Origin: Candidatus Latescibacterota bacterium
Lineage (GTDB): Bacteria > Latescibacterota > UBA2968 > UBA8231
Length of the DNA: 64,000 nucleotides
NCBI GenBank assembly: GCA_965219385.1
Contig: CBDCNM010000002.1
Coordinates: forward strand, 1,482,936 to 1,546,935
Reading direction: 5' to 3'
Position numbers and translations under genes: made by a program. Every line of letters starts with the position of its first letter. Position 1 is the stretch's first letter. Under the pieces are notes generated by a model. That model was not told the DNA's origin, searched no databases, and saw only the letters and a list, made by a program, of their open reading frames with translations. Below, piece by piece: positions 1 through 64,000 of the stretch.

Positions 1-206
1 CGCGACCGTTTGAGGAAACAGGCACAGCGGGCCGCAAAACACCCGGACAAAGGCCGGGACAAGAGCCAAGAAAAGGGCCAAGCACCGGCTCGGCGGCCTT
101 GAGGGCCACCAGGTAGCGCGGTCTTGACATAGATACTCTACATGACCAAAAAATCAAGAAGCGTGTCCCCCATTTCTTGGACGAGGAGTCTCAATGTTTG
201 GCAACC

Positions 207-287
207 ATGGCCCGTAACCACTCCAACGTCGTTTATACGCGCCGCCGCATTGTGTTCGGCTGGTACGGCGGGAAGTTCTCTCACCTC
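207..287 (+). pseudogene. N-terminal fragment of a D12-class DNA adenine methyltransferase
   Basis: RRRIVFGWYGGKFSHL resembles the Dam-family N-terminal motif; the similarity stops immediately afterwards. Confidence 0.5.
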
Positions 288-532
288 AAATTCGACTACT
301 TGCGCCCCGTGCTACAGCAGGCCCTCGAAGCCCAAGGCCAGCCCGTCAGATGCCGCGCACCGGTTGGCACCTGGCCTTGGCCGCCCTGGAGCGATCAAGT
401 GAGCTGCTGGCCGTTCCCCCCCCCGTGCATTATTGCAGATCGTAAGGCTTGACCGGAGACGAAAAACGCCGCTCAGGGCCGTTTAAGGACCGCCCCACAG
501 ATTGAAACATCCCGGAGAAAGGAGCCCCACCT

Positions 533-1347
533 ATGACCACGGGCAACAAGAAAAGCAACAAGAAAATCGCCGACTTTGTGGAGCGGAACGAAACCCCGCC
601 GACATCCCACGACAAGCCGGATCTGGACTTGATGAAATTTCAACCGATTGCCATTGCCACCGAGGACCCGGACGGGCAGGAAGAAAACGGGAAGAAGGAA
701 GACGCGGCCCGGGCCCAGGGTGCCGACCGCCGACCGCGTCCTGGCCGCCAGCGCCGCCCACGTTCGCCCCAGACGGAACCGGCCGCGCCTGAAAAAGAGG
801 CCCTGGAAACCGCCTTACTGCACAGTGTCAAGGAGCGCAGAGCGCACGAAGCCCCGGCCGCATGGATAGCCCTGGCGCGCCTGGCATGGTACCACAAGCA
901 CGGGAAAGATTGCCCCCTCAAGCAGCAAACCACCGAGGCCACCCTGGGCGAACACTCTGACCTATGGTCTAACCTATGGTCGAAGCCGGGCACGTGGTCG
1001 AAGCCGGGCGTGCCGCTGGTGGGCGAGACCGGCGCCCCCCTCCCGTTGGCGGTTGCCTGCTCAAGGCCGACCTTATGGCCCTGGTACGCGAGCGGCTGGA
1101 CGCCCTGGTTGAAACGCTATCCGAGCAGGAACGCCGCGAGGCTCAGGCCGCGGTAGCCCTGTATCGGGAGCATCACCCAGACGGAAGGGGGCTGAACCTC
1201 GAGCAAGCCCTAAAAGTAAAAGGCCCCATGATCCCCCCTGGTGGCACCTGGTACGTCGTCAAACCCCGTGGGAACCCGACGAGGGAACCAAACTGGCGCA
1301 TTAGCCTACACTACATCCCGCCCAGAGAAGAGGGATACATCCATTGA
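533..1347 (+). pseudogene. Hypothetical protein, probably frameshifted (ORFs 533-1156 and 976-1347)
   Basis: GGAG RBS before ATG 533; two overlapping ORFs; local 12- and 18-bp tandem duplications at 960-1009. Confidence 0.3.
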
Positions 1348-1398
1348 TGATTACTCTACTCATATATTTTCGTTTTCATCCAAACCTGGAGGTTTATT

Positions 1399-2067
1399 AT
1401 GAACAAAATGATCGGGATTTTCGCAGCACTGTATTGCGCATTCATGCTCTTCCCCATTGAAGAGGCAGCGGCGCAAGTCAATGGTGGAGGAGATGTGCTG
1501 AACGAAGTCCCTATTTGGCCGGTTCCGGCTGAAATGACCCTGGAGGAATACACCGACGCCAATCGCAGACTGGGCGTCGGCCTGGCTTTGATGTCCGTGC
1601 CGCTCCCCGGAGCGTTGCATTTTTATGCCGGTGAAAGCAGAGAAGGGTGGATGCATGTCGGTGCCGCGGTACTGGGGGGCGCTTCCATTGTACTCGGCGC
1701 AGCTATGATCGACGAGAAGGAGAATGCCTGGGAAAAAACGGACTTTGAAATCGTCGACGTAACAGGAGAAACCGGTAAGGTAGAGCGATATGAAAAAATA
1801 CCTATCGAGGAACAAGGAGGAGTGTTTACCTACCGGCTGCAAAGGCTCGATCGCAAAACCGAGGGGGCCGGGGCTGCATTCGTAGCCCTGGGAGTGGGTT
1901 TGCTAGTGGGGCAATTACTGCACGACTGGATCGACGGCATAAAGACGATTGAGCGCAAGAGGGACGCGGTGAGGTATAAATATGGTAAATCCTCGGGCTA
2001 TGGGTTGAGCGTGAATCCCAATATCGAGCGGGGTAGCCTCGGGGCGAAGCTTTCGTTGCGTTTTTGA
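1399..2067 (+). CDS. Hypothetical exported/membrane protein
   Basis: GGAGG RBS, signal peptide, hydrophobic segments, C-terminal ...LSLRF. Confidence 0.7.
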   Translation: MNKMIGIFAALYCAFMLFPIEEAAAQVNGGGDVLNEVPIWPVPAEMTLEEYTDANRRLGVGLALMSVPLPGALHFYAGESREGWMHVGAAVLGGASIVLGAAMIDEKENAWEKTDFEIVDVTGETGKVERYEKIPIEEQGGVFTYRLQRLDRKTEGAGAAFVALGVGLLVGQLLHDWIDGIKTIERKRDAVRYKYGKSSGYGLSVNPNIERGSLGAKLSLRF

Positions 2068-2099
2068 TCCGCCGCTTCCACTTGACGAACCATGTTGTC

Positions 2100-2310
2100 G
2101 CCCTGAAATTTTCCAAAATGAAACTGGCGTTCGAATAGTCCGGTTTGTCCAAAAACTGCTCCCGCATTTCCCCAAGCCACAGCACAGGCTCGACCAGATC
2201 GGCTTGCCCGGCGTGAAGAGCGAGTCGTCGGCCCTCAGTACACAATCAACCCACTTCTGCGCGGCTACGTAAACCTTCTCTACACAGTCTCCTGTCTTTC
2301 TGCTACCCAT
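2100..2310 (-). pseudogene. Frameshifted N-terminal fragment of a probable McrB-like AAA+ protein
   Basis: VYVAAQKWVDCVLRADDSLFTPGKPIWS continues in another frame as WLGEMREQFLDKPD; family recalled from memory. Confidence 0.35.
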
Positions 2311-2446
2311 CGTTCTCCTCTACTCACCAGGGTATCGAACTACAGGGATAGGGATTGCCCGTCCATGATCACTCGGCGACCACCGGCCTTTGGCCGAGGG
2401 GCGGCCGGCGATCCTCGCGGTCAATCCGGCAGAGCGGGGCGCATAC

Positions 2447-3085
2447 TCACGGACGCCCGGCCGCTTTCAGACCGCCCCAGGTAGTTTGGGCGACAGCGCT
2501 AGAGGGATCAATGCGCTGGTATTCCAGGGTGTCGACCCCCTCCTCCGTGGTAGTAGTGATGAACAGGGTGTCGCCCTCGATGGCCCAAGCCACCCCCACC
2601 CCGGAGAACTCGGCGAGAAACTGCTCCTCGTCCATTCCGGCGAGGAACTCGTTGACGAAGTTCTGCTCGAACGCCGGGTAGTCCGCTTCGGAGATTCCGA
2701 GCAGATCCGCTGCAACACGGGCCAGGGCGCGGGCGACCTCGGCGAGGACCTCGAAGAAGTCCCGGCCGTCAACGAGTATTTCCGCCTCGGCGATATCAAC
2801 CAAGAGACTGTCGCCGGCGACCTGGTAGGTGCCGGTGCCCTGGACGGTGACCTTCTCTACGGGTATTTCCGCGGCTTCGACAACGGACTGGAAGCCTTCT
2901 CCCAGCTTGATGACCTGGTTGAGCTCAAAGGCGCCATCCGCCTCGAAGGTCAGGCGCATGGTAACCGCGTTGCCTTCCTCGTCCACGAAGCTCCCCTCCC
3001 AGGTGCCGTGGAGGGCCTCTTCCTGGGCGGAGAGCGGAAGGACGAGTACACAGAGGAACAGGATAGACGACAGAATCTGGCGCAT
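2447..3085 (-). CDS. Secreted lipocalin-like protein with C-terminal AVxxxTWGxLK motif
   Basis: Signal peptide MRQILSSILFLCVLVLPLSA, LHGTW motif, ends SAVAQTTWGGLKAAGRP. Confidence 0.7.
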   Translation of the reverse strand: MRQILSSILFLCVLVLPLSAQEEALHGTWEGSFVDEEGNAVTMRLTFEADGAFELNQVIKLGEGFQSVVEAAEIPVEKVTVQGTGTYQVAGDSLLVDIAEAEILVDGRDFFEVLAEVARALARVAADLLGISEADYPAFEQNFVNEFLAGMDEEQFLAEFSGVGVAWAIEGDTLFITTTTEEGVDTLEYQRIDPSSAVAQTTWGGLKAAGRP

Positions 3086-3665
3086 GAGGGTCTCCATTTT
3101 AGGGGTAAAGGGTTGCAAGTGCGCCGGAACAGCACTCGCCACAAATTGGAAAAGGATGTCCGGCGGCAAACTCGGCACAACTGAAGGCACTGATCTGTCA
3201 GAAGCGGTACTTCAGGGTGACGTCCACCGCCCGGTAGCCGGGGCCGCCGCACAACGACAAACGAGGAATCCTTTTTTCCTTTTTCCTTTTTGCTTTTACT
3301 TTTTTGCTTGGTATTTTATTAATATGTATTAATATCAATGTACGACCTTTTTGTCAAGTCCGCGCCGGAAAAATTCTGGTCAAGACCGCAAGGCAGGGTA
3401 AAAGGGGCCGACGATCAGCAGCTTGAACCGCAGCCGGGTGAAAAATCCGGGCGCTGAACGGGTCGCCGCCGGTGAACTGCTTGATGCGGCTCTCGGCTCA
3501 GGCGAGGCCGGGTCGCAGGTGTAGACGATCCTGGGTAGTGTCCCTATTGGGCATGTGAAAAGTCGGTAACTCATTGGGCGACAATAAACTATCGGAAGAC
3601 TAAAACCGCCGCTGGCATCGCCCAATGGCGGCCCGTACGAGGTTTTTTGGATAAGGGAGGAATTT

Positions 3666-6600
3666 ATGCTGAACTGTCGTTTGCTCCACTTGTTGGTTGC
3701 AGCGGGCTGTGTGGCTCTTTCAGGGGCGAACACCGCGCGAGCCACTTCGGGCAAAATTTCCGGGATGGTGACCGATGCCGTCTCCGGCGATGCCCTGCCT
3801 AGTGCCAACGTCTTCATGGTAGAGACCGAAATCGGTACTTCCACGGATTCCAAAGGGCACTTCTTTCTGCTCAATGTCGCCCCTGGCCTCTACACCCTCA
3901 AAATCACCTACATAGGTTATCAGTCCCTCACCGTGGAGGGAGTGCGCGTTTCCACCGGCCTCACCACGGATCTCGAGTTTGTCCTCAGCAGCGAAGCCAT
4001 CGAGGTCGAGGAGCTGGTAATCAAAGCCGAGCGCCCCATCATCGACAAAAATGCCACCAATGCGGTGCGCATCGTCGGGGGCGAAGACCTCGAGATCCTG
4101 CCCGGGCGAGGGGTTGCCCAGGTGGTCAATCTGCAGCCCGGCGTGGTCCTGGACGAGGGGGCGCTGCACGTCCGCGGTTCCCGCTCCGACGAGATCGGCT
4201 ACTATGTCGATGGGACCAGCGTGCGCAACCCGGTTACGGGCGGTGTGGCCGTCGGCCTGATCGACGAGGCCCTGCAAGAGATTCAGCTGCAGGCCGGTGG
4301 CTTCAATGCCGAATACGGGGGCGCCAACGCCGGTATCATCCTGCAGGAATTGCTCACTGGCTCGCCCGATTGGCGGATCGGCTTGCTGAGCGAGACGGAT
4401 AATTTCACCTCCGCGTACAAAAAGCGCTTTGGCACCTATTCCTACGGCTATTCCAACCAGGTCATTACGCTGAGCGGTCCGGTGGCCGGCAACAAGAAAG
4501 TCCGGGCTTTCCTGGCCGGGCAGCGCCGGGTGCAGGATTTCCAGCCTTCCTATTGGGATGGCTTCCAGTTCGACGACCTGGTCGACTCGGGAGATCGCGG
4601 CGGACGGAGCCACTGGGCCGAGGACGCCGACGGCCATGCTGTGCCGGATACCGTGGATCTGAATCTGCAACCGGGCAACATTGACCATACGAGCCGAGAG
4701 CGCCTTGACTTCAACGGCACCCTGCTGTTCAACCTGCAGCCCTTCCAACTGCGCCTCACCGGCCTCTATTCCACCGAGGATCTGGAACTCAACCCCACCC
4801 CCATCCGCAACATGCTCAACACGGCGCGCCTGCCCGAACTGGAGCGAGTGTCGGGCTTGCTCAATATCAAGGGCACCCACTTTCTCAGTCCCAAAATGTT
4901 CTACGAGGTGAACGTCAGTCTTTACAGCCAGGGCCGCGAGATCTTCGACCCGGTCTTTAGAGACAACTTCATGCTCTATAACGACAGCCTGGCCGTGGCC
5001 CAGGCCAACCCCGATTTCACGCCGTATTCCACCCAGGGCGTGGCGCCGCGCAACTACGATTTGAACGGCTTTCCCTTTGCCCGGCCGGGCACGCCGGTGT
5101 GGCCGTCAAACGGTACGTCCCGGTCCAGTCTTTACGCCGAGGAGAAGGACAGCTACTACGGCCTTGGCGGCAGTCTGACCCGTCAGACCGATGTGCACGA
5201 GCACAAGCTGGGCTTCGACATTCAGCGCTGGACCTCGCGGCGCTATGGAATCGCCCTGAACTCGATCCGCAATGCCATCCGCAATACCTACCCCAAGCTG
5301 GATTCGGTCTACGTTGATTACTACGCCGGGGAGATCGCCGACGACGAGGTAATGGACGCGCTCATCGCCAAGGCCGAGACCCTGGACGACGACGAGGGCA
5401 GTCTGGATGATTTTGCCGCCCTGATCCGCAACACCAGTCGGACCGACTACTTCGGCTTTGACGCCTTTGGGCGCCCGGACGAAGGCACCGGGCTCGAGGC
5501 GCCGCGCAATCCGGTGCTGGCTTCGGCCTTTATCCAGGACAAGATCGAGTACAAGGATCTCATCGTGAACGCCGGGCTGCGCTGGGATTACTTCGATGTC
5601 GATAGTTTCCGCTTCAAGGATCCAGCGGCGCCCGTGCGCAACGATTCGCTCTTCACCATCGATCTCAATTCGATGGAAAAGACCCGCACCTTCCACGAGA
5701 TCAGCCCGCGGCTCGGGTTCTCGTTCCCGGTGTCGGATGTGACGGTTTTCCACGTCCAGTACGGCCGCTTTTCGCAGATGCCGGCCATGCGCTCCATGTT
5801 CACCGGCGGGGCGCGGTTGGCCCTGGAACTGGGCGGCCAGAACTTCATCCCTACCCCCACTGCCTTTGACATTGAGCCGATCCGCACCACCCAGTACGAA
5901 ATTGGCTTTGAGCGTCAGTTCACTGCAATGGCCTCCTTCGACATCACCGGCTTCTACCGCGACGTCAAGGGTCAGTTGCAGCTGCAGCGCCAGGATATTT
6001 CGGCCAATGCGCGGAACGCCAACGCGTACAACTTTTTGCAGAACGGGGATTTCGCCACTACCAAGGGCGTGGAATTCGTCTTCAAGTTGCGCCGCGTAAA
6101 CCGCTTGCGCACCGAATTCAACTATACGCTGTCGGATGCGCGCGGCACTGGGTCGTCGACCAATTCGGCCGTTTCCGGGGTCGAGAACAACACCAACCTG
6201 CCGACGATCATCTCGCCGCTGGATTTCAACGAGACGCATCGGGGCAACCTCTTTCTCGACTACCGCTTCGCCCACAACGAGGGCGGCGCCATCCTGAAAA
6301 ACTCAGGGGCCAACCTGCTGATGAAGTTCAGCAGCGGCCACAACTTCACCCTGTTCGGCGGCTCCATTGGCCAGCGCGGACCCGAGGAAGGCGGCATTTT
6401 GGCCAGCGACGACCCGCGCTCGCGCAGGCCCGCGGAAAGCATCAACCTATCTTCGACGCCCTGGAGCTTTGAGGTCGATCTGAAAGTGGACAAAGGTTTC
6501 GATCTGTTCGGCGCCAACGCCCAGGTCTACCTCTACGTCTATAACCTGTTCGACCGCAAGAACGCAATCAACGTGTACGGCCGCACCGGCAACGCCGAGG

Positions 6601-6785
6601 ACGACGGCTTCCTCACCAACCCGGATCTGAGCAGCCAGATCGTCGAGGCCAGTGGCGGCTCGACTTACCGGCAGCTGTACGAGGCCATTAACCTGGCCAA
6701 CCGGCAGCACTACTGGTTCAACGAAGGCGGCGATATTTTGGGCGATCCGCGCCAGATCCGCTTTGGCGTCAAACTGGGCCTCTAG
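3666..6785 (+). CDS. TonB-dependent receptor with carboxypeptidase-regulatory-like N-domain
   Basis: GKISGMVTD..., plug LHVRGSRS..YYVDG, GGFNAEYG, NAGLRWDYF, C-terminal PRQIRFGVKLGL. Confidence 0.92.
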   Translation: MLNCRLLHLLVAAGCVALSGANTARATSGKISGMVTDAVSGDALPSANVFMVETEIGTSTDSKGHFFLLNVAPGLYTLKITYIGYQSLTVEGVRVSTGLTTDLEFVLSSEAIEVEELVIKAERPIIDKNATNAVRIVGGEDLEILPGRGVAQVVNLQPGVVLDEGALHVRGSRSDEIGYYVDGTSVRNPVTGGVAVGLIDEALQEIQLQAGGFNAEYGGANAGIILQELLTGSPDWRIGLLSETDNFTSAYKKRFGTYSYGYSNQVITLSGPVAGNKKVRAFLAGQRRVQDFQPSYWDGFQFDDLVDSGDRGGRSHWAEDADGHAVPDTVDLNLQPGNIDHTSRERLDFNGTLLFNLQPFQLRLTGLYSTEDLELNPTPIRNMLNTARLPELERVSGLLNIKGTHFLSPKMFYEVNVSLYSQGREIFDPVFRDNFMLYNDSLAVAQANPDFTPYSTQGVAPRNYDLNGFPFARPGTPVWPSNGTSRSSLYAEEKDSYYGLGGSLTRQTDVHEHKLGFDIQRWTSRRYGIALNSIRNAIRNTYPKLDSVYVDYYAGEIADDEVMDALIAKAETLDDDEGSLDDFAALIRNTSRTDYFGFDAFGRPDEGTGLEAPRNPVLASAFIQDKIEYKDLIVNAGLRWDYFDVDSFRFKDPAAPVRNDSLFTIDLNSMEKTRTFHEISPRLGFSFPVSDVTVFHVQYGRFSQMPAMRSMFTGGARLALELGGQNFIPTPTAFDIEPIRTTQYEIGFERQFTAMASFDITGFYRDVKGQLQLQRQDISANARNANAYNFLQNGDFATTKGVEFVFKLRRVNRLRTEFNYTLSDARGTGSSTNSAVSGVENNTNLPTIISPLDFNETHRGNLFLDYRFAHNEGGAILKNSGANLLMKFSSGHNFTLFGGSIGQRGPEEGGILASDDPRSRRPAESINLSSTPWSFEVDLKVDKGFDLFGANAQVYLYVYNLFDRKNAINVYGRTGNAEDDGFLTNPDLSSQIVEASGGSTYRQLYEAINLANRQHYWFNEGGDILGDPRQIRFGVKLGL

Positions 6786-6806
6786 GATACGGAGGGAAAA
6801 GACGCT

Positions 6807-9800
6807 ATGAAGAAATTCATCACTTATCTGGCGGCCGCAGGGCTTTTGCTGGGCGCGTCCGCCCCGGCCGCAAGCCGCAGCGCGGACAGCGCCGCCAGGG
6901 CCGCGCAGGCCAATTTTGGCGAGCGCGCCTTGATCAACATCAATAACATGTCCATGTGGTTCAAGCGCGACGGCTGGTCCGGGCGCAACCCCCTCAACGA
7001 CAATTCGGGTGTGACCTTTCCGCGCTCCACCGACCAGGTCATCTTTCAGGACGGCTTGATCTGGGGCGGTATTGTCAAGGACGGCGATCCGCAGGACTTG
7101 CGCGTCGGCGGCCAGACCTACGAGATTGGCACTGTGCCCGGCCGCATCGTCTCCAAAGGCGTGGCCGAAGATCCGGCCGATCCGAGCGTGCGCATCTACC
7201 GCATCCGCCGGGATTACCAGACGGCTGATCTGCGCCTCGATGCCTCCGAGAGTCTGGGGATTGGGCTGAGTGCGGTGACCGACAGCGACGTCGAGGAGTT
7301 GCGCGCCCAGTACGAGCGCGACTGGCGCGAATGGCCCTGGGAGAAGGGAGCCCCGTACTACGACAACGACGGCAACGGCTCGTACGACCCGGATGTGGAC
7401 GAACCAGGGGTGGCCGGGGCCGACCAGGTGGCCTGGTTCGCGGTCAACGACCTCGATGTGGGGGCCGCTCAATCGCTCTACGGTTCCAAGCCCATTGGTC
7501 TGGAAGCGCAGATGCTGTTTTGGGGCTATGCCCGCACCGACGCCCTGGGCGATGTGATCTTCAAGAAGTACACCGTCATTTACAAGGGGACCAGCGCCAC
7601 CCCGGACACGGCCCGCATTGAGGATATGTACTTTGCCCAGTGGTCCGACCCCGACCTGGGCGACTTTGGCGACGACTTTGCCGGGGCCGACATTGATTTG
7701 AGCCTGGGGTACGTGTATAACTCGATCGACGACGACTCCCACTACGTGCCCTTTGGGCTGGCCCCGCCGGCGGCTGGGTACGATTTCCTCCAGGGTCCCA
7801 TCGTGCCGGTCTTCCAAAAGGACGAAAATGGCGATACCCTGCTGGACGAGGACGGCGAGCCCGTCCTCGATGAGAGTTCGGAAGCCATTTTCAATTTTGG
7901 CCGGCGACCCGGCTTCCGCAATCTGCCCATGACTTCGTTTGTGTACTTTGCCGCGGGTTCGGCCATTAGCGACCCGGAGTTGGGCGAGTACATCGGCACC
8001 CAGGAATGGTACAATCTGCTGCGCGGTTTCCAGCCCCAGCCCGACATCAACAACCCGGTGCCCTACACCAACCCCCTGACCGGCGAGGACACCTTCTTCA
8101 CCCTCGACGGCGATCCGACCACGGCCCAGGGCTGGAACGACGGCATCCCGCTGCCTGCGGGCGATCGGCGCATCGTGCTCAATACCGGCCCCTTTGAGAT
8201 GGCTTTGGGCGATACCCAGGAAGTGGTGGTCGCGCTGCTGGGCGGCATTTCGACGGATCGCCTGCGCAGCGTCTCCAAGCTCAAGTTCAGCGATCAGTTC
8301 GTGCAGGACGCGTACAACAGCTTTTTCGCGGTGCCCAAGCCGCCGGTTGGTCCCGACGTGCGGGCTTCCCAACTGGACCAGACGGTTTTGCTCGACTGGG
8401 GCTGGAACGGGGCCATTATCGAGCAGACCGAGGGCGACGACGGTTCGGGTTTTGTCTTTGAAGGGTACAATCTCTACCAGTTCCCTTCGGCCGAGGCCAC
8501 CCTGGACCAGGGCGAGCGCCTGGGTACCTTTGATGTGGAGAACGGGGTCACGGCCGTCCTGGGCATTGATCTGGACGACGCTTCGGGCGTCATCCTGGAG
8601 GTGCCTTTGCAGGTCGGTTCCGACTTTGGAGTGCGGCGGACGGTCCGGTTGACCCAGGACGCCCTTCGCGGCGGCCCCCTGGTCAACGGCCAGGAATACT
8701 ATTTCGCGGTCACCGCGTACAGCCGCAATACCGCGGAAGGCGCGGCGGTGACAACGCTGGAAAGCACGCCCAGAACGCTCATTTGCGTGCCGCAGACGCC
8801 GCCTTTGGGCACGCGCTACCAGAGCGAAGCGGGTGAATCGATCGACACTGAGCACGCCTCGGGCGTCAGCGATGGCTCGGTGGGGGTCGCGGTGGTCGAT
8901 CCGACCCGCACCACGGGCGACGGGTACCAGGTGGAATTCGTCGAGATAGTAGTGGACGAAGAGACCGGAGAGACAGCGACCGCCTGGCAGTTGCGCAACA
9001 ACACCCGGAACGAGGTAGTGGTCGGGGCCCAGACCGACCAGTCGGGTACTGCGCTCTACGTCCCCAGCGAGGGCTTCGATATCCAGGTCTCGGGGCCGCC
9101 GCCGGGCATGAAGGACTGGGACATCCCCACGGGCGAGCGCTGGTTCACCTGGGCCGGTAGCGAGTGGGGCGCCGAAGGCTTCGGGGGCGCCATGACCGGC
9201 GATCCGAACCACGAGTGGTTTGCGCCGACTACCCTGACGCCGGACCGGCTGCGCACGGTGGAATTGCGCTTCACCAGCGTCGACGAAGCGGATGGCGAAA
9301 ACCAGTACAAACCCCTCGACCTCGACAACGAGAACGTGTCCTACGCCTACCGCTATCTCCGCGGGGCCGGCGCCGATCCGCCCGCTCCGGGAGACCTGAC
9401 CACCACGCAGAATGGATGGGATTTCAGCAACTATATCATAAACACCGAAGGCCCTGGGGTTTACGTATACCAGGACCGCGTGCCCATCGCCCTGTCGGCC
9501 TGGGACGTGGAGAGCGAACCGCCGCGGCGGCTCGAAGTGGCCTTTTTGGAGAACAACCAGCCCGGTGGCTTGGTCAACGGCGCGTACGGGCCGGCTTTTT
9601 ACAATGCGGTGAGCAATCTCGCGAGTAGCGGGCCGCGGGAGTGGCTGTTCATCTTCGACCTCGAGTACACCGATCCGAACCAGGGCCAGAACAGCGATAT
9701 CCTGCTGCGCAACGGCTTGATTCGCAACGCCGACAGCGAGGATAACCTGCCCTTCATGTGGATCATCTTCGCGGCCCGGCGCCAGGAAGACCGCTTTCCG

Positions 9801-10229
9801 CAGGACGGGGACTCCTTCCTGCTGATCGCCAACCACGTCAATACCCCGGCTGATGTCTTCAGCTTTGAGGTGCCGGGCACCCTGTTCGATCCCGACAGCC
9901 TGAAAGTGGATGTCGCGCTCATCAATGTCTTCCCCAACCCTTACTACGGGGTCAACGAGGCCGAGACTTCTCCCTTCAACCACTTCGTGACCTTCAGCCA
10001 CTTGCCGCAGAAAGCCACGATCCGGCTCTACGACTTGGCCGGCAATTTGGTGCGGACCCTGGAAAAGGACGACGGCGACCAGTTCGCGCGCTGGGATCTG
10101 AGCAACCACAACGAGCTGCCAGTGGCCAGCGGCATCTACTTGGCCCATATCGAATTGCCCGATATCGGCAAGGATCGGGTCTTAAAGGTGGTAGTCCTGC
10201 AGGAGCAGCAATTCCTGGAGAACTACTAA
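6807..10229 (+). CDS. Large secreted protein with T9SS type A/FlgD-Ig-like C-terminal domain
   Basis: Signal peptide; FN3-like NGQEYYFAVTAY; C-terminal INVFPNPY...WDLSN..PVASGIYL. Confidence 0.85.
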   Translation: MKKFITYLAAAGLLLGASAPAASRSADSAARAAQANFGERALININNMSMWFKRDGWSGRNPLNDNSGVTFPRSTDQVIFQDGLIWGGIVKDGDPQDLRVGGQTYEIGTVPGRIVSKGVAEDPADPSVRIYRIRRDYQTADLRLDASESLGIGLSAVTDSDVEELRAQYERDWREWPWEKGAPYYDNDGNGSYDPDVDEPGVAGADQVAWFAVNDLDVGAAQSLYGSKPIGLEAQMLFWGYARTDALGDVIFKKYTVIYKGTSATPDTARIEDMYFAQWSDPDLGDFGDDFAGADIDLSLGYVYNSIDDDSHYVPFGLAPPAAGYDFLQGPIVPVFQKDENGDTLLDEDGEPVLDESSEAIFNFGRRPGFRNLPMTSFVYFAAGSAISDPELGEYIGTQEWYNLLRGFQPQPDINNPVPYTNPLTGEDTFFTLDGDPTTAQGWNDGIPLPAGDRRIVLNTGPFEMALGDTQEVVVALLGGISTDRLRSVSKLKFSDQFVQDAYNSFFAVPKPPVGPDVRASQLDQTVLLDWGWNGAIIEQTEGDDGSGFVFEGYNLYQFPSAEATLDQGERLGTFDVENGVTAVLGIDLDDASGVILEVPLQVGSDFGVRRTVRLTQDALRGGPLVNGQEYYFAVTAYSRNTAEGAAVTTLESTPRTLICVPQTPPLGTRYQSEAGESIDTEHASGVSDGSVGVAVVDPTRTTGDGYQVEFVEIVVDEETGETATAWQLRNNTRNEVVVGAQTDQSGTALYVPSEGFDIQVSGPPPGMKDWDIPTGERWFTWAGSEWGAEGFGGAMTGDPNHEWFAPTTLTPDRLRTVELRFTSVDEADGENQYKPLDLDNENVSYAYRYLRGAGADPPAPGDLTTTQNGWDFSNYIINTEGPGVYVYQDRVPIALSAWDVESEPPRRLEVAFLENNQPGGLVNGAYGPAFYNAVSNLASSGPREWLFIFDLEYTDPNQGQNSDILLRNGLIRNADSEDNLPFMWIIFAARRQEDRFPQDGDSFLLIANHVNTPADVFSFEVPGTLFDPDSLKVDVALINVFPNPYYGVNEAETSPFNHFVTFSHLPQKATIRLYDLAGNLVRTLEKDDGDQFARWDLSNHNELPVASGIYLAHIELPDIGKDRVLKVVVLQEQQFLENY

Positions 10230-10267
10230 GTCTGCGCTGAACCAGACATTAAAGAGGAGATCTACCC

Positions 10268-11308
10268 ATGATTCGGATTGACAAGCGCGCATGGCTCGTC
10301 TTGGCGGCGTGTCTCGTCTGGGGCGATGCGCAGGTACACGCAGCCGGCCGCAACCGGGTCGGCACGGCCGCGGCGCCCGAACTGCTCATTCCGGTGGGGG
10401 CCCGCGACATGGCTTTGGGCGGCGCTTCCATCGCCACGACTTCGGGCATTGAATCGCTGTACTGGAATCCGGCGGGTTTGTCCCGGTCCGCCAATAATGT
10501 CGATTTGATGGTATCGACCATGGATTATATCGCCGGCATCCGGGTCAATTACGCGGCTCTGGGCAGCGTTTTCCCATCTTTCGGCAATTTGGCCCTGAGC
10601 ATCAAGTCGCTGGACCTAGGCGATATTCCCATCACCACCGAGACCCAGCCCGACGGGACGGGGGGTACCCTCAAGCCCATCTTCCTGACGTTGGGCGTCC
10701 ACTACGGCCGCAATCTGACCGACCGCATCAGTTTGGGCACGACGGCGCACTACGTAACTAACCGGATTGACCGGGCCGAGGCGACGGGCCTGTCCTTCAG
10801 CGCCGGGCTGCAGTATTTCGACTTGGGCGATATCGAAGGCTTGGATCTGGGCGTAGTGGTCAAGCACATCGGCCAGCGGCTCAGGTACAAGGGCTCGGCC
10901 CTGTTGAACCGGGGGCAGCTCAACTCGCTGCGCCGCGCTCCTTCTTTCTATAATATCCAGGCGAGTTCGGCCGATCTGCCTTCGACCTTTGAACTGGGTC
11001 TGGCCTATAAATATCCAGTGCAGGAGCTGGGCGAGCTCAATTTCAGTTCGGTCTTCGAGCACCAGAATTACAGCTACGACCAGTACAAGATGGGCGTCGA
11101 GTACATGTACAACGACTTCCTGGCCTTGCGCGGCGGCTTCGACTACGCCGCCGGCGCTGTGGACGACACCTACTTGTTCGGCAGCAGCTTTGGCCTGGGG
11201 TTGAATTTCGCCTCCAGCGGCAAGACCCGAGCCCGCTTGGACTACGCCTACAGCAGTGTCGATCGCTTTGACGCGCTCAACACCTTTACTTTCCAGGTGG
11301 GTTTCTAA
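10268..11308 (+). CDS. PorV/PorQ (UPF0164)-family outer-membrane beta-barrel
   Basis: LLIPVGARDMALGGA...YWNPAGL signature; C-terminal F. Confidence 0.85.
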   Translation: MIRIDKRAWLVLAACLVWGDAQVHAAGRNRVGTAAAPELLIPVGARDMALGGASIATTSGIESLYWNPAGLSRSANNVDLMVSTMDYIAGIRVNYAALGSVFPSFGNLALSIKSLDLGDIPITTETQPDGTGGTLKPIFLTLGVHYGRNLTDRISLGTTAHYVTNRIDRAEATGLSFSAGLQYFDLGDIEGLDLGVVVKHIGQRLRYKGSALLNRGQLNSLRRAPSFYNIQASSADLPSTFELGLAYKYPVQELGELNFSSVFEHQNYSYDQYKMGVEYMYNDFLALRGGFDYAAGAVDDTYLFGSSFGLGLNFASSGKTRARLDYAYSSVDRFDALNTFTFQVGF

Positions 11309-11317
11309 ACCGACACC

Positions 11318-11469
11318 CACAGGGTTGGCGCCAGCACCACCCTGATAGACCATGCCCATCAGCATTTCATCTACTTCGCCGGCCTCCACTTGACTCTCGG
11401 CGGCAGGGTCCTTGAGCGCACCGCCAAAACGGCCCGTGGCCGTGCGCTGACTACGACTGGATCTGCCAT
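11318..11469 (-). pseudogene. Thiolase (acetyl-CoA acetyltransferase) N-terminal remnant
   Basis: MADPVVVSA / RTATGRFGGALKD ... VDEMLMGMVYQGGAGANP, with a frameshift and an internal deletion. Confidence 0.65.
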
Positions 11470-11528
11470 GGTTCCAGCATCCAACCACTCTATGAAATCC
11501 CACACCTCATCTACCATATCGACATCCA

Positions 11529-11957
11529 TCACTCCTCCTCAAACCCCTGACTAGTAAACTTCAGCGCCCGACCATTCTCGGCAACAATCCGAACAACCCC
11601 CTCGGGAACACCGGAAGCCACTTCGGCTTCAATCTCCAGCGTCACTTTAATATGCGCCCCGACTAAACCTGCTAGGTGGGAAATCACTTCTTCAGCAATC
11701 TGGCCGGCATCGCGCCCCACGCGATTGGCATCGAGCTCAACGGAGCCATAAAACCGCTTGAGCCGTTTTGCGGTTGCAGGGGGTTGCGCTAAAATAACAG
11801 GGGCATCGGGGCCGGCAAGAGCAGCGGATTCTTATCCCCTTTTTCCCACAGGCTATGAATGACCGCCGCCATGAGGCGCAGCACATCGCCCGGACTGGTC
11901 GCCCGGGCATCGTCTTGGGCAATTTTGTCGAAGGCCTTTTTACCCCCCAACTGCCAG
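11529..11957 (-). pseudogene. Collapsed DUF499-family ATPase gene (non-contiguous pieces)
   Basis: WQLGGKKAF..ATSPGDVLR fused to LMAAVIHSLWEKGDKNPL, then C-terminal KRFYGSVELD..RVGRDAGQIAEEVISHL..FEEE. Confidence 0.7.
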
Positions 11958-12240
11958 ATTAGACTTCATATTGATTGTGAAAAGCCCCTTTGATGCTCCC
12001 TTGATCTTCCGTTCGAGCTGCTTTAGTTCCGGGGCAAGTGCAACATTCGTAGCTACCGCCGCCACATGATCGCTCTGCGCTTGGGTAAGCCAACATTGCT
12101 GTCCCTTGTAGCCACAGTAAGGACAGTACGAAACAGGTTCTTGGCTTCCTTCGCCAAATATGACTTTGAATCGCTGTTGGCAAGACGGACATTCCTGCGA
12201 AAGGAAGCCGTCGGTATCGGCGGGAAAATTTACCTTCAAT
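11958..12240 (-). pseudogene. Truncated zinc-ribbon protein
   Basis: DGFLSQECPSC...YCPYCG (two CxxC pairs); runs directly into the DUF499 remnant. Confidence 0.5.
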
Positions 12241-12249
12241 TCGTTCTCC

Positions 12250-15126
12250 TTAACCTTCTCCGAACAGCCCGCCTTGCTCGGGCGGTGCATCCTGCCGCGC
12301 CAGGCGCGCGATTCCCGGCCAACTCTGGACCAAGGCATTGTAGGACAGCGCTTCCGCGGCGCGGCTTTTGCGCTCGCAGACGGTGTAGAGGCGGTAGGCC
12401 AGTTCGCGGGCGGTCTCGGCGACGCCGCCGAGTTGCCTGACGAGCCGTGCGGCCCCGGTCTCGCCGCCCGATTCCAGAAGACGCACGAGGTGGTGGACCA
12501 CCTCCCACACGGTGAGCCGGGCGTCGGTCGCTGGGTCCCAGTCGTCGGCCAATTCGTCCGGGCGCAGCAGGCGCACCTTGCCCGCGCTGGAGGCGAGGAT
12601 GCCGCCCTCGACGATGCCGGCGATGCTGGTGTTCTTCGCCGTGGACAGGGTTTCGGCCACGCCGTACTCGCCCTCGTCGAAGCCCTGCTGCTCGAACCAT
12701 GCCAAAGCCCAGCGGCTGTCGGCGTCAAAGTCGCCTTCCTGCTCGGCCAGCACTTCGTCGAGTATCTGGTTAATGAGCGCCAGGGCCTCGCGCACCGAGA
12801 CCGGCTTGCCCTTGGCGTCGAGCACCTTAGCGTAGCGGGTGAACACCGCCATGCCGGGACCGATGGCGGCCTGGGTGAGATCAACCGGGGCGATGTTACC
12901 GGCTTGCAGGCGGGCGAGGGCAGCGGGAAGCTCGTCCCTCAACGCGGCAACGAATTCGCGGCGGGTGGCCAGCGACGCGCCGGCAGGGCGCTGCCGGCAG
13001 ACGAGGACGATGGAGGAGGCCAGAGCGTTGGTATCCATGCCAATCATGCGGTTGCCGAGCTCGGTGCGCATCGGCCAAGTGCCTGTGACGGCGAAGCCCG
13101 ACTGGATCACCGCAGCCAGGAAAGTCTCCCAGCCGGTGCTGAAAATCCCGGAGTTTCCTTTGGTCGCGGACTGCTTGAAGGCGTAGTAGATGGAGACCGG
13201 GAAGCCGGGGTGCGCTTGCTCGGCAAGGCGGCGCATCGCTTGGCCCATGCCGTCGAGAAAGAAGGTCTCCGCTTTGTCCTTGCTGCCGTGTCGATAAGGC
13301 GTTGCGACCAGTTCTTCGGCCTTCGGTACAGCCACCGTGGCAAAGAGGTCGGGAAAGATTGGCCTGAGCGACCGACGCAGCCACACGTAAAAAAAATCTG
13401 ACAGATCGGCGTAACCTATGTTGTCGTAATATGGAGGATCTGTAGAGATCAGCTTTCCCTTGCTAACAACCTGTATTTGGGCGCTATCTTGACGCACAGC
13501 ACCCAGTCCATACGCAGGCATCTTATCGAGTGCCTTCGCCATGTTCCCAAGGCTTACCATGTAGTCGCCCGCAACGCTACCAAACACGTTGTTCTCGGCG
13601 AAGTCCCAAAGCATTGGAATCGCTTGCCGACCGAAGAGATTTCGCACCTGCGTTTTCGTGACTTCCCAGCGGCAGAGGGCATTGCATATGTCAGTTAGCC
13701 GACTGAGCGCGACTCCCAGATACACCCCCACCGCCTCGGTATACGCCGTCGCTCCCGCGCCTCCATCCCGCAGCGGCCGCTCGTCCTTGGGTAAATCGGC
13801 GTTGGTGGCATCCCGTTCGACGCGCTCCATCGCTTCCGCCACCAAGTCGGAGAAGGTGGTCAGGGCGACGAGTTGGCGAGGGGTGAAGAGGTCGGCCCAC
13901 GTGAAGAAGCCGTATCCGCGACCGCTCACCAAGTCGCGTGTATCCCGGTTCATCGGTTGGTCTGGCTTCCACTCCGGTTCTGTTTGTCGGACAATTTCCT
14001 CGTGGTCCGGCGTCGGCGACAGATATACCCGGCCCCTGTCGCCTGCGGCCACGGTCGCCATCAGCCTTGCCCCCATGCGTCCGGCCATGCTTTCAGCCTT
14101 GATGTAGGGATCGTTGAGAACAGCACCGGACATCGCGCAGCGGAAGTTCGCGCCGCGTGCCAGCTTCGTCCCAGCCTTCGCCGCCTCCGCATCCTCCGGC
14201 TTTCCTACCTTCACCACAAACCGATACCCACGCCCCTCGATCACCGGCTCGACGTACGCCTCCTTCCCCTTCTTCGTCGAGAGCATAAAGGTGGAGGCCA
14301 GCGGCACCTCCACATCGGCAAACGCCGGATTCGGGCATTTCACCGTCCGTGCCCACAGCCAGGCGATCACCGTCAGCTTACGCCCTTGGTACTGCCTGAG
14401 ATCGGGACGCTCCAGCACCATTTCCTCGGTGACCTCGGCATGGGGATACAGATGCCCGATGCGGCGCTCGGCTTCATCGCGCATCCACTGGCCATAGTAG
14501 CGCACATCCTCGGCCAGCCCCTGCGCCCCCTTCCATTCACGCTCAATCAGCCTCCTTTCCTCGCGGGACGCCGGATTCACCGGCGACTGACCGGCGAACT
14601 TAGGCGGGATCTCGATCATGGCCTTGTTGATGAGCACCGCCACTGGATTGAGGTCGCTGGCATGAGCCTCAAGCCCCAACCGCTGCGCTTCCAGCGGCAA
14701 GGTACCGCCGCCAGCAAACGGATCGTGAAAGGCCGGCAGCTCGTCCGGGTCGAACAGTTCGGCGGCACGCGGGTGATCGGCATGGTCGGCGCAGGTCCGC
14801 CGCCAGCTCTTGCGAATTTCGTCGCGGGCTTGCTGCAACACCCTCTCGTTAGTGGTGTTCTCCCAGAGGACCAGCTCTTTCAGGATGCCGAACAGCCGCT
14901 CGCGCTCCTTTTCCTGGTCGGCCTCCGTAGGGAACAGATCGGGGCTGGCCGACGGATCATCGACCATCTGGGCAAAGATCACCGCCCGCGCCACCGCCAA
15001 CGGCCGCCGCGCCCACCACAGATGCAGCGTACTCGGGTGCCCATGCCGAATAGACTTCTCCCGCGCCGAGGCGGCGTTGATCGCGTCGAGGGGCAGGGCG
15101 ACTTCAATGAGCTTTTTGCGGGTCAT
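12250..15126 (-). CDS. DUF1156-family adenine-specific DNA methyltransferase
   Basis: [28 protein letters not shown] (SAM binding), TDPPYYDNI (catalytic); apparently full length. Confidence 0.92.
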
Positions 15127-15357
15127 GTTTTTCCGGTAGCGAAGGGCACAGGCGACCCCGGTGCCGTCCAGTTCCTCGATTCTTAGGCCAAGCTTGAGCA
15201 AATTATCGCCCCCGTGGTTTTTTAATTCGCGTTCGTACAAAAGGTCCGGGACGGCAAACTTGAACGGGAGGAGGAAGCCAGCCTCCAGCAACGCCCCGCG
15301 CTCAAGATCAATCAGGATGGACGTGTCGGAGACCAGCACCTTCATTGGCTTCATCAT
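15127..15357 (-). pseudogene. PIN-domain protein N-terminal half, in frame with the methyltransferase
   Basis: [29 protein letters not shown]-terminal acidic PIN residues missing. Confidence 0.7.
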
Positions 15358-15468
15358 ACCCCAGGCCTGGCGGCTCCTCCATGCGCTGGTTCAGTCAACT
15401 AAAATACATAATTCCCCAACGTTGCCAAGGAACGGCTCCGTCTCTTACGACGGCTTTCGCGGAGCTTG

Positions 15469-15520
15469 GCGGCGGCCAATATCTTCGTCGGCCAGACCGA
15501 GGCCCCGCTGGTGGTGCGCC
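15469..15520 (+). repeat. 52-bp exact copy of internal nupC sequence (20530-20581)
   Basis: GCGGCGGCCAATATCTTCGTCGGCCAGACCGAGGCCCCGCTGGTGGTGCGCC present at both sites. Confidence 0.9.
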
Positions 15521-15658
15521 TGCAAGTCCTCGGCTAGCGTGTGGAGGATTTGCTCCAAGGTGCCATAGATATCTATATTGACACAGAACAACTAAAAGCA
15601 GGCTATCCAAGCTGCGAATCGATTCCTCCCCACACTCTTATACCCATGAGGAATCTCA

Positions 15659-18600
15659 ATGCCGGCGCATCGCCTTCGCTTTTCGCCTCTTTTTCCCATC
15701 CTACTCTGGGTTGTCCTGCTCGGCGGGTCCAGTGGGGCCCAGTCCCAGGCCACCACCGGCGTAATCCGCGGCTCTGTCTGGGACCAGTTTGGCAACCCCA
15801 TCGTCGAGGCCGCCATCGCGCTCAAGGAGACCCGGACCAACTACGAGCGCACCCTTACCTCGTCCGCTCTGGGGCTGTTCACCGCGACCTTGTTGCCCCT
15901 CGGTTTCTACGACGTGACGGTACAGGCGGCTGGACGGGCCGAAGTGCGGCAGACCGGGGTGCAGGTGCGAGTCGGCGAAACCGTGGAATTGATCGTCAAA
16001 ATGGTGCCGCAGCTGGAGGAGATGGTCGTCGAGGCGGCCTTGCCCACGGTGAACATAACCCAGAGCGAGCCGGCCACGCGCCTGCCCGAAGAGGCGGTGC
16101 GGGACTTGCCCAACAATGGGCGCAACTTCCTCAACCTGACGCTGTTGACCCCGGGCGTGGCCATTGTCCAGGGCCCCGACGGCGACGAGCTCAGCATTGC
16201 CGGACAGCGCGGCATTCACAACAACATCTCGGTGGATGGCGCCGATTTCAACAATCCCTTCTTCGGCGAGCAGCGCGGCGGCCAGCGCCCGGCCTTCACC
16301 TTTAACTTGGACGCGGTGGAGGAAATGGTGGTGGTGCCCCAGGGGGCCAACGCCGAATTCGGTCGCTCCAGCGGCGGCTTTGTCAACGTCATCACCAAGT
16401 CGGGCACCAACCAATTGCACGGCTCGCTGCATTTCTTCGGCAAGAACGACGCCCTGTCGGGGACGGCCAGGCACGAGGGGTTGGAGCGCACGCCCGATTT
16501 CAGCCAGGGGCAGTTCGGCTTCACCTTGGGCGGGCCTCTGATAAAGGACAAGGCCTTTTTCTTCACCGCCTACGACCAGCAGGTTTTCAGAGACACCAGG
16601 CAGGACGATAGCGAGCGCATCGATGCCCGGCTGCGCACCTTCATGGACACGCAATTCAACGGGGCCCTGGCCGGCGACTACGGGCCCATCGACCGCACCA
16701 ACGACGCCCGCGCTTTTCTCGCCAAGATCGATTACCACCTGTCGGATGAACACTACGCCACCTGCAAATACAATTACACCTGGTCCGAACAGGAAAACGG
16801 CACCTTTGATGTGGATTCGTGGACCCGTAGTGCCAATGCGGTCGAGAAGGACTGGTCACACGCCTTCAACGGCAGCCTGCTGTCGCTGCTGTCCGCCACC
16901 GCGACCAACGAGTTTCGCTTCCAAATCTCCCGCGAGGATCGCCCGCGTCCCTACAGAGGACCGCACAACCCCAACACCGGGCGGCCCTTCCCCGATACGG
17001 GCATGGATATCGTCCACGGCTACCGTTTTGGCCTGCCTTTCTTCATTCCGGTCGAGTACTACGACACCCGCATCCAGGTACTCGACAACATCTCCGTGGC
17101 CAGGGGCGATCACCTGATCAAAGCCGGGGTCGAGTGGAACCGGGTCGAATCGGTGCAGACCTTCATTGGTTTTGCCAATGGCCGCTACATCTTCAGCTCG
17201 GTGGACGGCTTTCTCAACTTCGTCGACCAAGGCAACGGCTACGTCGAATGCTCCGATGGCAGCACCAGCACTACCGGGGCCTGCCCCGACGGGACGGATA
17301 TCACCGGCCCCGTCCTGTTCTATTTGCAGCAGTCCGGCGTCGGCGGCCTGATCGTGGAAGAAGCGGGCACGCAGGGTATCCCGCAGCACGAATTGGCCCT
17401 GTTTGTGCAGGATGGCTGGAAACCTTCGAACAAGCTGACGCTCAATTACGGGCTGCGCTGGGAGGCGCAGATTCAGCCCGATGTGATCACCGCTCCAGAC
17501 GAGGTGTTCTTCGCCGATTTCATTGGCCAAACCACGACCAGCGAAACGGGCGCGTACGAGTTCCCCTCCAACGGCAAAATTCCCTCCGACTGGGATATGT
17601 TCCAGCCGCGGGTAGGGGTGGCCTACGATGTGCAGGGCGACAACAGGACCTTGGTGCGCGGCAGCGCCGGGATTTACTACGCCCGCATCCCGGGCTTGAA
17701 CCTGGCCAGCACGCGCTCGACCAACGGCTCGCGCGGGCAATCCATTTTCCGCTCCAGCGCCCTGACGCCCGTTTTGGGGCCGCCACCGACCTACGGCGAA
17801 TTGTTGCCCGCGGCCACCGGCGCTCCCTTCCGGCCCAATATCTTTGTCTTCGACCAGGACTTTGAGAACCCGCGCACCATCAGTGCGAATGTGGGTATTG
17901 AACGCGAGTTGCAGCCGCGGGGTTTGGTCGGCTCCTTTGGCTACACATACGCCCGCGCCGACCAGCTGACGCGCTTTGTCAACCGCAACGACGCGGTCTT
18001 CGGTTCTCCTTGGTCGACGGGCCTGGGGACCGATGGCAGCAACGGTATCGGCGATTTGACCGTGGTCGAGAGCACGGCCAAGTCGCGCTACCACGGCCTC
18101 AATTTCGGCTTGCGGCAGATGGTGCAGGACGATGTGCAGTTCCAGATCAACTATACATTGTCATGGGACAAGTCCGACGACGACAACGAGCGCGATCCCT
18201 TCACCTTCCGCTACGTCGATGCAACCCGGTTGGAACGCGAGTGGGGCTATTCGGACCGCGACCAGCGCCACCGCTTCAATGGGTGGGCCCTGGCCGCATT
18301 GCCCGGCGGGGTCTTGCTCAACCAGCGCTTGAGCTACTATTCGGCACAGCCGGTCTCCGCATCCTGCGCGGGCCATCCCTCCACCAACCCGTGGGGCGCC
18401 GCTTCCGACCGCATTTGCGGCGACGGCAGCATTATCGAGCGCAACACCCTGCGCAAGGACAACGAGGTCTTCTCATGGGACGTGCGCCTGTCGCGCCCCA
18501 TCTTGGTGGGCAACGGCCAGTTGGAGGCCATTGTCGAGGTCTTCAACCTGCTCAACACGGATAATTTCCGCGACCCCTCCAGCGCCGGTCTGCTGTTCAA

Positions 18601-18673
18601 TTTCGACGGCACGGTGCAGTCGGGCCTGGGCGATCCGCGCCAAGTGCAGGTCGGCTTGCGCTACGCCTATTGA
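15659..18673 (+). CDS. TonB-dependent receptor (Oar-like)
   Basis: LPNNGRNFLNL, AEFGRSSGGFVNVITKSGTN, LNYGLRWE, C-terminal PRQVQVGLRYAY. Confidence 0.92.
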   Translation: MPAHRLRFSPLFPILLWVVLLGGSSGAQSQATTGVIRGSVWDQFGNPIVEAAIALKETRTNYERTLTSSALGLFTATLLPLGFYDVTVQAAGRAEVRQTGVQVRVGETVELIVKMVPQLEEMVVEAALPTVNITQSEPATRLPEEAVRDLPNNGRNFLNLTLLTPGVAIVQGPDGDELSIAGQRGIHNNISVDGADFNNPFFGEQRGGQRPAFTFNLDAVEEMVVVPQGANAEFGRSSGGFVNVITKSGTNQLHGSLHFFGKNDALSGTARHEGLERTPDFSQGQFGFTLGGPLIKDKAFFFTAYDQQVFRDTRQDDSERIDARLRTFMDTQFNGALAGDYGPIDRTNDARAFLAKIDYHLSDEHYATCKYNYTWSEQENGTFDVDSWTRSANAVEKDWSHAFNGSLLSLLSATATNEFRFQISREDRPRPYRGPHNPNTGRPFPDTGMDIVHGYRFGLPFFIPVEYYDTRIQVLDNISVARGDHLIKAGVEWNRVESVQTFIGFANGRYIFSSVDGFLNFVDQGNGYVECSDGSTSTTGACPDGTDITGPVLFYLQQSGVGGLIVEEAGTQGIPQHELALFVQDGWKPSNKLTLNYGLRWEAQIQPDVITAPDEVFFADFIGQTTTSETGAYEFPSNGKIPSDWDMFQPRVGVAYDVQGDNRTLVRGSAGIYYARIPGLNLASTRSTNGSRGQSIFRSSALTPVLGPPPTYGELLPAATGAPFRPNIFVFDQDFENPRTISANVGIERELQPRGLVGSFGYTYARADQLTRFVNRNDAVFGSPWSTGLGTDGSNGIGDLTVVESTAKSRYHGLNFGLRQMVQDDVQFQINYTLSWDKSDDDNERDPFTFRYVDATRLEREWGYSDRDQRHRFNGWALAALPGGVLLNQRLSYYSAQPVSASCAGHPSTNPWGAASDRICGDGSIIERNTLRKDNEVFSWDVRLSRPILVGNGQLEAIVEVFNLLNTDNFRDPSSAGLLFNFDGTVQSGLGDPRQVQVGLRYAY

Positions 18674-18855
18674 GCGCGCGATGCGGTGGAATTGAAGCAA
18701 AAAGGGCGGGACTCGACTACAACATACAGCTAGGTTGGGTGGAATTGCGGAGCGAATGATGAAGGAAATTGATAAGCCACCAACGCTTTTGGGGGGAAAC
18801 TCCCTCGGAAAGGCATTGGTTCGTCCAACATCTCATAACCCGAAGGAGTAATATC

Positions 18856-19302
18856 ATGATGGCAATCGTTCTGCTGCTTGTGCTGGTGTCCACCGCTTTC
18901 GCGGATGAATACACGCCGGTTGACTGGATCCAAGTGACTGAAGATGGAGGAATCGAAGTGAAGGTGGGCATTTTCAACCTTAGCACAGGGAACGCAGGGT
19001 GCATTGAGATCCAAAATATCACCATTAACAACGTGACGTATTCTGTCGCCACGTCCAAGTGGCAGATGCGCGGAGAGGACTCCGAATGGATTGATGTGCC
19101 GGGAACAGAGCACACCGGCGCAATCTGCGGCATTGGCACGATTCCCGAAATGCCAGGCGAGTACCGGCCGGTTTCGGAGGTCGAAGTCGACGGGGTAATA
19201 GAGAAATACACGAGTGGGAATACCCTGGTAGTAGCCGGCGATGCTGAGACAGCGGTCGAGGCCATCACTTGGGGATCGCTCAAATTGAGGGCGACGCGCT
19301 GA
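18856..19302 (+). CDS. Small secreted protein with C-terminal AVxxxTWGxLK motif
   Basis: AGGAG RBS, signal peptide, ends TAVEAITWGSLKLRATR. Confidence 0.75.
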   Translation: MMAIVLLLVLVSTAFADEYTPVDWIQVTEDGGIEVKVGIFNLSTGNAGCIEIQNITINNVTYSVATSKWQMRGEDSEWIDVPGTEHTGAICGIGTIPEMPGEYRPVSEVEVDGVIEKYTSGNTLVVAGDAETAVEAITWGSLKLRATR

Positions 19303-19434
19303 CCTAGGCGGCCACTTCGAGCACACCGGCATCCTTGCGGGAAAGGAGCACGGCGTTCACGTACCCGTACCCCTTTCCTGCAAACAACGTGTAAAAAGGC
19401 GGAAGCACGCCCAAAGGAAAGGCTTGTAATCAGC

Positions 19435-19610
19435 CTGTACGCATAGAATTTCCACTCCCCCGATTGCCCTCGTGCGGGTCGCTCACCGATGAGCCAACCC
19501 AACTGCTGAGGCTGTCCTTCCCGCGTTCGATAGGCCCGGATGGCCCCAAATTTCTTGCGCAACCAGCCCTTGGTACCCTCTCGCCAGGCGATCGTCTTCC
19601 CGCTCGACAA
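19435..19610 (-). pseudogene. IS701-family transposase fragment
   Basis: IAWREGTKGWLRKKF...GWLIGERP..GEWKFY. Confidence 0.55.
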
Positions 19611-20124
19611 GGCCCCGCCACCCCATAGTCCTTTTCCTGTTTTTCCAAGCCGGCCAGAAAGGTGCAAGGAAAGGAAACGAAGAGAGGAGATCAATCGCGA
19701 TGCATCTCAAGCCCATTTTTCTCGAGCAGCATCGTTTGACGGAGATCTTGTTTCGGCGCTCGGTTATAGCGTGATGTCGAGAGGGGTTTGGGTCTCACAA
19801 GGCGCTGAAGGCGCGCGGCGGTATCGGCCATCCGCCGCCTGTCGGCATTGTCGATCGCCTCGGCCCTCAACGGATGATGACGCACTCCGGGGGTTCAAAA
19901 AAGGATGCCCCGGCCCCGGAGGTTGAAATCGGAACGCTGTTCGGGGTCTCCCGCCGGGCAGCCGTGGATGTTGCCGGCGAAATTTGGGACGAAAGTTTCA
20001 CTCAGCACCGAAGGAGCTTCCGGCTCCGGCAAGGGCGGTGGCCCAGGTTTTCGCCGAGGCAGGCATCGCCGGCATCGCGCCCGTCGTGGAGTGGCCGGAA
20101 GTCACTGAGAGGAAGCGGGTACGG

Positions 20125-21360
20125 ATGGAACGACTGATCAGCCTCTTCGGACTTGTGGTTATGATCGCCCTGGTCTTTGCCATGAGCGCCGACCGGAGCA
20201 AGGTAGACCGCCGCCTGGTAGGGGCGGGCGTGGGACTGCAATTCCTCCTGGCCCTGCTCGTCCTCAAGACCGGGCCCGGACAGGCGCTTTTCGGCTATAT
20301 AGGCGCTTTTTTCACCGCCTTGCTCAACTATGTCGACGCCGGCTCCAGCTTTGTCTTTGGCGAGGCGTTCGGCGAGCATTTTTTCGCTTTCAAGGTCCTG
20401 CCGACCATTATCTTCTTTTCCGCCCTGATGGGCGTGCTCTACCACCTGGGCCTGGTGCAGTACGTGGTGGCGGCCTTCGCCTGGGTCATGCAGCGCACCC
20501 TGCGCACCTCGGGGGCGGAAAGCCTGGCCGCGGCGGCCAATATCTTCGTCGGCCAGACCGAGGCCCCGCTGGTGGTGCGCCCGTACGTGGCCAGCATGAC
20601 CCGGTCGGAACTGATGGCCTTGATGGTGGGCGGCTTCGCCACCATCGCCGGGGGGGTATTGGCCGCCTTCGTGGGCCTGGGGATTGACGCCGGCCACTTG
20701 GTGGCCGCCTCGGTGATTTCGGCTCCGGCGGCGCTGTTGGTGGCCAAGGTGATGCAGCCGGAAGTGGAAGTGTCCAGGACCTTGGGGAAGGTGTCGCTCG
20801 AGGTGGAGCGCACCGCCACCAATGTGGTGGAAGCCGCGGCCAACGGCACCTTGGACGGTTTGCGGCTGGCCCTGAACGTGGCCGCCATGCTCATTGCCGC
20901 GCTGGGGTTGATCGCCCTGCTGGACGGGTCGCTGGGCCTGTTGGGCCGGGTGGTGGGCTACATCCTGGGTATGGAGGGTCTGGAGTGGTCCCTGTCCGCG
21001 GCGCTGGGTTATTTATTTGCGCCCTTTGCCTGGTTGATGGGGATTGAGGCCAAGGATTGTTTGGCGGCCGGCGAGTTGTTGGGCAAGAAAATGGTGGCCA
21101 ACGAATTCGTCTCGTACGTCCAATTGAGCCAGTGGATCCAGCCCGGCTCGGGCGTGGAGCTGAGCCCGCGCTCGGTGGTTATTTTGACCTATGCCCTGTG
21201 TGGTTTTGCCAATTTCAGTAGCATCGGCATCCAGATCGGCGGCATCGGCGGCATGGCCCCGGAGCGGCGCGGCGATCTGGCGCGGCTGGGTTTTCGCGCC
21301 ATGCTGGGCGGCACCCTGGCCTGTTTCATGACCGCCTGCGTGGCCGGGATTCTAATGTAG
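20125..21360 (+). CDS. nupC: CNT-family Na+/H+-nucleoside symporter
   Basis: FAFKVLPTIIFFS, ANIFVGQTEAPL, ANEFVSY, LCGFANFSSIGIQIGG. Confidence 0.93.
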   Translation: MERLISLFGLVVMIALVFAMSADRSKVDRRLVGAGVGLQFLLALLVLKTGPGQALFGYIGAFFTALLNYVDAGSSFVFGEAFGEHFFAFKVLPTIIFFSALMGVLYHLGLVQYVVAAFAWVMQRTLRTSGAESLAAAANIFVGQTEAPLVVRPYVASMTRSELMALMVGGFATIAGGVLAAFVGLGIDAGHLVAASVISAPAALLVAKVMQPEVEVSRTLGKVSLEVERTATNVVEAAANGTLDGLRLALNVAAMLIAALGLIALLDGSLGLLGRVVGYILGMEGLEWSLSAALGYLFAPFAWLMGIEAKDCLAAGELLGKKMVANEFVSYVQLSQWIQPGSGVELSPRSVVILTYALCGFANFSSIGIQIGGIGGMAPERRGDLARLGFRAMLGGTLACFMTACVAGILM

Positions 21361-21603
21361 GCGTCGGGGCCTAGCAGCCCGTTGACGGCCGAGGGCGTCT
21401 GTGAATCGCGCCGTAGCAGCCCTGCCGGGAGCAATAGCCTTGACGACTGGGTGCATATCGCAAGGCGGCCGGTCCGGGCCGCCAGGGTGCCATTGCGCAT
21501 CGATCCAATCGGTCGCATATTGATCGGGCGTACTCATCGGAGACCTTTCGCTCACGTACAGGCCCGGCGCATCATCCGCTTCCTAGCCTTGAGGAATACC
21601 GTT

Positions 21604-22635
21604 ATGAACATCGTCGAACAAGAACAACGGATTCAGACCGTTTGTCTGCTTATTCTCAGCATCGTTGCCGTGGCTGCAGCGCTTTTTTGGCTGCGGTCGG
21701 TCATGGTTCCCTTTGTGTTTGCCGTTCTTATTGCCTTCAGCTTGATGCCGCTGATCAATCTGCAAGTACGGTATCTCCGCATACCACGGGCCTTGGCTTT
21801 ACTTGCTACATTGGCGGCAAATTTCGTGATCCTTGGTCTGCTCGGCGTGCTGATCTCAACGTCTGTCGGGCAACTGGCGACGCGGGCGGACGACTATCTA
21901 CAGCGACTCGTGCAACTTCTCGATGCCGTTGTGGCGGCGATTCCCGAACCCTTCGAGGCCGAGGTAAGGCGTGCCGTTGATTCGCTGTCGGATATTTCCC
22001 TGTCGACCGCCGGTACCATTCTGGTCACTGTGACGAACGAGCTTCTGAGCTTGCTCTCAAGTGGTCTGCTGGTGATGATCTTTGTTTCCTTCATGCTGGT
22101 CGGCGGTTCGGGATTCGAGTTGAAGCGGAATCAATTCTGGGGCGAAGTGCAGTCCCGAATCCAGCGCTATATCATCGTCAAAGTGCTCGTTTCCGCCCTG
22201 ACCGGAGTACTCGTCGGACTCATCCTGGCGCTACTCGGAATCGATCTCGCGCTGGTCTTTGGTGTATTCGCGTTTTTGCTGAACTTCATTCCGAGCATCG
22301 GGTCAATCATCGCCACCTTCCTACCCCTCCCTTTCGTGCTCGTGAGCCCGGATCTCTCCATGACGACCTGTGTGCTGGCCTTCCTGTTGCCAATGATGGT
22401 GCAGTTCATCGTCGGCAACATCATCGATCCGAAAATGATGGGAAAAACACTCGATCTGCATCCCGTTACGCTCCTGCTGGCCTTGATTGTCTGGGGGACG
22501 ATCTGGGGCGTCGTCGGGATGCTTCTGGCCGCGCCGATAACCGCGATTCTCAAGATTATCTTTGAACGTATGGAGGTCACCGCACCGCTTGCGGAGCTGC
22601 TTGCAGGACGGCTCGCTACCGAGCAATCGGACTGA
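21604..22635 (+). CDS. AI-2E family transporter
   Basis: FLLNFIPSIGS, DPKMMGKTLDLHP, WGVVGMLLAAP. Confidence 0.9.
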   Translation: MNIVEQEQRIQTVCLLILSIVAVAAALFWLRSVMVPFVFAVLIAFSLMPLINLQVRYLRIPRALALLATLAANFVILGLLGVLISTSVGQLATRADDYLQRLVQLLDAVVAAIPEPFEAEVRRAVDSLSDISLSTAGTILVTVTNELLSLLSSGLLVMIFVSFMLVGGSGFELKRNQFWGEVQSRIQRYIIVKVLVSALTGVLVGLILALLGIDLALVFGVFAFLLNFIPSIGSIIATFLPLPFVLVSPDLSMTTCVLAFLLPMMVQFIVGNIIDPKMMGKTLDLHPVTLLLALIVWGTIWGVVGMLLAAPITAILKIIFERMEVTAPLAELLAGRLATEQSD

Positions 22636-22677
22636 AGACAGGCCGCGGGGGCGGTACCGGAGCAACCGTTGCAAGGT

Positions 22678-23439
22678 TCAATCACATACTACACCATCCC
22701 CATCGCCGTCACTCATATAGGGATATGCCGGATGGCCATATCTCGCGGGTGCAATGCCATGACGACGTGCTTCGGCACAGGTGATTCTACCGTTTCCGTT
22801 ATCGTCGTATTGGCGCAGTGCGTCGTCGCCAAGCTCTGAACGTCTTTCTCGAAGGCCGACTCGATTTGCTTCCCGTGGAAAATTCGCGGGAAATTGAGTG
22901 AGTCCGCGTTGTCCGAACTCGCACTCTGCTAAAACGCGCTCTAAGGCGGCCGCCTCGCGTCGATCAATGGTTAATCCATACTTTTGCCGCACCATGATGA
23001 CGCGCCACGCGAACCAGCAACGATTGTATTCGGGCAGCCAGTCGGCAGCGTCCTTGGCGTGCTTCTGCCAGCGATTCAGGGCGGGCCTCGCCAGGGTCAG
23101 GTTGAGCATATCGGCGGCGAATTGCTCGCGCGTCGCCCTGTTCCTGCTGCACATTCCCGAATCGTGCGCCTCGCTCAGGGAGACGATATGCTCGATGTCG
23201 CTTTCTTTGAGACTGTTGAAACGAATCAGATCATAGGGAGACCACCAACCACCCAGCTGCAGCGCAATATGTCTCTCGACGCTTTGGGGGTAGCGGTAAT
23301 CAGAGCGATCATAGGGACTGCAACGACGCTCGGGCTCGACAGATAATCCGCGCCAGGTTTTCGCAGCATCCTGTTCCGCACCGGTGCAAGCAGCCAAGTC
23401 GACGACGGCCAAAGCGACAATAAAATAGCCTTTAAGCAT
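22678..23439 (-). CDS. Secreted/lipoprotein HNH-like (DUF1524) nuclease with Excalibur Ca-binding domain
   Basis: LAAC lipobox-like signal; DIEHIVSLSEAHDSG, NLTLA..LNRWQK..KDAADWLP; C-terminal ITCAEAR..DGDGDGVVCD. Confidence 0.75.
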   Translation of the reverse strand: MLKGYFIVALAVVDLAACTGAEQDAAKTWRGLSVEPERRCSPYDRSDYRYPQSVERHIALQLGGWWSPYDLIRFNSLKESDIEHIVSLSEAHDSGMCSRNRATREQFAADMLNLTLARPALNRWQKHAKDAADWLPEYNRCWFAWRVIMVRQKYGLTIDRREAAALERVLAECEFGQRGLTQFPANFPREANRVGLRERRSELGDDALRQYDDNGNGRITCAEARRHGIAPARYGHPAYPYMSDGDGDGVVCD

Positions 23440-23441
23440 GA

Positions 23442-24194
23442 CTATTCTCGTTGGAATCGACGGGCCTCGCATGCTTCGGCTCGTTCGGCGCGGTGCCGGG
23501 CGACCAGTTCCGCCATGCTTTTGAAACGGAAGTCGGGTACCACCGCCTTCTGCGGCGGTGCCGTCGCGCCGCCGCCGCGACCCGCGCGCCGGTCGATCCA
23601 TGCCGTCGTCAGTCCGATCACCTTTGCCGGCACGTGGTCGTGGAAAAGGCTCTGCGCCACGTGCAGGATACTCCGGGGGGGGCCGCCGAAGTCCGCTGCC
23701 ACCCGTGCGAGGAGGAATTCAAAGTTGTCCGGCGATGGTTTGTAGGAGCCGATCTCCTCGGCGGTAAAGACCGCGTCCCAGGGCTCGCCGAGGCGGGCTG
23801 AGCTGCCCCGGTAGCTGGCGCGGTCGCAATTGGTGAGGGTGACCAGCCGGTGGTGGCGTTTCAAATAGGCGAGCGCCTCGGCCGCGTCAGCGAAGGCCGG
23901 CCAGTCCCCGACCGACTGGCCGAAGCGGACGCTTTCGGCACCGTCGGGTTCGCTGCCCCAGTTCCGGGCCAAGGTGCGGTGGGTTGCCGCCAGGAGGTCG
24001 GCGTAGAGAAGGTCAGGGATTGCCGCCTGGCCGGCGGATTCCGCCCGCGCAAATGCCGCCAGGGCCGCCTCGCGGGCCGGCGGGTCGGCCAGACGCGAGC
24101 AGAGCGGTTGCAGCGCAGCCCAGATTCCCGTCTCCCAGTCAATCAGGGTTCCGTAGGTGTCGAAGGTAAGTATCGGAAAGTCGCAGAGGCGCAT
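23442..24194 (-). CDS. Haloacid dehalogenase type II (HAD)
   Basis: TFDTYGTLIDWE, SYKPS, LHVAQSLFHDH. Confidence 0.9.
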   Translation of the reverse strand: MRLCDFPILTFDTYGTLIDWETGIWAALQPLCSRLADPPAREAALAAFARAESAGQAAIPDLLYADLLAATHRTLARNWGSEPDGAESVRFGQSVGDWPAFADAAEALAYLKRHHRLVTLTNCDRASYRGSSARLGEPWDAVFTAEEIGSYKPSPDNFEFLLARVAADFGGPPRSILHVAQSLFHDHVPAKVIGLTTAWIDRRAGRGGGATAPPQKAVVPDFRFKSMAELVARHRAERAEACEARRFQRE

Positions 24195-24340
24195 GGGCGT
24201 TCTCGCAGGGCCGTGGCGCTGGGAGTGGTTTCAGTGCCCTGGGAAGCGGGACATGGGGTCAAACAGTATGCCAAAGTTCTGCCTGTCTGGCAAGAGGTTA
24301 CGGGAACATTTCTCGTAACCCAATGGCCCTGTCAGCCACT

Positions 24341-24511
24341 CTATGGGGAAAAGTCCATCAGTAAATCCGCTGGAATGCCCAAATGTGCTCTCAATGCGCC
24401 AATCTGCCGAATAGTGAGCGGGCGGATTCCGTTAAAAAATTCCGCTGTTCGGCTTCTACTGCCCAGCCACTTCGCCAGACCGGCGCGGGAAAGCCCCTTC
24501 TGCTCCAGCAT
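24341..24511 (-). pseudogene. HigA-like antitoxin HTH remnant (56 aa, absent from the ORF track)
   Basis: Hand translation MLEQKGLSRAGLAKWLGSRSRTAEFFNGIRPLTIRQIGALRAHLGIPADLL; no N-terminal half or toxin partner. Confidence 0.6.
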
Positions 24512-24537
24512 AAAATCACACCACTGGGAGGTTCACC

Positions 24538-25413
24538 ATGAACAACGAAACAGGTTTCTTTTTGAATCTGGATCAGGGCTCGATGACCAATGAGCAAGTC
24601 GTAGACATGCTGGCGCGGACCGGCTACCAGTGCATCGAATACTCCGTCCGCCACCTGAATCCACAGGAAATGTCCCGCGCCCAGATGCAGGACCTGGTGC
24701 GCCTGACCCGGGCCGGCGGCCTGAGAATTTCAGAGTGGGTAGTGCAGCGTGAATTCGTCCACTTCGACGAAGCCGTGCGCGCCAGGGAGATCCAGCTCAC
24801 CGAGGATTGCCTGCGCGCTGCCGGCGATCTGGGGATCGGCATCATCAACAGCTTCACCGGCCCGGCGCCCTTCATGGGCATCGGCTCCCCCACCCTGCAC
24901 CAGGAGATCGACGAGGGCACGGCCTGGGGCATGGTCTGCGATGCCTGCGACCGCATCATTCCCGTGGCCGAGGAGGCCGGCGTCAGGATCGCCGTAGAGG
25001 CGGTCTACGGCATGGTCTGCCGCGAGTACTACACCCTGGCCGAACTCATGCGGCGCTACGACTCGGACCACTTTGGCGTCAACTACGATCCCTCCCACAT
25101 GGCCCTGCACTACAACGCGGTGTCCTGGACCGTGCACCAGCTGGCGGAGCGGATCTTTCACTGTCACGTCAAGGATGTGGCCGGAGTGCCCGGCAAGGTG
25201 CTGGGGGACACCTTTGTCTTCCCCTTCCTCGGTGAGGGCCGCGTGGACTGGCCCGGCTTTTTCACGGCCATGAAGGAGATCGGCTACCAGGGTTGTCTCA
25301 GCGTGGAATTCGAGGCCTTCGACTACTTCGATACCACCCTGCGGAAGGACCTGGGCAGGGCGGCCGAGTTGTTCTATCGCGACTTTCGGAGCTTGCAGGA
25401 GCAGTACGGCTGA
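24538..25413 (+). CDS. Sugar phosphate isomerase/epimerase (xylose isomerase-like TIM barrel)
   Basis: IAVEA, NYDPSH, HCHVKD, GEGRVDW, SVEFE metal ligands. Confidence 0.9.
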   Translation: MNNETGFFLNLDQGSMTNEQVVDMLARTGYQCIEYSVRHLNPQEMSRAQMQDLVRLTRAGGLRISEWVVQREFVHFDEAVRAREIQLTEDCLRAAGDLGIGIINSFTGPAPFMGIGSPTLHQEIDEGTAWGMVCDACDRIIPVAEEAGVRIAVEAVYGMVCREYYTLAELMRRYDSDHFGVNYDPSHMALHYNAVSWTVHQLAERIFHCHVKDVAGVPGKVLGDTFVFPFLGEGRVDWPGFFTAMKEIGYQGCLSVEFEAFDYFDTTLRKDLGRAAELFYRDFRSLQEQYG

Positions 25414-25476
25414 AGCATAAGACAAAGCCCGTGATGCAAAGGGCGCTTCTGGGCAAGCAAATCCTACGGCCCCGAT

Positions 25477-26256
25477 CTAGTCGAGCCCATGGACCTCGTC
25501 GGCCACGGCCTGGGCCGTTTCGAAGAAGTAATCCAGGTCTCCGCCGAGACTGAAAAAGTGGACCCCTTTGGGACGCCACTTGCCGACAACTTCCAGGTCG
25601 TAGCCAACGGAGACGCCGACAAAAAGATCGGTCTGGCACGCCTTGGCAAACACGGTTTCGATGGCCTCCGCCACTTCCGGATCCGAATACTGGCCGAGCT
25701 TGCCCATGGAGCCCGAAAGATCGTTGCGTCCCAGGACAATCCCGTCCAGACCCGGCGTGGCAAGGATGGCATCCAGGTTGTCGACCGCGTCGATGTGCTC
25801 GATCTGGACGAAGACCAGGATTTGCTCATCGGCCACTTCGAGGTACTCCTCCATGGATTCGATGCCGTACATATTGCGCATGGGGCCGAAGCCGCGGACT
25901 CCCTTGGGCGGGTACTGGCAGGCCTGCACCGCCTTGAGGGCTTCCTCGGCGCTGCGGATCATGGGCACGACAATGGCAGCCGGAGCCATGTCCACGATGG
26001 GTTTGATCAGGACCGGGTCGTTCCAGGCGACGCGCACCATGGCCGCGGCCTGGGTGCCGCGCAGGGCTATGATGTGGTTCAAAAGCGCGGGTAGGTTGAG
26101 GTGGGAGTGCTCCATTTCGATCCAGACGAAGTCGTTGCCGGCTTCCGCGGCCACCTCGGCCACCAGGGGATCGGTGAGCTGCACGGAGGTGCCTATGCAG
26201 ATTTTGCCGTCGAGCATGCGCTGTCTGAACCGGTCTACGTTGTTGTGAAAATTCAT
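25477..26256 (-). CDS. HpcH/HpaI aldolase family
   Basis: WIEMEHS, YPPKGVRGFG, VQIEH, GRNDLS. Confidence 0.92.
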   Translation of the reverse strand: MNFHNNVDRFRQRMLDGKICIGTSVQLTDPLVAEVAAEAGNDFVWIEMEHSHLNLPALLNHIIALRGTQAAAMVRVAWNDPVLIKPIVDMAPAAIVVPMIRSAEEALKAVQACQYPPKGVRGFGPMRNMYGIESMEEYLEVADEQILVFVQIEHIDAVDNLDAILATPGLDGIVLGRNDLSGSMGKLGQYSDPEVAEAIETVFAKACQTDLFVGVSVGYDLEVVGKWRPKGVHFFSLGGDLDYFFETAQAVADEVHGLD

Positions 26257-26690
26257 GGGGAATGTGCTCCTTCATATGGGTGTTGGTAAACGCGAAGTTT
26301 TGCATGGATTTTCATGTCCACCTTCAGGTTTCAAGTTTGGTTTTTCTCCACAGTGGATAAATGAAGCGCCGCAAAAGCCCCCGGGGAAATCGCTCCATAT
26401 CCTCAAAGCCGAGCTGGTCAGGCTGGCCCTCGCACGGCATGTACGCGGAATCGACAGAATGCCCAACAAAAGGCTGTTCTGAGAAATATAGGGCACCTCG
26501 TAGCCATAACAAAGTAAGAAGACAGAAGTTTTGAGGTAGGTGCCGCTGGGAACCTCCCTGCCCCCTTCGTATCGGGCGTCCCACACCGCGGTCTGCGCCC
26601 CTTCTTCCTCAGCTCGTAGCATGGAATTTGCTCTGACCGTTCCGACGTCGTACCTTCCGATAAGAAAAAAACCATCGGGAGGAAACAAGT

Positions 26691-27860
26691 ATGCGGAGCG
26701 TGTTCAAAGCCCTCGCCGCAATCCTGCTGGCAGCCTTCACCAGCAGCACCGCCCGGGAAACCGAGCCGATCAAAATCGGCGTGCTCTACCCTCTGACCGG
26801 CAGCGGTGGGGTACTGGGGGTGCCGACCATGCTGGGCCACGACATGGCCGTGGAAGAAATCAACGCCAGGGGTGGCATCAACGGCCGCCCGGTCGTCTCG
26901 ATTGCCCGCGACTCCAAGCTGAAACCGGCCGTTATCGCAGCCGCGGCCAGAGAGTTGATCACCAAGGAAGAGGTGGACATCCTGATAGGCGGGCTCAGCT
27001 CGGCCGAGGGCCTGTCCCTTTCCGAGGTGGCGCGCCAGGAAAAGGTGGTCTACATCGCCACCATCCCCAAGACCGTGCAGATGACCAACGAGAAGTTCCA
27101 CAACTACATGTTCCGCACCGCGGCCAACACCGACATAGAGAGCCGGGGCATCGCCCGGACCATCGGCCAGCTGGGGATCAAAAAAATCTGCCAGATCCAG
27201 TTCGACTACGCCTACGGCCACGACCTGAGCGCCGGCTTTATCAAGGCCCTGCCCCAGGAGGCGCCCGGGGCCGAAGTCGTGCTGGACCTCAAGGTCAAGC
27301 TGGGCACCGCCGACTTCAACCCCTACATCGCCCAGATCATGGCCTCAGAGTGCGACGGCGTGGCCAGCGGCCTGTGGGGTGCGGCCTTCATCAACGTGGC
27401 GCAGCAGGGCAAGCCCTTTGGTCTGTTCGACAAGGTCAAGTACGTCTCCGGCGGGGAGATCGCCGCGCACGAGATCGCCGTCAAGCTGAAGGGCGACTAC
27501 CCGGACAATGTGTGGAGCAACTCCTACGAGCTGTGGTACCACCACCACTCGCCGCAACACAAACCCTTCCAGGAGAAGCTGGCCCAGCGCCAGGGCACCC
27601 GGGAAACCTCCAGCTGGCCGGCCCTGGGGTACATCGGGGTCCAGTTCTTCGCGGCCGCGGCCACCAAGGCCGGGTCGGTGGAGGCCGCGGCCCTGATCGC
27701 GGCCCTTGAGGGCCTCACCATTGAAACCCCGGTGGGCTCCCGCACCATCGATCCCCAAACCCACCAGGCCAATACCGGCCAGTTCTGGGGGCCGATGAAA
27801 AAGTCGGATCAATACGAGTTTCGCATCATGGATCCGGTCACCTACATCCCGGGCGAGTAG
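26691..27860 (+). CDS. Branched-chain-amino-acid-type ABC substrate-binding protein
   Basis: IKIGVLYPLTG, AVEEINARGGING; signal peptide. Confidence 0.92.
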   Translation: MRSVFKALAAILLAAFTSSTARETEPIKIGVLYPLTGSGGVLGVPTMLGHDMAVEEINARGGINGRPVVSIARDSKLKPAVIAAAARELITKEEVDILIGGLSSAEGLSLSEVARQEKVVYIATIPKTVQMTNEKFHNYMFRTAANTDIESRGIARTIGQLGIKKICQIQFDYAYGHDLSAGFIKALPQEAPGAEVVLDLKVKLGTADFNPYIAQIMASECDGVASGLWGAAFINVAQQGKPFGLFDKVKYVSGGEIAAHEIAVKLKGDYPDNVWSNSYELWYHHHSPQHKPFQEKLAQRQGTRETSSWPALGYIGVQFFAAAATKAGSVEAAALIAALEGLTIETPVGSRTIDPQTHQANTGQFWGPMKKSDQYEFRIMDPVTYIPGE

Positions 27861-28745
27861 ATGCTGGGCAATCCCACCTTCCTGTTCATCCAGACCCTGA
27901 ATTCCATCTCGCTGGGGATGAATCTGTTTATCATCGCCGCGGGTCTGACCCTGATCTTCGGGGTTTTGCGGGTGATCAATTTCGCCCACGGAGCCTTCTT
28001 CATGATCGGGGCCTATGTGTGCCTTTCCGTGGTCGAGTGGTCCGGCAATTTCTGGCTGGGCGTGGCCGGGGCCGGACTGGTCCTGGGGGCCCTGGCCTGG
28101 GGGGTCGAGCGGCTCTTGCTGCGGCACCTCTACGACCGGGATCACCTGGTGCAGCTGCTGTTCACCTTTGCCCTGGTGCTGATCCTGGGGGATGTCGCCA
28201 AGATGGTGTGGGGCACGGACCAGCACAGCGTGTCCTATCCGGCCGGTCTGAACGGGGCCGCGGATCTGGGGCTGGCCAACTATCCCCGCTACCTGCTGTT
28301 TTTGTGCGGTCTGGGACCGCTGGTGGCCCTGGGGTTGTGGCTTTTGATCGAGCGGACCCGCTGGGGCCGGATCATCCGGGCAGCCACCCAGGACCGCGAA
28401 ATGCTCGCTGCTCTGGGCGTAAACGTGCCCCTGGTCTACACCGGGGTCTTTGCTGCGGGTGCGGCCCTGGCCGGCATGGGCGGGGCCCTGGCCGCGCCGC
28501 GGGTGGCTCTAACCCCGGGCATGGACGCCACCCTCATTGTCGAGTGCTTCATCATCGTCATCATCGGCGGCCTGGGCAGTTTGTGGGGCAGTTTCCTGGG
28601 GGCCTTGATCCTGGCTTTCGTGACCGTGTTCGGTGCGGTCCTCTTCCCGGATCTGCAGATCGTCCTGACCTACGTGCTCATGGTGGTGGTCCTGCTGTGG
28701 CGGCCCTGGGGCCTGTGCGGCCGGCCCGAAACCGAGGGGGCGTGA
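27861..28745 (+). CDS. livH: ABC permease (LivH-like)
   Basis: GLTLIFGVLRVINFAHG, IIGGLGS. Confidence 0.9.
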   Translation: MLGNPTFLFIQTLNSISLGMNLFIIAAGLTLIFGVLRVINFAHGAFFMIGAYVCLSVVEWSGNFWLGVAGAGLVLGALAWGVERLLLRHLYDRDHLVQLLFTFALVLILGDVAKMVWGTDQHSVSYPAGLNGAADLGLANYPRYLLFLCGLGPLVALGLWLLIERTRWGRIIRAATQDREMLAALGVNVPLVYTGVFAAGAALAGMGGALAAPRVALTPGMDATLIVECFIIVIIGGLGSLWGSFLGALILAFVTVFGAVLFPDLQIVLTYVLMVVVLLWRPWGLCGRPETEGA

Positions 28746-28746
28746 T

Positions 28747-29676
28747 GTGAGGCGGAGAAGCCTCCTGGTCCTGGCAACGGTTCTGGGCGCCCTGCTGCTG
28801 GCGCCCTTGCTGGGTTCGCGCTACCTGATCGACCTGTCGACCGAGGTTCTGATCTACGCCCTTTTCGCCCTGAGCCTCAACGTCCTGGTCGGCTATGCCG
28901 GCAATGTGTCCTTTGGCCACGCCGCCTACTTCGCCATCGGCGGGTACGGTTGCGCCATCCTCCTGACCACCTACCAGTGGCCGCTGATCCTGAGCTTTCC
29001 CGCCGCGGCGCTGCTCAGCGCTGGGGCCGCCCTCCTGATCGGGTTTTTCTGCGTGCGCCTGACGGCTATCTACTTTGCCATGCTGACCCTGGCCTTTGCC
29101 ATGCTGGTGTGGTCGGTGGCCTTCAAGTGGCGCGCCCTTACCGGCGGCGACGATGGTTTTGTGGGCGTGGCCGTGCCCCAATTCCTCGAAGACCGCACCG
29201 CCTTCTTCTATTTTGCCCTGGTTGTGGTCGCCCTCTCGGTGGCCGCGCTGTGGCTGATCTGCCATTCGGCCTTTGGCCGCACCCTGCAAACGGTGCGCGA
29301 AAATCCCATGCGCGCCGGTTTCGTCGGGGTGGACACCCGGCGGATGCGGCTTGTGGCCTTTGTGATCGCCGGTGGTTTTGCCGGGGTGGCCGGGGCCCTC
29401 TTCGCCCTGTACAACCGGGGCATGTACACCGAGTCGGCGTTCTGGACCGAATCGGCCCAGGTCCTGATCATGACCCTGCTGGGCGGCATCTACTCCTTTT
29501 TCGGGCCGGCCCTGGGTGCGGCGGTGCTCTACCTGCTGGACGTCACCATCAGCCAGTACACCCAGTACTGGCCGGTGGTCCTGGGCGCGATCCTGCTGGC
29601 GATCCTGTTGTTTCTGCCCGAGGGCCTGATCGGGCTTTCGAGCCGGGTGGGCTCGCGCCGGAAAGGGAGGGCCTAG
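28747..29676 (+). CDS. livM: ABC permease (LivM-like)
   Basis: GYAGNVSFGHAAYFAIG, YFAMLTLAF, TGGDDG. Confidence 0.9.
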   Translation: MRRRSLLVLATVLGALLLAPLLGSRYLIDLSTEVLIYALFALSLNVLVGYAGNVSFGHAAYFAIGGYGCAILLTTYQWPLILSFPAAALLSAGAALLIGFFCVRLTAIYFAMLTLAFAMLVWSVAFKWRALTGGDDGFVGVAVPQFLEDRTAFFYFALVVVALSVAALWLICHSAFGRTLQTVRENPMRAGFVGVDTRRMRLVAFVIAGGFAGVAGALFALYNRGMYTESAFWTESAQVLIMTLLGGIYSFFGPALGAAVLYLLDVTISQYTQYWPVVLGAILLAILLFLPEGLIGLSSRVGSRRKGRA

Positions 29677-30420
29677 ATGCTGTGCATCCACGACCTGAGC
29701 AAGAGCTTCGAGGGATTCGCGGTCCTGCGCCAGGTCTCGTTTGCCCTCGAGGCCGGCCGGATCCACGCCATCATCGGTCCCAATGGGGCGGGCAAGACCA
29801 CCTTTTTCAACCTCATCACCGGGCACTTGCAACCAGATGGCGGCCGGGTGGAGTTCGAGGGCCGTTCCATTGCCGGCATGGCGCCGCACCGGATCGTGCG
29901 GCTGGGGCTGGCGCGCTCGTTTCAGCGCATCAACATCTTCCCGCGTTTGAGGGTGGCCGCCAATGTCCAGGTAGCGCTGATCGCGCACCAGCGGCAGCAC
30001 TTCAAATTTTTCCTCCCCGGGGAAAGCCTGCAACTGGAGGAGACCGAGGATTTGCTGGACATGGTCGGGCTCGCGGGCGAGGCCGGGAAGGTGGCCGGCG
30101 AGCTGGCCTACGGCAAGCAGAAACAGCTGGAGCTGGCCATTGCCCTGGCCTCGCATCCCCGCTTGCTGCTGCTGGACGAGCCCACCGCGGGCATGTCCCC
30201 GCAGGAGACGGCAACGGCGATCGAACTGGTGCAACGCATTATCGAGAAGCGCGGCCTGACCTTGCTGTTTACCGAACACGACATGAGCGTGGTCTTCGGC
30301 ATGGCCGAACGGATCTCGGTGCTGCATCACGGCCAGATCATGGCCTCCGGTACCCCATCCGAGGTCAGGCGGGATCCGGAGGTCAGGCGGGTTTACTTGG
30401 GAGAGGCCGACCATGCTTGA
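29677..30420 (+). CDS. livG: ABC ATP-binding protein (LivG-like)
   Basis: GPNGAGKTT, LLLDEP, EHDM, VYLG. Confidence 0.92.
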   Translation: MLCIHDLSKSFEGFAVLRQVSFALEAGRIHAIIGPNGAGKTTFFNLITGHLQPDGGRVEFEGRSIAGMAPHRIVRLGLARSFQRINIFPRLRVAANVQVALIAHQRQHFKFFLPGESLQLEETEDLLDMVGLAGEAGKVAGELAYGKQKQLELAIALASHPRLLLLDEPTAGMSPQETATAIELVQRIIEKRGLTLLFTEHDMSVVFGMAERISVLHHGQIMASGTPSEVRRDPEVRRVYLGEADHA

Positions 30421-31111
30421 GGTCGAAGACATCCACGCCTCCTACGGTTTGAGCCAGGTGCTCTTCGGGGTGTCGTTCTTTGTGGACCCGGGCGAGGTAG
30501 TGGCTCTGATCGGCCGCAACGGGGTAGGCAAAACCACCACCCTGCGCTGCATCGCCGGCCTGAACCCACCGCGCGCGGGCCGCATTGTGTGGCAGGGCCG
30601 GGACATCGCGGGTTTGCCGGCCCACCGGATCGCCCGGCTCGGAATCGGCTGGGTGCCCGAGGACCGGCGGGTGTTTCCGGATCTGACAGTGTGGGAAAAC
30701 CTGGACATTGCCCGCCGTAGCGGGGCCAAAGGCGAGGGCTGGAGCGAGGCCCAGGTCTACGAGTTGTTCCCGGAACTAAAGGAAATAGCCGCAAGGCGGG
30801 GCGGGGTCCTGAGCGGCGGCCAGCAACAGATGCTGAGCATCGCCCGCAGCTTGATGCTCAATCCAAAGCTGCTGCTGTTAGACGAGCCGTCCGAGGGCCT
30901 GGCCCCACAAGTGGTCGAGACCCTGGCAGAGCAAATCCGCCAACTGAAGCAAAGCGGCATGGCCATGGTGATGGCCGAGCAGAGCCTGGACCTGGTGCTT
31001 TCCTTGAGCGACCGGGTTCACATCCTGGAAAAGGGGCAGGTCCGCTATTCGGAGACAGCCGGAGATTTGCGGGAAAACGAGGCCGTGCTGGAGCACTACC
31101 TGACGCTCTAA
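30413..31111 (+). CDS. livF: ABC ATP-binding protein (LivF-like)
   Basis: GRNGVGKTT, LSGGQQQM, LLDEPSEGLAP. Confidence 0.92.
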   Translation: MLEVEDIHASYGLSQVLFGVSFFVDPGEVVALIGRNGVGKTTTLRCIAGLNPPRAGRIVWQGRDIAGLPAHRIARLGIGWVPEDRRVFPDLTVWENLDIARRSGAKGEGWSEAQVYELFPELKEIAARRGGVLSGGQQQMLSIARSLMLNPKLLLLDEPSEGLAPQVVETLAEQIRQLKQSGMAMVMAEQSLDLVLSLSDRVHILEKGQVRYSETAGDLRENEAVLEHYLTL

Positions 31112-31248
31112 GCGGCATTGAGTAGAAGCGGTTTCAGGCGTAGTATCCGGTACTATCCAGATCTCCGAAGTAGGTGTTTAGGCGGCGTAGATCACATAAC
31201 GGTCCACCAGGAAGGCAATCTGCTTTTCAGCGAAGGTCGCTCTTCCTA

Positions 31249-32178
31249 TCAGTACTTGGGGACCTCCGCTTCCGTGAAAAGCTGGTGCAACTCCTCCCGC
31301 AACGCCGGACCCACCGGATGGGCAGGAGGGCGCGGCGGTCCGGCCGGAAGGCCGACCTCTTGCATGGCCGCCTTGATGAAGGGCCCCTCCCCCTCGGTTT
31401 CCTGGACGACCTTGGCGACCCATTTTTGCCAGGGCCAGTAGAATGCAGCCAGCTTTTGAATGACCTCCTGGTAGGCTTGTTGCTCCAGCAGGTTCCAGAT
31501 CGAGAGCGGGTACTCGGGCCAGAAGTTGCTCAGGTGGGTGATGATGCCGGTTGCGCCCATCATGTGGGACCAGACCTGCTGACCCATGTTGTCGATGATG
31601 GCCAGACGGTCCGCAAAGCGATACAGGCCTTCGGTGTATGCGGCCGAAGAGGGTGCCGACCACTTGAGGGCCACCACGTTGCGCAACCCGGCCAGCCGCT
31701 CCACCATGTCCGGATTCATGCTGAGGGTATTCCACCAGTTGTTGTAGATCATGATGGGCAGATCGCTCTCTTCCGCCGCGGCCTTGAAAAGACGAAAGAT
31801 ATCCTCGTCGGGCGGTCCGTAATAATAAGGGGCCGAGAGCTGCCCCAGGGCGGCGCCGACCTCGCAGGCGTAGCGCGCCAGCTCCACGACTTCGCGCGTC
31901 CCATTGGACTGAATGCTGGTCGCCACCAGCACCTCGCCCTGGGCCGCTTCGACGCTGACCCGGGCGACCTCTTTGCGCTCCTCCATGCTGAGCATGGGAA
32001 ATTCGCCTCCGGCCGCCGCCACCAGCAACACCCCCTGCCCTCGGCGCACGCCGCGCTCGACCATAAAGCGGATATTGTCCCGCAAGGCCTCCAGGTCGAG
32101 CTTGCAATCCGCGGTAAAGGGCGTGGCCACCGAGACCATGGGGCCCTTGAACAAATCTTTGGCTTGTCGAATGTCCAT
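31249..32178 (-). CDS. Dihydrodipicolinate synthase/class I aldolase family
   Basis: TPF, GEFPMLSMEERK, PIMIYN, VVALKWS (Schiff-base Lys). Confidence 0.88.
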   Translation of the reverse strand: MDIRQAKDLFKGPMVSVATPFTADCKLDLEALRDNIRFMVERGVRRGQGVLLVAAAGGEFPMLSMEERKEVARVSVEAAQGEVLVATSIQSNGTREVVELARYACEVGAALGQLSAPYYYGPPDEDIFRLFKAAAEESDLPIMIYNNWWNTLSMNPDMVERLAGLRNVVALKWSAPSSAAYTEGLYRFADRLAIIDNMGQQVWSHMMGATGIITHLSNFWPEYPLSIWNLLEQQAYQEVIQKLAAFYWPWQKWVAKVVQETEGEGPFIKAAMQEVGLPAGPPRPPAHPVGPALREELHQLFTEAEVPKY

Positions 32179-32200
32179 GGTTAAAAACCTTCTTGTGATT

Positions 32201-33346
32201 TCAATCCCACCACTCTTCGCCCACAATTAGGTGGGCCCGTAAAAGATCCTCGTTCAGTTCCACCCCGATCCCTGGACCATCGGGCAAGGTGATGTAGCCT
32301 CGATCGACCACAGGGCCACCCCAATCCACGGCAATGTCGTCCCACCAGGGACAGTCGAGACCGTGGTGCTCCAGGGCGAGGAAATTCGGGGCGTTGGCGC
32401 AGACGTGGGCCGAGGCCACAGTGCCCACGGGCGTGCAGATGTTGTGCGGCGCAAACGAAAGGTAGTGCATTTCGCACAACTCGGCCACCTTTTTGCCCTC
32501 CTGAATCCCTCCAAAACGGGGTATGTCGGGCGTGATGATATCAGCGGCCCGCAGCTCGATCATAGGTCTGAGTCCATGGCCCATCCAGTGGTTCTCGCCA
32601 CAGGCTATCGGCACGGAGGTGTGGTCGGTCACGTATTTCAAGGCCTCGAGATTTTCGGGCGGGGTCGGATCTTCCAGCCACAGGATGTCTATGTCCTCCA
32701 GCCTTCGGGCCACCCTGAGCGCATCCGCGGTCTGATAGCACCAGTGCAGATCGAGGCACAGATCCACACCGTCCGGCAGCGCCTCGTAGGCGGCGTGGCT
32801 GACGGCACTCATATAATCGACCTCGCCCCTCGACAGGGCGCGGTTGTGGCTATCCTTTCTGTACCCGTGCGGGGCGCAGTTGTCGATATCCACCTTCACG
32901 ACCGTGTATCCTGCTTCTACCCTCTCGCGCACTCCGTCCGCGTAGGCCTCCGGAGATTGGTCTCCGGGTCGGCCTGTGTCGGCATAGATCCGCACTTTAT
33001 CCCTGTACTTGCCGCCCAGGAGCTGCCACAGGGGAAGGCCCGTGATCTTTCCGAGCAGATCCCATAGGGCAAGTTCGACCCCCGACATCGCCAGCACGAT
33101 GCTCCCGCCCATGGATCCGGAACCGGAGAGCCCGCGGTATATCTTCTGGGCCAGCTGGACCACGTGTCGGGGATCCTCACCGACGATCATCCCTTCGATG
33201 CGCCGCAGGATATCCGGCACGCCGATGGGAAGCTGCGATTCTCCGATGCCATAAAGGCCCTCGTCCGTCTCCACCTTGACCAGGGTCCAGGTCCATGGTA
33301 CTCCCTGAACCGTCACCGATTTGATGCCTGTGATCTTCATATCCAT
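32201..33346 (-). CDS. Mandelate racemase/enolase-superfamily acid-sugar dehydratase
   Basis: ALWDLLGK, KVD, DLH, WLEDP, ACGEN, APHN, PGIGVE. Confidence 0.9.
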   Translation of the reverse strand: MDMKITGIKSVTVQGVPWTWTLVKVETDEGLYGIGESQLPIGVPDILRRIEGMIVGEDPRHVVQLAQKIYRGLSGSGSMGGSIVLAMSGVELALWDLLGKITGLPLWQLLGGKYRDKVRIYADTGRPGDQSPEAYADGVRERVEAGYTVVKVDIDNCAPHGYRKDSHNRALSRGEVDYMSAVSHAAYEALPDGVDLCLDLHWCYQTADALRVARRLEDIDILWLEDPTPPENLEALKYVTDHTSVPIACGENHWMGHGLRPMIELRAADIITPDIPRFGGIQEGKKVAELCEMHYLSFAPHNICTPVGTVASAHVCANAPNFLALEHHGLDCPWWDDIAVDWGGPVVDRGYITLPDGPGIGVELNEDLLRAHLIVGEEWWD

Positions 33347-33477
33347 CCATTCTCCCTGGAAATATTGGTGCGCCCGGCGCCCGGTCCCCTTACTCGCTCA
33401 TCCCGTATCCGGTCAAATCCTTGCGGTTTACCACCCACAGCGCAAAAAACAACCCCAGCAGCGCTTCCAGAACCAGA

Positions 33478-33642
33478 GTAGGCTCCTGGTACTACCACTT
33501 CAGGGAGTTTCCCGCCATGCTGAAACTCTACCGGTCCGGCTTGGCCGTAGACCGTCTGATTACCCACCGTTTCCCCCTCGACGACGCCGACGACGCCTAT
33601 CGCCTCATGGCGGCCGGTCAAACCGGGAAGGTGGTGTTGCAG
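33478..33642 (+). pseudogene. Zn-dependent alcohol dehydrogenase C-terminal remnant
   Basis: VGSWYY..LITHRFPLDDADDAY..GKVVL, with no N-terminus. Confidence 0.65.
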
Positions 33643-33649
33643 AGCGGTT

Positions 33650-34207
33650 CGCAGGTACTATTTCAGCGGACCACTGGTGGACATCGCCACCCAGTTGATC
33701 GGGCCCAATATCAAGGCCGTGACCACCCAGCTGACCTTCAAGATGCGCGGCAACGCCATGCCCTTCGACTGGCACCAGGACAATGCCTACGGCGAACTCG
33801 ATCCCTACAACGCCCTCACCTGCCTGACCGCCCTGGACGACGCCGATGTCGATAACGGTTGCCTGTGGCTGATCCCGGGTAGCCACAAAGACGGCCAGGC
33901 GGAATTTTACCGCTCCGAAGAGGATCGCCGCAACCAGCGTCCCGTCGTCCTGGAGGTGGATGAAAACCGCGCCATACCAGCCCCCATGAAGGCCGGCGAG
34001 GTCTTGATCTTCCACTGCCACATGCTGCACCACTCGGAGGGCAACCGCGCCGAGGACCGGGACCGCCGCCTCATGCTGTTTCGCTACGCCGACGCCGATG
34101 CCGTGGAGGTCTACAACAACCGCGCCCCGCGCCTGGGACGGCTGGTGCGCGGCGCGACGGTTTATCCCCAAGTCGAGGCCTTCGAGGCGGATCTGCCGCT
34201 GGACTGA
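33650..34207 (+). pseudogene. Phytanoyl-CoA dioxygenase (PhyH) family, probably N-terminally truncated
   Basis: WHQD, NGCLWLIPGSH, HHSEGN; the frame begins directly at the ADH remnant. Confidence 0.7.
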
Positions 34208-34788
34208 GGTCTTTTATCCCGTGGCCGCGATCCATCCGCTCGACATCGCAGATCGCCTTCCCCCGATCGATTACAAGCTGCCCATCATCCGTTATTACGT
34301 ATCCGATCAGAGGCTCATAGTCTCCGTTTTCGGGTTTCATATCAATAAACAGAACCTCACTCACTTGATGTGTGTGGGTCTGCCTATCTTTCCGACACCT
34401 TGAACAACTATTTGTTCAGCGGATATCCTGAGAAAGATGGGCAAACCCGGACGGCGGTGAGGAGGCGCCGCCTGGATTGTACCAGGTCTTTCGTGAATTC
34501 TTTTAAAACACTGGTAACCATTCACAGTTTTCAAAATCCTGACGATTGGGCCCAAGATGTGGTAGATTCTCTCAGTGAGACCACAAGCAGCGACGGCTAT
34601 CAAGCTTGTCAAGCTACAAGATATAGTAGACTGTCCAGCGAAATGACACAATTTTCCAGAATCCCGTGAATGGTTACAAACATTGAATGATAAAGAGTTA
34701 ACAGACACAGACGAACATTGACGCCCCAAGATATAAAACCACAAATAACGCAAAAGCGCAAAATTTGCAGAACGGGTACACAGTGCTC

Positions 34789-35553
34789 TCAAAAGGAGTC
34801 TCCACTCCCCACCTTCATGGCGTTGTAATCTTTCATTATTGTTTCGAGAAACTCGCGCGGGGACAGGTTGCTTTTTATCCCCAGGGTGCCTTCCAGAATT
34901 TTCTTGGTCTTCAGCAGCAGGTGCTCCGCGGTTTCCTGCTGTTCCGCTTTCAGAACGGGAGCCTGGTTCAGGACCTCCTGTACCGTGGTTATGGTTTGCT
35001 CGTCCAGGGTGGCTACCTGGGGAAAAACAGGGTCGTAATCCTCGTCGATCTGGGTGAAAATGGTATCCTCCAGGGTGGCGTGCGGCTTCAGCTTGATCAC
35101 GGTGGTCCCCGCGGCCAGATCCCCCAGGCGCTGGCCCTTGCCATTGATCAAAATGGTCAGGAGCGCCACCCCCCCCGAAAACAGGTCGAGGTCGATCAGA
35201 CGCAACAGCCAGCGCAACAGGTAGCTGCCGAGGGTAGGCTGCGATCCATCCAGCATGATGACCTTGATCTCCCGGTATTTCTTGCCGAAGCTCTGGCCGT
35301 CCATGGTGACTTCCAGCACCAGGTGGTAAAGAAAAACCGGCAAGGCGAGAAGGATCATCAGCCCGAAAGCCGCCGGGGAGAGCTCTTCGAAGGGCAAGAA
35401 TTCGGGTCCCGCCGCGAACAACAGCACCAGAGCCACGGCATAAGCCACGACAATCATGAGATCGATCAAATACGCCATGATCCGATCCCCGACGCTGGCT
35501 ACCTCGTATTCGATATCGACATTCTGCGCCGTCTGCACCCGGACCGTGTGCAT
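34789..35553 (-). CDS. RDD family protein
   Basis: RIMAYLID, GQSFGK, QRLGDLAAGT. Confidence 0.9.
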   Translation of the reverse strand: MHTVRVQTAQNVDIEYEVASVGDRIMAYLIDLMIVVAYAVALVLLFAAGPEFLPFEELSPAAFGLMILLALPVFLYHLVLEVTMDGQSFGKKYREIKVIMLDGSQPTLGSYLLRWLLRLIDLDLFSGGVALLTILINGKGQRLGDLAAGTTVIKLKPHATLEDTIFTQIDEDYDPVFPQVATLDEQTITTVQEVLNQAPVLKAEQQETAEHLLLKTKKILEGTLGIKSNLSPREFLETIMKDYNAMKVGSGDSF

Positions 35554-35563
35554 AGCCGTTTCC

Positions 35564-36895
35564 TCAAATCAAATTCCGCGCCTTCAACTCCAGGTATTTA
35601 TTGATAGTAGCCGCCGCCAGCCCACTGGGCGTAGTCAAAACCGGCTGAATCTTATGCCGCTCCAACTCCTTGACAATCTGCCGCTTCTCAAAGTCCAGCT
35701 GCTCCGCCGTGGCCTTGATATAAATCTCTTCCACCGTGGAAGCAGGCCGGGCCATCACCTCGTACAATTCAATATTCTGAAAAAAAACCGTCACCAGCAA
35801 GTGCCGGCTGGCAATGCGGCGCAGATAGGGCAGTTGCCTCCTGAGCGCCGCCAGGGTTTCGAAATTGGTGTACAACAAAATCAAACTCCGCTGTTTGATC
35901 TGCCGCACAATAGCAGCGTAGAGTCCCTCGTAGTCGGATTCTAAATACGAAGGGACCTGGTTGTACAGCAGCTCCAGTATGCGGCCTATCTGGGTGTGCC
36001 TGCGGTCGGCGGGCAACAGGGCTTCCAGCCGCTGGGCAAAGGTAATGATACCGGCCTTGTCCTGTCTGCCAATGGCGATATTGGAAATCACCAGAGCCGC
36101 ATTGATGGCATAGTCCAGCAAACTCATGCCGCCAAAGGGAATTTCCATCACCCGCCCCATGTCGATGACACTGTACACCTGCTGGGACTTTTCGTCCTGG
36201 TAGGTGTTTACCATCAGATCGCCCCAACGCGCCGTGGCCTTCCAGTTCATGGTGCGGTAGTCGTCGCCGCTGATGTAGCGGCGGATCCGGTCGAACTCCA
36301 TGGTCTGTCCCAGACGCCGCACCTTCTTGATGCCGACCTCGGCCAGCCGGTTGGAAATGGCGAAAAGTTCGTAGCGCCGCATCTGCAAAAAAGACGGATA
36401 GGTCGGCACCATGGCGTTTTGTCCAAAACGGTAGCGGCGGCGGGCCAGGCCCACGCGGCTGGTGGCATAGATGTTGAGGGCGCCGAAGTGGTACTCGCCG
36501 CGGCTCAGGGGACGCAGGGTATAACTCGTGGCGTAGTTGCCTTTCAAGGGCAGGAATACATCCAGGGCAAAGTCGCGGATCTGGAACTGGGCCGGCAACT
36601 CGTCTATGATCCGGACGACAAGCGGAAAGGGATAGTGGTTTTCCAGGTAGAGCTGGATGGTGTTGTCGTCGCCGTTGGACAACCTTTCCGGCACCTGGCG
36701 CCGGGCCACGATCCCCTGGCGGGTGCGGTTCAACAAAAACAGTTCCGCCCCCAGAAGCACGACCACAGCCAGCAAACCCATCTGCGCCAGGGCAAAACTC
36801 AGGGCAGTGAAGTGACCCAGGACAAAACACAGGACAAGCGCCCCCAGCAGCAGCCACAGCCGGTCCGTAAAGTAAAGCTCGCGCACCAATCTCAC
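35564..36895 (-). CDS. DUF58 (vWA-like) protein
   Basis: EFDRIRRYISGDDYRTMNWKATAR, DMGRVM. Confidence 0.9.
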   Translation of the reverse strand: MRLVRELYFTDRLWLLLGALVLCFVLGHFTALSFALAQMGLLAVVVLLGAELFLLNRTRQGIVARRQVPERLSNGDDNTIQLYLENHYPFPLVVRIIDELPAQFQIRDFALDVFLPLKGNYATSYTLRPLSRGEYHFGALNIYATSRVGLARRRYRFGQNAMVPTYPSFLQMRRYELFAISNRLAEVGIKKVRRLGQTMEFDRIRRYISGDDYRTMNWKATARWGDLMVNTYQDEKSQQVYSVIDMGRVMEIPFGGMSLLDYAINAALVISNIAIGRQDKAGIITFAQRLEALLPADRRHTQIGRILELLYNQVPSYLESDYEGLYAAIVRQIKQRSLILLYTNFETLAALRRQLPYLRRIASRHLLVTVFFQNIELYEVMARPASTVEEIYIKATAEQLDFEKRQIVKELERHKIQPVLTTPSGLAAATINKYLELKARNLI

Positions 36896-37866
36896 TACCG
36901 CGGCACCTCGAGCTGCTCGACGATCTGTTTGATCACGTGCTCGGGCCTCACCCCTTCCATCTCCTTTTCCGGCGTCAGCAGGATCCGGTGGCACAGGGCG
37001 GGGTAGGTGGTGGCGCGGATGTCTTCGGGAGTGACGAAGTCGCGGCCCTGCATCGCCGCCATGGCCTTGGAGCCGGTCATGATGGCCAGCGAGGCCCGGG
37101 GAGAAGCGCCCAGGTAGAGGGACCCGTGGTTGCGGGTCTGGTGCACGATCCGGGCGATGTAGGCAAGCAAATCCTCTTCCACGTGGACGGCCTTGACCAG
37201 ACCCTGGTAGGCCACCATGCGCTCGGCCTCGACCACCGCCTGCACCCCTTCCAGTTCGATGCGGTCCTGGCGCTGGTCGAACTCGGACAGAATCCGGACT
37301 TCCTCCTCCAGGCTGGGGTAATCCATCTGGATTTTAAACAGGAACCGGTCCAGTTGCGCCTCCGGCAGCTGGTAGGTGCCCTCCTGCTCGATCGGATTTT
37401 GCGTCGCGATCACCATGAAGGGCCGACCCATGGCGCGGGTCACCCCATCGGTGGTCACCTGCCGCTCCTCCATCACTTCGAAGAGGGCGGATTGGGTTTT
37501 GGCCGGGGCGCGGTTGATTTCGTCGATCAAAATCATATGGGCGAAGATCGGCCCCTTTTTGAACTCGAACTCCGTGGTTTTGACATTGAACACCGAAGAC
37601 CCGAGCACGTCCACGGGCATCAGGTCGGGGGTAAACTGCACCCTGGAGAAATCGGTCGACAGGGTCCGGGCGATCAACTTGGCGGTCAGGGTCTTGGCGA
37701 TGCCGGGGACCCCTTCGAGCAGCACGTGGCCCTCGGCCAGCAGGGCGGCAATCAACAAATCGATCATGCCCTGTTGCCCGATGATGATTTTTTGCACCTC
37801 GGCGTTGATGGCTTCGACGGCCTGCCGCAGTTCGCTCAGATCCAATCGCTGGGTGAATTCCGTCAT
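36895..37866 (-). CDS. moxR: MoxR-family AAA+ ATPase
   Basis: GVPGIAKT, QFTPDLMP, DEINRAPAKTQSAL, LPEAQLDRF. Confidence 0.95.
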   Translation of the reverse strand: MTEFTQRLDLSELRQAVEAINAEVQKIIIGQQGMIDLLIAALLAEGHVLLEGVPGIAKTLTAKLIARTLSTDFSRVQFTPDLMPVDVLGSSVFNVKTTEFEFKKGPIFAHMILIDEINRAPAKTQSALFEVMEERQVTTDGVTRAMGRPFMVIATQNPIEQEGTYQLPEAQLDRFLFKIQMDYPSLEEEVRILSEFDQRQDRIELEGVQAVVEAERMVAYQGLVKAVHVEEDLLAYIARIVHQTRNHGSLYLGASPRASLAIMTGSKAMAAMQGRDFVTPEDIRATTYPALCHRILLTPEKEMEGVRPEHVIKQIVEQLEVPR

Positions 37867-39044
37867 GTGTCTCTCGCTTCCTCTTGGGTGTAAAACCTTT
37901 CGAGCAAACGGTTCAGCCTGGCCAACTCGTCCTCCCGGACCACGTCCGCGTTTTGCACCTGCTGCAGGCAGTCGAACAATTCGTTTATAGCCGCCGCCGG
38001 GGCCCCGGTCTTTGCCGCTACCCTTGCACGCCCCGCATCGGCGAGGTTTTGCACCTTCAGGCCCAGATGGGTGCGGAGATGTTCCAGGAAGTATTTGATT
38101 TTCTTGGCGGCGATGTTTTTGTGGTCTCTTTGCTGGTAGTAGAGCCTTCCCACGGTCTCCACGAACTCCAGGGTACGGTTGGGCAGGGGTTCGATCAAGG
38201 GGATCGCGCGTTGTTTTCTCCGGCCTTCAAAGGCGATGAATAATACAAGGAGAACCAGCGCCAGGTAAAAGGCCCACTTCAGCGGCGCCCTTTTGAGGAT
38301 GTAGCGCATCGGGAGCCTGGCTTCCAGCCGGCGGACCTTGTAGTACTCGTCCCACAGGGTATGCTGCAGCGGCAAGTACGAGAGGGCATTAAAAACGTAA
38401 TCCGCGTTGGGGCCGGCGAGGAGGTTGTAGTTGGTGAAGGCCAGGGGAATGCAACTCAACCACAAGACTCCCTGGCCCCAGCGCACCTTGATAAAGTTGA
38501 CCTGATCCCGGTCGTTGAAGCCGAGGATCGTGGTCTTCGAGGTATCAAACGAAGTAAAATAGTGCGCTACCGTCCCCGGTTTGTAGCGATAGCTTTCATT
38601 TTGGACAGAGGTGTTGGCAAGATGGATGCCGAGTGAATCGGTGCGCAAAAAATCCCGCGAGGTATCTATCTTCAGGGTACCCTCTAAGCCGCCTTTGAAT
38701 TGCTGAGCGGCGATGAAGACGTGGTTGCCTGCATCCACGAAATCGAGCAGGGCCCTGGTCTCCACTTCGTCCACGGAGATTGCGCTGTTGATGAATACGT
38801 AGTTGGTCCGCTCGAAGGAGTGCTCTTTCAGGACCGTGAAGATGGACTGGTCCAGCACTTCTATACCTGTGGGCGGAAAGAGGTGGGGCAACAGCTCGAA
38901 CAGGATATGGCTTCCATAGGGAATTTTGTCCCGGGCCGAAAAACTGGGCGACCAGTCAATGGCGGGCGGGGTCAGGACCTCGACCAGGATCAGCGCCAGC
39001 AGACACGAGGTCAGCACCAGGTAATATTTCAGGTCGCGTTTCAC
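37863..39044 (-). CDS. DUF4350-domain membrane protein
   Basis: DKIPYG, AFTNYNLL, WDEYY, EFVETVGRLYY; MoxR operon context. Confidence 0.8.
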   Translation of the reverse strand: MKRDLKYYLVLTSCLLALILVEVLTPPAIDWSPSFSARDKIPYGSHILFELLPHLFPPTGIEVLDQSIFTVLKEHSFERTNYVFINSAISVDEVETRALLDFVDAGNHVFIAAQQFKGGLEGTLKIDTSRDFLRTDSLGIHLANTSVQNESYRYKPGTVAHYFTSFDTSKTTILGFNDRDQVNFIKVRWGQGVLWLSCIPLAFTNYNLLAGPNADYVFNALSYLPLQHTLWDEYYKVRRLEARLPMRYILKRAPLKWAFYLALVLLVLFIAFEGRRKQRAIPLIEPLPNRTLEFVETVGRLYYQQRDHKNIAAKKIKYFLEHLRTHLGLKVQNLADAGRARVAAKTGAPAAAINELFDCLQQVQNADVVREDELARLNRLLERFYTQEEARDT

Positions 39045-39775
39045 GCTTTGCCCAGAAACTGGTTGCCGAATCGTTGAAAAACCGCCTCGGTTTCTTGAAA
39101 AGTGGCCTCCTCCAGCGGCGTTTTCCCGTACCAGATGCGCTCGAAAAGCCCGGTGATCTCGACAAAGGGTCGCCGCAGCGGCGAGTTGGCCAGTTCCAGC
39201 ACATAGTCCTGGTTGATCTTGTCCCTTTTCCAGTCAATCAGGTGCTGGTCGGCGAGTGTTTTCAAGGATTTGAGGTAGTAGAGACGGATGGCCAGCCGGT
39301 AGTGTCGCCGCGCCACCGCATCCTGGATTTGCCGCTCAAAGTCCATTTTCTCGATGTCTTCATCCGCCTCCAGAAGCTCTGCGACGGGCCGGTCCGGGGG
39401 GCCGTAAAAGAGCCCCCGCAGCTGCGCCCCGAACAACTGGCTGGCGAGCAGCCAGAGCCCCAGAATCACAATGGTGCCGAGGATGATTTTCTCCAGCATG
39501 GACCAGTGCTCGCCCCACCCCCAGTCCTGCGCCTTTTCCCAGAGCCAGAGCCGCAAAAAATCCCACAAACTCGGACCCGTCGAATCCCGGTCGTAGAGAA
39601 ACGCCTCGTCCACCAGGTAGGGCGCCAGGGCCCCGTCCGGAATCTGCCGCACCTGGACGGCGGAAGAGTCCACCGGAGCGCCGTAATTTTTCGGGGTGTC
39701 GGCGTAGAGCCGGGGCAGGGCCGGCGCCAGCAAAAGAAGTAAGATCCCCGCCCAACTGATTCTCTTTGTTTGCAT
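39041..39775 (-). CDS. DUF4129-domain protein
   Basis: YRLAIRLYYL..KINQDY..FERIWYG. Confidence 0.8.
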   Translation of the reverse strand: MQTKRISWAGILLLLLAPALPRLYADTPKNYGAPVDSSAVQVRQIPDGALAPYLVDEAFLYDRDSTGPSLWDFLRLWLWEKAQDWGWGEHWSMLEKIILGTIVILGLWLLASQLFGAQLRGLFYGPPDRPVAELLEADEDIEKMDFERQIQDAVARRHYRLAIRLYYLKSLKTLADQHLIDWKRDKINQDYVLELANSPLRRPFVEITGLFERIWYGKTPLEEATFQETEAVFQRFGNQFLGKA

Positions 39776-39802
39776 AAGCCGGTACCACCTCAGAGAGGCT
39801 TT

Positions 39803-40663
39803 CTACTCTGTCTCATCTTGCCCCAGGCTTTCCACCTTTGCCATCAAGCCGGCCGCTTCCTTCCTTTCGACCAGGTTGAAAAACTGGAAGGCAAACCCTA
39901 TGACAAAAAGGCTATGGGTAAAATAGCCCAGGGATGCGAAAACATGGGTAATGACGCTGAGGATGGGATAGTCCCCCAGACCCACCGGGTTGCCGCCCGT
40001 AAAGGTGACAATAAAACCAAGGACCATGTTGGGCAATCCAAAGACAAAGCCAAATACCATTTGAATGATGTACAGAACCAGGACCAGACCCAGGGTGGCC
40101 CACCAGTGCCCCGACATGAGCTGGCGGGCCCTGAAAACAGCGGCAAAAAAGGATTTGCCCTCGTAGAGGCGCACCACCGGCACGATGGAAAGCACCACAA
40201 AAAGATAAATGCCCGGAATCACCAGGAGGAGAAAGCCCAGTACCAGGGCCACGACTATCCCGATATTGGTAGAGAACATCACGGCAAAGTCCTGCTTGAC
40301 TCCCTGCCACACCTCCTCTACCTGAACCCCTGCATTTCCTTTGTCGATATAGAGGAGCAAGTATTCGTACACCACCAGAAAAAGGACGCTCCAGACGACC
40401 AGGTAGAGGGCGAAAAAGCCGAGCCACCACGGCACCATTTCAAACAAGCCGTCCAGATCGGAAAAAAGGGAATAGAACTCGATCTGGAACAGGTCGTAAT
40501 AGTACAGCTGCCCCCCGGTGCTCAACAACAACAGAGGGCCCACGATGAACAACAAGCTCTTGCCCAGCGGTTTAAAGTTGTGGCGGATAAAGGAAAAGGT
40601 ATCGTTGAGGACTTCGCTGAAGTCCCGCACGCGGCGAAACTCGATGCGTTCAGTGGTCTGCAC
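39803..40663 (-). CDS. Multi-pass membrane protein of the MoxR/SpoIIM cluster
   Basis: RDFSEVLNDTF, LVIPGIYL, several TM helices. Confidence 0.75.
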   Translation of the reverse strand: MQTTERIEFRRVRDFSEVLNDTFSFIRHNFKPLGKSLLFIVGPLLLLSTGGQLYYYDLFQIEFYSLFSDLDGLFEMVPWWLGFFALYLVVWSVLFLVVYEYLLLYIDKGNAGVQVEEVWQGVKQDFAVMFSTNIGIVVALVLGFLLLVIPGIYLFVVLSIVPVVRLYEGKSFFAAVFRARQLMSGHWWATLGLVLVLYIIQMVFGFVFGLPNMVLGFIVTFTGGNPVGLGDYPILSVITHVFASLGYFTHSLFVIGFAFQFFNLVERKEAAGLMAKVESLGQDETE

Positions 40664-41621
40664 GGCCTTCCTCCCTTGGATGAAGTTGCAACGGGTATAG
40701 TATAAAATACCATGCGACAAAGACCAGAGAGCCGGTAATAATACCAAGGCTCAACCACGCGGGCATGTCCGTGTAGCGGGTTACAAAACCTTCCAGAAAA
40801 CCCGCCACCACAAAGATCGGCACCAGCCCGAGCGCGATCTTGAGCCCCTGCCGGGCGCCCCTGCGGAAGGATTGGGCGCGCCCGTAGGTACCCGGGAACA
40901 AGATGCTGTTGCCCACCACCAGTCCGGCGCTGCCGGCAACCACGATCGCCGCTATTTCCAGGGTGCCGTGGATCCACACCGTCAGCAGGGCATCGGCGAG
41001 CAGACCGTTCTCGTAAAACAGGTAGTGGAAGGCCCCCAGCATCACCCCATTGGTAAACAGGATGTACCCGGTCCCGAACGAAAACAGGACGCCGGCGACA
41101 AAGGCGAAGAGCGCAACGCGGATATTGTTTAAGGTAATGCCCAGAAACATATCCACTTGATTCAGGCTTTTGTAGACCGCCAGGGGATCCCCTTTATCCA
41201 TGTTGGACAGCGTCATATTGACGTAGCGGTCCCCCAGGATCAGGCGCACAAAGCCATCGTCGTTGGCGGCCGAAACCACGCCGATGAAAATCGCCACCCC
41301 AAAGATGAGGGCAGCGTAGACCAGCTCTTTGAAAGAGCCTCTGAACAGGTGGGGAAGCTCGCGCGTCCAGAAATTGGACAGACGGCTCCTGGACTCTTTT
41401 TTATTGCGGTAGATTTGCTGATGGACCCTGGCCGTGAGCCCGTTGAGGTACTGGGTGGTTTCGCTTCTCGGGTAAAAGGTCCGGGCGTAGGACAGATCGT
41501 TGGTGAGTTCGATAAACAGCCCGGCCAGGGTATCCGGATCGGTCCGGGTCGAGTCCTTCAACAGCTCCTCGAATTCCTGCCACCTGGGCGCGTTCTGTTT
41601 GAGAAAGACGATTTCTTGCAT
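40650..41621 (-). CDS. Stage II sporulation protein M (DUF95) family membrane protein
   Basis: DLSYARTFYP, NNIRVA, IHGTLE, AGFLEGFVT. Confidence 0.9.
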   Translation of the reverse strand: MQEIVFLKQNAPRWQEFEELLKDSTRTDPDTLAGLFIELTNDLSYARTFYPRSETTQYLNGLTARVHQQIYRNKKESRSRLSNFWTRELPHLFRGSFKELVYAALIFGVAIFIGVVSAANDDGFVRLILGDRYVNMTLSNMDKGDPLAVYKSLNQVDMFLGITLNNIRVALFAFVAGVLFSFGTGYILFTNGVMLGAFHYLFYENGLLADALLTVWIHGTLEIAAIVVAGSAGLVVGNSILFPGTYGRAQSFRRGARQGLKIALGLVPIFVVAGFLEGFVTRYTDMPAWLSLGIITGSLVFVAWYFILYPLQLHPREEGRADH

Positions 41622-41662
41622 GACTGGAGTACTTGGCGTAACGCGAATATCGCCTATTTTTA

Positions 41663-42406
41663 CTACAACCCCTCTTTTTCCTCGTCGTCGCCGTAGGACT
41701 GGCCCTTGAAGATCGCCCTGAGTTCGGCGGCGGATTTGGCCTTCCGCATCAAGCCCATGCGTTTTGCTTCTTCAATTTGCAGGGCCCGCACATTCTCGAG
41801 CACTGCCTCGAGCTGGCCGGCTGGGAACTTGCAGGCCCCGTTCTCGTCCATGTGAATCAACTCGCCCGGACTCACATCCATGCCGGCCACCGAAACCGGC
41901 ACATTCACCGCGTGGACAGCCATGCCTCCGTGCCCCGGGGTGATTCCGCTCAGCATGTACTGGAACCTCATCGGACGGATCTCATCCAGGTCGCGCGAGG
42001 GGCCATTGGAGATGGCGCCGACGCAGCCTATGGCCTTCATGGCGGTGGTCATATTGCCGCCGGCCAGGCCCACCTTGTCGGCGATCTCGGGTGGGAACTT
42101 CTGCTGAAAGACCAGGATCGTCGGTTGGGGGGACGCGTCCAGGGCGTCGAGCACGTCCATGAAATTGAGCCGATCAAAGTCCGGATCGGGGAGGCCGTAA
42201 ACACAGGTCACCGCGTACCCGACCGTTCGGCCCAGCTCGGGGTACATGCAGTGGATGGACTGGTCTGTGTACCAGTTCTCGGTCCAGGGATTGTACAGTC
42301 CGAGACAAAGGGGGTGCGTGGGATAAGTGGCGACGACGTTGGTTATGGACGGTGTATCGAAATTCTTCAGCTCTTCCAGCATTTCCTTTTCATTATCCAT
42401 CATCAA
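41663..42406 (-). CDS. RraA/HMG aldolase family protein
   Basis: VGYAVT, GPSRDLDEI, VSPGELIHMDENG. Confidence 0.85.
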   Translation of the reverse strand: MMMDNEKEMLEELKNFDTPSITNVVATYPTHPLCLGLYNPWTENWYTDQSIHCMYPELGRTVGYAVTCVYGLPDPDFDRLNFMDVLDALDASPQPTILVFQQKFPPEIADKVGLAGGNMTTAMKAIGCVGAISNGPSRDLDEIRPMRFQYMLSGITPGHGGMAVHAVNVPVSVAGMDVSPGELIHMDENGACKFPAGQLEAVLENVRALQIEEAKRMGLMRKAKSAAELRAIFKGQSYGDDEEKEGL

Positions 42407-42590
42407 GACCTCCTTTAACGTTAAAGTCTTTGCGTTGTTACCTTGAATTGCGAGGGGATAATACCGCCGCAGCGACAGCCTGTCAAGGTTGCCTGGACAA
42501 CCATAATGATACCGGCATCAGGCGGACGCCTTGTGCTGCATCCGGGTGCAGTCTATATTTCCCAGTACCAACTATCCAAAAGGCAACCAG

Positions 42591-43889
42591 ATGAAACCGC
42601 ACACCCCCTTCATCACAACCACCCTCCTTCTCCTCACCGCCCCCACCCTGGCCGACGACTGGCCCCAGTGGCGCGGCCCCACCGCCGATGGCGTCTGGCA
42701 CGAGACCAGCATCGTCGACACCCTGCCCGCACCCCGGATCTCCCTGAGCTGGAAGGTGCCGATCTCCAGTGGCTACAGCGGCCCGACCGTGGCCGACGGC
42801 CGCGTCTTCGTCACCGACCGCATAACCAAACCCCGACAAAGCGAACGCATCCACTGCTTTGCCTGGGATACCGGGGAATTGCTCTGGTCCCGGGAATACG
42901 AAAGTCCCTATCGCAACGTATCTTTCCCGGCCGGCCCCCGCGCCTGCGTGGTCGTCCACGACGGCCTGGCCTACGCCCTGGGCACCATGGGCCACCTCCA
43001 CTGCCTCGAGGCCGCAACCGGTCGCATCGTGTGGCACAAGGACCTCAACGCCCTCTACCAGATCCGCATGCCAGTCTGGGGCATCTCTGCCTCGCCGGTG
43101 ATCTACGACGACCTGGTGATCCTGCAGATCAGCGGCTCGGACAATGCCTGCCTGGTCGCCCTCGACCGCCGCACCGGGGCCGAGAAGTGGAGGGCCCTGG
43201 ACGACGAAGCCGGGTACTCGACTCCTATCTTCATCGAGCAAGCCGGCCGGCCGGTGCTGGCGTGCTGGACCGCGGAAAACGTAGTGGGGCTCGATCCGTC
43301 GTCGGGACAGGTCTACTGGAAGTACCCCTTTCTCCCCCTGACCGGTTCCAAGATGGCCGTGGCCAGCCCGGTCTACGACACCAGCCGCCTCTTCGTCACC
43401 GGCTTCTTCGACGGTGCCCTCATGTTGCGGCTGGGGTCCGACCGCCTCGAGGTCGAAAAGCTCTGGCGCCGCCACGGCGCCTCGGAGCTAAAGACAGACG
43501 CGCTCCACTCCGCCATCTCCACGCCCATTCTGTTGGGCGATTACATTTATGGTATAGGTAGTTACGGCGAGTTCCGCTGCCTCGAGGCCGCAACCGGCGA
43601 CCGGGTGTGGGAAAACCTGGAGATCGTGCCCCGGGCCCGGTGGGGCACGGCCCACTTCGTGCGCAATGGCGACCGCTTCTGGATCTTCAACGAGCGCGGC
43701 GAACTCCTGATCGCCACCTTGTCCCCGGACGGGCCTGTCATCCACAGTCGCTCCCACCTGATCGATCCGACCACGGACCAGCTCAACCAGCGCGGCGGCG
43801 TCACCTGGTCTCACCCGGCCTTTGCCTATGGCCACATCTTCGCCCGCAACGACCGGGAACTGGTCTGCGCCAGTCTCGTCCAACAGTGA
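42591..43889 (+). CDS. PQQ-like (BamB-type) beta-propeller protein
   Basis: Signal peptide, DWPQWRGP, repeated CLEAATG..W blades. Confidence 0.88.
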   Translation: MKPHTPFITTTLLLLTAPTLADDWPQWRGPTADGVWHETSIVDTLPAPRISLSWKVPISSGYSGPTVADGRVFVTDRITKPRQSERIHCFAWDTGELLWSREYESPYRNVSFPAGPRACVVVHDGLAYALGTMGHLHCLEAATGRIVWHKDLNALYQIRMPVWGISASPVIYDDLVILQISGSDNACLVALDRRTGAEKWRALDDEAGYSTPIFIEQAGRPVLACWTAENVVGLDPSSGQVYWKYPFLPLTGSKMAVASPVYDTSRLFVTGFFDGALMLRLGSDRLEVEKLWRRHGASELKTDALHSAISTPILLGDYIYGIGSYGEFRCLEAATGDRVWENLEIVPRARWGTAHFVRNGDRFWIFNERGELLIATLSPDGPVIHSRSHLIDPTTDQLNQRGGVTWSHPAFAYGHIFARNDRELVCASLVQQ

Positions 43890-43939
43890 GACATCCTCAA
43901 TCAGAAAAGCTTAAACACCGGTATCCAGCAGGGGGCCAC

Positions 43940-44056
43940 GACCGACCCTCTGCTGCGCGTGGTCGCCCTGGACCGGCAGAGCAGCCCCCTCACCCAAAAA
44001 GAAAAAGAGGCCCTGATCGCCTTCCTGAAAACCTTGTCGGATCCGGATTTTATCCG
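43940..44056 (+). pseudogene. Di-heme cytochrome c peroxidase C-terminal remnant
   Basis: LTQKEKEALIAFLKTLSDPDFI. Confidence 0.5.
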
Positions 44057-44246
44057 CTTTCGGCCGGCCCCAGCCCACCTGGTCGTCATCCGCCGAACAG
44101 ATGGTGGGGACCCCGGGGTTCCATATCTGGGAAGCCCCCGGTCTGGTCGCCGATGTCCAGAGGTGGGCCAACCAGCCAGCGCGGCTTCTCACTCGATCGG
44201 GAAAAAAATAAACACTCCATACCATTGCAACAAAGCAGGCATAAAC

Positions 44247-45524
44247 ATGGCCAAAAAAACACTTAAAGTAACCATCAGCGGCACGGGCTTTGCCGGAGAC
44301 TACACCGCCCGGGTCTACGGCATGATACCCCACAAGAACGGGGTGGAAATCGAGCTGGCGGGAGTTTGCGCCGGCCACCTGGAAAACGCCCAACGCTTTG
44401 CCGAGAGACACGGTTTCACCCGGGCCTTCGAGCAGCACCTCGACATGGTGCGCCTCGTGCGTTCGGACATCGACAATATCGCCTGCGCCAACTACAAACA
44501 CGGCCCCTACGTGATGGAGGCGGCTGCGGCCGGGGTCAAGGTGATCGTCCTGGAAAAACCACCGGTCATCTGGCCCGGTTACGACGAAGGACGGGAGGCA
44601 AATGCGGCAATCCGCAAGCAGGAGTCCATGGCCTACCTGGCCACGGTGCTCGACGCGGTGCGCCAGCACAAAGCCAAGCTGCTCTACGCCGAGGACTTCG
44701 TCTACGTCGATGGGGTAAAGGGCCTGGTCGAGGTGATGGGTGAGGCCATCCACACCGGCAAGGGCAAGATCCTCCACCAGCGCGGCATCTGCGCCCACCA
44801 GGGCTCCCACGCCCCGGCCTACGATACCCCTGCTCTATCGGGGGGCGGGGCGCTCTTCAACAAGGCCTGCCATCCCCTGGGGCCCATCCTCTATCTCAAG
44901 CAGGTGGAGGGCATCCTGCAGAATGGAAAGCCGATCCGGCCCCTCAAGGTTTCGGCCGTGGCCCTGCAGGTTTTGAAGCACCAGCCCGAAAGCGCCGGCG
45001 AGTATTTCCGCGTCATGCGGAATGTGGACGACTTTGGGCGCGTCACCATCCTCTTCGAGGACCAGACCGTGGCCGAGGTGCTGGGATCCGATCTGAGCAT
45101 CAGCGGCATCCGCAACGAGCTTTCCATCATCGGCGATTTCGGTCAGTACGATATTCGCGTCAATCCCAACAACGCCAACGAACTCTTCCTGCCGGCGGAA
45201 GAGACGGCCGGCGATCTGATCTTGCGGGAAAAATTGCCCACCCCACAGGGCACCTCCTTCCCGGCGCCCAACCAGTTCCACGCCCACGGCTACGTCGGCG
45301 AGATGAACGACGCGGTGGACTGCGCCCTCGAGGACGGACGCTATCCCCAGTCCGGGCCGCTGATGGCCTGGGACACCATGGCCGTGCTCATGGCCGCGTA
45401 CGAGTCGAGCGCAAAGGAGGCGGTCTTCGTGGATGTTTCGGAGTACGTGCGGGGGCGCGGCTTCGACGAGGGCGAAATGCCCGCACCGCATCAATCCGGG
45501 CGGGTATTTCAGAGGCCGTCTTAA
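44247..45524 (+). CDS. Gfo/Idh/MocA oxidoreductase
   Basis: GTGFAG, VLEKP, SGGGALFNKACH. Confidence 0.88.
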   Translation: MAKKTLKVTISGTGFAGDYTARVYGMIPHKNGVEIELAGVCAGHLENAQRFAERHGFTRAFEQHLDMVRLVRSDIDNIACANYKHGPYVMEAAAAGVKVIVLEKPPVIWPGYDEGREANAAIRKQESMAYLATVLDAVRQHKAKLLYAEDFVYVDGVKGLVEVMGEAIHTGKGKILHQRGICAHQGSHAPAYDTPALSGGGALFNKACHPLGPILYLKQVEGILQNGKPIRPLKVSAVALQVLKHQPESAGEYFRVMRNVDDFGRVTILFEDQTVAEVLGSDLSISGIRNELSIIGDFGQYDIRVNPNNANELFLPAEETAGDLILREKLPTPQGTSFPAPNQFHAHGYVGEMNDAVDCALEDGRYPQSGPLMAWDTMAVLMAAYESSAKEAVFVDVSEYVRGRGFDEGEMPAPHQSGRVFQRPS

Positions 45525-45656
45525 AATTCCAGGTGGGCCCAAGGCGCGGCGGCGGCGGCCAGGGCGTTGTCGACATTTTCCCGGACGTCGGCGAGCTGAA
45601 AGATCATCTGCACCGTCCCTACCCTCGCCTCTACCTGACGGGCTCTTTTTTTCTTT

Positions 45657-46628
45657 TCACGAATGCACATTCCTCAAGCGCTTGTACTTGAGTAAATAGG
45701 CCTTCAGCCTGTTGGATACCTTCACGTATCCTTCCCATTTTCTGGCGTAATCACCAAAGAATGAATCGGCCGTAATTTTGTGCAGGACGTTCATTTGATC
45801 AATGTGCAAAAATTGATAGTGGACCGTTGCCGGGTTCAACTTTTCCTGGCCAACGGTTATATCGCACAGGTCGTACTTGGTCCAGAAACCAAGGTCGAAT
45901 AAAGCGACTACCCCTTTGATGGTTTTCATGCCTTCTCGAAATAGTTTTTCCAATCTATCCGTCGCCGCAACCCTGAGCAGATCCTGCAGGCCGAACAGGG
46001 CGAATACCATTCCGTTCAGTACGTGGCACGGCGGATCCGAAGGATACTCCTCGTAAAAGGTGTACCCACTGTATTGATCTCTTATTCCACCGTCCGCTAC
46101 ATCCACTGCAAAAATATCAAATGCCCTTTCCGCCAGATCGAGGTATTTCCGATCCTGTGTTTTCAGGTAAGCTCTGGTCAAGACAGAAGCAGCCCTTCCC
46201 TGGTACATGGCCGAAATCCAGTTTGACTCCACCTTGAATTTTGGCACGGGCACCGGAGTGGACCAGACGACATAATCCTTTAAGCGGGTTTCTTGATTTT
46301 CCACGAACCAATCGGCGAGCCGGATAAACCGCTCCAGTTCCTTTTCGTCTTTTTTCTTCAAGTAATTGTGGTAAACGGCCAGGGCGTATTGCCCGACAAA
46401 ATTTGGATTGTAGTAATAGCGGAATTCTCCAACGTCGGCATGGGTCCGCACCTGTGGGACGCCTTGCTCGTCAAAAAGATAGCGATGGAACTTAATGAGT
46501 TCGTCTTCTTTGAAGATGAAATAATATTCCCTCAACTCGGCCGAGTGCACATCCTCTGCCAACTCGTAGCGAATGGGGGAAAAAAAATCGTTCCAGCCCT
46601 TTCTCGCAAAGTAGATAATGTTTTTCAT
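45657..46628 (-). CDS. D-glucuronyl C5-epimerase C-terminal domain protein
   Basis: WISAMYQG, FYEEYP, HVLNGMVFALFGL, FDLGFWTKYDL, YQFLHIDQ; visibly lower GC than neighbours. Confidence 0.85.
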   Translation of the reverse strand: MKNIIYFARKGWNDFFSPIRYELAEDVHSAELREYYFIFKEDELIKFHRYLFDEQGVPQVRTHADVGEFRYYYNPNFVGQYALAVYHNYLKKKDEKELERFIRLADWFVENQETRLKDYVVWSTPVPVPKFKVESNWISAMYQGRAASVLTRAYLKTQDRKYLDLAERAFDIFAVDVADGGIRDQYSGYTFYEEYPSDPPCHVLNGMVFALFGLQDLLRVAATDRLEKLFREGMKTIKGVVALFDLGFWTKYDLCDITVGQEKLNPATVHYQFLHIDQMNVLHKITADSFFGDYARKWEGYVKVSNRLKAYLLKYKRLRNVHS

Positions 46629-46730
46629 GGCGTTTCCCGCTGCTCTTGCGATGGAACCGGTTCTCCACGTCCAGGGCGTATTCCTCCCCCAAGATCTACT
46701 ATAAGCGCTAAAATCGAACCGGAACGCCAA

Positions 46731-46857
46731 GTTTCAATACCCCAGTAGTCGGGTAAGCCTTCCTGATAGAACAGTAAGCGAGTTTATTACGAGCGAGAGC
46801 GGCTTTGTGTCGCATGTTAAGTTTCAATACCCCAGTAGTCGGGTAAGCCTTCCTGAT
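46731..46857 (-). CRISPR. Array 2, distal part: two 37-bp variant repeats (46731-46767, 46821-46857) and a 53-bp spacer
   Basis: GTTTCAATACCCCAGTAGTCGGGTAAGCCTTCCTGAT (T27G relative to the main array). Confidence 0.9.
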
Positions 46858-47219
46858 CTGACGCGTCCGGCCAGGGATTGGGCGACGGCTTCTTGCAGAC
46901 GCAACCGGTGACTGCCGGTGAGGATGTACTGCCCGCGTTGCTGGCTGCTGTCAGCGAAGACCTGGATGGTTGAGAGCAGCTCGGGTACGCGCTGAATTTC
47001 GTCGATAATAACGGGCGGAGGAAATTGCGAGAAGAAAGCGTGGGGATCGCTTATCGCCAGCCTGCGTACATCGGGTGCTTCCAAGTTCGCATAAACGTGG
47101 TTGGGAAACTGCATACGCGCCAACGTGGTTTTTCCCGCCTGCCGCGGACCGATGATTGTCACCACGGGAAATTCGGTTGCCGTCGCCGCCAATTCTCTGG
47201 CAATTTGTCGTAAAATCAC
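46858..47219 (-). pseudogene. AAA_14/DUF4143-type ATPase, 5' portion truncated at a CRISPR repeat
   Basis: GPRQAGKTT, IIDEIQRVPEL, ILTGS, QSLAGRV, then repeat sequence. Confidence 0.85.
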
Positions 47220-47268
47220 GGTTCTGATCTCTACTCGCGTTGATGCCGTTCAAGGACAAGATAAGAAA

Positions 47269-47309
47269 ATTGGTACAGATTTCAAATTAAACTTTAAATC
47301 TGTACCAAT
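47269..47309. repeat. 14-bp perfect inverted repeat (REP-like hairpin)
   Basis: ATTGGTACAGATTT-13 nt-AAATCTGTACCAAT. Confidence 0.8.
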
Positions 47310-47322
47310 CTCAGACCTACCC

Positions 47323-47351
47323 TTGACATCATATGTTGTCAAAGACATATT
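47323..47351 (+). promoter_or_regulatory. Sigma70-type promoter with overlapping operator palindromes for the TA operon
   Basis: TTGACA-17 nt-CATATT just upstream of ATG 47358; TTGACA..TGTCAA and ATATGT..ACATAT dyads. Confidence 0.6.
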
Positions 47352-47357
47352 TCTCAC

Positions 47358-47715
47358 ATGAGCTGGACAGTCGAAATCGCCGACGAGTTTGAGCCGGAAT
47401 TCGACAGTCTGCATGAGGACGTGCAAACCGAGATCCTAGCGCTGTTGCGGCAGTTCGGGCCGCAACTAGGACGGCCCCGAGTAGACACGCTGAACGGCTC
47501 CCGGCATGCGAACATGAAGGAGATGCGGTTCAGTGCTGCGGATGGATGGGGAATGGCGGCTAGCGTTTGCCTTCGATCCGGCGCGCAAGGCCGTCCTGCT
47601 CGTCGCAGGCGACAAGTCTGGAGTCAACGCCAGATGGTTCTACCATGCGCTCATCCGCAAGGCCGACGAGCGATTCGACCGGCATTTAGCCTCGCTCGCG
47701 AAGGAAGGAGATTAA
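47358..47715 (+). pseudogene. RelE/HigB-like (Gp49-type) toxin, frameshifted
   Basis: GPQLGRPRVDTLNGSRHANMKEMRF / EWRLAFAFDPARKAVLLVAGDK split by a GATG duplication at 47541-47548. Confidence 0.85.
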
Positions 47716-48044
47716 TGATGGCTTTGAACGTGGAAGACAAGATTGCGACGCTGGATCCCGCTCGGCGACGCAAGGTCGAGGATCGGGCGGCAGAACTCAT
47801 TGCTGAGGAGATGACCCTGCGCGAACTGCGCAAGGCCCGGCAGCTCACCCAGGCGCGCGTCGCGCACCAACTCGGTATCTCGCAGGATGGCGTCTCGCGG
47901 CTCGAGCAACGAAGCGATCTGTTGCTCTCAACGTTGCGCAAGACGGTGGAGGCCATGGGCGGCAGCCTTTCGCTCATCGCCAGATTTCCCGACCGTCCGC
48001 CGGTCGAGCTGTCAGGCATTGCCGACGGCGATCCCCGCGATTGA
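47715..48044 (+). CDS. XRE-HTH antitoxin
   Basis: LRELRKARQLTQ..VSRLEQRSDLLLSTLR..AMGGSL; AGGAG RBS; TAATG coupling. Confidence 0.88.
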   Translation: MMALNVEDKIATLDPARRRKVEDRAAELIAEEMTLRELRKARQLTQARVAHQLGISQDGVSRLEQRSDLLLSTLRKTVEAMGGSLSLIARFPDRPPVELSGIADGDPRD

Positions 48045-48072
48045 CGCCCGAGGTGACGTGAACTCCGCTCGC

Positions 48073-48492
48073 ATGGGTATTAAGGCGCTGACTGTCGATG
48101 TCTTTGGCACGGTCACCGACTGGTACTCTACCATTGTGCGAGAGGGTGAGCGATTAGGCTGCGACAAGGGGATTACCGTGGACTGGGCACGCTTTGCCAC
48201 GGCTTGGCGCGGTGGCTATGAGCCCGCTATGGGTCGCGTGCGGAGTGGCGAATTGCCTTGGATGAAGCTTGCGCGGCATTACAAGCCGGACAGGGAAGTT
48301 TACGAGAAGGCGGCGCATCTTCTCGATTTGGAGCCGCCTTCAATCCTGATGGTCGCGGCGCATCGCCACGACTTGGAGGGAGCTAGAGCCGTTGGATTCA
48401 GAACGGCCTTTATTCCACGTCCGCTTGAATGGGGACCGGAAGGCCAAGCAGACACCGCGCAAGACGGAGATTTTGACATAATTGCGCAAGAC
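48073..48492 (+). pseudogene. Haloacid dehalogenase type II with a large in-frame internal deletion
   Basis: DVFGTVTDW...ELPWMKL joined directly to ARHYKPD..MVAAH; central region missing compared with the HAD at 23442. Confidence 0.7.
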
Positions 48493-48602
48493 GACAATCT
48501 GTACGGCCTAACTCAATATAAACCAAATATAAACAAATATGCAAGATGCAACGGAGTACAACCAGGACGCGCTCGCATATGGCGTCGAGGAGCGTTGAGA
48601 TC

Positions 48603-48962
48603 ATGAGCGACCGGAGTTTACAATCGGGCTACTACAGCACAATCACTTACCTCGCCGAGCTTCTGGATGAAGCCTTGGTGCAACTCAAGCTCGCGCGAGG
48701 TGGCGCACCCTCGTCAGAAATCGAAAAGGTCGCCAAGATGTTGGAAGCAGCGGCTAGCGAGGAGCGCCGCGATCTCTCGACTGCATTCCTGCGCTTGATC
48801 CTTCGGGATGAGCTAGGAGAACAACAGCAGGCTTGGCAAGAACTAAGCGTGCGACTTGGGAAGGGAGAGTGCGACGAGCGTGACGTGGAGACGATGGAGC
48901 AGATCGCTGAAGTCGTGGACACAGAGCGGGCATCAGCGTTTCGCAAAATGAGAGGGTACTAG
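48603..48962 (+). CDS. Hypothetical helical protein
   Basis: GAGGAG RBS; coupled to the next ORF. Confidence 0.55.
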   Translation: MSDRSLQSGYYSTITYLAELLDEALVQLKLARGGAPSSEIEKVAKMLEAAASEERRDLSTAFLRLILRDELGEQQQAWQELSVRLGKGECDERDVETMEQIAEVVDTERASAFRKMRGY

Positions 48963-49614
48963 GTGTTCGAGGAGTATATCGATGGAACTCTCGGCGAGCT
49001 GGAACGACGGGCGCTCGTCCTGCGGGCAAAGATTCCGCGAGACCTGCCGCCCTACTATGCCACACTTGTACAGGCGTGCAACGAGCGGCTTGATAGACTA
49101 CTGTCTGTCCTCCGCGACCTGCGCGATAACCCTGAGTGGCAGGATGAGAAACACGTGACGATCCGATCATCGAGCCCTTGCAGGACAGGATGTTGGAGTC
49201 GGCGGCGGTGGCGATGGAACACTTCCACACGCTGGCCGCGCGAAAGGGAAGGTGGTCGTGCTCCAGAGCAAGAGCGAGCTCGGCTGCGGACGTGGGAATC
49301 CTACTGGGGCAAGTATTGGATCTTAGAGTTCTACTGCGACCTGTTCGCCATCTACACCCTCGGGCCAGCCTTCGCGTGGTCGCATGTGCATCTGAGTGCC
49401 AAGCGGGGCGTGAACCCGTACGACTATTTGATGGAGCAACATCCGGCTGACAGGAGTTAAAGAGATCGGATGCCGCATCGCACACGCTGAGTGCAACGAC
49501 GAAATCCATACGCTCCTGAACGAGGCTTGGCAACGGTTCTGGGACAACCCGAGAGAGTACGCCGCCTCGGAGGATCAGAAGACGAAGGAACTGGGCGCGG
49601 CTGGAAACAACTGA
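48963..49614 (+). pseudogene. Eroded hypothetical protein, possibly zincin-like
   Basis: WILEFYCDLFA..LGPAFAW segment among broken frames; no HExxH motif seen. Confidence 0.35.
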
Positions 49615-49781
49615 GCCCAGAACCGGCACCTTCGCATCCTCGATTTGGAGCCACTTTCCCTCACGCTCAAAACACCCTAGTTGGATGGAAGAGCCATCTT
49701 CTGTTTTCGCCCCTAGAGAATACTAGAGAAGCTAGCGGCGCTGGTCCCCAAACCCGGTTCCATCTCCTTTCATATTGATCG

Positions 49782-49901
49782 GTTTCAATACCCAGTAGTC
49801 GGGTAAGCCTTCCTGATAGGATTGTCATGCTACTCCATTTTCGTAGCACCGTGCGCTAAAATGGGTTTCAATACCCCAATAGTCGGGTAAGCCTTCCTGA
49901 T
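49782..49901 (-). CRISPR. Array 2, leader-proximal part: two variant repeats (49782-49817, 49865-49901) and a 47-bp spacer
   Basis: Same T27G variant; one repeat lacks a C, the other has G15A. Confidence 0.9.
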
Positions 49902-50130
49902 GTGGGGAGGATCGTTTTTTTCATAGCTATTTAACCACGACCATTTTACGACTCAGGTTGACTGAACCGGCCCGTAGTTGATAAATGTATATCCCACTGG
50001 CGACCTTTTCTCCCCTTTGGTCTTTGCCATCCCAAACAGCCGCCTCGTTTAGGTTTAAATAGGGGCCTGCTTCACGAAACCCTAAGTCTAATTTTCGGGT
50101 TAAAGCGCCTCTTACATCATAGATATTTAG
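49902..50130 (-). promoter_or_regulatory. Putative leader of array 2
   Basis: AT-richer non-coding DNA; CGACTCAGG after a 47-nt gap from the repeat, as in the main leader. Confidence 0.6.
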
Positions 50131-50134
50131 CGTT

Positions 50135-50532
50135 ATCTGGGATGGTGCGTGTAGAAGGAAGGGAATCTAGGTTTGAAGGTTGAATGGATTGGGATAGTTG
50201 GACCGCAATTCAGCTTGTTTGGGCAGGACAGGAGGGGATTGAATGTGGGTCGGATCGTCGACATACGGTGACATATCCCACAGCAGTACCATGCCGTCAC
50301 TACTCCCTGTAGCCAGGAGACGGCCGTTAGGAGAGAATATCTTGCGGGTAATTTCTTTTGTATGACCAAGAAGTCGGTTGATAGAATCGGGATGATTCAC
50401 GTTCCATATCCAGAGCGTGTCAAACCAACTACTGGCTACAGTGACGCCATCGGGCGCCAGTATGGAGGGAGGAATCAATTTATATCCTTTTCTGGTTTCC
50501 TTTATAATTTCAGTAGGATTGGGAGTGAGCAT
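50135..50532 (-). pseudogene. WD40-repeat protein remnant with the start of a T9SS/FlgD-type C-terminal domain
   Basis: GHTKEI..FSPNGRLLATGSSDGMVLLWD followed by LRSNYPNPFN, then a stop. Confidence 0.7.
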
Positions 50533-50555
50533 AGGAGGATTTCTGTCTATGTTCC

Positions 50556-50789
50556 TTAAACTGACCGGAGTGAAGGCTCATTCAAAATAGACTGAATGAG
50601 AGCTTCAAGTTCTTTTGCGACAGACTCATCTTGATTAAGTCTCGCTGCATAAACTGAAAACTCCATTCTTTCGAGGAATTCGTCTGTACTGATAATTCCT
50701 TTTCCCTTGAGATGGGAGAAGTTCAACCAGTCCAAGCCCATTGACTGGTCACTTGCTATTAAATGGTCTATTGCTATTGCACTGTTCAT
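50556..50789 (-). CDS. Small hypothetical protein or fragment
   Basis: MNSAIAID... ORF in low-GC DNA. Confidence 0.3.
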   Translation of the reverse strand: MNSAIAIDHLIASDQSMGLDWLNFSHLKGKGIISTDEFLERMEFSVYAARLNQDESVAKELEALIQSILNEPSLRSV

Positions 50790-51271
50790 GGCTTTAGTTT
50801 CCGGTATATGTCGAAGATATAAAAGCAGCCAATCAAGCAGCGGATAATGCAGAGTGGCTTGAGAATTGTCGAGACAAATTGCAGAGTAAATGGAAACAAA
50901 TGAAGGACAAGATTCCAGCGTTGAAGAAGGAAAGACTTCAAGCGTACAGAAGGTTTCGTAATGCTGCTCAAGGTGTGGAATTGTTGATAGCAAAGAATCC
51001 TCCTCGACTCAAGCCTCCTCCTTTCCTCTCCCCTGACCTGGTTCAAATTGATCTCGATGACGTGTATCAGTGATGTTGTTGATAGTGACTTACCCACACA
51101 AGAAGGAAAATAGAATGGAACATATAGACTCCCTGATATCCCAGGTAGGATTATCTATTTTTAGGACTTGTGGTTCTCTGGTGAATATTAATTGAATAGA
51201 CCAAACAAGGAGGCGCTTTGTCGGCTAGTCTTATTCAATTTGAGTGAGGTCGATGATTTTGTTTAATCTTT

Positions 51272-52228
51272 TCAATCTACCGCCATCAAACTATCCAGAT
51301 AATCGGCTATCGCTATGCGTCCCCTTCGGCGGGCTTGTTCGGCGGCGGTCTCTCCATCTGAGTTTCGCAAGTCGAGGTTGGCGCCCGAGGAGACCAGCAA
51401 GCGCACATGGTCCTCATGGCCCCGCCAGGCGGCGGTCATTAAGGCGGTACTGCCGGTTTCGTTTTGCCAATTGACCCAGGCACCCTTTTCGATGAGATAG
51501 GTCATGATGGCTAATGACTCCTCTAGGTTGTGAAAGACTGCTGCCCACAAAGGGGTTTTGGTCGGCTGAGCTCTCATGGATATTTTCCTCGCCCGAGATA
51601 CCTGGTTGACACTGGCCCCTTGTTCTACTAAATATTGCACAATGAGCAATTGACCCGGACCTCCCCAGCATGCGCCGATTAACGGTGTATCCGCATAGAT
51701 GTCAGACCATGAAACATTGGCTCCTCGCTGGACTAGCAATTTGACCAGAGATAATGGTCCGCTGTTGACTGCGTGCATCAAGGCGGTGCTTTCGGACTCA
51801 TCAAATACGTCTACCTCGACTCCTTGATCTAGGAAATAGAGAGCGACTGAAGGTCTTCCATGTCTGGCGGCGATGTGCAATACGTGCAATACGGGGGGCA
51901 TTCCTCCCTCAGGATACTCTGGCCGTCCATAAATGCCCCGGAGTGCTCCTCGGTCCGTGTATCCTTGCTCTCCGAGCCATTGTAGCCGTTGATGCACACT
52001 CATAATACCGGACTCCACCCAGAAGCGCACTTGGAACAGGTCTCCTTCCTCAATAGCCGATGCCCAAGCCGGTATGCCGAACCATTCTTCCCGCGGCCTA
52101 AGATCTCTATTGTGACTTTGTGAAGTGGTAATCTTGGCTGCTGGCTCCAATACGGGTCTTGCTGGTGGGTTAGAACCACAGCCTATGCAAACGAGTAAAA
52201 TCACACCGGATAATCGAACTACATCCAT
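51272..52228 (-). CDS. Ankyrin-repeat lipoprotein
   Basis: Lipobox-like CIGC; repeats LHIAA, TALMHA, TPLIGA, TPLWAA, TALMTAA with GANV/GASVN linkers. Confidence 0.9.
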   Translation of the reverse strand: MDVVRLSGVILLVCIGCGSNPPARPVLEPAAKITTSQSHNRDLRPREEWFGIPAWASAIEEGDLFQVRFWVESGIMSVHQRLQWLGEQGYTDRGALRGIYGRPEYPEGGMPPVLHVLHIAARHGRPSVALYFLDQGVEVDVFDESESTALMHAVNSGPLSLVKLLVQRGANVSWSDIYADTPLIGACWGGPGQLLIVQYLVEQGASVNQVSRARKISMRAQPTKTPLWAAVFHNLEESLAIMTYLIEKGAWVNWQNETGSTALMTAAWRGHEDHVRLLVSSGANLDLRNSDGETAAEQARRRGRIAIADYLDSLMAVD

Positions 52229-52357
52229 TGTCTAACACTCCAATCGTTTGTTGTGTGTAGAATATAAAGAATATATTCATCTCCATCAAACTCTCGTATA
52301 TAGTTATAGCAGAGACATTTAGTCGGATTTCTTAGGTTTGGCAACGTGAGGTTTCCT

Positions 52358-53770
52358 GTGACCCTGTTTACTATATTCGAAAAGTTTCCAGATCAACAAT
52401 CCTGCATTGACCACCTGGAGTCGATTCGCTGGCCCGATCATGCTAGCTGTCCTTCCTGCAAAAGCCTCAGAGTAGCCCGCAAGAAGGACAGGGATCTCTT
52501 GGGCCGTTGGAATTGTCATAACTGCCGATCCTCTTTTACTGTCCTCTCTGGCACAATCTTCTCCGGTACTAAAATTCCTCTTCAGAAATGGTTCCTCGCC
52601 ATTGTTCTGATGTCCGATTCCAAGAAATCATTGTCGAGTTACCAGCTAGCTAGACACCTGGATATGAACCAGAAGTCAGCCTACAATATCCAGCAGAAAA
52701 TCCGTCAAGCTATGAAGGGCGAGGAGTCCGAGCTTTTGGAGGGTATTGTCGAAGCCGATGAAACTTAGAGGCCCTAACAAAACTCTTTGAGGTACTTCCA
52801 ACAGATGAGAATACATCCGATGTCGAGAAAGGCTTCATGGAGATCACCTCGTCGCTCCCAGCGGACTCGAAGCCGACGGAATTGGTGCAACCATGCCAAC
52901 GTTCGTTCCACCACCCACCGATAGACGCCCAAGCCGCTGCCGTGGGCTTGCCCTCGCCGAGCCAACACCGAGCCGATGCCCCGCTTACGCAAGGCGCGCC
53001 GATGGGCTTGCGAATCATAGGCCCGATCCCCTTGCACCCGATCCGGCCGACGACGCGGGCGGCCGACCCGACCGGCCACCGGGGGTATGCGATCCACCAA
53101 CGGCAACAGCTGCGTCACATCATGCCGATGGGCCCCCGTCACCCCCGCCGCCAACGGCACCCCTTGGGCATCGGTGATTACATGGTGTTTGCTACCGGGT
53201 TTGCCGCGGTCCGTCGGATTGGGACCGGTGTGCGCCCCCCCCCAACCGCCCGCACCGAGGCACTATCGACCACCGCACGAGACCAATCAATCCGGTCGGC
53301 GGCCCTCAGTCGGTTCAACAGGATATGATGGACTCTTTTCCAGACCCCGGCTTGTTGCCAAGCGTGCAGGCGACGCCAACAGGTCATCCCCGAACCGCAC
53401 CCCATCTCTTGAGGCAAATACTCCCAAGGGATACCCGTCTTGAGCACAAAGAGAATGCCGGTCAGCACCCTACGGTTATCCAGCCGAGGCCGCCCCCCTT
53501 GGGGGCCAACGGTTACGGGGGGCAAAACCGGTTCAATCAAGGCCCATAACCCATCGTCGAGTAACGGCTTGGCCATCAAAAACACCTCCATATCAAGACG
53601 GTAGAAGCAATACCGAAGAGGATAAGAATATAATGAAGCCTATACGCGATTCCAAGGTTTTGTTAGAGACTCTTATATAGGTGGGAAGCCTCGGAACAAG
53701 AATAAGAACAATAAAGGTGGACCTGTCGGTAAGATTTCGGTGGTTGGGGCAGTTCAACGGGATGGCAAAG
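52358..53770 (+). pseudogene. IS1595-family transposase, interrupted by IS5 and truncated
   Basis: Zn ribbon CPSC..CHNC, GTIFSGTKIPLQKWF; VEADET|YIGGK is restored when the IS5 is removed. Confidence 0.88.
52768..53672 (-). mobile_element. Complete IS5-family element (905 bp) with TTA target duplication
   Basis: Terminal IRs GAGGCCCTAACAAAAC / GAGTCTCTAACAAAAC; TTA at 52765-52767 and 53673-53675; two transposase ORFs meeting at a G9 run (53235-53243). Confidence 0.93.
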
Positions 53771-53785
53771 AGGGTGATTCTAAGC

Positions 53786-53992
53786 ATGGAACCTGTAAAT
53801 TGGACTCAAACTGGTGTTTTTACTGGCATTATGTTGGCAGCTTTTGTGGCTCTTTGGCGCTTGAATCACGCGGATATGCAGAATATCAGATCTGATATTA
53901 AGGAATTGCGTGGGGTGGTAAACAATTTGGTCCGAAGTGTGGGCCGTATTGAGGGGTATATTGGAAGGAGAAAGGAAAAGGAAGAGTCTTAA
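53786..53992 (+). CDS. Small protein with one TM helix and a coiled coil
   Basis: MEPVNWTQTGVFTGIMLAAFVALW..IRSDIKELRG..VGRIEGYI. Confidence 0.6.
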   Translation: MEPVNWTQTGVFTGIMLAAFVALWRLNHADMQNIRSDIKELRGVVNNLVRSVGRIEGYIGRRKEKEES

Positions 53993-54102
53993 TTTGTATT
54001 GAGATTGGTTAGTAGGCTGTAACTGCCACGCTTTGAGCGAGTCAAGGAACTTGTCCCGATCTTTCGGTCTTAGGTAGTGGCAGTTACGGCTCTTTTGTTA
54101 TG

Positions 54103-55995
54103 ACCCCAGTAGTCGGGTAATCCTTCCTGATGAAAAGGCTTGCAAAATCGCCAAGGAACAGAAGGAAGGCAGGTTTCAATACCCCAGTAGTCGGGTAATC
54201 CTTCCTGATGCACGTCAAATTCCAGTTTTGCACGGGCGGCCCTGAGTTTCAATACCCCAGTAGTCGGGTAATCCTTCCTGATCTGTCTCGCCCCGCACCC
54301 ACAAGCGCCGCTCCGCCTGGTTTCAATACCCCAGTAGTCGGGTAATCCTTCCTGATGCACAATGAAAATCAAAATCATCCACGACCACGACAAGTTTCAA
54401 TACCCCAGTAGTCGGGTAATCCTTCCTGATCTGTCTCGCCCCGCACCCACAAGCGCCGCTCCGCCTGGTTTCAATACCCCAGTAGTCGGGTAATCCTTCC
54501 TGATGCACAATGAAAATCAAAATCATCCACGACCACGACAAGTTTCAATACCCCAGTAGTCGGGTAATCCTTCCTGATCTGTCTCGCCCCGCACCCACAA
54601 GCGCCGCTCCGCCTGGTTTCAATACCCCAGTAGTCGGGTAATCCTTCCTGATCAGCTACACAAGAGTGCAAGATGTAATACCGATCCCCTGGTTTCAATA
54701 CCCCAGTAGTCGGGTAATCCTTCCTGATCGAGAAAAATCGTCTTTGCCGCCAAGGATTTAATTGTTTCAATACCCCAGTAGTCGGGTAATCCTTCCTGAT
54801 CCAGATGAAAAGATTCTATCAACTATATACTGATAAGTTTCAATACCCCAGTAGTCGGGTAATCCTTCCTGATGAGATATAGACAATGACACGACGACAT
54901 ATGGACTACACGTTTCAATACCCCAGTAGTCGGGTAATCCTTCCTGATGCACAGAATCGGCTCATTCATGCTCTGGGTTCTCTCTCGTTTCAATACCCCA
55001 GTAGTCGGGTAATCCTTCCTGATAAGATATCCAGGACGAACAACCTGGAACTACCCGTCAAGTTTCAATACCCCAGTAGTCGGGTAATCCTTCCTGATAT
55101 GGGCATTATGTCCGACAACAACCGGTCTCGTACGAGTTTCAATACCCCAGTAGTCGGGTAATCCTTCCTGATATGGGGACTGCATCTACTGCGGATTCCC
55201 GCTCGATAAGTTTCAATACCCCAGTAGTCGGGTAATCCTTCCTGATCCAATAAAGTAGCCCTCCACGAGCGGGCAGGGTTGAAGGTTTCAATACCCCAGT
55301 AGTCGGGTAATCCTTCCTGATGGGAGCAGTCAAGGAACAGCGAAAAGCACGCGTGCAAGCCCGTTTCAATACCCCAGTAGTCGGGTAATCCTTCCTGATA
55401 AGACGCGTAGCGGGTATTACCGCGTGTTGGAGGACGGTTTCAATACCCCAGTAGTCGGGTAATCCTTCCTGATGAGCTACAAACATCTTCACTGAAGCGA
55501 CCGCCTGCACGTTTCAATACCCCAGTAGTCGGGTAATCCTTCCTGATTTTCAAAACTTGTAATGATGCTAAATTGTGGATACGAGTTTCAATACCCCAGT
55601 AGTCGGGTAATCCTTCCTGATAATCTACCGAGAAACAACAACGGCTATTGGCGCAATTAGTTTCAATACCCCAGTAGTCGGGTAATCCTTCCTGATCTGG
55701 TCGACCCGTACGAACTGTTCAGCCAGGAGGAGCGTTTCAATACCCCAGTAGTCGGGTAATCCTTCCTGATTGGACGCGAACGCCGCTCAGTCGGCACAGC
55801 TGAAAGAGTTTCAATACCCCAGTAGTCGGGTAATCCTTCCTGATATGCGAACCCTGACCACAAGAGAAATTTTACCCCTCATGTTTCAATACCCCAGTAG
55901 TCGGGTAATCCTTCCTGATTTGAGCCGGCAGGTGCCGGATTGGGCTCCGATCGAATATGTTTCAATACCCCAGTAGTCGGGTAATCCTTCCTGAT
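54103..55995 (-). CRISPR. Main CRISPR array: 25 full 37-bp repeats plus 1 truncated, 25 spacers of 35-41 bp (22 unique)
   Basis: Minus-strand repeat ATCAGGAAGGATTACCCGACTACTGGGGTATTGAAAC (TACCC/GGGTA stem, 3' ATTGAAAC); degenerate repeat at the left (trailer) end. Confidence 0.98.
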
Positions 55996-56297
55996 CCCGC
56001 CCGTGTTATTTCCTGTCTCGCAGGCAATTGCAAGGCGGTTCTCGACTCAGGCCATTTTGACAGATAAAACGCTTCCAAAAATAAAAACCTGCACTGAAGC
56101 ACCTGTTCATAATGCTCACTCCTGCAAAGGGTTAGAAATTTGCGACCCACCAGAACATGACAAAATACATCTAATCCTCACGCGCGCTGTTCGATACAAG
56201 CTCAAACTGCCAGTATGGCATTACCAGACGCTTATGGGTCGCATCCACCTGTCTGAGCCTGCCTGTGACCTGGCAAACAGGTGGCCACATAGTCAGA
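55996..56297 (-). promoter_or_regulatory. CRISPR leader
   Basis: Non-coding DNA between cas2 and the first repeat. Confidence 0.75.
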
Positions 56298-56579
56298 TCA
56301 AACAATCACATAGTCCTCGTGTTTCGGTACGGGATGTTCGCATTCGGAAATCCCTTCAATCCGCTTCTTACATGCGGCACACAGGTGATAATAACACACC
56401 CGATCGTCTTCGGGATCAATCAATTCTGATAGCTTGGATCGCAGCTCAACAAAGTGCCGCTCCTGCAACTCGCATTCAAAAACGCTCTTCTGCCGCCGCG
56501 ACCCATAATCCTCCATCAACTTCATCACCCGCCGCAATCTGCGCTTGTCTGCAATATCGTAGGCCACAACCACGAACAT
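56298..56579 (-). CDS. cas2: CRISPR-associated endonuclease Cas2
   Basis: VVAYDIADKRRL..YGSRRQKSVFEC. Confidence 0.96.
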   Translation of the reverse strand: MFVVVAYDIADKRRLRRVMKLMEDYGSRRQKSVFECELQERHFVELRSKLSELIDPEDDRVCYYHLCAACKKRIEGISECEHPVPKHEDYVIV

Positions 56580-56683
56580 CGCTCTCAGCTCCGGACGCTA
56601 AACCTGAGCAGGGTTTTCTGAATTGGCAGGATTTGCAGGCTGAAAAAACCTTCAGTCTCCACCCTACCAGCCCCTAATCCCAA

Positions 56684-57685
56684 TCATCGAATTAGAAACG
56701 GCAGATACGCGGCCTCCTCACCACGCAACATGCGAATCAGTCGCCGTGCCTGCAATTCAAAACATTGGCGATAGGGAATCTTTTGCACCTGCCCGTCGTG
56801 CCCCAGATATTGAACCACGACAGCCACCCGGTCCTGATAGGCGCGAATCAATCGCCGGCGCCCGTCGTCACACACAAACACACCCCCATCGCGCTGTTCA
56901 AAATCCTCTGTTTTCATCTGCCCATGATTCAACAAATCCAGCACCATTGCATCCACAATCACCGGTCGAAATTCCTCCATCACATCCAGCGCAAGCGACG
57001 GCCGCCCGTAATCTACAAGGTGCAGATAACCGATATAGGGATCCAATCCCACGCGCAAAACAGCCGATTCCAGGTCGGAAGACAGAAGCGTATAACCAAA
57101 GCTCAACATGGCATTGACGGGGTCTTTGGGCGGGCGCCGCGTGCGTTTGACAAACGGAAACGCGTCGGGCAAAAACCGACCCAGCGCATCGAAATATGTC
57201 GCTGTAGCCGCGCCTTCAACCCCGCGCAACGCATGGGCATCTTCAATGCGATCCACCTGTCTTAAAAGCGAGCGCAATCGATGCGCGGTTTGTGCAACAT
57301 CCTGGTTTCGCCGTCGGGCAAGGCGCATCACAAGCGTGCGCATATTGCGAATTTTGCCCGACACAAACCCACGCGCAGCACCCAGTCGAAAACCTTCGTC
57401 CTCATACCGCCGATATTGGATCTGCCGAAGAATCACATTGCGACCCTCCGGCCCAATCAACCGACCGCGATAACTCCCCGTGGCGCTCAGCAACACGAGA
57501 TCAATGCCCTGCATCAGAGCCGCATTCATCGCCGCGGGCGTAATCCCGATATTGCCAAACAAAACCACCTGATCCAGGTCAAACACAGGCAATGCCTGGA
57601 GCTTCTTCTTGCCCTTCCACACGGCCAAACGCTGTCCTTCCCGCCGCACCTGAGCACCGGGTTCGGTCACATAGAGCACGGCCAC
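56684..57685 (-). CDS. cas1: CRISPR-associated integrase Cas1
   Basis: RGVEG, RRPPKDPVNAMLSFGY, GLDPYIGYLH, LALDVMEEFRP; AGGAGG RBS before GTG. Confidence 0.97.
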   Translation of the reverse strand: MAVLYVTEPGAQVRREGQRLAVWKGKKKLQALPVFDLDQVVLFGNIGITPAAMNAALMQGIDLVLLSATGSYRGRLIGPEGRNVILRQIQYRRYEDEGFRLGAARGFVSGKIRNMRTLVMRLARRRNQDVAQTAHRLRSLLRQVDRIEDAHALRGVEGAATATYFDALGRFLPDAFPFVKRTRRPPKDPVNAMLSFGYTLLSSDLESAVLRVGLDPYIGYLHLVDYGRPSLALDVMEEFRPVIVDAMVLDLLNHGQMKTEDFEQRDGGVFVCDDGRRRLIRAYQDRVAVVVQYLGHDGQVQKIPYRQCFELQARRLIRMLRGEEAAYLPFLIR

Positions 57686-57754
57686 ATCACACCTCCTGAA
57701 CACCCGGGAAGGCGAGCGTCTCCCTCGCCTGGCCCTTGGTCCCCATAAAAAATC

Positions 57755-59677
57755 TCAATACACGACCTCCTCAACACCAACCTGCAACCGCCCCTCTCCA
57801 TCTGCTGTCACAACCCAAACACCGGTGGATATTTTACCCTTGCGATCGCGCAACAAGTCGCGCACCACATCTTCTGCCTGCGCCAAGTCGGTCATAACTT
57901 GCGCAGCTTTCCGACGCAGGGAAACATACCGGTCCACAGCCTCGCCATTGTGCGGTCGATCCGCTCGTCCCATACCTGCCGTAAACGACGCATCAATATG
58001 CAGCACAGGGGAGGGATACCCCCCTTCGGGCAAATCAAACTCGCAGGCGCATGGCACGGTTTCAACGAGGTCGGGCAAATGGCTGCGAATTTTGGGACAT
58101 CCTATGGGATGCGAAGGCAACCGCCCGATATGGTAATCTGTCACCTCGGCCTTGTAATCTGCGCAGGCGCCAATCACCGCATGCAAAAAAGCGCGCCCCC
58201 GTTCGCCAACATGCCCAAACACACACTTCAAAACATGGCGCTCAATATGTGCAAGATGCGCCGTTGCAAAGGCTTTCTCTGTGAGCGCGCGAATAACCGC
58301 GCACCCCTGCAAAACCGGTTGAAACTCTGGAAACTGCTTTTCCAGATCGGCCTTCTCCAGCGGGGTAGCGGTATGGTCATCCTGTCCGACCAGACGAGAA
58401 ACCGCATGGTCAAACCCATGGACATCAACGGGTTTGGCATCGCGTAAAACGCCGCCTTGATCTGCGACAGCACGCCCTTCCGGATCGACAAACAAAGCCC
58501 GCCGCCCGGTCTTGCGATGCACCCCCAGAGGCAGCTTGATCAAATTGCCCAGTTCATCTTCACCAACGGCATCCTGCTTGGGAAAAAGCTCCCACTGCAA
58601 TTCCTCTGACGACGGCCCAAACCGCTTTACAAACGCACGACCAAATTTGCGAAGGTCACCCGCCCGCACAGTGCTCTGAAAAAATAGCCATACATGCGCC
58701 CCCTTGTGCCCGCTGTCTTCCACATACACCGGGAGATTGAGCGACGCAAACCCCGCACAAACCCGCCGCATGTCTTTGCACACTTGCGCCCGCAACGCAT
58801 CCATCAAAGCGTCATTTTGCTGCGCCTTGTGGAGTGCCTCTTTTTTTATGTCGATATCCAGTGCCAAAAATTGTGCTTTATCCCCTTCAAAAACGGGATA
58901 CACGCCAACCGTTGCATCCCCCCGAAGGTGGGATTGGATCACATCCACGGTCAGGGCTTCACGAACCGGTACATAGCCCGCCTTACCGTCATCATCGATC
59001 CATTGGCGTGCATAAACGTCTTCTCGACCAGCAAACAAGGCCAACATCCGCGCTGCAACATCCGATTGGCTTTCGACTTCTACACCCGGAAACGCCTCGG
59101 ACGATTTCAACTGCGCCGACACCAACTGCCTTCCCGCCAGCGCACCCGCATGGTCTGGCACGAGATCGAGCACCCGGCCATACAACTCCTGCGCCAGACC
59201 CATCATACCGTCCTCTTCGTAGAGCCGCGCCAGTTCAAATATCCCATCAACGTGATCTGCTTGATGCTGAATGAGCTTCTGCAGAAGCGACTGGGCCAGG
59301 CCGTTTTCATTTCGCTCAACCTGCAACATCGCCAGACCAAACAGAGACTTTGCATCATAAGGACACTGTGCCAGGTACGCCTGATAGATTTCAACGGCGG
59401 CCTGAACATTATTCAGCTCTTCTGCCAGCGCACCCCAATTGGCAAACGCATCATCCACCGGCAAATCGCGCCACCGATCGAGCAGAGCATGTGCCCTGTC
59501 CTGCTCGCCTCGGATCAGCGCCACGCGCACCATCAACTGATGCGCCCGATTGCAGCCCGGATCACGCGCACTCGCTTCCGAGGCCAATGCCTCCACACCA
59601 TCCACGTCGTTTTGCTCCAAAAGCACCTGCGCCTTTTCACACAGGGTATCAACAAGAGAAACAGCAGAGGTCGCCAT
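57755..59677 (-). CDS. CRISPR-associated primase-polymerase (TPR + AEP + PriL-C-like domain)
   Basis: N-terminal TPRs; FAGREDVYARQW, LDID, DSGHKGAHVW, LGNLIKLPLG; Cys-rich C-terminus; directly upstream of cas1. Confidence 0.9.
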   Translation of the reverse strand: MATSAVSLVDTLCEKAQVLLEQNDVDGVEALASEASARDPGCNRAHQLMVRVALIRGEQDRAHALLDRWRDLPVDDAFANWGALAEELNNVQAAVEIYQAYLAQCPYDAKSLFGLAMLQVERNENGLAQSLLQKLIQHQADHVDGIFELARLYEEDGMMGLAQELYGRVLDLVPDHAGALAGRQLVSAQLKSSEAFPGVEVESQSDVAARMLALFAGREDVYARQWIDDDGKAGYVPVREALTVDVIQSHLRGDATVGVYPVFEGDKAQFLALDIDIKKEALHKAQQNDALMDALRAQVCKDMRRVCAGFASLNLPVYVEDSGHKGAHVWLFFQSTVRAGDLRKFGRAFVKRFGPSSEELQWELFPKQDAVGEDELGNLIKLPLGVHRKTGRRALFVDPEGRAVADQGGVLRDAKPVDVHGFDHAVSRLVGQDDHTATPLEKADLEKQFPEFQPVLQGCAVIRALTEKAFATAHLAHIERHVLKCVFGHVGERGRAFLHAVIGACADYKAEVTDYHIGRLPSHPIGCPKIRSHLPDLVETVPCACEFDLPEGGYPSPVLHIDASFTAGMGRADRPHNGEAVDRYVSLRRKAAQVMTDLAQAEDVVRDLLRDRKGKISTGVWVVTADGEGRLQVGVEEVVY

Positions 59678-59734
59678 AAGGGGAGACTCCTTTCTTTCAG
59701 GTCTGGGTGCGGTGACGTACAGGGTGGGCATGGG

Positions 59735-61036
59735 TTAGCTCTGGGAAAAGTCCAACGAGCGGGCTACCGTCAGCCGCTCGCCAGTCTTTGGATCGTCCTC
59801 TTTCAGCAGGCGTTCGAGATCGGCTATAACCTTGCGTAAAGGGGTTGCTTCCGGCGGTGCCATGGCCGTGAAGCCGTGGGTTAGAATGCTGTCGTTGCGT
59901 CTGCTGGTCTGCGACTCGCTGTGTCTATCGAATTGGATCAATTGGTCAGCGAGTGGATCACCAAGATATTCCAGCAGCTTAACGGCCTGATAGCGGGATG
60001 CCTGTAATTTTCCCTTTTTTCCGTCTGTGATGAAGGAGAGAGCCTTAATCGCCGCGTCGTTTGGCGGCAAGTCGGCGCTGTTGTAGCCTTGGTCAAATAG
60101 CCGGATCTGCCCGATCAGTTCGAGCACCCGATAGGCGCGTATCAGGGCGTCCTCGAAGTGCTGGTCTCGCAGACGCCGCTCCGCATTGGCCAACAGATCG
60201 CAGACCAGCGCCCGCAGATGTGCGGCCATCGCCGCATGGCCAGACCGATCAGGATTAAGCCTCTGGTCTAGTCGGCGGAGCCACTTACTCATTTCTGGGG
60301 TTGGTGCAAATCTGCCCGCTTCTTTCGCCAGCGCCCCGCGCCGGTCCAACGCCTCAACGGCTGCTTTATAGTCGAGCCGATCCCAAGCGACGTAGATGTA
60401 CGCCGCTGAACGCAGGGCTTCGGCCTGTACACGGAATTGCTCTGAAAATAATCCGGCGAAAGGTCCATCCAGGTGGGGCAATAGTTCGATCACAGCACCG
60501 AAGTCGCCGTGGCCCATGAGACGTTCGGCTTGGTCGAGGCGTCGGCGTTCAGTAACAAGGTTGGTCCTTATCTGGCCGACCTTTTCGGTGCCGGGAATCA
60601 CCATGCCGCGCTCGTCGCGCTGCCCGCTATGGACGTAGCGCAAGACCGGGATGTCGCGGCCAAGCGCCGCCAGTACCAAGGCGGCACTCATGGCCTTGGT
60701 GCCGCGAGTGAAATCCACTACGATGTCGCTTGGCTTGAAGCCGTCGTCAATGAGCCGGGCGAGCACCGAATCAAAATGCCCGAAACAGGCGTCCGCGTTA
60801 TTCTCCTGCCCTGACGCCGGCAGTGCATCAATCTCGACGGTGGGGTTGGAGATGCGCTCCTGCAAGGTTTGGGCAAACTCCTCAGTCTCGCGCGACGGCA
60901 ACAAGACGATTCGGTCCCATTCGCCGTCTTCGACGCTTTTGAGCATCGGAACAAGCAGAGTCCGTTCGATGTCATCAATGTTGCCGGTACCAACAGTGAG
61001 GACCAGGGCTTTTTTGCTACTAGGGTGAGTGGTCAT
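59735..61036 (-). CDS. CARF-domain protein with HEPN-like motif (TIGR02710-like)
   Basis: LVLTVGTG, VDFTRGTKAMSAAL, DLLANAERR, RAYRVLE, RNDSILTHG (RxxxxxxH-type). Confidence 0.85.
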   Translation of the reverse strand: MTTHPSSKKALVLTVGTGNIDDIERTLLVPMLKSVEDGEWDRIVLLPSRETEEFAQTLQERISNPTVEIDALPASGQENNADACFGHFDSVLARLIDDGFKPSDIVVDFTRGTKAMSAALVLAALGRDIPVLRYVHSGQRDERGMVIPGTEKVGQIRTNLVTERRRLDQAERLMGHGDFGAVIELLPHLDGPFAGLFSEQFRVQAEALRSAAYIYVAWDRLDYKAAVEALDRRGALAKEAGRFAPTPEMSKWLRRLDQRLNPDRSGHAAMAAHLRALVCDLLANAERRLRDQHFEDALIRAYRVLELIGQIRLFDQGYNSADLPPNDAAIKALSFITDGKKGKLQASRYQAVKLLEYLGDPLADQLIQFDRHSESQTSRRNDSILTHGFTAMAPPEATPLRKVIADLERLLKEDDPKTGERLTVARSLDFSQS

Positions 61037-61586
61037 CAGTAGTAGACCTAGGTATTCCTACCTTTTCACCGCTTTTGCGAACCAGAGCCACCAAGGCGGC
61101 ATCGACGATACCAGCCAGGCCGCTTTTGTCATCATAGTCGATCACCTGTTTGAGTTCTAGGCGTAGTGGCAAGTCCCCTTTTGTTAATTCCAATTCTGCC
61201 AGCGGCAGCCAAATCTCCGCCCCGCGATCTTCTACCAACTTTATCCATGGCGGCGGCCCGGGTTCCACCTGGGTCCCCCACAGGGCATGATGCTCCGTCA
61301 GAGTATCGGTCAATTTTTGCAATTCCAGCCTACGGCCCTGCCAAGTTCCGCCCCAATGAGACCAGACATGCCATTCGCCGTCCTCGCCGAATAAACGAAG
61401 GTCGCTGACCCGTGCCCAATCCGGTTGCACATCTGGAGGCCAGCAGATTTTGTCCGACTGAACCACGCCAAAACCGATAAAGCCGGGTTCCTGTAATAAG
61501 ATCCACGCTGTCTCGTTCGTGGTTACATAGGGCAAGTGTGAACAGACCAATTCTTCATTAAGTTCTTCATGCGTTTTCTTAGACAT
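61020..61586 (-). CDS. csx19: Type III-D subunit Csx19
   Basis: DLRLFGEDGEWHVW, LWGT; position after the double-RAMP gene. Confidence 0.8.
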   Translation of the reverse strand: MSKKTHEELNEELVCSHLPYVTTNETAWILLQEPGFIGFGVVQSDKICWPPDVQPDWARVSDLRLFGEDGEWHVWSHWGGTWQGRRLELQKLTDTLTEHHALWGTQVEPGPPPWIKLVEDRGAEIWLPLAELELTKGDLPLRLELKQVIDYDDKSGLAGIVDAALVALVRKSGEKVGIPRSTTDDHSP

Positions 61587-61599
61587 CTGCGATCCTCTC

Positions 61600-63063
61600 T
61601 TATTTTTTAGGTCGCCGTGAACCTTTGGGGCGACCAGGAGATTCCTGGGCCTTCTCGACACAACATTCGAGGAATGAGTCTTCACCATCTACAAGCGTCA
61701 TGCTGTTATTAACATGTGAAAATTCCCAAACCTTAACATCTGGCGAGGTAGAACATTTTAATTGAAATAAGGCTCTGAAACCCTCGAAAGTACCGCGACC
61801 ATTGCTCGTTTCTCCACCCAGGGCGGCATGCCCATTCCAGAAGTCGCGCAGGGTCAAGAACAACAAGCCAATTTCTTCGTCCTCGGGTTCCTCCAGTTTC
61901 AATATCAACCGGAGATGTGGCATTGGTTTTTTCAAGTCCTTGAGGCAGATTGGAAAAATCGGTTTTTCGTTAAACAAGGCACTCTGCAAACTGCCCCCGG
62001 TAAATCGATCAATAGCAACGCGATCCTGCCACCGTGGTTCCACATTCTTCACCAACTTTTCCTCAATCCATACCCGGCTTGCCCACAAACCTTGCGGATC
62101 TTTGGCTTCTTGTTCATGGACAGGGCCGAATATTTCACTCACTGCGTCCTCAGACCAGCCAATGGTGGTTGCGATCAGAGAAGCGCGATGCCGGAATGCA
62201 CCGGCAAAGGATGTGCCGGGGACGACAGGCTCTCCAGCGGAGTGCAGATGAACCATGTCTGGAGCTTCTGGATCAGAAGGTGAACTACGGATTAACAGGG
62301 ATGTACGCAGGATGAAATCCGCTTCAAGGCGAAAGTATTGTCGTTGATCAGATGGCAATGGATGTGGCGTCGAATTACTCGCGGGACGAGACCAGACCGA
62401 GCCACGTAGCCACGCCATGACATCCTCTGGATCGTTCATCTGCAAATCGCGTATCTCCCAGGACGCTACCTTGCCGCGACCATAGCCCCGGCGGGTTCGT
62501 GCGCCCAGTCGGATATCGCCTGTTTTGAACCCATGTAAGAGAGCTAAGAACAACTTCCCTAATTCATTATTATCGTCTCCGTCTCCCTTACGAATAATGC
62601 ACTCCAGATCCAACTTAAATTCAGTCCCGCGTTCGACAACTTCCACGTCGAATTTTGCCTTTGCAGCGGCAGAACCCGATTGGGTGTCCACACGCACGCC
62701 ATCGCGGATTGATGTCCATGCTTGCTCGCTGGCACAGGCAGCATCGGCAACGATTAAGGCACTCATGGTATCCTTTTCATCCGCTCCGCCGAAAAGCCGT
62801 TTGAGCACCTGGCCCTCATCCCCCTCTTGGTATTCCGCCCAGGGCAAACTCTGCCGGGCCAGAAAACTCCGCGCCGCTCCAGCGATGGATGCACCCGGAA
62901 TAAAGGGCTGTCCATCCGCATCCTTCAGAAGGCACATATCCGCTATACCTGTTTCGTCTCCCCCAAAGTGCGCCACACTGTCCAGCTCCCACTTACCCCG
63001 AGCATACAAACGGCGCACAATGGCATCCTTAGCTTCAGATGTTTCTGTCTTCGTATTTGCCAT
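61600..63063 (-). CDS. csm3: Type III-D double Cas7 (Csm3-group RAMP x2)
   Basis: Two RAMP domains: IPGASIAG..LFG..LGARTRRGYG and VPGTSFAG..IFG..IDRFTGG..LGGETSNGRG. Confidence 0.9.
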   Translation of the reverse strand: MANTKTETSEAKDAIVRRLYARGKWELDSVAHFGGDETGIADMCLLKDADGQPFIPGASIAGAARSFLARQSLPWAEYQEGDEGQVLKRLFGGADEKDTMSALIVADAACASEQAWTSIRDGVRVDTQSGSAAAKAKFDVEVVERGTEFKLDLECIIRKGDGDDNNELGKLFLALLHGFKTGDIRLGARTRRGYGRGKVASWEIRDLQMNDPEDVMAWLRGSVWSRPASNSTPHPLPSDQRQYFRLEADFILRTSLLIRSSPSDPEAPDMVHLHSAGEPVVPGTSFAGAFRHRASLIATTIGWSEDAVSEIFGPVHEQEAKDPQGLWASRVWIEEKLVKNVEPRWQDRVAIDRFTGGSLQSALFNEKPIFPICLKDLKKPMPHLRLILKLEEPEDEEIGLLFLTLRDFWNGHAALGGETSNGRGTFEGFRALFQLKCSTSPDVKVWEFSHVNNSMTLVDGEDSFLECCVEKAQESPGRPKGSRRPKK

Positions 63064-63074
63064 GCTATTAGTCC

Positions 63075-63717
63075 TTATTTATCCCTTGACTTACGGCGCA
63101 GTGCTGTAAGTAGATGATCGAGAAATACTGTACACATCTTCGCGCTGTCATCCGAGACCAGTTTGTCAATCATGGTTTGGCGCATATCGGCGTAGCGACC
63201 TTCGACAAGCTCTTCAACGCGACTTTCAATCAATTGCCGAGTTAAGGACTCTGGTTCAGTCCATGCCTTTTTGAACAAATTGCACAGTGTCATTTGGCGC
63301 GACAGTCCGGGGATGTCGGCGTTTATCCGACAGTTCATCAATCCTTCCTCTGCCGGCTTACGTAAGTTATTTAAGCTCTCAACAGGCGCATCTTGTTGGA
63401 GAAACAGACGTAGCCGGCCGAGAAGGGCATTGCTTGGAACGTTCTGCGTCCGCTCAGCGCAGGTCATGGCACGCTGTTGCATCTCAGCCAAGCAACGCGA
63501 TCGTACAACGCCATACAGCAGGTCTTGGACACTCTGTGGTATCTTCGAGTCTGGCGCGCTGGGTATATTTTTCTCATCCAGTTGGATTTCTTCCCACAAC
63601 TGAAGATTGCCCTGTCGATTGACTGCAATGCGGCCATACCCCTCTTCCTTGCGTAACCCTAGGCCATCGTGCTCCAATTGCAAGAGATGCTTCTGATCGA
63701 GAGCTTTATCAGCCTTA
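63075..63717 (-). pseudogene. csx10: 3' part of a Csx10-like (Cas5 plus Cas11-like) type III-D gene, interrupted by IS5
   Basis: G-loop GLGLRKEEGYGRI followed by a helical C-terminus; the frame stays open up to the IS end. Confidence 0.75.
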
Positions 63718-64000
63718 GAGTCTCTAACAAAACCTTGGAATCGCGTATAGGCTTCATTATATTCTTATCCTCTTCGGTATTGCTTCTACCGTCTTGATAT
63801 GGAGGTGTTTTTGATGGCCAAGCCGTTACTCGACGATGGGTTATGGGCCTTGATTGAACCGGTTTTGCCCCCCGTAACCGTTGGCCCCCAAGGGGGGCGG
63901 CCTCGGCTGGATAACCGTAGGGTGCTGACCGGCATTCTCTTTGTGCTCAAGACGGGTATCCCTTGGGAGTATTTGCCTCAAGAGATGGGGTGCGGTTCGG
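63718..64000 (+). mobile_element. Second copy of the IS5 element (left end; runs off the window)
   Basis: TTA then GAGTCTCTAACAAAAC; matches the reverse complement of 53390-53672. Confidence 0.93.

Follow-up and report, generated by a model that had tools for sequence, protein, structure and literature searches.

How a 2,924-bp block of genes came to occupy a spacer position in a small CRISPR array, and what the two short spacers of that array match, are the questions raised by this locus of a Candidatus Latescibacterota genome (G000). The locus was analyzed within a window, meaning the whole 64,000-nt stretch of DNA. The mini-array lies on the minus strand and consists of four variant repeats (R1-R4) with the leader at its right end, and the gaps counted from the leader side are 47, 2924 and 53 bp, as laid out in a preliminary description. 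The array and the neighbouring loci comprise the following features.

46731..46767, minus strand: repeat R1, T27G variant, full length, with predicted hairpin and 3' handle intact
46768..46820, minus strand: spacer S53, 53 nt, whose crRNA would be antisense to about codons 7-22 of Cys-rich peptide genes
46821..46857, minus strand: repeat R2, T27G variant, without a leader of its own
49782..49817, minus strand: repeat R3, T27G variant, 36 nt with one C lost, hairpin still predicted
49818..49864, minus strand: spacer S47, 47 nt, antisense to the RBS, start codon and codons 1-10 of a second peptide allele group
49865..49901, minus strand: repeat R4, T27G variant with one further change
49902..49960, minus strand: leader-like end, with a 9-mer at 49949-49957 whose offset equals that of its copy in the main leader (56043-56051)
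54095..55995, minus strand: main array, 26 repeats, spacers of 35-41 nt
56298..59731, minus strand: cas2, cas1 and the CRISPR-associated primase-polymerase (CAPP; NF040561)
59735..63683, minus strand: CARF-HEPN, csx19, csx7 and the csx10 3' part of a type III-D operon

The T27G change was found in 4/4 mini-array repeats and 0/26 main-array repeats, in agreement with the preliminary description, and among the 132 genomes of the class searched the G variant was restricted to G000, with a single C variant of the repeat in one other genome. Exact searches for the variant repeat gave 0 matches each in genome_contigs and metagenome_contigs, from which near relatives may be missing. R3 and R2, both of them full repeats (R3 minus one base) that point the same way, flank the block, and the single leader of the unit leaves the distal pair leaderless, as had been stated. 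The repeat hairpin and handle were intact in the predicted folds, while folding of the spacers gave an S47 hairpin with z of -1.3 to -1.9 and none for S53. Alignment of the whole leader to the main leader scored at chance level (49 vs 48 +/- 9), and this end of the mini-array is termed leader-like on the strength of one 9-mer.

The neighbouring system includes Cas10 with a GGDD motif and without an HD domain, Csx10, Csx19, Csx7/Cas7 and a TIGR03986 RAMP, which places it in type III-D, together with the effectors CARF-HEPN and CARF-PD-D/ExK. An IS5 copy beginning near 63717 interrupts csx10. The cas1 genes of G000 that were listed had no RT gene next to them, and the ORFs listed for the surroundings of the locus included no integron integrase. 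The reading that we prefer, and to which we would give about an even chance, is that the mini-array is a secondary array of this system, combining an eroded block with defused spacers against self or kin.

Cys-rich peptide genes are present in multiple copies in the host, and S47, S53 and the start of the leader all match their 5' end, the three pieces coming from one peptide-gene region of ~120 nt. The first 19 leader nucleotides match the upstream region of these genes at 18/19. For S53 the best 30-nt match in G000 was 27/30, compared with 21-22 for 12 shuffles and 21-24/30 in 21/22 distinct main-array spacers; against peptide copy D (C2:4113351) its positions 1-7 are almost unpaired and 40 of the next 46 are paired. 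S47 alone was not above chance genome-wide in G000 (best 23/30, at another locus). Its best peptide match in this genome is the start-less copy C (21/22 at positions 10-31), and against the intact copies A, B and D merely 28-29/47 positions paired. The first nine crRNA positions of S47 are not gene-derived and are unpaired, so that both spacers are unpaired across the Cas10-activating region (positions 1-7 in S53, 1-9 in S47). The preliminary description passed over the identity of the two short spacers. In length, 47 nt was reached by 3/351 ordinary spacers of relatives and 53 nt by 0/351. The 9-nt extension of S47 is at 8/9 positions an inverted copy of an inner stretch, a feature likewise found in 2/351 ordinary spacers, and gives only a hint of fold-back synthesis by CAPP as its possible source.

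The best-matching peptide allele is absent from the G000 assembly, and the target of the spacers may therefore be kin rather than self. On public contigs of three runs (X19, X21 and X23) the parts matching S47 and S53 are contiguous as one gene start, to which the leader piece is also contiguous in X21 and X23, and the peptide P0003 starts with the ten residues encoded by S47. Two allele groups were apparent among 11 aligned peptides and each was matched by one spacer. Four of the seven peptide copies in G000 lack their 5' end; as the peptide profile depends on that end, the cross-genome counts, in which peptide genes were found in 33 of 131 other class genomes, cover non-truncated copies only. 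At E<=0.05 a DNA search with the peptide 5' region matched 28 of 132 genomes, strongly in G000 alone. The S53-core motif had 2 matches in metagenomes, both unrelated, and a peptide alignment searched against genome_contigs returned 1 weak unrelated locus. The Cys-rich peptide matched no Pfam family, its Atlas value of 0.86 being a lead only, and a comparison of 376 spacers from relatives with G000 gave no match at E<=1e-4.

According to the passages of PMC8376896 and PMC9704408 that concern it, the Cas10-activating region is spacer nt 1-7, where mismatch permits binding and RNA cleavage and blocks cyclic oligoadenylate (cOA) production. S53 and S47 show this mismatch pattern against the genes of their own genome. 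The targets described there were engineered and belonged to III-B and III-A systems, whereas the present case is a natural III-D locus known from sequence. From the observed matches and their antisense orientation we infer that S47 and S53 are most likely self or kin spacers that have been defused. Cas1-Cas2 would have taken pieces from a ~120-nt hot spot at the 5' end of the lineage's secreted Cys-rich peptide genes, Cas6 would release two crRNAs, and the complex would bind the RBS and first codons of peptide mRNAs, which Cas7 would cut. With positions 1-7 or 1-9 unpaired, Cas10 would make no cOA and the CARF nucleases would stay off. Self-targeting would thus have survived since it was defused, with at most a knock-down of peptide mRNA. 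The truncation of 4/7 peptide copies and the splitting of csx10 are escape-like signs, and the mini-array is possibly silent today because csx10 carries the IS5 copy.

The block between R2 and R3 contains the following features.

46858..46862, no strand assigned: 5-nt filler without homology to the ATPase of relatives
46863..47219, minus strand: 5' third of an AAA_14 ATPase gene, the open frame of which is about 400 aa in a relative
47358..47715, plus strand: Gp49/RelE-like toxin pseudogene, with a 9-nt loss and a 4-nt gain relative to homologous contigs
47718..48044, plus strand: HTH antitoxin, with an 85% identical paralog at C2:810734-811146
48073..48492, plus strand: HAD hydrolase remnant with an internal deletion, paralog on C1
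48606..49600, plus strand: two hypothetical genes of no family, right limit approximate
49625..49768, plus strand: IS91-type (Y2) transposase, a decayed and frameshifted internal fragment
49766..49781, minus strand: 16-nt post-repeat relic, which in genome G080 leads into a DUF6883-DUF4926 cassette

The toxin-antitoxin (TA) module, HAD remnant and hypothetical genes reported earlier were present, the truncated ATPase proved to be AAA_14, and the earlier remark that the block is a mosaic holds, since it is an eroded mosaic of relics. The earlier statement that it contains no transposase fails on the IS91-type fragment at 49625-49768, a 144-nt relic that is 74-78% like three further copies in the G000 genome and 76% like L020, whose ORF matches Pfam Y2_Tnp (PF04986). 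Intact IS91-type elements end in oriIS and terIS; such ends were absent from the block ends, and the relic is cut within its coding region 13 nt from R3. The second hypothetical gene is frameshifted and lacks 179 nt that run X1 has, and the hypothetical genes matched no Pfam, NCBIfam or PADLOC family, with Atlas matches below 0.9. Around 7 ATPase or TA homologs, repeats were absent to a distance of 1.5 kb. The promoter region of the ATPase fragment faces R2-S53-R1, and a promoter scan was near chance (4 vs 2.2 +/- 1.4).

The ATPases of three relatives (87% identity) cease matching at 46863, as do the homologous X21 and X23 contigs, which moves the break from the repeat edge, where it had been placed before, to 5 nt away from R2. 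At the opposite end the 16 nt adjoining R3 are 14/16 identical to the post-repeat sequence of G080, a genome of a different family from G000, while the next-best match among 416 post-repeat sequences was 10/16 and the other seven flanks tested gave 9-11/16. Judged by this match, the 16 nt are inherited repeat-adjacent sequence. Source homology flush with both repeat edges was thus lacking for the block (5 and 13 nt off), and none of the genes in the window has an end that coincides with a repeat edge.

Relatives bearing the closest CAPP had gene-bearing gaps at 5/7 loci. TA or DUF6883/DUF4926 cassettes lie between repeats in G072, G035, G038, G034, G080 and G074. In relatives, whole genes fill the inter-repeat space, and their stop codons fall on the edge of the repeat. 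The clearest case was G038, which has the same repeat as G000 and a CAPP and Cas1 75% and 82% identical, respectively. In its array a 1,167-bp phage piece sits between two perfect repeats, preceded by 26 normal spacers and followed by 5, and at the 3' end of the insert a phage portal gene, 97% to the 382-aa P0019, is truncated flush with the repeat. Another insert, of 648 bp, comes next, and each of the two starts with the RBS of a dockerin-domain gene, read in sense orientation. The phage source of these inserts was not found in viral_contigs or PHROGs. Beside more distant CAPPs, 8 arrays with 268 spacers in all had 0 gaps >55 bp. These comparisons support the view that arrays of this CAPP-Cas1-Cas2 clade carry gene-bearing blocks at spacer positions, and as far as the sequences indicate, long gaps track one repeat clade and not CAPP as such. 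The role in capture suggested earlier for CAPP itself is not supported by the arrays beside the distant CAPPs.

Public contigs bear on the integrity of the locus. Of 24 listed runs, 0 were on record as RNA in a search for holders of the DNA, and 4 runs supply the contigs used here. The junction of the block with R3 was bridged with 0 differences by an X19 contig (49268-52700) and an X21 contig (49452-49819), runs of two studies, of which X19 is possibly the source sample. At the junction of R2 with the ATPase, contigs of the same two runs begin at 46828 and extend just 30 letters into the repeat, one short of the 31 required by the bridging rule. On an X1 contig part of the ATPase is fused to the left flank (joint 46709-47065) without R1-S53-R2, and X1 has 179 extra nt at 49451 relative to the block. 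Several block pieces occur in X1, none joined on any contig among those listed; no relative has more than one piece contiguously, and no joint skipping the block was seen in the 4 runs examined. A loose end of X21 at 49766 was considered as a second allele of the locus and rejected, as its 30 letters are G080 sequence, by which it derives from a G080-like species.

Misassembly at the repeats, a caveat raised earlier, is highly improbable. None of the listed contigs spans the whole unit and the R2 junction falls one letter short, but the genome assembled into 2 contigs, runs of two studies bridge the block-R3 junction, and an identical R2-ATPase junction recurs in two. The preliminary description proposed that Cas1-Cas2, with or without CAPP, integrated a single long fragment between R3 and R2. 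This fragment would be the middle one of three spacers, its ends blurred later, which is unlikely for this block. Such an integration would account for the single leader and for one variant common to four repeats, as integration-linked repeat duplication would yield. The G038 inserts count in its favour, and the unmatched bases of S47 and S53 lie at the same end at which the block has 13. Capture of the present 2,924 bp in one step is nevertheless not supported, because the ends miss the repeats by 5 and 13 nt, G080, of another family, has the 16 nt found on the R3 side, an IS91-type relic is part of the mosaic content, and in X1 block DNA meets the left flank with no repeats in between. A long insert may have stood here ancestrally, but with other content than that of today. 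The idea of kilobase spacers thus fits the clade rather than this block. Erosion, the other caveat raised, fits the displaced ends and relic mosaic better. We suggest that island DNA (IS91-type relic, TA, ATPase) was written over an accessory-gene region between repeats, like the TA cassettes at the array ends of the clade, and that deletions then trimmed the region down, an order of events that is probable rather than observed, with no single-step paste.

For the spacers it is possible, if tentative, that two single-spacer units were selected as an RNAi-like regulator of the peptide family, with one guide per allele group, 5' extensions that disable cOA signalling, and the block as irrelevant filler or as the promoter source for R2-S53-R1. 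The origin of three pieces from one ~120-nt region, the antisense placement of both spacers over RBS and start with both 5' ends unpaired, the fit of two spacers to two allele groups, their rare lengths, and the retention of hairpin and handle while the intervening genes decay are in keeping with such a regulator. However, the variant-repeat array was found in 0/131 other class genomes, though 33 have peptide genes, one X1 contig lacks R1-S53-R2, and csx10 is split by IS5. Conservation of the array shows no selection, since the junk DNA nearby is equally conserved among X19, X21 and X23. We therefore retain defused self or kin spacers as the preferred reading.

CreR/crlRNA guides target a cas promoter next to a PAM and repress by DNA binding. 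The spacers described here differ in that they match best to the 5' ends of peptide genes, a long way from the cas locus, and their position is not conserved, being absent from the 131 other class genomes, with X1 lacking the left unit. The whole genes between repeats in relatives recall integron cassette arrays, from which they differ by CRISPR repeats with a Cas6-type hairpin. Type III mini-arrays were reported in 10-14% of loci in the part of the survey by Shmakov et al. (bioRxiv 10.1101/2023.03.03.530964) that treats them, without detected targets and called likely degraded. The present array resembles those in being short, near a main type III array, with variant repeats and a partial own-genome match, and differs from that account in having an identifiable target, which is the 5' end of mRNAs from a gene family other than cas and not a cas promoter. 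The sections of PMC8211822 on CAPP propose prespacer synthesis and gap filling and leave long inserts unmentioned; as in those modules a CAPP-TPR gene adjoins cas1-cas2 in a type III locus, and the long gaps seen here track one repeat clade and not CAPP. Spacers can derive from genomes of co-occurring related or neighbouring prokaryotes, as outlined in PMC12612501, which is consistent with a best-matching allele outside the G000 assembly; that outline leaves three pieces from ~120 nt and unpaired 5' ends unexplained.

A natural III-D 'RNAi' circuit that cuts its own hypervariable secreted Cys-rich peptide mRNAs without cOA, in a gene-capturing and possibly gene-expressing CAPP-Cas1-Cas2 clade, is a doubtful extension of these observations. 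The locus itself is a type III mini-array with a clear target, whose mismatches lie where they would uncouple the cutting of RNA from the toxic cOA alarm, and host-gene regulation by type III systems becomes testable with two defined guides. For tests of how long fragments are integrated, the clade offers a Cas1-Cas2(-CAPP) set and a repeat that are both defined, G038 being its clean example. Should the spacers be no more than defused accidents, the locus would still record clustered self-acquisition and escape.

Confirmation was obtained for the four T27G-variant repeats of the mini-array and for the gaps between them, laid out as in the preliminary description. Read from left to right, the unit comprises:

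46731-46767, minus strand, repeat R1
between R1 and R2, minus strand, spacer S53
46821-46857, minus strand, repeat R2
46858-49781, gene-bearing block of 2,924 bp
49782-49817, minus strand, repeat R3
between R3 and R4, minus strand, spacer S47
49865-49901, minus strand, repeat R4, followed by the leader

R3 is one base short and R4 carries one further change, and folding predicted that the hairpin and 3' handle are kept in all four repeats. An identical 10-mer occurs left of R1 (46706-46715) and at the end of S47 nearer the leader (49853-49862), and on the plus strand the end of R4 with the first leader bases (49892-49910) gives a hairpin resembling a terminator. Contigs from four of the 24 listed sequencing runs were compared across the junctions. 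The block|R3 junction was bridged in runs X19, possibly the source sample, and X21, while contigs of both runs also show the R2|ATPase junction, reaching 30 letters into the repeat, one fewer than the spanning rule asks; misassembly at the repeats was considered extremely improbable.

The block had been proposed to be one fragment captured as a kilobase spacer, with its ATPase gene cut at the repeat edge and no transposase present. Aligned ATPases of three relatives matched at 87% as far as 46863 and then stopped, leaving five unmatched bases before R2, and 49625-49768 is an internal, frameshifted part of an IS91-type transposase that ends 13 nt before R3. The 16 nt adjoining R3 were identical at 14 positions to a post-repeat sequence in genome G080, where the runner-up among 416 post-repeat sequences reached 10/16 and seven other tested flanks 9-11. 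This stretch in G080 starts a 614-bp DUF6883-DUF4926 cassette with a repeat on either side, and the R3 junction is therefore older than today's block content. Broken genes in the block included a toxin, a HAD gene and a second hypothetical gene, and among contigs of run X1 one had 179 extra bases at 49451 while another joined 46709 to 47065, with R1-S53-R2 missing. These displaced ends, the inherited flank, the broken genes and the X1 differences argue for an eroding mosaic rather than a single fresh fragment, and capture in one step is unlikely. A DUF4926 stop codon was flush with a CRISPR repeat in four genomes (L095, G072; L099, G034; L100, G074; L102, G080), preceded by differing genes (VapBC-like, DUF6883), which gives an integron-like look.

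Among 20 fetched loci with CAPP, the CRISPR-associated primase-polymerase, arrays were found de novo at 14. The suggested search for long inserts returned gene-bearing gaps >500 bp in five of the seven loci with CAPP 73-77% identical, the fifth being L129/L099. Most of these gaps are array-end cassettes of TA type; judged by translation, one further gap looks like an IS and one like a group II intron. Genome G038 held a 1,167-bp insert (L090:14617-15783) with a perfect repeat on either side, 26 ordinary spacers before and five after. Its start is the RBS of a gene with a dockerin domain, read in the same sense as the array. At its far end a phage portal protein stops after residue 175, and identity to the 382-aa P0019 continues through the final codon ahead of the repeat, a flush cut. 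A 648-bp insert (L090:16205-16852) likewise began at a dockerin-domain gene RBS, sense to the array, and comprised one whole paralog. These inserts, known from one assembly of 430 contigs, are the best candidate true kilobase spacers of this clade. Because none of 268 spacers in eight arrays near distant CAPPs (29-45%) gave a gap >55 bp in the fetched flanks, CAPP alone does not foretell long inserts; further on, the G032 array has a 4.6-kb gap with IS flanks. Long inserts are unmentioned in the available portion of the CAPP paper (PMC8211822), and a narrowly phrased literature search found no account of long or kilobase spacers.

Both short spacers, and also the leader's initial 19 nt, match a single region in a family of small genes encoding Cys-rich peptides; it spans upstream sequence, the RBS and ~22 codons from the start. 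S53 matched peptide copy D at 27/30 (12 shuffles, 21-22), while S47 reached 23/30 in the host genome, not standing out. The first 38 nt of S47 directly precede S53-like sequence in contigs of X19, X21 and X23, and the ten residues it encodes are the start of protein P0003. Judged from orientation, both predicted crRNAs would be antisense to the peptide genes. Each peptide begins with a conserved leader bearing a pilin-like motif, continues into a hydrophobic stretch and ends in a Cys-rich tail that varies; Pfam has no family for them. Copy A is flanked by two thioredoxin-like genes, with an A24 prepilin peptidase one gene beyond; L024:8568-13242, L025 and L027 carry a multi-copy peptide cluster with thioredoxin-like genes, prepilin peptidase and tandem secreted-protein paralogs. 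The family occurred in 28/75 host-family genomes, often in multiple copies, and is therefore part of the host lineage; relatives were present in 34/132 class genomes. Seven copies were found in the host: three intact, one without a start and three lacking at least their first 39 codons.

The host genome (5.81 Mb, two contigs) has a cas operon assigned by domain and family content to type III-D, including Cas10, Csx10, Csx19, Csx7, a TIGR03986 RAMP, CARF-HEPN, CARF-PD-D/ExK and a CARF-sigma54 activator. After the effectors follow CAPP, cas1, cas2, the leader and the 26-repeat main array. Cas10 has the GGDD motif and lacks the HD domain, and csx10 is interrupted by an IS5 copy (63717-64000) that has over 20 near-duplicates elsewhere in the genome; another IS5-type element lies within an IS1595 fragment at 52346-53674. 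The locus was probably imported, because its main repeat family occurred in 14/21 genomes of g19, a genus of another family, and in none of 75 genomes of the host's own family, with identities to g19 of 73-77% for CAPP and 82-85% for Cas1. A fusion of CARF (NE0113-type) and sigma-54 activator, a possible transcription factor responsive to cyclic oligoadenylate (cOA), heads the type III operon in both L021 (17342-19027) and L090 (1981-3642). A conserved 181-185 bp element, perhaps a repeat-flanked promoter, lies with a repeat on each side just upstream of the CAPP gene in L088, L105 and L106.

Five to six of positions 1-7 of S53 were unpaired against all four peptide copies, with pairing from position 8, and S47 pairing with copy C started at position 10. 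The 5' extensions of the two spacers fitted none of 11 aligned peptide alleles, and that of S47 would introduce an in-frame stop. In contrast, the newest main-array spacer (55920-55958) matched its own genome at 39/39 with no extension; its match (L023:5576-5614) is upstream of pspA, with the crRNA in pspA sense. Near the trailer (54246-54615) two spacers alternate, in three and two copies. Available portions of work on types III-B and III-A describe cOA production as dependent on pairing of spacer nt 1-7, whereas target binding and RNA cleavage proceed without it (PMC8376896; PMC9704408). By analogy, S53 and S47 would direct cleavage of the peptide mRNAs while leaving the CARF nucleases inactive.

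Both a defused acquisition from self or kin and a selected regulator fit these observations. The known CreR mini-arrays combine a cas-promoter target with a conserved position; the S53-S47 unit has neither and fails these tests. The portion seen of a mini-array survey (bioRxiv 10.1101/2023.03.03.530964) gives no targets for type III mini-arrays, and titles and abstract openings on type III self-regulation held nothing matching this case. That the unit is a selected regulator is possible and somewhat doubtful. Several observations favour the defused history: target copies have lost their 5' ends, csx10 is split by an IS, a contig of X1 lacks R1-S53-R2, and the unit was absent from 131 other genomes. 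We give about even chances to an eroding block combined with a burst of acquisition from self or kin, in which the peptide-derived spacers would have survived only in defused form.

What the first reader, a model, noticed from the sequence alone, without database searches (positions are those of the whole stretch)
49949..56051. Positionally conserved leader motif CGACTCAGG shared by both arrays
Seen: the two flanks are otherwise dissimilar, yet both carry CGACTCAGG after an identical 47-nt gap from the first repeat (49949-49957 and 56043-56051). Established: leaders of some CRISPR types have fixed-distance motifs bound by Cas1-Cas2 or host factors. Inference: this is a candidate integration-specificity motif for a CAPP/type III adaptation module, and it supports array 2 being a true array served by the same Cas1.
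Basis: partly seen in the sequence, partly recalled or inferred. Interest (0 to 1): 0.7.

Follow-up and report, generated by a model that had tools for sequence, protein, structure and literature searches.

The report
Phased CRISPR leader motif, false twin
The 9-base word is a real, precisely spaced landmark in the leaders of this family of CRISPR arrays, probably a docking site for the spacer-inserting enzyme as in other CRISPR types, but its second copy lies inside a broken protein gene and is most likely a coincidence.

Summary
Both CGACTCAGG copies and both 47-nt gaps are real. At the main array the word is a true conserved leader motif: 19 of 19 leaders of this CAPP-Cas1-Cas2 type III-D lineage carry it 47-48 nt from the first repeat (17 exact), with a direct copy 100-101 nt further and an inverted copy 94-95 nt beyond, while the flanks have diverged. 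The same phase and layout recur in CAPP-free I-C/I-G-like leaders (36 of 53), so this is the known phased-leader plan with a lineage-specific sequence, not a CAPP signal. The 'array 2 leader' is no leader: it is an 18-nt spacer remnant fused to the 3' end of a WD40/FlgD-Ig pseudogene; the 9-mer is codons there, the other motifs are missing, and 0 of 20 comparable junctions in relatives have it. Array 2 is still a real array remnant (four variant repeats, two spacers from the 5' end of a host gene family, one 2.9-kb insert). A motif-guided ectopic junction is not excluded (chance about 1e-4 to 1e-3). Side finding: in this lineage trailer repeats often bound whole genes.

The parts
56043..56051 (+). 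M1, proximal leader motif CGACTCAGG, 47 nt from the first repeat
   Evidence: at 47 (15) or 48 (4) nt in 19 of 19 leaders
56050..56062 (+). P1, 13-bp imperfect palindrome overlapping the end of M1
   Evidence: at +54/55 in 19 of 19 leaders (8 or more of 10 positions)
56140..56149 (+). M2, direct copy of the M1 core (TTGCGACCCA), 100 nt from M1
   Evidence: 19 of 19 with 0-1 mismatch, spacing 100-101
56208..56220 (+). P2, second 13-bp palindrome; overlaps the -35 box of the likely array promoter in clade B leaders
   Evidence: 17 of 19; sigma-70-like 9-11 of 12 at about +197 in 10 of 11 clade B leaders, weak in clade A
56235..56243 (+). M3, inverted copy of the core (TGGGTCGCA), 95 nt from M2
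   Evidence: 19 of 19 at spacing 94-95, 0-3 mismatches
55996..56297 (-). true leader of the main array, between cas2 and the first repeat
54095..55995 (-). main array: 25 exact 37-nt repeats plus a degenerate terminal repeat; spacers 35-41 nt; newest spacer (55920-55958) is a 39 of 39 match to the host chromosome
56298..56579 (-). cas2
56684..57703 (-). cas1, closest to the I-G/I-C/I-D models but below each subtype cut-off
57755..59731 (-). CAPP type A1 (TPR + AEP primase-polymerase)
   Evidence: NF040561, 321.8 bits, cut-off 200
59735..63683 (-). distal part of the type III-D operon: CARF/HEPN protein, Csx19, RAMP, and the C-terminal piece of a Csx10-like RAMP split by an IS5 copy just beyond
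49927..50532 (-). 3' part of a WD40 + FlgD-Ig pseudogene (in-frame stop at 50167-50169; terminal TAG 49927-49929, 25 nt from the repeat)
   Evidence: (PF13860, E 4.9e-8)
49902..49919 (+). 18-nt remnant matching the region upstream of a multicopy host small Cys-rich protein gene; probable truncated spacer
   Evidence: 17, 17 and 16 of 18 in three paralogues; only 4 sites genome-wide within 2 mismatches; table 5c
49781..49901 (-). 'array 2': two AAGCC-variant repeats and a 47-nt spacer from the start codon region of that host gene family
46858..49780 (.). 2,923-nt insert in spacer position, cut by repeats at both ends
46731..46857 (-). third unit: two AAGCC-variant repeats and a 53-nt spacer from codons 7-21 of the same host gene family; strain-variable

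Best explanation
CGACTCAGG at 56043 is the proximal member (M1) of a three-copy leader signal, M1 (+47), M2 (direct, +147) and M3 (inverted, +240), of a CAPP-Cas1-Cas2 type III-D lineage. Shown: conservation, fixed phase, fixed spacing. [quoted passage not shown] The copy at 49949 is a chance 9-mer in the coding end of a pseudogene that became joined, through a truncated spacer, to the remnant of an older array whose own leader is lost.
For: 19 of 19 leaders, picked by Cas1 or repeat similarity and not by the motif, have M1 at 47-48 nt; identity between the two clades (Cas1 56-58%) is 0.91 in the motif block against 0.43 and 0.38 in the flanks; M1-M2 100-101 and M2-M3 94-95 nt. The three-motif pattern hits 20 places in 16 of 168 genomes, all leaders, control 0 (circular, but no false hits). 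In 53 non-redundant leaders of distant Cas1 (34-41%), CG[AC] starts at 47-49 in 36 (control windows mean 4.4, max 12) and a direct+inverted layout peaks at seed 47 (32 against 6.9). Published parallels: E. coli I-E motif about 50 bp upstream, I-F inverted repeats bound by Cas2, I-D motif I about 50 bp upstream with distal motifs needed for full acquisition, Marinitoga CAPP system needing IHF and a long leader. Array-2 flank: collinear with a chromosomal paralogue, gapless to the stop, 1 of 44 FlgD-Ig copies has the 9-mer; 24 of 65 conserved leader columns matched, no M2, M3 or P1; 0 of 20 other non-leader repeat junctions in relatives have the 9-mer at 47; its first 18 nt come from the spacer donor family.
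Against: No binding or integration data. No IHF consensus above background in the window leader (best 6 of 9; background mode 6); both DNABII genes are below the IHF and HU cut-offs. The 19 leaders are kin in two clades from three genera, so not independent. The coincidence at array 2 is unlikely taken alone: 22 junctions x 2 offsets x 3.3e-6 is about 1.5e-4 for the exact 9-mer, or about 2e-3 with the PWM rate of 4e-5 (arithmetic); it is acceptable only because the scan selected it from very many windows. The donor joints have short sides and were not shown to lie on one contig.
Confidence: 0.62

Rival explanations
1. Pseudo-leader: the 9-mer in the FlgD-Ig gene is coding sequence but was used. 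Cas1-Cas2 docked on it and so set the junction 47 nt away, or has since added spacers at that internal repeat (the odd 47-nt spacer).
For: Exact word at exact phase, chance about 1e-4 to 1e-3. The gene runs in array sense and stops 25 nt before the repeat, like other gene-sized inserts in relatives. In 12 places in genus g31 a leader fragment is fused to a Tat-signal gene exactly at an M1-like sequence, so M1 look-alikes do take part in rearrangements.
Against: The 47 nt are composite (18-nt spacer remnant, then gene end), so the breakpoint is not at the repeat; M2, M3, P1 absent; 0 of 20 other junctions show the motif; the 47-nt spacer and the remnant are adjacent pieces of one donor, simpler as acquisitions at a real leader.
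Confidence: 0.15
2. The M1/P1 block is a transcription element (promoter or operator, for example of the CARF-sigma-54 activator encoded at the head of the operon) and not an integrase site.
For: P1 and P2 are dyads typical of a dimeric regulator and P1 holds TTGACA; a CARF/NE0113-sigma-54 activator gene lies in the locus; the g31 fusion shows the distal leader can head a gene.
Against: No sigma-70 site in the window leader; the best promoter in clade B lies at about +197, 150 nt from M1; no conserved sigma-54 GG-N10-GC (at most 4 of 19 at one place); a promoter need not keep 47-48 nt to the repeat across I-C, I-G and III leaders. P1 may still be an operator while M1 serves integration.
Confidence: 0.12
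3. The motif is read by CAPP and marks CAPP-served arrays.
For: All 17 loci fetched around close Cas1 hits have CAPP directly upstream of cas1; the exact 9-mer is in 0 of 53 CAPP-free leaders.
Against: CAPP and this Cas1 lineage are confounded; the core, phase and layout are shared with CAPP-free systems, including the I-G and the other type I array of this genome; the passages read from the CAPP paper show Cas1-Cas2 plus IHF giving specificity.
Confidence: 0.06
4. One reading: array 2 has its own diverged but genuine leader, of which only the 9-mer is conserved.
For: Exact phase; repeats differ from the main repeat by 1-2 nt with the same hairpin.
Against: The flank is a protein-coding end; no homologue of it as a leader in 168 genomes, all 22 hits elsewhere map to query 64-141, the coding part; real secondary arrays keep all three motifs.
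Confidence: 0.04
5. The block is conserved because it encodes a small leader peptide.
For: All 8 clade A leaders hold a 30-34-codon frame over M1.
Against: Clade B: 4 of 11 have no frame over M1 and the rest use mixed frames.
Confidence: 0.01

Closest known systems
Type I-D leader motifs I-III of Synechocystis 6803 (Kieper et al. 2019, PMC6607411; parts 1-2 of 3 read)
   Same: Proximal motif about 50 bp from the first repeat, distal motifs about 200 bp away, motif III reads as the inverse of motif I; this Cas1 scores near the I-D model.
   Different: Other sequence; longer span (246 nt); type III-D with CAPP; function untested here.
Type I-E upstream motif and I-F/I-C multi-motif leaders folded by IHF (Santiago-Frangos et al., bioRxiv 10.1101/2023.05.26.542337, passages read; the 2021 Curr Biol survey was not held and is recalled only)
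   Same: Short motifs at fixed phase, in direct and inverted copies, with subtype-specific sequence and spacing.
   Different: No clear IHF consensus between the motifs in the window leader; three copies at about 100-bp pitch.
CAPP-TPR (type A1) adaptation module of Marinitoga piezophila (Zabrady et al. 2021, PMC8211822, passages read)
   Same: TPR-AEP CAPP next to cas1-cas2 in a type III locus; integration there needs IHF and several hundred bp of leader.
   Different: The passages read map no leader motif; here M1-M3 give candidates. Subtype III-D, not III-B.
Type III-A adaptation in Thermotoga profunda (PMC13769266, first part and passages read)
   Same: States that determinants of site-specific integration in type III remain largely unexplored and that a DNABII protein (HU) gives fidelity.
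   Different: No sequence motif reported in the passages read.
Stand-alone mini-arrays near type III loci (Shmakov et al., 10.1101/2023.03.03.530964, passages read)
   Same: Two repeats around a 20-60-nt spacer close to the main array, not conserved in relatives.
   Different: That survey found no targets for type III mini-arrays; here both spacers match the 5' end of a host gene family, and a 2.9-kb insert links the two units.

Membership tests
Phased CRISPR leader motif (I-E/I-F/I-C/I-D kind) | Fixed distance of about 50 bp from the first repeat across homologous leaders | tested here: met
   47 nt in 15 and 48 nt in 4 of 19 leaders
Phased CRISPR leader motif (I-E/I-F/I-C/I-D kind) | Further direct or inverted copies at conserved spacing | tested here: met
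   M2 at +100/101, M3 inverted at +94/95 from M2 in 19 of 19
Phased CRISPR leader motif (I-E/I-F/I-C/I-D kind) | Conserved well above the surrounding leader; sequence specific to a Cas1 lineage | tested here: met
   0.91 against 0.43/0.38; exact 9-mer in 0 of 53 distant leaders
Phased CRISPR leader motif (I-E/I-F/I-C/I-D kind) | IHF site between repeat and motif, and an IHF-type protein in the host | tested here: inconclusive
   Best 6 of 9 in the window leader, background level; 6-8 of 9 at +10 in clade B (consensus recalled); two DNABII genes below cut-offs
Phased CRISPR leader motif (I-E/I-F/I-C/I-D kind) | Mutation or re-phasing lowers integration | not testable with these tools
   needs an integration assay
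Genuine leader for array 2 | Non-coding and homologous to the family leader (M1, P1, M2, M3) | tested here: not met
   FlgD-Ig coding end; 24 of 65 conserved columns; PWM 0.5
Array 2 as a CRISPR array remnant | Repeats of the local family separating captured sequences | tested here: met
   four AAGCC repeats, hairpin kept; spacers have donors
CAPP type A1 (CAPP-TPR) module | TPR + AEP protein directly upstream of cas1-cas2 | tested here: met
CAPP-specific DNA signal | Phase and layout absent from CAPP-free systems | tested here: not met
   36 of 53 leaders without CAPP in the fetched flank (1.5-6 kb) share the phase
Type III-D CRISPR-Cas | Cas10 with GGDD, Csx19, TIGR03986 RAMP, Csx10-like RAMP | tested here: met
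   the Csx10-like gene is split by IS5 in this genome
Regulatory mini-array (cr-like RNA) | Spacer partly matches a cas or cargo promoter in the locus | tested here: not met
   matches are to host small-protein genes elsewhere
Regulatory mini-array (cr-like RNA) | Conserved in related loci | tested here: not met
   spacer pattern only in G000 of 168 genomes; left unit reduced or absent in runs X5 and X9

The most novel reading that the evidence does not exclude
The second 9-mer is not chance: this CAPP-linked Cas1-Cas2 docks on motif look-alikes in ordinary genes and joins them to CRISPR repeats, so the lineage's arrays capture whole, sense-oriented genes between repeats like integron cassettes (stops 0, 1, 12, 17 and 25 nt before the next repeat in five separate inserts) and take adjacent 38-nt tiles from the 5' end of a host gene family.
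Probability: 0.12. Interest if true: 0.8.

Novelty: new member of a known kind. Interest (0 to 1): 0.4.

Why it matters
How type III systems pick the first repeat is still described as largely unexplored (PMC13769266). This lineage gives three exact, phased targets (M1-M3) and two dyads for a direct test in a CAPP system, and suggests that type III-D with an I-C/I-D/I-G-like Cas1 uses the same folded-leader plan as type I. The three-motif pattern is also a clean detector of these leaders. It warns that one shared 9-mer does not show a second leader. If the pseudo-leader reading held, it would offer a route by which CRISPR integrases capture genes.

Tried and rejected
Metagenome scan with the repeat: 1 hit, a chance match with no array. 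Viral scans: 0 hits for the extended motif; 2 hits for the three-motif pattern, both in GC-rich coding DNA without repeats, rejected as chance. Distant Cas1 loci L049-L127 carry no exact 9-mer (one of the 53 rows, L074, was N-masked and was left in the count). Loci with CAPP-cas1 but no leader in the fetched stretch (G074, G007, G024) and G090 (orphan repeats only) were left out of the 19. IHF consensus, sigma-54 and sigma-70 readings of M1 not supported (consensus motifs recalled). Leader peptide rejected. Array-2 flank as leader homologue: no hit in 168 genomes outside the coding part. Donor of the 47-nt spacer not found in 167 other genomes; no fetched array of a relative targets that gene family. 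No RNA holder listed, so nothing on expression. No structure or complex prediction was run, as it would not test DNA recognition. Two key motif catalogues (PMC8552246, PMC12171695) were not held; they and their supplements may already list this motif. Eight paper searches by general terms were made; none was a search for the sequence itself, so absence from print is not shown.
Full report
Observation. Both copies of CGACTCAGG lie 47 nt from a 37-nt repeat, at 49949-49957 and 56043-56051. They are the only exact copies in the window, 2 of 38 in the genome. A same-offset run of 9 or more with the main leader arises in 180 of 200,000 random genomic 300-mers. A contig from run X2 is identical over 49790-52760.

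Context. The window is G000:C2:1482936-1546935; the closest named Cas1 hit (83%) is from a Candidatus Latescibacterota genome. The locus is type III-D (Csx19, TIGR03986 RAMP, Cas10 with GGDD, Cas6) followed by a type A1 CAPP, cas1 and cas2, all on the minus strand. The main array (54095-55995) is read on the minus strand with its leader at 55996-56297.

The motif in true leaders. I collected 18 leaders from relatives, found by Cas1 similarity or repeat similarity, not by the motif; loci without a leader in reach were left out (G074, G007, G024, G090). With the window's own, 19 of 19 have M1 at 47 (15) or 48 (4) nt: 17 exact, one with 1 and one with 2 mismatches. They form two clades (Cas1 82-85% and 56-58% to the window). 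Between clades the block around M1 is 0.91 identical, the flanks 0.43 and 0.38. M1 is one of three copies of a GCGAC(T/C)CA core: M2, direct, 100-101 nt further (56140), and M3, inverted, 94-95 nt beyond (56235). Two 13-bp dyads sit at +54 (19 of 19) and +212 (17 of 19). A 20-nt pattern with up to 2 mismatches gave 35 matches in 23 of 168 genomes (control 2): 20 are leaders 47-48 nt from a repeat, 12 are one family of leader fragments fused to a Tat-signal gene, 3 are chance. The three-motif pattern alone gave 20 matches in 16 genomes, all leaders, control 0; it was built from these leaders, so it shows specificity only. These genomes are kin and not independent.

Not a CAPP signal. All 17 loci fetched around the close Cas1 hits have CAPP, but CAPP and Cas1 lineage are confounded. 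In 53 non-redundant leaders beside distant Cas1 (34-41%; mostly I-C- and I-G-type repeats; no CAPP in the fetched flanks), CG[AC] starts at 47-49 in 36 (control windows mean 4.4, max 12), and a seed with both a direct and an inverted copy peaks at offset 47 (32 against 6.9); none has the exact 9-mer. So phase and layout are general, the sequence is lineage-specific. This fits what the papers read describe for I-E, I-F and I-C, I-D and the need for IHF and a long leader in the Marinitoga CAPP system. Against a complete fit: the IHF consensus (recalled) scores at background in the window leader and both DNABII genes miss the IHF and HU cut-offs; HU-type, sequence-tolerant bending as in Thermotoga is the likely alternative. 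M1 is not the core promoter: no sigma-70 site in the window leader, the best candidate in clade B lies at about +197, and no sigma-54 site is conserved.

The array-2 flank is not a leader. From 49927 it is the minus-strand 3' end of a WD40 + FlgD-Ig pseudogene, collinear with a paralogue at C2:2.659 Mb (PF13860). The 9-mer is codons N-L-S-R at a variable position; 1 of 44 such domains in the genome has it. The flank matches 24 of 65 conserved leader columns, lacks P1, M2 and M3, and scores 0.5 on the M1 matrix against 34.7 for the main leader and at least 36.0 for the training set; 474 of 11.6 million genomic positions score as well. Of 20 other non-leader repeat junctions in relatives (some homologous to each other), 0 have the 9-mer at 47. 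The first 18 nt (49902-49919) match the region upstream of a multicopy host gene family for small Cys-rich proteins, the same family that both short spacers match. In runs X2 and X5 contigs join this 18-mer, through 20 other letters, to the first 38 nt of the 47-nt spacer, and that to the 53-nt spacer (table 5c; short sides, one contig not shown). So the 18-mer is probably the stump of a 38-nt spacer adjacent in the donor to the next one, and the 47-nt distance is a composite. Real secondary arrays of this family, three in G082, keep the whole leader.

What array 2 is. The four AAGCC repeats are best read as one old array remnant with spacers of 47, 2,923 and 53 nt and a lost leader. The crRNAs would be antisense to the host gene family's mRNA start. 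The long insert is cut by repeats at both ends: mid-gene in an AAA ATPase, and exactly where 95% identity to CRISPR-free loci of G128 and G139 stops. The left unit is reduced in X5 and absent in X9. Self-matching spacers, including the newest main-array spacer (39 of 39), are plausibly tolerated because IS5 splits the Csx10-like gene, an 810-codon frame in G083; this is inference.

Residual doubt. The exact word at the exact phase has a chance of about 1.5e-4 over the 22 junctions examined (2e-3 by the matrix rate). Selection from a very large scan makes that acceptable, but a used pseudo-leader is not excluded (0.15). In its favour, the g31 fusions break at an M1 look-alike, and gene-sized inserts in this lineage run in array sense and often stop at the next repeat: 0 nt (DUF6883-DUF4926, four genomes, one event), 1 (dockerin gene), 12 (cas2), 17 (dynamin-like pair), 25 (here), among 19 listed inserts over 120 nt that also include run-throughs, a group II intron and non-coding pieces. 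Long inserts between repeats have precedent (899 bp in Sulfolobus) and other reports of this scan note them (unchecked AI notes).

Verdict. A real, well-defined leader architecture for a CAPP type III-D lineage, a new member of a known kind; the two catalogues most likely to list it could not be read. The inference about array 2 fails. Interest 0.4.

Noticed in passing
window 46731-49919: Both short spacers and an 18-nt stump of the AAGCC array come from the 5' region of one multicopy host gene family for small Cys-rich proteins (C2:4113134-4113421, 212.6 kb, 1450.4 kb, truncated copy at 368.1 kb), all antisense as crRNA; two look like adjacent 38-nt tiles of one donor; both spacers carry 7-9 extra 3' letters.
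   Followed up: partly
L128, L130, L132, L184, L185, L186, L188; window 46858-49780 and 49902-54094: Trailer-side repeats bound gene-sized inserts, mostly in array sense, several ending 0-25 nt before the next repeat (DUF6883-DUF4926, dockerin gene, dynamin-like pair, PIN-domain pair, cas2).
   Followed up: partly
L128:8350-8533, L129, L131, L132, L185, L186, L130:17341: In clade A relatives CAPP-cas1-cas2 lies downstream of the array behind a conserved 182-nt element and a degenerate repeat, and in G074 and G083 another repeat follows cas2 directly, so the adaptation module itself sits between repeats.
   Followed up: no
L245:8667 and 14911, L246, L247:8524, L248:7889, L252:9366: In genus g31 the distal part of the clade A leader is fused at M1 to a Tat-signal gene and supplies its ribosome site and start codon; 12 copies in 10 genomes.
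   Followed up: partly
window 55920-55958: Newest main-array spacer is a 39 of 39 match to C1:1085575-1085613, between a pspA-like gene (named from recall) and a divergent gene.
   Followed up: partly
L182:2653-3559 (just beyond window 63683): An IS5 copy splits the Csx10-like RAMP gene; the same IS has over 20 near-identical copies in the genome, one at window 52767-53673 inside an IS1595 remnant.
   Followed up: yes
L182:11339-13027: CARF/NE0113 domain fused to a sigma-54 activator at the head of the cas operon.
   Followed up: no
window 54246-54615: Two spacers are repeated in tandem (three and two copies) near the trailer end of the main array.
   Followed up: no
L185:13178-15325, L194:2-688: cas1 is deleted in G083 and CAPP-cas1 are cut and run together in G081, yet the full three-motif leader is kept.
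   Followed up: no
L181:8363 onward, L180:6770 upstream: The genome's I-G-type array and its other type I array have their own CG-core motifs at 47-48 nt with distal copies.
   Followed up: yes
window 54010-54090: An inverted repeat follows the degenerate terminal repeat of the main array.
   Followed up: no
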